A stretch of 63,718 nucleotides of DNA, counting the filler, from Collodictyon triciliatum (Eukaryota), in NCBI GenBank assembly GCA_043381765.1. It is 4 parts of 4 records of this genome, joined end to end, with 100 filler letters (N's around TTAATTAATTAA, not from the genome) between each part and the next. Parts side by side here need not be neighbours in the genome. Positions count along the whole stretch, not along the records: positions 1 to 22,728 come from JBHJMP010001275.1; 3 more parts are not named here. One strand, given 5' to 3'. Positions 1 through 63,718 of the stretch are shown here, piece by piece (the first letter of the stretch is position 1; each line of letters opens with the position of its first letter). The translations under genes were made by a program, and so were the position numbers. The notes under the pieces are model-generated. The model did not search any database. It was not told the origin of the DNA and was given only the letters and a program-made list of their open reading frames with translations.

Positions 1-63
1 AAAAAAATAAACAAAAAAAATAAACAAAAAAAAATAAACAAAAAAAATAAACAAATAAACTTG

Positions 64-89
64 TAATAATAATAATAATAATAATAATA

Positions 90-152
<63 letters not shown>
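64..152. repeat. (TAA)n microsatellite
   Basis: Direct reading. Confidence 0.95.
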
Positions 153-153
<1 letters not shown>

Positions 154-160
154 GAAACAG

Positions 161-3100
161 TCTGGCAACCGAGAGTCTCTGGGCTTCCATGATAGCAGAC
201 TATGGGTGCAGAATCAAAGCAGATCGTTGTAGGCTTTCGCCCAGCGCTTCGATGTTCCGATCGGTTCCGTTNNNNNNNNNNNNNNNNNNNNNNNNNNNNN
301 NNNNNNNNNNNNNNNNNNNNNNNNNNNNNNNNNNNNNNNNNNNNNNNNNNNNNNNNNNNNNNNNNNNNNNNNNNNNNNNNNNNNNNNNNNNNNNNNNNNN
401 NNNNNNNNNNNNNNNNNNNNNNNNNNNNNNNNNNNNNNNNNNNNNNNNNNNNNNNNNNNNNNNNNNNNNNNNNNNNNNNNNNNNNNNNNNNNNNNNNNNN
501 NNNNNNNNNNNNNNNNNNNNNNNNNNNNNNNNNNNNNNNNNNNNNNNNNNNNNNNNNNNNNNNNNNNNNNNNNNNNNNNNNNNNNNNNNNNNNNNNNNNN
601 NNNNNNNNNNNNNNNNNNNNNNNNNNNNNNNNNNNNNNNNNNNNNNNNNNNNNNNNNNNNNNNNNNNNNNNNNNNNNNNNNNNNNNNNNNNNAAAACCAA
701 AAACCAAAAACCAAAAACCAAAAACCAAAAACCAAAAACCAAAAAACCAAAAACCAAAAAACCAAAAACCAAAAACCAAAAATAAATGAGCAAGACTTTT
801 AAAATGCAGAAATTATGCGAGGTGTCCCCTATTTTTTTTTTTACCTCTAATATCTCTATTTCTCTTTCATATATTATTCTACTCATTCCTTACAAAATAA
901 TTACTCATAACCAGTATACCACGAGGATTTTGTCCAGTTCGAATGTACATTCATCGACGAAAGTGGGACTGAAGATATACGCCTTTTACTATTGAGTCCA
1001 AATGTCACACAGCGAGAACTTGTGATATCCGTCGCCAGATGCTATAAGGTCTCCCAAGAAATCCTCATGTCCACATTTCTCCCAAAGACACCATTGATAC
1101 CACTTTATTCCTGATATTTTGTAGGCAGGTATTAATTTGTCTTTGTAAACTATGTAATAGAGAAAGATGATGGTTAAATCCATGGCATCCTCGAACGATG
1201 ACGATTTGGAGGCGTATATTGACAAAAATTCAGAAGTCAGGGAACTCATCAATCAGAGAGATGGTGATTTTTATAAATGAAAAGTCTAAAAAATACATGA
1301 TCCATTGCTTTAACTTTACTCCAAGAATTTTAATAGCCCGGCGATCATTTTTTTCTGTAGAATACAGAAGAGTTAAGCTGCTTCTAGCACCTGCAAAACC
1401 TGAACTGTTGGAAGTTGCCGGTATTAATCCCTTCGAATATTGACACATTGGAAAACCTACACTTTCGATGGTTATCTCGATTGATTGTACTACTACATTC
1501 CAATAGAGTACATATTACGCTTGATTCTATATAACTCATTTCTCTCCTTGTAAAGGACTTCTTAATGTTCCAATGTCATCTGTTGCGAATCAGAGGAGGG
1601 CTCATACAAAGGCAATCACGTGCGATTTCATACATCCATGTAGAATTTGTATTCATGATTTTTTCAAAATCTCCTCCCAACATATTTTTCTCTTCAACAA
1701 ATAAATTAAATTTCATGAATAGCTCCATGGTGTTGTGGGACGAAATATTATTCACTTCTTCGGATGACTACACAATCCGAGGATGGAATAAACATGTTAT
1801 TTTCACTTGTGAACTATTTCAGTGATATGTGTCCCTCAAGCCAATCCTCTTGTACTACTGTTCAAATTCAAATATGATGACAAAATGTAGAATGGAGTTT
1901 GCACAAAGGTTTACGAGGGCCACTCAGATAAGATAACCCAGCTCATTTTGCAAAAGTATACATTCTAACTTGTCTCATTTTTATTTTAATTTTTTAAATC
2001 GATACTGTTTCATATCCTTTGTTTTTATTGGTGTTATCTTAAAAAATTCTGCCACTTGTCCTTTTCTATATCTGAAGGCATCCAACCAGGGAGCAACACA
2101 TGTATCTGTGCTCTTGTGGGCGAGATAACAGCGTTCGTATTTGGGACATAGAGGTTTTTTTTCCCCATAAAACAACAAACATAACTTGGTTGTTATAAAA
2201 TGTTGTGATGTGCTCGAAACATTTCTTGTTATCTCTTTCCTTTTATACCATGATTTAATTCATGCGACCCCAATTTTTTCCTTCGAGAAAGTTTCGGTGT
2301 ATCTTAGTTTTTCATTACTCGACCTAATCGACTTGTACTATCGGCTATGTTATCTTTTTTTATCCTGACGATATTGACTGTAAATCACATTACTAAAATG
2401 TATAATAAACTTCTATCGACAGTCAGAAGAATGCATTCGGACGTTCAAAATTCATCAGGACATCGTGACTCAGCTTATATCTGTGGGTGATCGGTTTGTC
2501 TGTAGTTGTGGTCTCGATAACAAGGTCATCATATGGGATGTGAGTGTATTCTTCTTTATTCTTGATTAGAAGGAATATTTCACAATACCATCGCCTAAAA
2601 GCGGGGTTGTCCAAGTCAAGTAACTGCAAGCCAAAGAAATATCCTAATTTTGAAAATTATTTGATCTCAACAGATTTGTGAGCTTAGAGAAATAGCAGTA
2701 TTTGAAAACTATGAATATCCAGTAACCGCGCTGATATATATTGAAAAGTGCAACGCACTCTTTACCGGTGGGATGGATGGCGTCATTTTGCGCTATGACC
2801 TGGTACGGGATTCGCCTCTTTAAATCACAGATGGAAATATTTTAAAAATTTATTGAAATAACATTTATATAAAAGCCCTTATATTTTTATAGATTCTCAA
2901 TATGAAATGAAGGGTAGGTGTCTTCAAACTACCAACATTCCTTAAAAATAATATAGCCAAAAAATGTATTCACTACATAGGATCAAATTGAGGAACTTGG
3001 GTCAGACTTGCAACCGATTCTTATGTCTGGTAAGCTACGAAGCATCTTAGCGACATCATTCACTATTTTGAACGTGTTATATATTTGACTTCGTTTATTG

Positions 3101-6100
3101 GATAGTAGGATGCTATCCAAATCCTTTAAACGAGTCCAACTAGATATCTGTTGAAAACTTCCATGTTTTAATGATTGTTTTCTCCTCAAGGGGTGTACTC
3201 TCATCACGGTGCTGTTTCCTGCTTCGGCACATTCCAGAAAGTCCTCTACAGCGGCTCTAATGATCGATCTATAATTTCTTGGGACCTGGTAAAGTTTTCA
3301 ATATATATACGACCCTACATTATGGTTTCAAATGAACGAAGAGGTCCCTCAAGCAAAGATTTAGAAAAATGGACGCTTTCCGAGATTAGTCTCATGAAGT
3401 TCGCTGAGAATATTTCGATAAAACAACAACACTTCATTACTGCCTTCTTTGGAAAATAGGTCACAAACACATCGGTTCGTATCCTCAAACACAAATCCAG
3501 CCACGACCGTTTCATTACAAACATCATTCCTGTTCCACCTGGAGATTACATAATCACAGCTGGAACTGATGGACATGTCATTCTCTGGGAAAGTCGAGTA
3601 TGAAGCAACTATCTACCCTCCTTGTTTTATTTTTAGAAGAAAAAAAGAAAGTCGTTGAATTTCTTAATACATAGTGGTAAAAATCTTAGTATGATTTGAA
3701 ATCAACACAGCTACAAGTGACGCTCTTTGCTTAAAATAGACTGGAAAGATAATAAGAAAACTTGGAAGACATGTCGCCGAAGTGGACTTTGATTCATTAA
3801 AACCTATGGTAGATTCGATATCTACTTTTAGTATTACCATTATTGTTGATACCATTCATTTATTATTGATGCTCTTTTAACTACTGCTTTCAACCATAAA
3901 CACCTCTTTTTACAAATGCTTGCTCATCGTTTCTGATCATCGGGTATTATGCCGCTGAATTTTAGCTTTAACTCAGCCTATGACATTCAAACAAATATGT
4001 TGTAGGGGTTCATTCTTCTACAGAAGGACACCATGATTTACAGCGGGGAACGAATTCTCCCACCTGCAATTGCAAAAATGAAAGGCTGCAACCCTATCGA
4101 ATTCGTGACTTACGTCTTTGATATGAATGTAAAATTTCACATATGTGCTGGTCAATATATGGCTTTTGTGATTCATGGATGAGTATAGATGGCTCATACC
4201 TAGGGATTTGTAGGATTCATCGTTATTCATGTGTATGAATCCTGTCTAAAATCCATACTTATAATGTAAAGAAACTACTGGAGCCTTCTATTTCTACAAA
4301 ATTAAGCTGCACTCATATTTTACAAGGCCATTTCGACCCGATAAATTGCGGGGTAATAGAAAGATATACATCCTGTCTCTCTCACTTTTTGATGATTTTA
4401 TTTATCGCTCAATATGTTCATACTTTTAACAGCTCATTGACTACGAGAGAAAGATGGTTTATACGGCTGGCGCTGATAGTCACATTAGATCGTTTAGACT
4501 TGTCAAAAAAGACTTTTTCAATTGCTCGTCAAAAGAGAAAAAGGTACTGGCTACCTGTCAAATCAAACAAAATACAAACTTTTTTAAATAAAAAACGCAT
4601 GTGAATTCGTGTATTAGAAAAATAGCACATCTACAAAAAGAAAAAAAAGGAATTAAATCATTAAAAAGTATTTTACGATTTGGTTAATTAGAAAAGATCC
4701 ACATCTTCTCTTCATATCTATGCATCCGTTGGTGACCGACTCAAGTACGAACTTATGCCGAAGTGGATGGCCCCACTAAATCTATTGCTTCTGTTCATTG
4801 ACTTTTTTCGTAAGTTGAAGTTTTTTACCTTTGGTCGTCCAACACTTTGATATATTTCTTCTTTTCTTTAATTTCTTTCTTTCTTTCTTTTTTTTTTTTT
4901 GATCTATATTTACACGCACAATTGTTTATGTGTAACCTTAAATAAAAAAAAAACTACCTGAAAACGCAGAGATGGTCACATACCCCTTCTCGTTGCCGAG
5001 CCAGGATGAACAACAAGGAAGCTCGGATACTAAAGACAGCTCATCTTCCTCCAGCATTCTTCAACTGACAAACTTTGTATTCAATGTAAACAGAAGAAGC
5101 ATAGCTACATGTGACAGATGATTACATACTCATTATTTATAATCTGTATCCAAAGACCAAATCACTCTTTTGCATTTAGCAAAGAGAAGGTAACTGCAGT
5201 GAAATGAAAAATGTTTTTTTTTTATAAAGATACAAGCACGTTAATACAGACTATCTTTGATATATGACACAGAACGAATGGGAGATGCTTTTCTGGCTCA
5301 TATGTTCTGTGTTTATTCCTACACTTTTGCTTTTATTCCGTCATGCACAGGATATCAACTACCAGAACACGCGCTTCTCTAACATAGGTTTTATTACTGA
5401 TAAAAAAAAACTTACGCACAATATCTTCGTTTCGAAGGAATCATCCAAATACCACATAAATGTGTATAGTGCATTCAACCGATTCATTCTTGAAAAATTA
5501 CAGCAAGAACACCGAACCCTTGGGCCAATTTATGGACTTTGATTGTAGTTTATTTGATTTTGGCTGGTGGCTCTATGTTTGTTCCTGTTACAAGGAAGCT
5601 GTTTCAAGGTATGTGTGTTTCATTCATATTAGAACCCTTGCCCATTCTGTTTCTTTCTCACTGGCCCTTTTAAATAATTGGTTTGTAGCTATACTTTCCA
5701 TTTGCAAATCGACCTGATGAAAGATAAAGAAAAGAAGAAAAAACGAAAACGGACTATATGGCCATATCATTTCAAATAAATAACTCAATCTATTCGACAG
5801 TATACAACTGCAGTCTAGTCGTACCAGTCGTTTTTCAGGAGTGTCGTAACATAAAGCACCTGCTTTACATGGTCGTGGCCACTGTCGCAAGTTTATCTTA
5901 CATTATGTGCATCATAAGACTTGCCGGTGTCGAGGGTGATTTGTCGCGAATCAATCTAATCGAATTCCAACAACGCATGCAAGGATACAGGATAAAGTTT
6001 GTTCTCGATAACATCTTACTACATTTTTTTTGAATTTACAATTTGAAATAGTTTTACTACCTACTTGAGAGTTTTTTCCCCTTCATCAGAATCAGAGCAG

Positions 6101-7757
6101 TTGTAACTTTTGGGGCTAAATCCATTCAAAAATCAAATGGATAAACTGAAAACCTTTTTTTTTTTTGTCTCATATCCGACATATGTGCATAGAACCGCTA
6201 ACAGCAACTTTTTTGCCGAGTTTTGGGACCGCTGGGTCGATTGGTCTGATGATATCCCTTCACGCTCTCGAATTCACTTTATGTCCAAGAGTCAGTTTCT
6301 CCTCGATCAAACGTAAATGAATTATCTCACACTGACGAATGACAAAATCGTATACATGTATAAACTTTGTTTCTCTGAAATAGAACACTCGCATTACTGT
6401 TAACATTAGTATTGCCCGTGTTAATATATTATTATTATTATTATTATTATTATGATTATTATTATTATTATTATTATGATTATTATTATTATTATGATTT
6501 GGAGATGAAGTTTAAGTAGCCCGATAAATTATTCGCCTTCATTTATTTACTCGTTCAATACCACGACACAGATATGTATTCATGAAGGCAGCACTTGTTT
6601 TTATATCTGTTTACTTCTACAACTCAATCCAAACTGTTGTGTTCTTCCTTTTGATGACGAATGTATTCATCATGGTCGCAATTCTTCGAAGTCCCCCTTA
6701 CTACTCAAAAACGGTCTCTGCCTTCGTAAGTCAAAATGGCATAATTCTTTTGTCACCTCTGCTACGACTAGAAGTTCATAGCATTTTTTTTTTTATAAAA
6801 AACAAATTCAAATTCAAATACATATGCACAGATTCTTTTTTTTTTTAGTCAGCTATTACTATTCCTCTTCTTAACCTACTAAATAAATGAGAGTTGCCTC
6901 CACACACATGCAGCTCCATACTTACGCATGAGTTTATGTCATAACACACCGCCAGAGATTCTCCATGGTTTGCTGCATCTGCCTCGCATTCTCTGAGATC
7001 ATCATATTCAAAATAGTGGGCATAGAGTCGATGCTCTACTGGGCTCTTTTCATCGGGGGCCTCTGCCCCATGGCTCTGGTTTCATACCAGATCACATGTG
7101 AGTGTTTGCACATATCCACACATCCCACCCACTCAAAACATCGCCCGTATCGCAGACTAAATGCAAACACCCCCGATGCCAGTCTACTACTACACCATGA
7201 AATCGCAGCAGGCCGTGGCGCAGCTTGACATTCTTGACGTCGAGCACACAAGCCCCAAGGGATATCGGCCAGCGAGCGGCAAACACCTGGACAGACCCCA
7301 GGCCGAGAAGGCTGACTCCGAACTACCCGCCGAGTCTGCACCCAACAGAAACCAACCCGAATCGCAGCACCATCCAGCAGCAAGCACCGAAAAAGACGAT
7401 GGTGGCTACAAACACAGCCATAATAATAATAATGATGATGATGATGATAATGATGATGATGATGATGCCGCTGCACCGTCGTCCTTCTCCGCAGCCTCCA
7501 TCCAGCAGAAGAGCGCGTATGCAGAGTCCTCCAGCGCAGCCGCCATGTCTCCAACCACAGCCGCCTTCGAAGCACACGCCACTCCGCCGCAGAAAGTGAT
7601 GCAGATAAGAAACCCGCCAAACTTGGGGCCTGTCAAAACGCGGTTGCCACACGCAGGCGTTCTTCCGGCAGCCCCGCCAAAGCCCGGCACGCGCGTTCTC
7701 CCCCCGATAGCCTCCTCCAGAGTCGCCCCAAGTCCGCCGCCTGCAAAGGACGCTTAG
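161..7757 (+). CDS. Multi-exon protein: PB1-like domain, WD40 repeats, multi-pass TM domain and Pro/acidic tail (5' end outside window)
   Basis: Manually joined GT-AG exons: EDIRLLLLSPNVTQRELV..SNDDDLEAY (PB1-like, ~915-1264); WD repeats LFTSSDDYTIRGWN, CSCGRDNSVRIWD, CSCGLDNKVIIWD, YSGSNDRSIISWD, ITAGTDGHVILWE, GHFDPINC..YTAGADSHIRSF; TM block LLLLFIDFFQMVTYPF, MFVPVTRKLFQVYNC..EC..KHLLY, SPPYYSKT; last exon reaches TAG at 7757. A few internal junctions are unresolved. Confidence 0.75.
693..782. repeat. (AAAAACC)n heptamer repeat at gap edge
   Basis: Direct reading. Confidence 0.9.
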
Positions 7758-8771
7758 CGATGTCTTGCCTGCCCCTTTGGCGCTTCCCTTCCGCTTCCGC
7801 TTGCTTGCTTGCCGCGGTTTGTGTCTTGAGAACTCTGCACAGCCTCCAAAGCGCGCAGTCCAAACACAAAACACAGGAAACGCAAGAAACAAGGATCCGT
7901 GCAAGAAAAAGACAAGGGAAGAGAAAAGAGTAGTATTATTGCATTATAAAGCGACTCGCAACTTGTCAGGAAGCCACGCGCTTTGCCGGAAACCCCGAGT
8001 CTCTGGGATAATGGAGTCAAAGGGCGCTGTGCTGATCTCTGGGCGCTTGTTTTTACTCTCGATTTTTTCTTTCTGTCTTTTGTTTTCTTTGGAGCAGGAT
8101 CCCTCTCTGGCTGACTTCCTTGCGCTGCGTTTGCATCGAAGCATCGAAGTAAAAAAGAAAAAAAAGAAAGAAAGGAAGGAGGGAAGAAAGAGTCGCTCGC
8201 ACAATAGTGCAATGGCCGTGATCGCCGCTCCGTCGCTTCTTCCATTCTTGTGCGGGGCTGCTTTGATCGTCGCTGGCGTCTTCGTGCCGCTCTTCCGGCT
8301 CTACAAGAACAGGCATCCAGAGACAAAGCAGACGTGATCTGCCTCCACTTTTCTTCTTCGGCCTTTCCCTCAGTTCGTTTGCGCGGTTGTACTCCCTCCC
8401 TCTCAAAGACATGGCTCTCCTCACACGCCCGCAACCTTTCTCTGATAATACACCGCCAAGATATCTGCATCGAAAAACAGCTGCAATGGCTTTCATTCGA
8501 AGGAGAATGGTCGAAGCCTGTGGAGGATTTAGGGAAGAAAAAAAGGCGATTGAAAGCAAAAAGCACAACTTGTCAGGTGAAGAAGGCCACCACTTCCAAT
8601 TGTACGAGGCGGCGTAGAGGCAGTAGAAAATAAGAGAAAAAAAAAGGAGGGAATAGAGAAGAGAGCAAGAATGAAAGGAAAGAGTTGCTGCTTGGAGCGA
8701 AACATGAAACACACGGAGCAAAAGTCCGCCAGAGCTCGTTGCCGTCTGCTTGATGCTCCCCCCAGACATTC

Positions 8772-11700
8772 CTATTCGCCCTGCTCTTCCATCCACTCGA
8801 CATTCTTGCTGAACATCATCCACACGTCTGTCTGCTCCACCACACGGTATAAACTCACCGCCCTTTTCATCATGATTTCTGCCTGTTCGCACTCTTCAGC
8901 CTTAAAGCCTCTCAAACGTTGCATATCTCGTACAATCGCTTCAGTGGCCTAATCAAGAGTGAAGCGAAGCTCAGCTCACACATGCCTACGTTCAATCCAT
9001 AGACGCTTTCGCTTTGGTTTTGTGCGAGCGTGTGATATTAATTATAATAAAATAAAATAAAAAACAGTCCAAAATGACTGGTTTTAGCATCTCTTCAAAG
9101 AGCCTCAACCAAACTCACATGAATAATGCCGCTTCTCACTCTCCTCGATACGGCAAGCGTAGTGCAAACTAAGTCCACACCAAAACAAAAAAAAATGTAT
9201 TATAGTCGTACCCAAGTATTCGACTTTTTTCTTCATTAACTCATATTCGATTCATTCGAATAAAGGAAAAAAATTCATATTTGATTCATACTATATATAC
9301 ATGACTTTTAAATCAGTGGGATATATAATCACATACCTGCATCTCCAAAGCAATCATACATAAACTCATGATTTCCTGTATTCAATACATGAAACCGTTG
9401 CTCAGCCAGCCATAGATAATTACATACAGCCCACAAAGAAGCGAAGACATAAATAAGTAGCTGACTTCTTACCTATCAATCCGTAAACCAGATTTCCTTT
9501 GTCGATGCATATCCCGGCTTGGACGCCATTGTTTGATTCAAGGCGGCTCATAAGATTGAAGAAATTCACAACCTTTAAATCGAATATCGTCAGATTCCCT
9601 GCGAGAACCATTCGATTGCATTCACTATGTGAGCTTATGAAGAAATATTCTATTTCAAGCAGCTACTACTTGAAATCCGAACTGCAGTGCTTGCTCCAAA
9701 AGCTTTGTGGTCTTCTCTAGACTTTTGTTTGAGTCGATGGCTTTCGGGATGACCTAAACGATTCAATTGCTAAGTAAATGCAAAAACAATGACATACTGC
9801 GGTCGATTCTATACACTTTGAAGGTATTCCAGCCATAGTGATGTAAAGGGATGCTTACAACCACATGGCTTGAAGACGCTTTGACCACCTCCATGCGAAG
9901 CGATTTCGCCAGACCCTCGATAGCCCTGACCGTATCTGTTGTGTATATGTGTGTTTGTTTGGAAAGATAGACGCGTCTCACAAGTCACGCACAAATCCAA
10001 ATATCCTGACCTGATACTCTCACGAAATCTGACCCGGTAGTATCCACCTCTTTTGCAAACAGATATCGTATGTGAATGGTAACGATGACCGAGTCTTGGA
10101 TAAAAGAATTTGAGGAGAAGCGGTTGCCCCTGAGATTTTCAAGCATTTGGTCGTTCAAAGCTGAGAGAAGCACCTTCTCATTTGTCTCGTTTTCATCAAC
10201 GAGCTCGTCAATGCCCTTAAATGTGTAGATATGACAAAAAAGGAAGAATAAATTCATGTGATGGATGAAATTCTTGATTTATATTGGGTGAGTGCTTCAT
10301 GTAAATGAACGGCATGAAAGTAGAAGAGGTTCAACATTCAAATATATAATGGGTACCTTGTTCAGATGGTTTGTATCTAGATATTCTTTCCTCGTATTTA
10401 AATCTCGGGATATTGAGAGAGAATAGAATATAAAAAACGGTATCGCTGACCAATTCACTATAGAAACCCCTCTCTGATTTTGAGCGATGCTAGAGAATTA
10501 ACAATCAGCACCACAATATATAATTTATCAAAAGGATTCTAAAGTACTTACCCCATTTTCGCATTATAATGAAATACTAAAAACATCCAGGATGATAGCC
10601 ATACAAATATTTGCATTAAAATAGGACATGTTGAGACTGACAAGGATGAAACAAAATAGAAGCCGATTTGGTATATCTCTGAGAATAGGAACCCTGATTT
10701 ATACCAATTTAAATGACAACCAAGACCGTAATCTCCATAGACCAGCAGCAAGCGACTCAAAGAGAAGGTTCCATACACCATCCCAACAATCAATGGTATG
10801 TCCCAAATATTCACCATCTTGTAGATGTAGCTCTCCGATGATTCCCAAAAGTAAAATGCTCCCGACAAGCACACTACAACAGGAAGACTCACAAAATATC
10901 GCACAAAAAATATCGGACTTGTTGCTACGTCCAAGTCTTGGCATTCCTCCTCCAAAATACAATAGTCGATATATCCATAGCAAATCAACGATAAAATCAC
11001 AGACAATAGCTGTATCCTGGTGCGTGTCATCATTCAATAATGAGCTTACTTTTCCTTCAAAATACCGACCAAGCTCTGTCCAATATGATAATCTAATAAC
11101 CATGTCAGTATATTTATCATAACTGATATTTACTCACATCGTGGTTTTCCTGTTTCTCTTCGTCTGCAAGCTTCTCTGGAAATCCTCTTCCTCCTCTTTT
11201 CTCACGAATCGCAGGTCTCCAAACGTCCCAAACAATCCTCTTGTTTGACGAGCGAGCTTGTATGGATTTGCAGACTCTACATCCTGTAAATAGAGACACT
11301 GTCACTGCAATATTTTGTTCTGCGCAGGGGTTATCAAACCATATTTCCTCATTCTATCGTTAGTCTCACAAGGCACCTACCACCTGGCTATCTTTTGTCC
11401 CCAGTGTTTGTGCCGTGTCTTCAAACTCCTTATGAATGCTTCGGCCCAGTGCATGCTGGACAGGATTTCCCTGAATACCTATTTGACTGGCGTACTTGAG
11501 CATCCACCTTTGTTTCGGCTGCACATTTGACGTGAAGTGCACCTTCTCGAATGAGCAAATGTCGCTCTATATCGCCGGACGAAAAGATAAAGATATCATA
11601 TGATGTGAATATATTTGCAAAGAAGGTTACAAATGGCTGAAATGATGTTTTGAGGGTCTCTTTGAGCGATGTGGATGTCTTTTCACTCCCAAAATCGCTC

Positions 11701-14439
11701 CAAACTGCATTCCATGTGATATTGCAAACCCATTCGGCGACTTGCTCACACCACGTTTCCTTCGCTTTGTTGTCCAGCGTGATTTGCCAATCACGAGCTT
11801 CAGATAATGAGACCATCGCCTCCTCATACGCTGGTAGATTATGGTGGTGAATAGCATGGATATTTGTCTAGTTGTAAGAAATCGCTTCGAACCTTCTCCG
11901 ATGATATCAAAGATGCTTTTGGAATGCTCCACCATTCCTCCTTTAACCCACCCCCACCCGATTCCGATGGTGACTGTAGCCTTTCGTGTCGAGTATTGAG
12001 CAAATTGTGAGGTGGCATTCCAGAGAGAAATCATTTTGAAACTTTTGAGAGTATGCAGGCAGCAACAAGGTACACTCACATGGACTTTTTGTTCTTTTTG
12101 GCAGCTCTCCATCATGTTTTTTGCAACTTCGATGAGATTGACAACACTCTCACCAAAAAGACCAGTCACAAACTAGAATTATTGTGAGCTTGGTGAGCGT
12201 GGTTCTGCATGAGAAGATACGAACACATGAAGTCAAACAATTTTGACTTTCTTGTTATTTTCATTTTCATTTTCTTTTTGATTTTTAATTTTAATTTTAA
12301 TTTTAATTTTCATTTTTGATTGATTGATTGATTGATTGATTCATTAATTGATTGATTCATTGACTGATTGATTGATTTATACAAATGCTCACAGTGATGC
12401 AAAGTCCTATGAAAAAGAGGAAAAAGTGAGTGGCGCACATGTTTTAATCATAAATCAGGTGGAAATGATGATATCAATATTTATTCTTTTTGATACCTGT
12501 AGAATTGACCTTGTGGATTCCGTAGCTAAGATGTTGAATACTTTAATATCGACTTGATGAGGAAAATGGAAGGAAAATGGACGAAAAAGTTGAAAAAAAG
12601 AGGAAGGAAAGAACCTGTTTGCAACGTGAAGTATGGTTCTAGTTTGCACATATAAACATTAGTTCTACAAGCTGCTTCAATAAATCAATAGAATACTTGA
12701 TTTAGATTTTGCAACTCTTTAATTATAAATATCCTCACCCGTAGAGTTTTTCGATGTCCTTGACAACTGTTTTGAAGTTATGAGGTGTCAATTCCTGTGC
12801 ACTTATCAAAACACATATGACAGAGCATTCTTGGCATTGATAGGAAGGTGTTGCCATGGAGTCTTGGGTGATTGCGTTTACAATAGGTCTTTTCAAAATA
12901 AAAAGATTAAGCGCTGTAAAATAGAAATCAAACTATCTTGTATCTCTGACGATATGCTCGATTGCTGGTATATATTTGGAATGACCAACCTTGGATAGAG
13001 ATTGTGGAGAAGGAACTTTGTGCGGTTCCTGGTCTCGGCCACTTGTGCTTTTATCCATTTCAATTTTTGGATTGCGTAGAAGGAGCTAGAGTTTCGTGGA
13101 CAATTCAAGGGAGGGGATATACAAAATCTGAATCTAATAATGTCCAGTGTAAAGAAAAGATTCTGGTAAGAATGGATGGGATGACGAGCGTACTGCTTTC
13201 TTTGGGTCTCTGTGATTCTCAGCAATGCGACGCTTATGACGGATGTGATGAGAAGTGGGGCTATGCATCGAAACAGAATCGAGAAACTTCCTTGTGTTGA
13301 TATCAATAACAAAATAGTCGGCAAAAAGTTTGTGTATACAGTCATTCCGATTTGCGCTGGGTAATCCCCAGGTATTACGATGGTCATTCCCTGTAATTTT
13401 TGGGTATAAAAGAACCGATTGTTTTATCAAAATAATATATAGTTAGATAAATTCTATCTATTTATTTGTTTGTTGATCGATTCTTAATGTTGCTGTTTAG
13501 CCCCATCGATACATACCATTATGAGAAGCTGAGATACACCTAGCGCCCAATTTTCGTCCAAGAAAGTGATAAACGAGAAAATGGTACTGCAGTAGAAAAA
13601 TATGGCTCCATGGTAAAAGAAGTAAAGCCTGTATATATTAGATATTAAAAAAAGGTGAAAAGATATTGTTCACACAGTTTTTTTAAAAATTTTTTGTTTT
13701 ACATCAAGCTTTGCGTATTTTACTATTTAATTTAAGCGAGATGTTACTTTGAGCAACGCGCACTTTTTGTTTCTTTATGGATATTCCACTTGACATACAG
13801 TAGAATGTACAGACAGCCTCCTGACACTGCCATAGAGCCAATCGATATGAAAATGCCGTCCCATGACAGTATTATCCTGCGAAAATATGTTAAAAAGGAC
13901 TCATTAGAAGGTAAGTAGTATATGGAACTCCAATCAAATGGAAAATAAAGTTCAACTGAATTGTAATCATTTGATGCGAAAAAACAATGCCCATACGCTC
14001 CAACAACCAGCATCCCGTTGAACAGAAAGCCAAGCACTGATATCAATGTGCACAAGAATAAAGCTTTCTTGGCGGTGTGTATTCGATAATCTCGGTCTAA
14101 TCTCTGGTCCTCAAACGCAAGGGTTTTGTTGTCTATCCGGTCTGAGGGGAAACAGTCTCGTTGCGAGTCGCTTGTCCGGTACTCCCGGAAAACAGTGGGC
14201 AGCTTGGACGAGAGAGACGAGATGTTTGAATCCGCCGAGTTCTTGCGTCTTTTTTCGGGTTCTATCTTGCCTGCAGGGCTATGCTTTACCTCACGGACCT
14301 TCAATTGAAGAAAGGTGCCTTCCCTTGCGGTCGTTGCATACTTTGTTGAGAGATGCGAGGAAACGGAAGACGCGATGCTCTGGGAGCGCATTTTATTCGT
14401 GGTGCTCGCTCGACCTATTCTCTGTTGAGGCGCCAACAT
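8772..14439 (-). CDS. Transmembrane class III nucleotidyl cyclase-like protein (TM-C1-TM-C2), catalytic motifs degenerate
   Basis: ORF start MLAPQQ at 14439; TM exons 13744-14060 and 12990-13390; LLHNLYP linker; C1 FVTGLF..VTIGIGWGWVKGGMV..FDIIGE; second TM exon 10548-11033; C2 AGICIDKGNLVYGLIG|NHEFMYDCFGDA|VCTTLAVSRRVRSGIIH|ATEA; TAG at 8772. Confidence 0.8.
9241..9289 (+). mobile_element. Micro-insertion TCGAATAAAGG(A)7 between 15-bp direct repeats
   Basis: TCATATTCGATTCAT (9241-9255) / TCGAATAAAGGAAAAAAAT / TCATATTTGATTCAT (9275-9289), one mismatch between the repeats; in a cyclase intron. Confidence 0.65.
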
Positions 14440-15719
14440 GCTCAGTGAATTTGTATTTTATTGCACATAAAGGAAGAACATAAAGAAATAAAGAAGCAAA
14501 TTCAAAAAAGAGAGGAAAAAGACAAATAAAATATATATATTGAACGAGGTTCATCTTTTAGCTATTTGAGCAGCATGAGGATATGCTTGTCAATAAAATG
14601 GATAGTTCAGTGGCTCTTTTTTTTTTTCTCTTATTCACCGAGAGAGAGAGGCGCGCGATGCGGCTCCAAACGCCTGGGTTAGTGCGCACTGTACGAGACT
14701 ATGAAGCTTTTTTTCTCTCTCTCTCTCTTTTTTTTTTTTTTTTGACTCTTAATCAAGTTTGGGATGTGTCAACGGTTAGCGAAGATAAGGCAATATGTAC
14801 GGTACTTCGTACATGTCATCCTTTGCGGGCGTGGTGTGTGGACAAGCCTCACGGGTAGCCGCAAGATGTTTCCGCAAAAGTGAGGCTTTGGAGGCTTCGA
14901 TGGAATGCTCCCCACATGAAAAGGCCTCGGCTTGGTGATTTTGGATTTCACGAAGGCAATAGCATGAACCATTTCAGACAACATCGGGCGCATTTGTCTT
15001 TGTCATTGAAATAATTCACTAGAGAAAACGCATCTGCGAAATGGGTGCTGGTGTTGCATCTATGGCCCTTGTGCCCGTTCGAACTCAGCGAAGCTTTTCT
15101 CGCCCCGCAAATAGGGTGTGGCCATCGCTATTTTCGTGTACGAGGTTTCTCAGTCACGTAGCGTAGAGGGCGAGTCTTTCTAACCCAACACTTTGACTTC
15201 ATGCGACCTGTATATTCGTTTCACAAGCCTGTTGCGACCACCACAACCCGCTAAAGTCTTGACATATGTATTCGTTGGGCATGATTGCTCGGCCAAGTGC
15301 AATTTCGTTTCATAAGAAATCTTTTATGTTGACTGCAAGAAATAGAATTGGATGGTAAAATGCATGGAAAGAAGACTAACATATATTGACGTTCTGGTTG
15401 GTACATTTGCCGACTTAGCGAGATACAAAACTCTGGATGAAAACAGAGAAAACGAAAAGTATGAACTTGGGTGATGGTTTTAAACAATTCAGCAAGCATG
15501 AGTATATGTATTGCAAACGGATGCCAGCAATTTATGAAGGAAACAAATTGTTTGGGATATTTTCCGTACATTTAGAATCCATTCAGAGTAAATGTCATTC
15601 TCTCCGTAATATTGATTTGCAGAGCAGCCATTATATTAAGAGTCTGACCATTTTGCGAACACAAACGTAAAAATATACTAACAAAATCCAAAAAATAAAT
15701 AAATAAATTATAATAAACC

Positions 15720-20398
<4,679 letters not shown>

Positions 20399-21585
20399 CG
20401 CAGTTGGCAGACTATTGAAGGGCGGGCTACTTGGCAGATCCTGACTTCTATTCCCCAGAGCGTAAAAGAAACAAATCGCAACGAAAAAGAAAAAAAAAAA
20501 GACTAGTAAATAAAAAGCGTCACTGCACTCGCTTACTGCGGGATGGAAAGCCCTTTAGGACGAAGTTTAGGGTTATGCGAGAATTCCCTCGAATAGAAAA
20601 AAAGGAGCTATCAGTGGAGAACTGGACTTTACGCGAGAGGATTCTGGCTAAAGTTCAATCCGTGCCCACATCATTCAGCGACGCAGTTTTTGTGGTATTA
20701 GTATCTATTTATTTTTGTCTTTTGTTTTTTGCCCGAGACAAGATGAGTTGATTTAAGGAAAGCTCACAATTAGAAAAACATCCACCCTTCAAATAAGAGG
20801 ATTATCCGGGCTGCATCTTTTGTGCAGAACAGAGGCAACGATTCTGTAGATGATAAACACAATCTGTGAGCGTGTCAACATCGCCTCCATATCCGGTTCT
20901 TTGTGTCATTACACAGCTTTCTTCTCTTTCATCTTTTTTCTTTCGATATTCGAATAAACAGCACCAATATGTTCTCATTATTTTCTTAGCTAGTGGAATA
21001 AAACAACGTGGGTTATCCATCCGGCGTTACATGACAAGCTTGGGAAACAGACCGTTACATGCCAAGACCAGTTACCGACCCAACGAATGATATTCATATG
21101 CTTTTCCTTGAGCGAAACTTGAAAAACTGAGACGTGCGACTTGGATTGCCAGTGGGATTTTTTTTCAGACGCCATTCAGTTCTAACATGAAGTGCATTTG
21201 CCAGATTGTATGACATGCCCCTCTGTGCTATGACCCAAACAAACTTACGAATCATAGGATTTCATATCAATCTATGCCCGGTTTTACACGTATAATGGTG
21301 ACAGAACTTAAAAGATGCATAAAAGAGCGCCAATCAGATTGAATACCAAAGCAAGGCTCGTACAGGCTGAGTCCATACCGGGGATATCGGCTCGAATGAA
21401 CTCCCAGTCAAGATTTGCAAACATTATGTTTTCTTGTGTATCCTTTTCCTTTCCCTTTCGCCAGCAGTCAACTCGCAAATCTTCAAGTGTGGCTGGCCCA
21501 TGTCTGGCTTGTCGAATATCTGAACACTAGACTTTGATAATCGATTAAGTGGCATGTATTTGCCTTATTTTATTTTCCTTTTTAT

Positions 21586-21745
21586 CTCATAAATGAGCTT
21601 TATCTACTGACTAGAAGGGGTATACCATCTTTTAATTGGCAAACCTGGTGCGCTAGTATCCAAGGTCTCGCCACTTTTTTCACAAAGGTCGTGTAGTGGT
21701 GAAGGCTGCCAGGTAAGACCCGACAGCCTGTTTTTTAGAGGAAGG
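21586..21745 (-). ncRNA. Candidate Fanzor omegaRNA scaffold / element 3' end
   Basis: Lies directly downstream of the Fanzor stop. Consecutive stem-loops on the minus strand: AGGCTGTCGGGT-CTT-ACCTGGCAGCCT (21729-21703, 12 bp including two G-U), TCACCACT..AGTGGCGA with inner CACGA/TTGTG (21702-21668), GACCTTGG..CCAGGTT (21667-21642). Boundaries inferred. Confidence 0.6.
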
Positions 21746-21753
21746 TGTATGCA

Positions 21754-22728
21754 TTATTGAAGAATTAAAAGACCTTTCTTGAGTATATCATTAGCGCTGT
21801 TAAAGTTCCTTATCAAGAATACACTTTGTTTGCTTTTTGAGCGATTGCATTATATACATATGAGACATCTATACACTTTTTTTTTGAATTTCCTATCAGT
21901 TTCATATATTCCAGTTCTTTTTCGCAGTTACAACACATCTTGGAGGTTCTAAATTCATTTTCACTAAATGGTTCAAAACGTTTGGATACTATTTTTCGTA
22001 ATCCTCTTCCGATTGTTGCCATAAAATGGTTCATCTGACATTTTCTACTCCTGTCTCCATACGCCAGTACAACATCCTTGCCAAAATGTCTTTTCGATCC
22101 GGTCCATAAAGAACTGTTCACTTCTTTTTGTGTTAACATACTGTCTCCATATCATCTTTCGAAAAGTTACGTGTTCATAAAATCTGGGTAGGTCTATCTG
22201 GTATCTTGATTTCATATATATATATTTTCGAAAACTTTAATCAACCGTGCATGAATTATGTTTACTCAGTTCTGTCTCTAAATCGATTAAAGATGCTCTT
22301 GATGTCTCAAACTGCCGATTCTCTTCAAAAGTCATGTGACTATAAGAAACAGCACTTTGTAGATCTGTTGCCATGTATATCCCTGAAAAATTGTATTTTC
22401 TTTTTTTTTTCTTGCGCAAGAGTATTTTGTGATTTTTAAGAGATTTGCTATCATGTCTTCTTCGGTGTGCCGTGTAACGTAATTGCTTACCTGTCTCGTC
22501 CACCATGTAAACCATATTAAACTTGCCTGCGTCCACTCAAACTATTTTTTTTTTGTCTCTGATAAAGATAACTGCTCTTCGGAAAGCTCATATAAATAAA
22601 CATGTTCTTGGGGGGTTTTTTTTGGTTATATTTGAATTTTGAATTTGAAATACCTTTCTTTTCAAACAATAATGACACCACCTAGCCGTCTGTTTGTATC
22701 ATGTATTTGAAAGTGTAGTCTCTTTGAT
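21754..22728 (-). pseudogene. Fanzor (eukaryotic TnpB-like RNA-guided endonuclease), C-terminal half, disrupted; 5' part lost at contig end
   Basis: Translation across stops and frameshifts: YTFKYMIQTDG*VVSLLF; KIV*VDAGKFNMVYM (RuvC-I); LETELSKHNSCTVD; FYEHVTFRKMIWRQY..RSEQFFMDRIEKTF/GKDVVLAYGDRS; GRGLRK; NEFRTSKMCCNC (RuvC-II Glu plus Zn finger); RCLICI*C; RNFNSANDIL (RuvC-III). No introns. Confidence 0.9.
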
Positions 22729-22828
22729 NNNNNNNNNNNNNNNNNNNNNNNNNNNNNNNNNNNNNNNNNNNNTTAATTAATTAANNNNNNNNNNNNNNNN
22801 NNNNNNNNNNNNNNNNNNNNNNNNNNNN
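22729..22828. other. Artificial contig linker N44-TTAATTAATTAA-N44
   Basis: 12-mer with stops in all six frames centred in N; identical construct occurs three times. Confidence 0.95.
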
Positions 22829-22830
22829 AT

Positions 22831-23568
22831 TCACAGACAGAGGCGCTCACGGACTGTATCCTGCGTTTCGGTGCCACAACAGAGTGGTTTACCTTTGTCG
22901 ATGTTGACGAATTTGTTGTCCCAGCGGCTCCTTATCCCTCCATTCACCACATCCTAACCCACACGCCTCTATCAAATTCCTCATACATTCATGTAAAGTG
23001 GATTACATTCGGGCCCTGCACGCATCCACGCGAAAAGAAACCATTTGACTCATCCAGCACCATACAAACGTTAAATTCAAACAACACGTTGCCCATGACT
23101 CCATCGCCATCACCGATATACTCGCCTCCTCTCCATAGCCAACAGTTGCTTTTGTCAAATCGCACACTGGCCATGGAAATATGCCACTCAAAAACAAAGG
23201 TCGGCTCCGAACTTCCCAAAGCCATCTTTCGGGCACGTGGTGCGGTAAGCATTCACGGCTACGGGCCTCATCATGTTCGGTTGGTTAACGACCTGGGCTC
23301 CTCAAACAGAACAAACGGTGTACCTGGTGATGAGTACATGCGAGTGTATCATTACCGATACAAGACTTGGAATGACTTCTTCTCACGGCGCTTGGGCCCC
23401 ATCGCCGGGCTCTCTTCCAAGTGGACAGAGTTGTCCCTTCGTGGCTCGTGGAACAGAGGTCTCAGAAATAGAAAACCGTTCCCAAAAGAAAAAAACACCA
23501 TCCTTCGATTCATCCCGAAACTTCGACAGCGGCTAAATCTAACAGAGTCTATCCTTGGGTTCAGGTGA
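22831..23568 (+). CDS. Glycosyltransferase family 92 / DUF23-like (GT-A fold), 5' truncated by gap
   Basis: Uninterrupted frame QTEALTDCILRFGATTEWFTFVDVDEFVVP..VKWITFG..PKAIFR..PHHV..VYHYRYKTW; DxD motif in DVDEF; TGA at 23568. Confidence 0.75.
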   Translation, partial: SQTEALTDCILRFGATTEWFTFVDVDEFVVPAAPYPSIHHILTHTPLSNSSYIHVKWITFGPCTHPREKKPFDSSSTIQTLNSNNTLPMTPSPSPIYSPPLHSQQLLLSNRTLAMEICHSKTKVGSELPKAIFRARGAVSIHGYGPHHVRLVNDLGSSNRTNGVPGDEYMRVYHYRYKTWNDFFSRRLGPIAGLSSKWTELSLRGSWNRGLRNRKPFPKEKNTILRFIPKLRQRLNLTESILGFR

Positions 23569-24278
23569 ACGAAGTTTACCCACAAGCCTGTCTGCTCAAT
23601 TTCCAGTCTTTTTTTAAATCCTCCTTTCGATTTTTTTTTTTTTTTAAAAAAGAAATTACAAAGCTTTTGTAATTGACTTTGCTTTTTTTATTTCAATTTG
23701 TTTCGTCCTTCCTTATTTTCCTCTACGCTTTCCCAACCATATTTCCATTCCTCTTGCGCTTTCCTCTGCTCCTCCAGTCTTGTGAGAGAGTACTTGGAAA
23801 TCCATTTGTTGCTCCTCTTTCTCTGCGCAGCGCCAGCCACGCCCGGAGCCTTTGCAAGTGCAAGGATTCTCATTCTCATTCTCATTCTGATTCTGATTCT
23901 CATTCTCAACACTCTAAACTATACATCCTCCTTTTATCTCTCGATAGAGTATGGCATACTCGAAGCGAAAGTCCCTCAAATAAAAGCATCCAATATTTTA
24001 CACATGGCAACTCTGATAGAATTTCAAACAGCGTAACCTTATAATAGAATTATTTTTCTTTTAAAAAAACAAAACAACATGGAAAGCGAAAAAAAAAAAC
24101 GAGGGAAAAATTGAAGAATACAAAAGATGTCTAATAAGCAAATGGTGCCCTGAGTAGAAAATGACAATTGTAACTATTAATTGCTTCGTTGTTTTAATTT
24201 ATTTCAAATGACAGATAGTTCAAGGCGAAACAAAAACAAAAAGAAAAAATCATTAGAGAAGACGGTCAGCGTGTCAAA

Positions 24279-30045
<5,767 letters not shown>

Positions 30046-31039
30046 AAAAAAAACCAGCAGAAAATACAAGGAAGTGCTCTCTGGCGCAGTTATCTATTAA
30101 ATACAAATGAGTAACAAAAGAAGCATTCTGGAAAGCTTGCGTGCTGGCCCGATCGTGAGTCTGCTACGCAGCCCACCACGCCTTACTTTCATAATACATG
30201 TTTTGAGCTGAGGCATCGAAGCGAAAGAAAAAGGAACTGAACCGAAAATGGTGCTGTTATGTTCCATTTAAATGTGTCCGTAAAAAATATATGGTAATAT
30301 TAATGCAATTGTGGATTTTATATAGTTTTCTATTAGGAACCTATGGAATGGAATAATTCAGACAATCAATCAAGATATTATAATCACTTTACTTCATATT
30401 ATAATATCAGAGTTCTACAATTTCCAAGCACCACTGCATAAGGGCGTTCGCAACTCTACCGCCATTTGGCTGCTTTCCTGGGCTTTTCTTTTCCGCTGTT
30501 TCACTCCGACTGTCTTCATCGTCCCTTGGTCTTTGCATATGGTTAATTATATGGAATGTCGGTGTTATTCGCGAATCTATGCGTATCAAAAAAACAAAAA
30601 AGTATGTTATCCCTCTGTAACTGGCTCATTCAAAAGACCGCCAATCCGGCCGGGTAAACCCTCCTTAAGAAACTCGCACATCACCCTCTCCAACCCCGCT
30701 CAAATATCAGGGAATGCTTGTGGGGGAACGCGCTAATCTGTCGGGAACGCTGATTCAAAACAACGTTGCGAAAAGGAAGACGACGAATTAACAATCGTAG
30801 GGTTTGCCAGATTGCATTTTCTCTCATATACAGAGAACTTTGTTTTATTTTTTGGCAGGAAGTAAAAATTGCGTGAATAGTCCATGATATGATGCGATAT
30901 TAGAAAGTGATGGAGAGATGAATGGTGGGGTGAGTAAAGGAGGAGGTTCTTGTCAAATAGACAGCACAGGCATCGTGGGTTGGAGTTTCATCGTTTCAAA
31001 CAGTTTGCATTGTCTGGTGCGTGCCGTCTCGGTTATTCA

Positions 31040-34905
<3,866 letters not shown>

Positions 34906-36399
34906 TTTCGAGCAAGATAAAAAAAATATTAGGGGATCGGGTCTTCATCACAAGAACAATGGTTGGTACAGCCTTTTAGAATAGGCCTGGGCAGTTATGC
35001 GTCAGAGATTGATACCGAGGCTGAAATGTCACTGACAAAGAAAAGAAAAAATACTTTTAAAAAAGGAGTCAGACAAAAAAAAGCAGAGTTAAGGAACAAT
35101 GTGAGTTCACAGAAACTTCAGGTTTTTTTTATTCGGGCTCTCTGTGCGAACCAAAACAATGACACGATTCATTTCTATTCCACCTCCAATACTATTTCAA
35201 TAGGCGAGATAAGAAAGAAAAAGAAAAAGAAAAAGAAAAAGAAAAAAATGCTGGGCCGATCGTTTCCACCCGGAGATACAAGTCCCCAGGCGTCTTTGCC
35301 TTTTTCTCGCCAAGGCGACGAGCGATCGCAGAGATGAGAAGCGCCCAAACCCACTCGTCCCAGAACCTCACGCATCAGACTGATCTTTTGGCAACAGGCA
35401 AACAACAAACAACCATCCGGCTGAGATTTGTAGTGATGCGCCAAAAGGATGGACGAAATGGCTGCGCTTGCAGAATAGAACTTGTCTTCAATCTCGGCAA
35501 TTCAATGAATCGGCCTGCATATGTATCAACAAGTCGTTGGAACATCTCCAGAATTGGAATTGTAAAACATATCCGTTTTTGTATAATCCAAGAAAAAAGG
35601 GAAGGTCTGTGCAACGGGATTCTCGGTTGGGATGCGGTGTTGTTAGCACCCAGATTGCGGATTCGAAAAATACATTCAATGGTTCGTGACAAAATAGGTG
35701 TTTTTCTTAAGGACATTTTGTGTCCATAGCAAACCGCCAATGCATACCCACAAGACACAGATTACTCCACATATGATATTTTTCATTGTATCATTTGATT
35801 CAGGACGAGCTGTCTTTTTTGAGTCATATTTCTTTGAAAGGTTGCAACACGATTCTGATCAAACCAAACCCATCAAATGCTCCTGTGATCAAAAGCTGCT
35901 CCACGATTCGCACGAAGGCGCTTGCCAGAAAAACCCGAGTCGGAAGAAGAGAAGCGTTCTGTGATTCATGACACTGATTCGCAAGCAACATAACACCAGC
36001 GCGAAGAGGGAAAGGCTACTCAGCGAAGCCTGATAGTATTCAAGCTCAGAATGTAAAGAAGACTCGGTCGTGACTAGCCTCGTTTGTCTGATCGCAGATT
36101 CAACCTTGTTTCCGATCATTTTCATACCTTTATTCATGTATTTATTCTGCCTGGGGTGGAGGTCCGCTTTCACTTCATGAAGTCTCTTCTGTACCTTTTT
36201 TTTCTTTATGTTGAGAAAGTGTTCTTGCCTTCTGTAATACTTTATGTGTGTGCGTTTTTTTTTTTTTTGTGACTCTCGTTTCGCGTTCAAAAGGGAGCTG
36301 CTGTATACTGACCTGTGTGAATATTCTTTTTTTTTTTTGTTTGTTTGATCGAAAAAGGGACTCCCACTCGCAAAGGAATTGAAAGGCAAGGCAAGGTCC

Positions 36400-41960
<5,561 letters not shown>

Positions 41961-55567: not shown

Positions 55568-61877
<6,310 letters not shown>

Positions 61878-62377
61878 GCCTATGTTTCTTGTGCGGTGGG
61901 GTGTCTGGTTGCTATATACTGCTTCTTTTGAGTTGTTCTGTGAGTGAGTGTGTCTGTTGGTTGATCTCCTCTTGTCCCTTTGGACTTTGCTGCAAACTCG
62001 AGTGAAAGGAGGTAGGGAAAAAGGAGTCAGAGCCCGAGTAGTCAGTCTCGGCCGCCAAGAGCGCTGCTCTTTGCGCAAAGAAAAGTAACCGCCGCGATGT
62101 ATCGGGCCGTGATTTCGCTTGCACTCAAAACCCCTCCAAAGAAATGCCACTGCGCGTATGTGTGTATGCGTGCAAAGCGAAAACATGTTTGTCTGAGAAA
62201 CGGCACAGGAGATAAGGAGAGGAAAGAGAGAAGTTGGAGGCTTGCGGCAGCCAAACTACGGATCCTTGGCAAGAATCTCGTTGTCTTTCCTCATGTCGCT
62301 GGCCATAGTGTTTGCGGTCCATCATGGCCTTTTTTTTTCTTTGGCTGTGTAGAATGATCCTCTCTTTTTTTCCTCCC

Positions 62378-62562
62378 TCTCTTCTCTTCTCTTCTCTTCT
62401 CTTCTCTTCTCTTCTCTTCTCTTCTCTTCTCTTCTCTTCTCTTCTCTTCTCTTCTCTTCTCTTTTATTCTCTTTTATTCTCTTTTATTCTCTTTTATTCT
62501 CTTTTATTCTCTTTTATTCTCTTTTATTCTCTTTTATTCTCTTTTATTCTCTTTTATTCTCT
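62378..62562. repeat. (CTTCT)n/(CTTTTATTCT)n repeat at contig end
   Basis: Direct reading. Confidence 0.9.
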
Positions 62563-62662
62563 NNNNNNNNNNNNNNNNNNNNNNNNNNNNNNNNNNNNNN
62601 NNNNNNTTAATTAATTAANNNNNNNNNNNNNNNNNNNNNNNNNNNNNNNNNNNNNNNNNNNN
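62563..62662. other. Artificial contig linker N44-TTAATTAATTAA-N44
   Basis: Same construct, 12-mer at 62607-62618. Confidence 0.95.
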
Positions 62663-62919
62663 AATCTATGGGGAAAAAAAACTTTTAATAGACAATTAAT
62701 GGGGGCACTTTGTGTTGATCGACTTGATCAGCCAAGATAGGGAAGATAAGATATTATTCCATGTATTGTTTTTTTGTTGTAATTCCTCTCTTATACTCAC
62801 AATAAAAATCACATAAATATATGTTCAATATCTATTCCAAAATAACAAAAATATCAATACGGTGATTCTTAAAGGACATCAACAATTACTACAAAAATAC
62901 ATGATAAAATAAATAAAAT

Positions 62920-63128
62920 ATGATAATAATAATATAATATAATAATAATAATAATAAATAATTATAATTACTAATAAATATATAAATAAATAATAAAATA
63001 ATAATAAAATAATTATAAAATAATAATAATAATAATAATAATATATAATATAATAACTAATAAAATCATAACAATAAATAACCATAACAATCAACAATCA
63101 TATAACAATAATAACTAATAACATAACA

Positions 63129-63160
<32 letters not shown>

Positions 63161-63211
63161 GATAATATAATAATCATCCATAATAATAATAACAATAATA
63201 ATAATAATAAC

Positions 63212-63273
<62 letters not shown>

Positions 63274-63282
63274 TAACATTAA
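62920..63282. repeat. Degenerate (TAA)n low-complexity tract
   Basis: Direct reading. Confidence 0.9.
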
Positions 63283-63324
63283 TATGTGTCTCATAAATGA
63301 TTTGCAATGAGCAAGGCAGCCAAC

Positions 63325-63660
63325 CTGCGTTCCTCCCCATTCACAGGCCGACCGAACCAAGTCGTAGAAATCATAGTTTCCACGGGCACACCGGCACAAA
63401 AGCCCTGCAGCCAGCAAAACGGCAGCGTCTGTCCGGCTCACAATGACTTCCGAGTTTGTTTCGGCCGTCAGGAGAACACTATGCGGTGTCTTTGACACTT
63501 GGGCTGCGAGAGACTCAACAAACGGGAAAGTGTTTGTGAGATACAGCTCGCTCTCGTCCTTCGCCAAGCGGTGGGTGAGAATCTCCAAAACATAGTCTCG
63601 GACCTCTGTTGCGCGACCGTATTCTTCCGAGTTGTCGTGGGGAGTCGCTGTGTCGGCCAT
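63325..63660 (-). CDS. First exon of a gene, weakly resembling the helical domain of poly(ADP-ribose) glycohydrolase
   Basis: GC-rich ORF MADTATP..YLTNTFPFVESLAAQV..VIVSRTDAAVLLAAGLLC ending at CAG|GTTGG. The resemblance is recalled only, and no catalytic GGG-QEE motif is in view. Confidence 0.4.
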
Positions 63661-63718
63661 GTCTTTTGTCTTCTGTATATATGTTTATTTTATTGCCTCC
63701 TGCCTGATGCCTGCCAGC

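Follow-up and report, generated by a model that had tools for sequence, protein, structure and literature searches.

A probable Fanzor1-type nuclease pseudogene upstream of an Ima1-like gene in Collodictyon triciliatum

Introduction

Live Fanzors, among them SpuFz1 of the chytrid Spizellomyces punctatus, are described as RNA-guided, TAM-dependent endonucleases that act on double-stranded DNA (PMC10432273, PMC10530073, PMC10711439). Metal coordination in SpuFz1 is reported to occur through residues D383, N385, E541 and D606 (PMC10432273). The tripeptide TDG is given as characteristic of Fanzor1 WED domains, and DPG together with an alternative glutamate as signatures of the RuvC domain (PMC10711439); in Fanzors, Gly or Pro occupies the canonical RuvC-II position and the alternative glutamate lies downstream of it (PMC10530073). 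Fanzor2 and the TnpB proteins of IS607 and IS605 (Cas12f1-like TNB, PF07282) have RuvC, a zinc finger, D-P-G and the alternative glutamate in common with Fanzor1, whereas the TDG motif, also found at the locus presented here, is reported as Fanzor1-specific (PMC10711439). Decayed and partial Fanzor copies are likewise documented, the genome of the SpuFz1 host being described as holding partial copies and 134 ‘ghost’ loci without an ORF (PMC10432273).

The segment analysed here comes from the nuclear genome of the eukaryote Collodictyon triciliatum (assembly GCA_043381765.1) and is supported, on the evidence of its sequence, as a Fanzor1-type nuclease gene that survives in host DNA only as a dead remnant with no introns. 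All coordinates refer to the window, that is, the whole stretch of DNA analysed (63,718 nucleotides, filler included). The surroundings of the remnant, its homology, motifs, relatives and lesions are presented below, together with the other explanations that each body of evidence calls up.

Results

Genomic setting of the remnant

The window consists of eukaryotic nuclear DNA with ~38% G+C, many microsatellites and small exons, and the protein domains recognized in it are the OB fold and HA2 domain of a DEAH helicase, PP2A B56, Sec23/24, Mcl1, WD40, Arm, C2, PARG and GT92. Pfam scans of its ORFs revealed no transposase or TnpA-like domain and no giant-virus hallmark domain, and RNA searches found no tRNAs. 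The remnant occupies 21754..22728 on the minus strand; 1,439 nt separate it from an Ima1-like host gene, which lies downstream and is read from the same strand. The first exon of this gene (20183-20314, minus strand) matches positions 2-34 of Ima1_N with an E-value of 4.1e-6 and 28.2 bits, against a cut-off of 28.9, and the second, situated beyond an N gap at 19479-19619 on the minus strand, matches positions 61-91 (E 0.046). The first-pass annotation had described the remnant as contiguous with the first exons of the Ima1-like gene, and the stretch 20091-22728 is indeed free of N and runs from the remnant into the Ima1_N exon at 20183-20314. The G+C content is 33.4% in the remnant versus 42.2% in the adjoining 20187-21753. 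In 20091-22728, neither inverted nor direct repeats of a convincing kind were seen, nor a target-site duplication, and when the window was searched by tblastn, blastn and repeat finding for a second Fanzor copy or for the ends of an element, just microsatellite matches were returned.

Homology to Fanzor1 proteins

The minus strand of 21754-22728 preserves what is left of a Fanzor1-type gene, its C-terminal ~300 codons, which follow residues 307 to ~600 of the relative P0006 (634 aa) colinearly. At E≤10, a search of the PDB with the 112-aa ORF piece at 21816-22151 gave Parasitella parasitica Fanzor 1 as its sole match (E 7.3e-7), and the 163-aa piece at 22045-22536 matched only Guillardia theta Fanzor1 (E 0.02) and Spizellomyces punctatus Fanzor1 (E 0.13), both colinearly. 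The piece containing TDG, searched alone against the PDB, gave nothing relevant, and the RuvC-III piece alone gave just a chance zinc-finger match (E 2.2). Against 1.84 billion protein representatives, the 112-aa piece retrieved 212 proteins at E≤1e-3, of which 29 reached E≤1e-10, and it aligned at ~480-570 within relatives of ~600-650 aa. A word-index protein search with the same piece returned none at ‘longer’ lengths and, at ‘near’ lengths, one 82-aa fragment (P0270, discussed below).

Six-frame translation of the window yields 2,892 ORF pieces, all of which were compared with a profile built from 10 relatives (alignment A1). The profile matched four pieces of the remnant in colinear order, with E-values of 1.6e-29, 1.9e-15, 2e-13 and 0.0038, and outside the remnant no piece scored below E 0.36. 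Such similarity goes far beyond what chance would give and bears out the Fanzor identity proposed at first pass; among PDB structures, the ORF pieces match only those of Fanzor1. Frameshift-aware protein-to-DNA alignments matched residues 307-625 of P0006 to 22726-21658, where 150 of the 314 aligned residues agree, and residues 72-357 of a second relative, P0005, to 22726-21784, where 137 of 272 agree. The profile, tblastn and the frameshift-aware alignment all place the remnant at 21754-22728 on the minus strand.

P0006 itself aligns with SpuFz1 from end to end (residues 14-607, E 9.2e-37) and also matches, in the PDB search, the Fanzor1 proteins of P. parasitica (PpFz1, E 7.2e-34) and G. theta (GtFz1, E 7e-16). 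Besides these three Fanzor1 chains, the PDB yielded nothing for P0006 at E≤10 but a spurious match to a 77-aa designed protein; among the PDB entries searched, no TnpB, Cas12 or Fanzor2 chain was matched at this threshold. Membership of Fanzor2 or of the IS607 TnpB family was considered and rejected, as P0006 finds only Fanzor1 chains and the window has no TnpA-like domain. Pfam and NCBIfam scans of five ORF pieces of the remnant gave no relevant family, and PF07282 was not detected on them; among 20 full-length or long relatives, PF07282 is found in 14 at E≤0.01, with four reaching its cut-off.

Motifs and catalytic residues

The remnant is spread over several reading frames of the minus strand. 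Its first ORF piece (22685-22726) ends in TDG (22685-22693), the motif of the Fanzor1 WED domain, which aligns with the TDG of P0006, P0005 and SpuFz1; a TAG codon comes next, then VVSLLF, followed in another frame by the stretch ELSEEQLSLSE, which still resembles the relatives. The ORF piece at 22240-22536 starts with VDAGK directly after a TGA codon, and the piece at 22048-22236, visible in the three-frame translation, follows a TAA codon. Another frame carries YGDRS, NEFRTSK and CCNC (21816-22151), and yet another carries CLIC, a TAA codon and RNFNSANDIL (21757-21882) up to the terminal TAA at 21754-21756. All the motifs named at first pass for a minus-strand remnant (TDG, SLLF, VDAGK, YGDRS, C-x-x-C and RNFNSANDIL) are present and in place.

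Catalytic residues were assigned through P0006 to the published positions of SpuFz1, where D383, N385, E541 and D606 correspond to chain residues 777, 779, 935 and 1000 of the P0006 alignment (offset 394). D372, E530 and D581 of P0006 pair with D383, E541 and D606 of SpuFz1, and are invariant or nearly so in A1. The two proteins line up in TDG, the RuvC-I Asp, GDWS, the zinc-finger cysteines and the R-D of RuvC-III, and also in the alternative glutamate within xE(F/Y)xTS. In the remnant, the RuvC-I motif VDAGK (22522..22536, minus strand) aligns with ADPGK of P0006 and keeps the catalytic Asp (22531-22533); it reads D-A-G, with Ala in place of the Pro of D-P-G. The distance from TDG to this Asp is ~53 codons in the remnant versus 54 in P0006. 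In YGDRS (22047..22061, minus strand), the canonical RuvC-II position is a Gly, as in Fanzors, and the Trp of GDWS has become Arg, the equivalent W498 being invariant in the 10-sequence alignment A1. The alternative RuvC-II glutamate is kept (21954-21956) in NEFRTSK (21939..21959, minus strand), 34 residues past the Gly of YGDRS; its counterpart in P0006 is E530, which does not vary in A1.

Both C-x-x-C pairs of the zinc finger are present (21856..21935, minus strand), CCNC at 21924-21935 and CLIC at 21856-21867, but a frameshift in an A9 run (~21882) separates them and a stop stands right after the second. In the RuvC-III motif RNFNSANDIL (21781..21810, minus strand), the catalytic Asp has been replaced by Asn (AAC, 21805-21807), at the position of D581 of P0006 (invariant in A1) and of D606 of SpuFz1.

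In comparison with the described systems, the remnant is colinear with the corresponding region of SpuFz1 (PDB 8GKH and others), but the direct match is weak (E 0.13 for the piece at 22045-22536), and it differs from SpuFz1 in being broken, in missing its N-terminal half and in having Asn in place of D606. The Fanzor1 proteins of P. parasitica (PDB 9CF0) and G. theta (PDB 9CER) are active and much larger. The score of the remnant is 79 bits against P0006 and its like versus 33 bits against PpFz1, and it is with the group of P0006, which has the same motif set and is known mostly from metagenome contigs, that the comparison is closest among full-length proteins.

Relatives, broken sister copies and the question of a viral origin

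The closest public relatives are 74-82% identical to the remnant, and all of them are short broken fragments. The 82-aa P0270, from NCBI, is identical at 67 of 82 positions; it is without the frameshift seen at 22085 in the window and has its own break later. P0001, of 59 aa and identical at 42 of 56 positions, begins out of frame and continues unbroken across 22085, so that this frameshift is common to P0001 and the window. P0002 (136 aa; 86 of 116 identical) has further frame shifts of its own, and because its start corresponds to the same shifted frame as P0001, it shares the 22085 frameshift too; it keeps the RuvC-III Asp (TRDFNSAN) and has Glu where the window has its stop at 21850. Judged from these sequences, the remnant is one of several diverged, decayed copies of one sub-lineage, and the occurrence of the 22085 frameshift in two fragments and not in the third would imply at least some copying, or vertical inheritance or speciation, after breakage. 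The earlier prospect of a new programmable nuclease found no backing, no intact close copy having been found.

The nearest full-length relatives, P0006 and its like, are only ~48-50% identical to the remnant. Their group counts 1,638 proteins at E≤1e-10, and PF26935 (DUF8286 by its protein-atlas name) occurs in all 120 among the matches listed; the name DUF8286 was not found in the literature searched. A scan of bacterial and archaeal genomes with the 10-sequence alignment gave 43 stretches that fit the pattern, three of which (L001-L003) encode a relative. These three lie on contigs of 1.6-2.7 kb, with no usable context, in metagenome-assembled genomes labelled bacterial, and no non-coding similarity was found between their loci and the window. 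Such records fit the published view, put forward in PMC10711439, that ‘prokaryotic Fanzor1-like’ sequences are short or mis-assigned contigs.

It had been claimed from the motifs TDG and GD(W)S that the remnant belongs to a Fanzor1-like group also carried by large DNA viruses. The Fanzor1 half of this claim stands; the viral half does not follow, because both motifs are also present in the chytrid SpuFz1 and so mark Fanzor1 in general. The viral connection stems from other evidence, which amounts to no more than a lead. In the protein atlas, the clusters nearest P0005 are 78-96% viral, mostly Nucleocytoviricota (a lead given with no alignment or E-value), and P0157, 88% identical to P0006, bears the name ‘Transposase, Tax=viral metagenome’. 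By the same type of lead, the piece of the remnant itself falls nearest to clusters that are 88-96% eukaryotic (Zoopagomycota, Oomycota, Mucoromycota), apart from a half-viral one at rank 6.

If the remnant derived from an integrated segment of giant-virus (Nucleocytoviricota) DNA, and not from a host-resident transposon family, the viral labels in the group of its nearest full-length relatives and its low G+C would find an explanation, and further viral sequence could sit on the 5′ side hidden by the spacer described below. However, the remnant is only half identical to that virus-labelled group, its own nearest atlas clusters are mainly eukaryotic, the Pfam scans of the window brought up no viral hallmark, and a host exon stands 1.44 kb away in the same uninterrupted stretch. 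An origin in integrated viral DNA is thus improbable, and decay of a Fanzor1-type gene within host DNA is preferred.

Lesions and the status of the gene

The at least four in-frame stops announced at first pass are found as TAG at 22682-22684 (directly after TDG), TGA at 22537..22539 (just before RuvC-I), TAA at 22237..22239 (placed by the frameshift-aware alignment) and TAA at 21850..21852, all on the minus strand. In this order, they stand opposite Ile, Gly, Tyr/Val/Glu and Gly/Glu of the relatives. The several frameshifts claimed with them amount to at least four frame switches in the frameshift-aware alignment: one or more in 22592-22635 and one each at ~22554, ~22085 and ~21880-21903. Three of the switches are located in A9-A10 or A9C6 homopolymer runs, where errors of sequencing may have produced them, and the lesions may in truth be fewer than counted; even then, the copy would keep its four stops and the Asn in place of Asp. 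In addition, at approximately 22290..22400 on the minus strand, the remnant has ~33 codons with no counterpart in any of the relatives compared, which represent an insertion or a highly diverged stretch. An intron was considered for this interval and rejected, as no GT...AG pair fits by eye and the only GTAAG lies inside well-aligned coding sequence.

Taken together, the four nonsense codons, the at least four frame switches, the change of the RuvC-III Asp to Asn and that of the GDWS Trp to Arg would abolish activity, and the ~33-codon insertion and the absence of the N-terminal half from the assembly would also bar function. As for Fanzor1 membership, homology, TDG, the RuvC-I Asp and the arrangement of Gly and alternative glutamate are present, and the RuvC-III Asp and an intact frame are missing. 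By descent the sequence is a Fanzor1, and the copy is inert now; the loss of the RuvC-III Asp, together with the stops, is the reason for classing the segment as a pseudogene descended from the family instead of a working member. The copy had been called dead on account of the RuvC-III replacement, a view with which the AAC codon and the stops agree.

For the gene to be alive, its breaks would have to be sequencing errors in homopolymers, unrecognized introns or the product of a variant genetic code. The location of three frame switches in long homopolymer runs gives this some room, as does the possibility of introns in Fanzor genes (PMC10530073), but no GT...AG interval, searched by eye, takes the stops out, the catalytic Asp has become Asn and the invariant Trp Arg, and the host ORFs of the window read normally in the standard code. 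A variant code was rejected in its own right, three kinds of stop facing different residues of the relatives; it is this mismatch between stop codons and the residues that they face which marks the stops as mutations. A living gene is accordingly very improbable, and the reading as a pseudogene is retained.

Ends of the remnant

On its 5′ side, the remnant meets an artificial spacer (22729..22828) made of 44 N, TTAATTAATTAA and another 44 N, at which the contig ends; spacers of the same make occur at 42676 and 62563, giving three in the window. The 5′ boundary of the remnant is therefore not biological: the N-terminal ~306 codons, where the REC region with the kinked helices of REC2 would be expected, and the left end of the element are missing because the contig stops at this 100-nt spacer, and tblastn with full-length relatives did not find the missing N-terminal part elsewhere in the window. 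Beyond the artificial join lies a plus-strand Glyco_transf_92 (GT92) ORF that is likewise cut, its match covering profile positions 84-217 only; this ORF, like everything to the right of 22828, need not be a genomic neighbour of the remnant. That the remnant is a contaminant or a mis-assembly joined to host DNA is very improbable, for although the contig ends inside the element, three artificial spacers occur in the window and the remnant differs from its flank in G+C, the sequence continues without N from the remnant through the Ima1_N exon, and a contig can be expected to break off within a repeated element where a family has many copies.

On the 3′ side, the P0006 alignment extends weakly into 21658..21753 (minus strand) at the price of two more frameshifts, and this interval may hold a further decayed C-terminal tail, a guide-RNA region or both, the assignment being uncertain. 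The minus strand of 21500-21800 folds at -67.9 kcal/mol (z -2.42), with two of 100 shuffled sequences folding at least as well. Rfam gave no match at gathering scores over the whole window and none at E≤1 in 20300-22728. The fold around and downstream of the terminal stop is compatible with a guide-RNA scaffold, and proves nothing.

Discussion

The reading favoured here, to which a probability of roughly 0.9 is given, is that of a pseudogene: the segment is the C-terminal part, from the end of the WED domain through RuvC to the zinc-finger/TNB region, of a Fanzor1-type gene that was once carried on a mobile DNA element inserted ~1.4 kb upstream of the Ima1-like host gene. The mobile-element part of this reading draws on the known biology of the family, whose members are carried by eukaryotic transposons with terminal repeats, target-site duplications and sometimes a transposase; in the window, neither a transposase nor a terminal inverted repeat or target-site duplication can be seen, and there is no second copy.

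By homology with SpuFz1 and other Fanzors, for which the mechanism is established, the ancestor of the remnant would have worked like the characterized proteins. The 3′ end of the gene, with the right end of the element, would have given rise to its guide RNA (omegaRNA, fRNA or reRNA), which would have paired with a target beside a short motif; the RuvC site, made up of the RuvC-I Asp, the relocated glutamate and the RuvC-III Asp, would then have cut the DNA.

A more far-reaching reading goes beyond the pseudogene itself. The DUF8286-type Fanzor1 lineage, otherwise found mainly on giant-virus-like metagenome contigs, could have a branch resident in the host to which the remnant belongs, and the genome could still contain an intact, uncharacterized sister that has a guide RNA and a TAM of its own. 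This is a speculative proposal, doubtful at present. If true, it would make the locus a record of gene flow between large DNA viruses and Collodictyon triciliatum.

Taken alone, the remnant matters little. One practical consequence concerns annotation, as gene callers made its sister copies into short wrong-frame ‘proteins’ (P0001 and P0002), which is a warning for similar entries. Otherwise its value, a modest one, is that of a marker: it shows that this genome was once home to a Fanzor1 sub-lineage with ~48% identity to a large group that has no name beyond DUF8286 and carries mostly viral labels.

Make-up of the window

Three identical copies of an artificial spacer interrupt the window at 22729–22828, 42676–42775 and 62563–62662, each consisting of 44 N, TTAATTAATTAA and 44 N again, with a spacing of ~19.9 kb between successive copies. 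The flanks of these spacers are mutually unrelated (a cut open reading frame, an A84 run and a 10-nt tandem repeat). Therefore, the window is a chain of pieces assembled separately, and neighbourhood across the spacers is not established.

Genes and compositional features

Beyond the first spacer, ordinary eukaryotic genes are represented by exons from 24503 to 63684. On the minus strand, these exons belong to a DEAH-box helicase (OB/HA2; 24503–26247), PP2A B56 (33512–34164), a WD40 gene (47289–47735), an Arm-repeat gene (56334–58054), a C2 gene (59238–59513) and PARG (63118–63684), and on the plus strand to Sec24-like (36941–41132) and Mcl1/Ctf4-like (42949–43224) genes. These exons show that all pieces on that side consist of intron-rich host DNA. 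A spurious ‘Collagen’ Pfam match at 26994–27392, scoring below its own cut-off, derives from a (AAAAGGGAA)n tandem array; this segment is of low complexity and is no gene. An open frame of 245 aa (22831–23565, plus strand) with a match to Glyco_transf_92 (E 2.7e-10, profile positions 84–217) begins right at the first spacer, its N-terminal part being absent, as in the Fanzor1 remnant.

Left of this spacer, the Ima1-like gene, for an inner nuclear membrane protein, is represented by two colinear minus-strand exons (20183–20314 and 19479–19619), with an (AAGA)24 microsatellite, a 204-N gap and a (CAA)35 repeat between them. Because the frame of exon 1 (20183–20314) enters the N gap, this exon escaped the ORF-based scans. 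Further left, G+C reaches ~50–55% at ~7000–9000, versus ~35% in the surroundings; this block holds overlapping open frames of 150–280 aa on both strands, none with a Pfam match and some rich in histidine, aspartate or isoleucine runs.

Just 3′ of the stop codon of the remnant, the 21500–21800 segment (minus strand) contains a perfect 12-bp hairpin near 21700–21730 and folds somewhat more stably than shuffled sequence (z −2.42). This hairpin and fold could be a relic of a guide-RNA scaffold, or could be due to chance.

Relatives and sister copies of the remnant

The scan of bacterial and archaeal genomes yielded Fanzor1-like genes at three loci, L001 (1022–2674), L002 (3–572) and L003 (57–1331), with 30–50% identity to P0006, the nearest full-length relative of the remnant. 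Their contigs measure 1.6–2.7 kb and are filed as bacterial MAGs (Alphaproteobacteria, Bacteroidetes, Flavobacterium), probably through mis-binning of eukaryotic or viral DNA.

Among the short public proteins closest to the remnant, P0001 and P0002 start in the wrong reading frame and have in common the frameshift seen at ~22085 in the window, which is absent from P0270. All three are translations of sister pseudogenes mis-annotated as proteins and, judging from the common frameshift, at least one lesion predates the copies.
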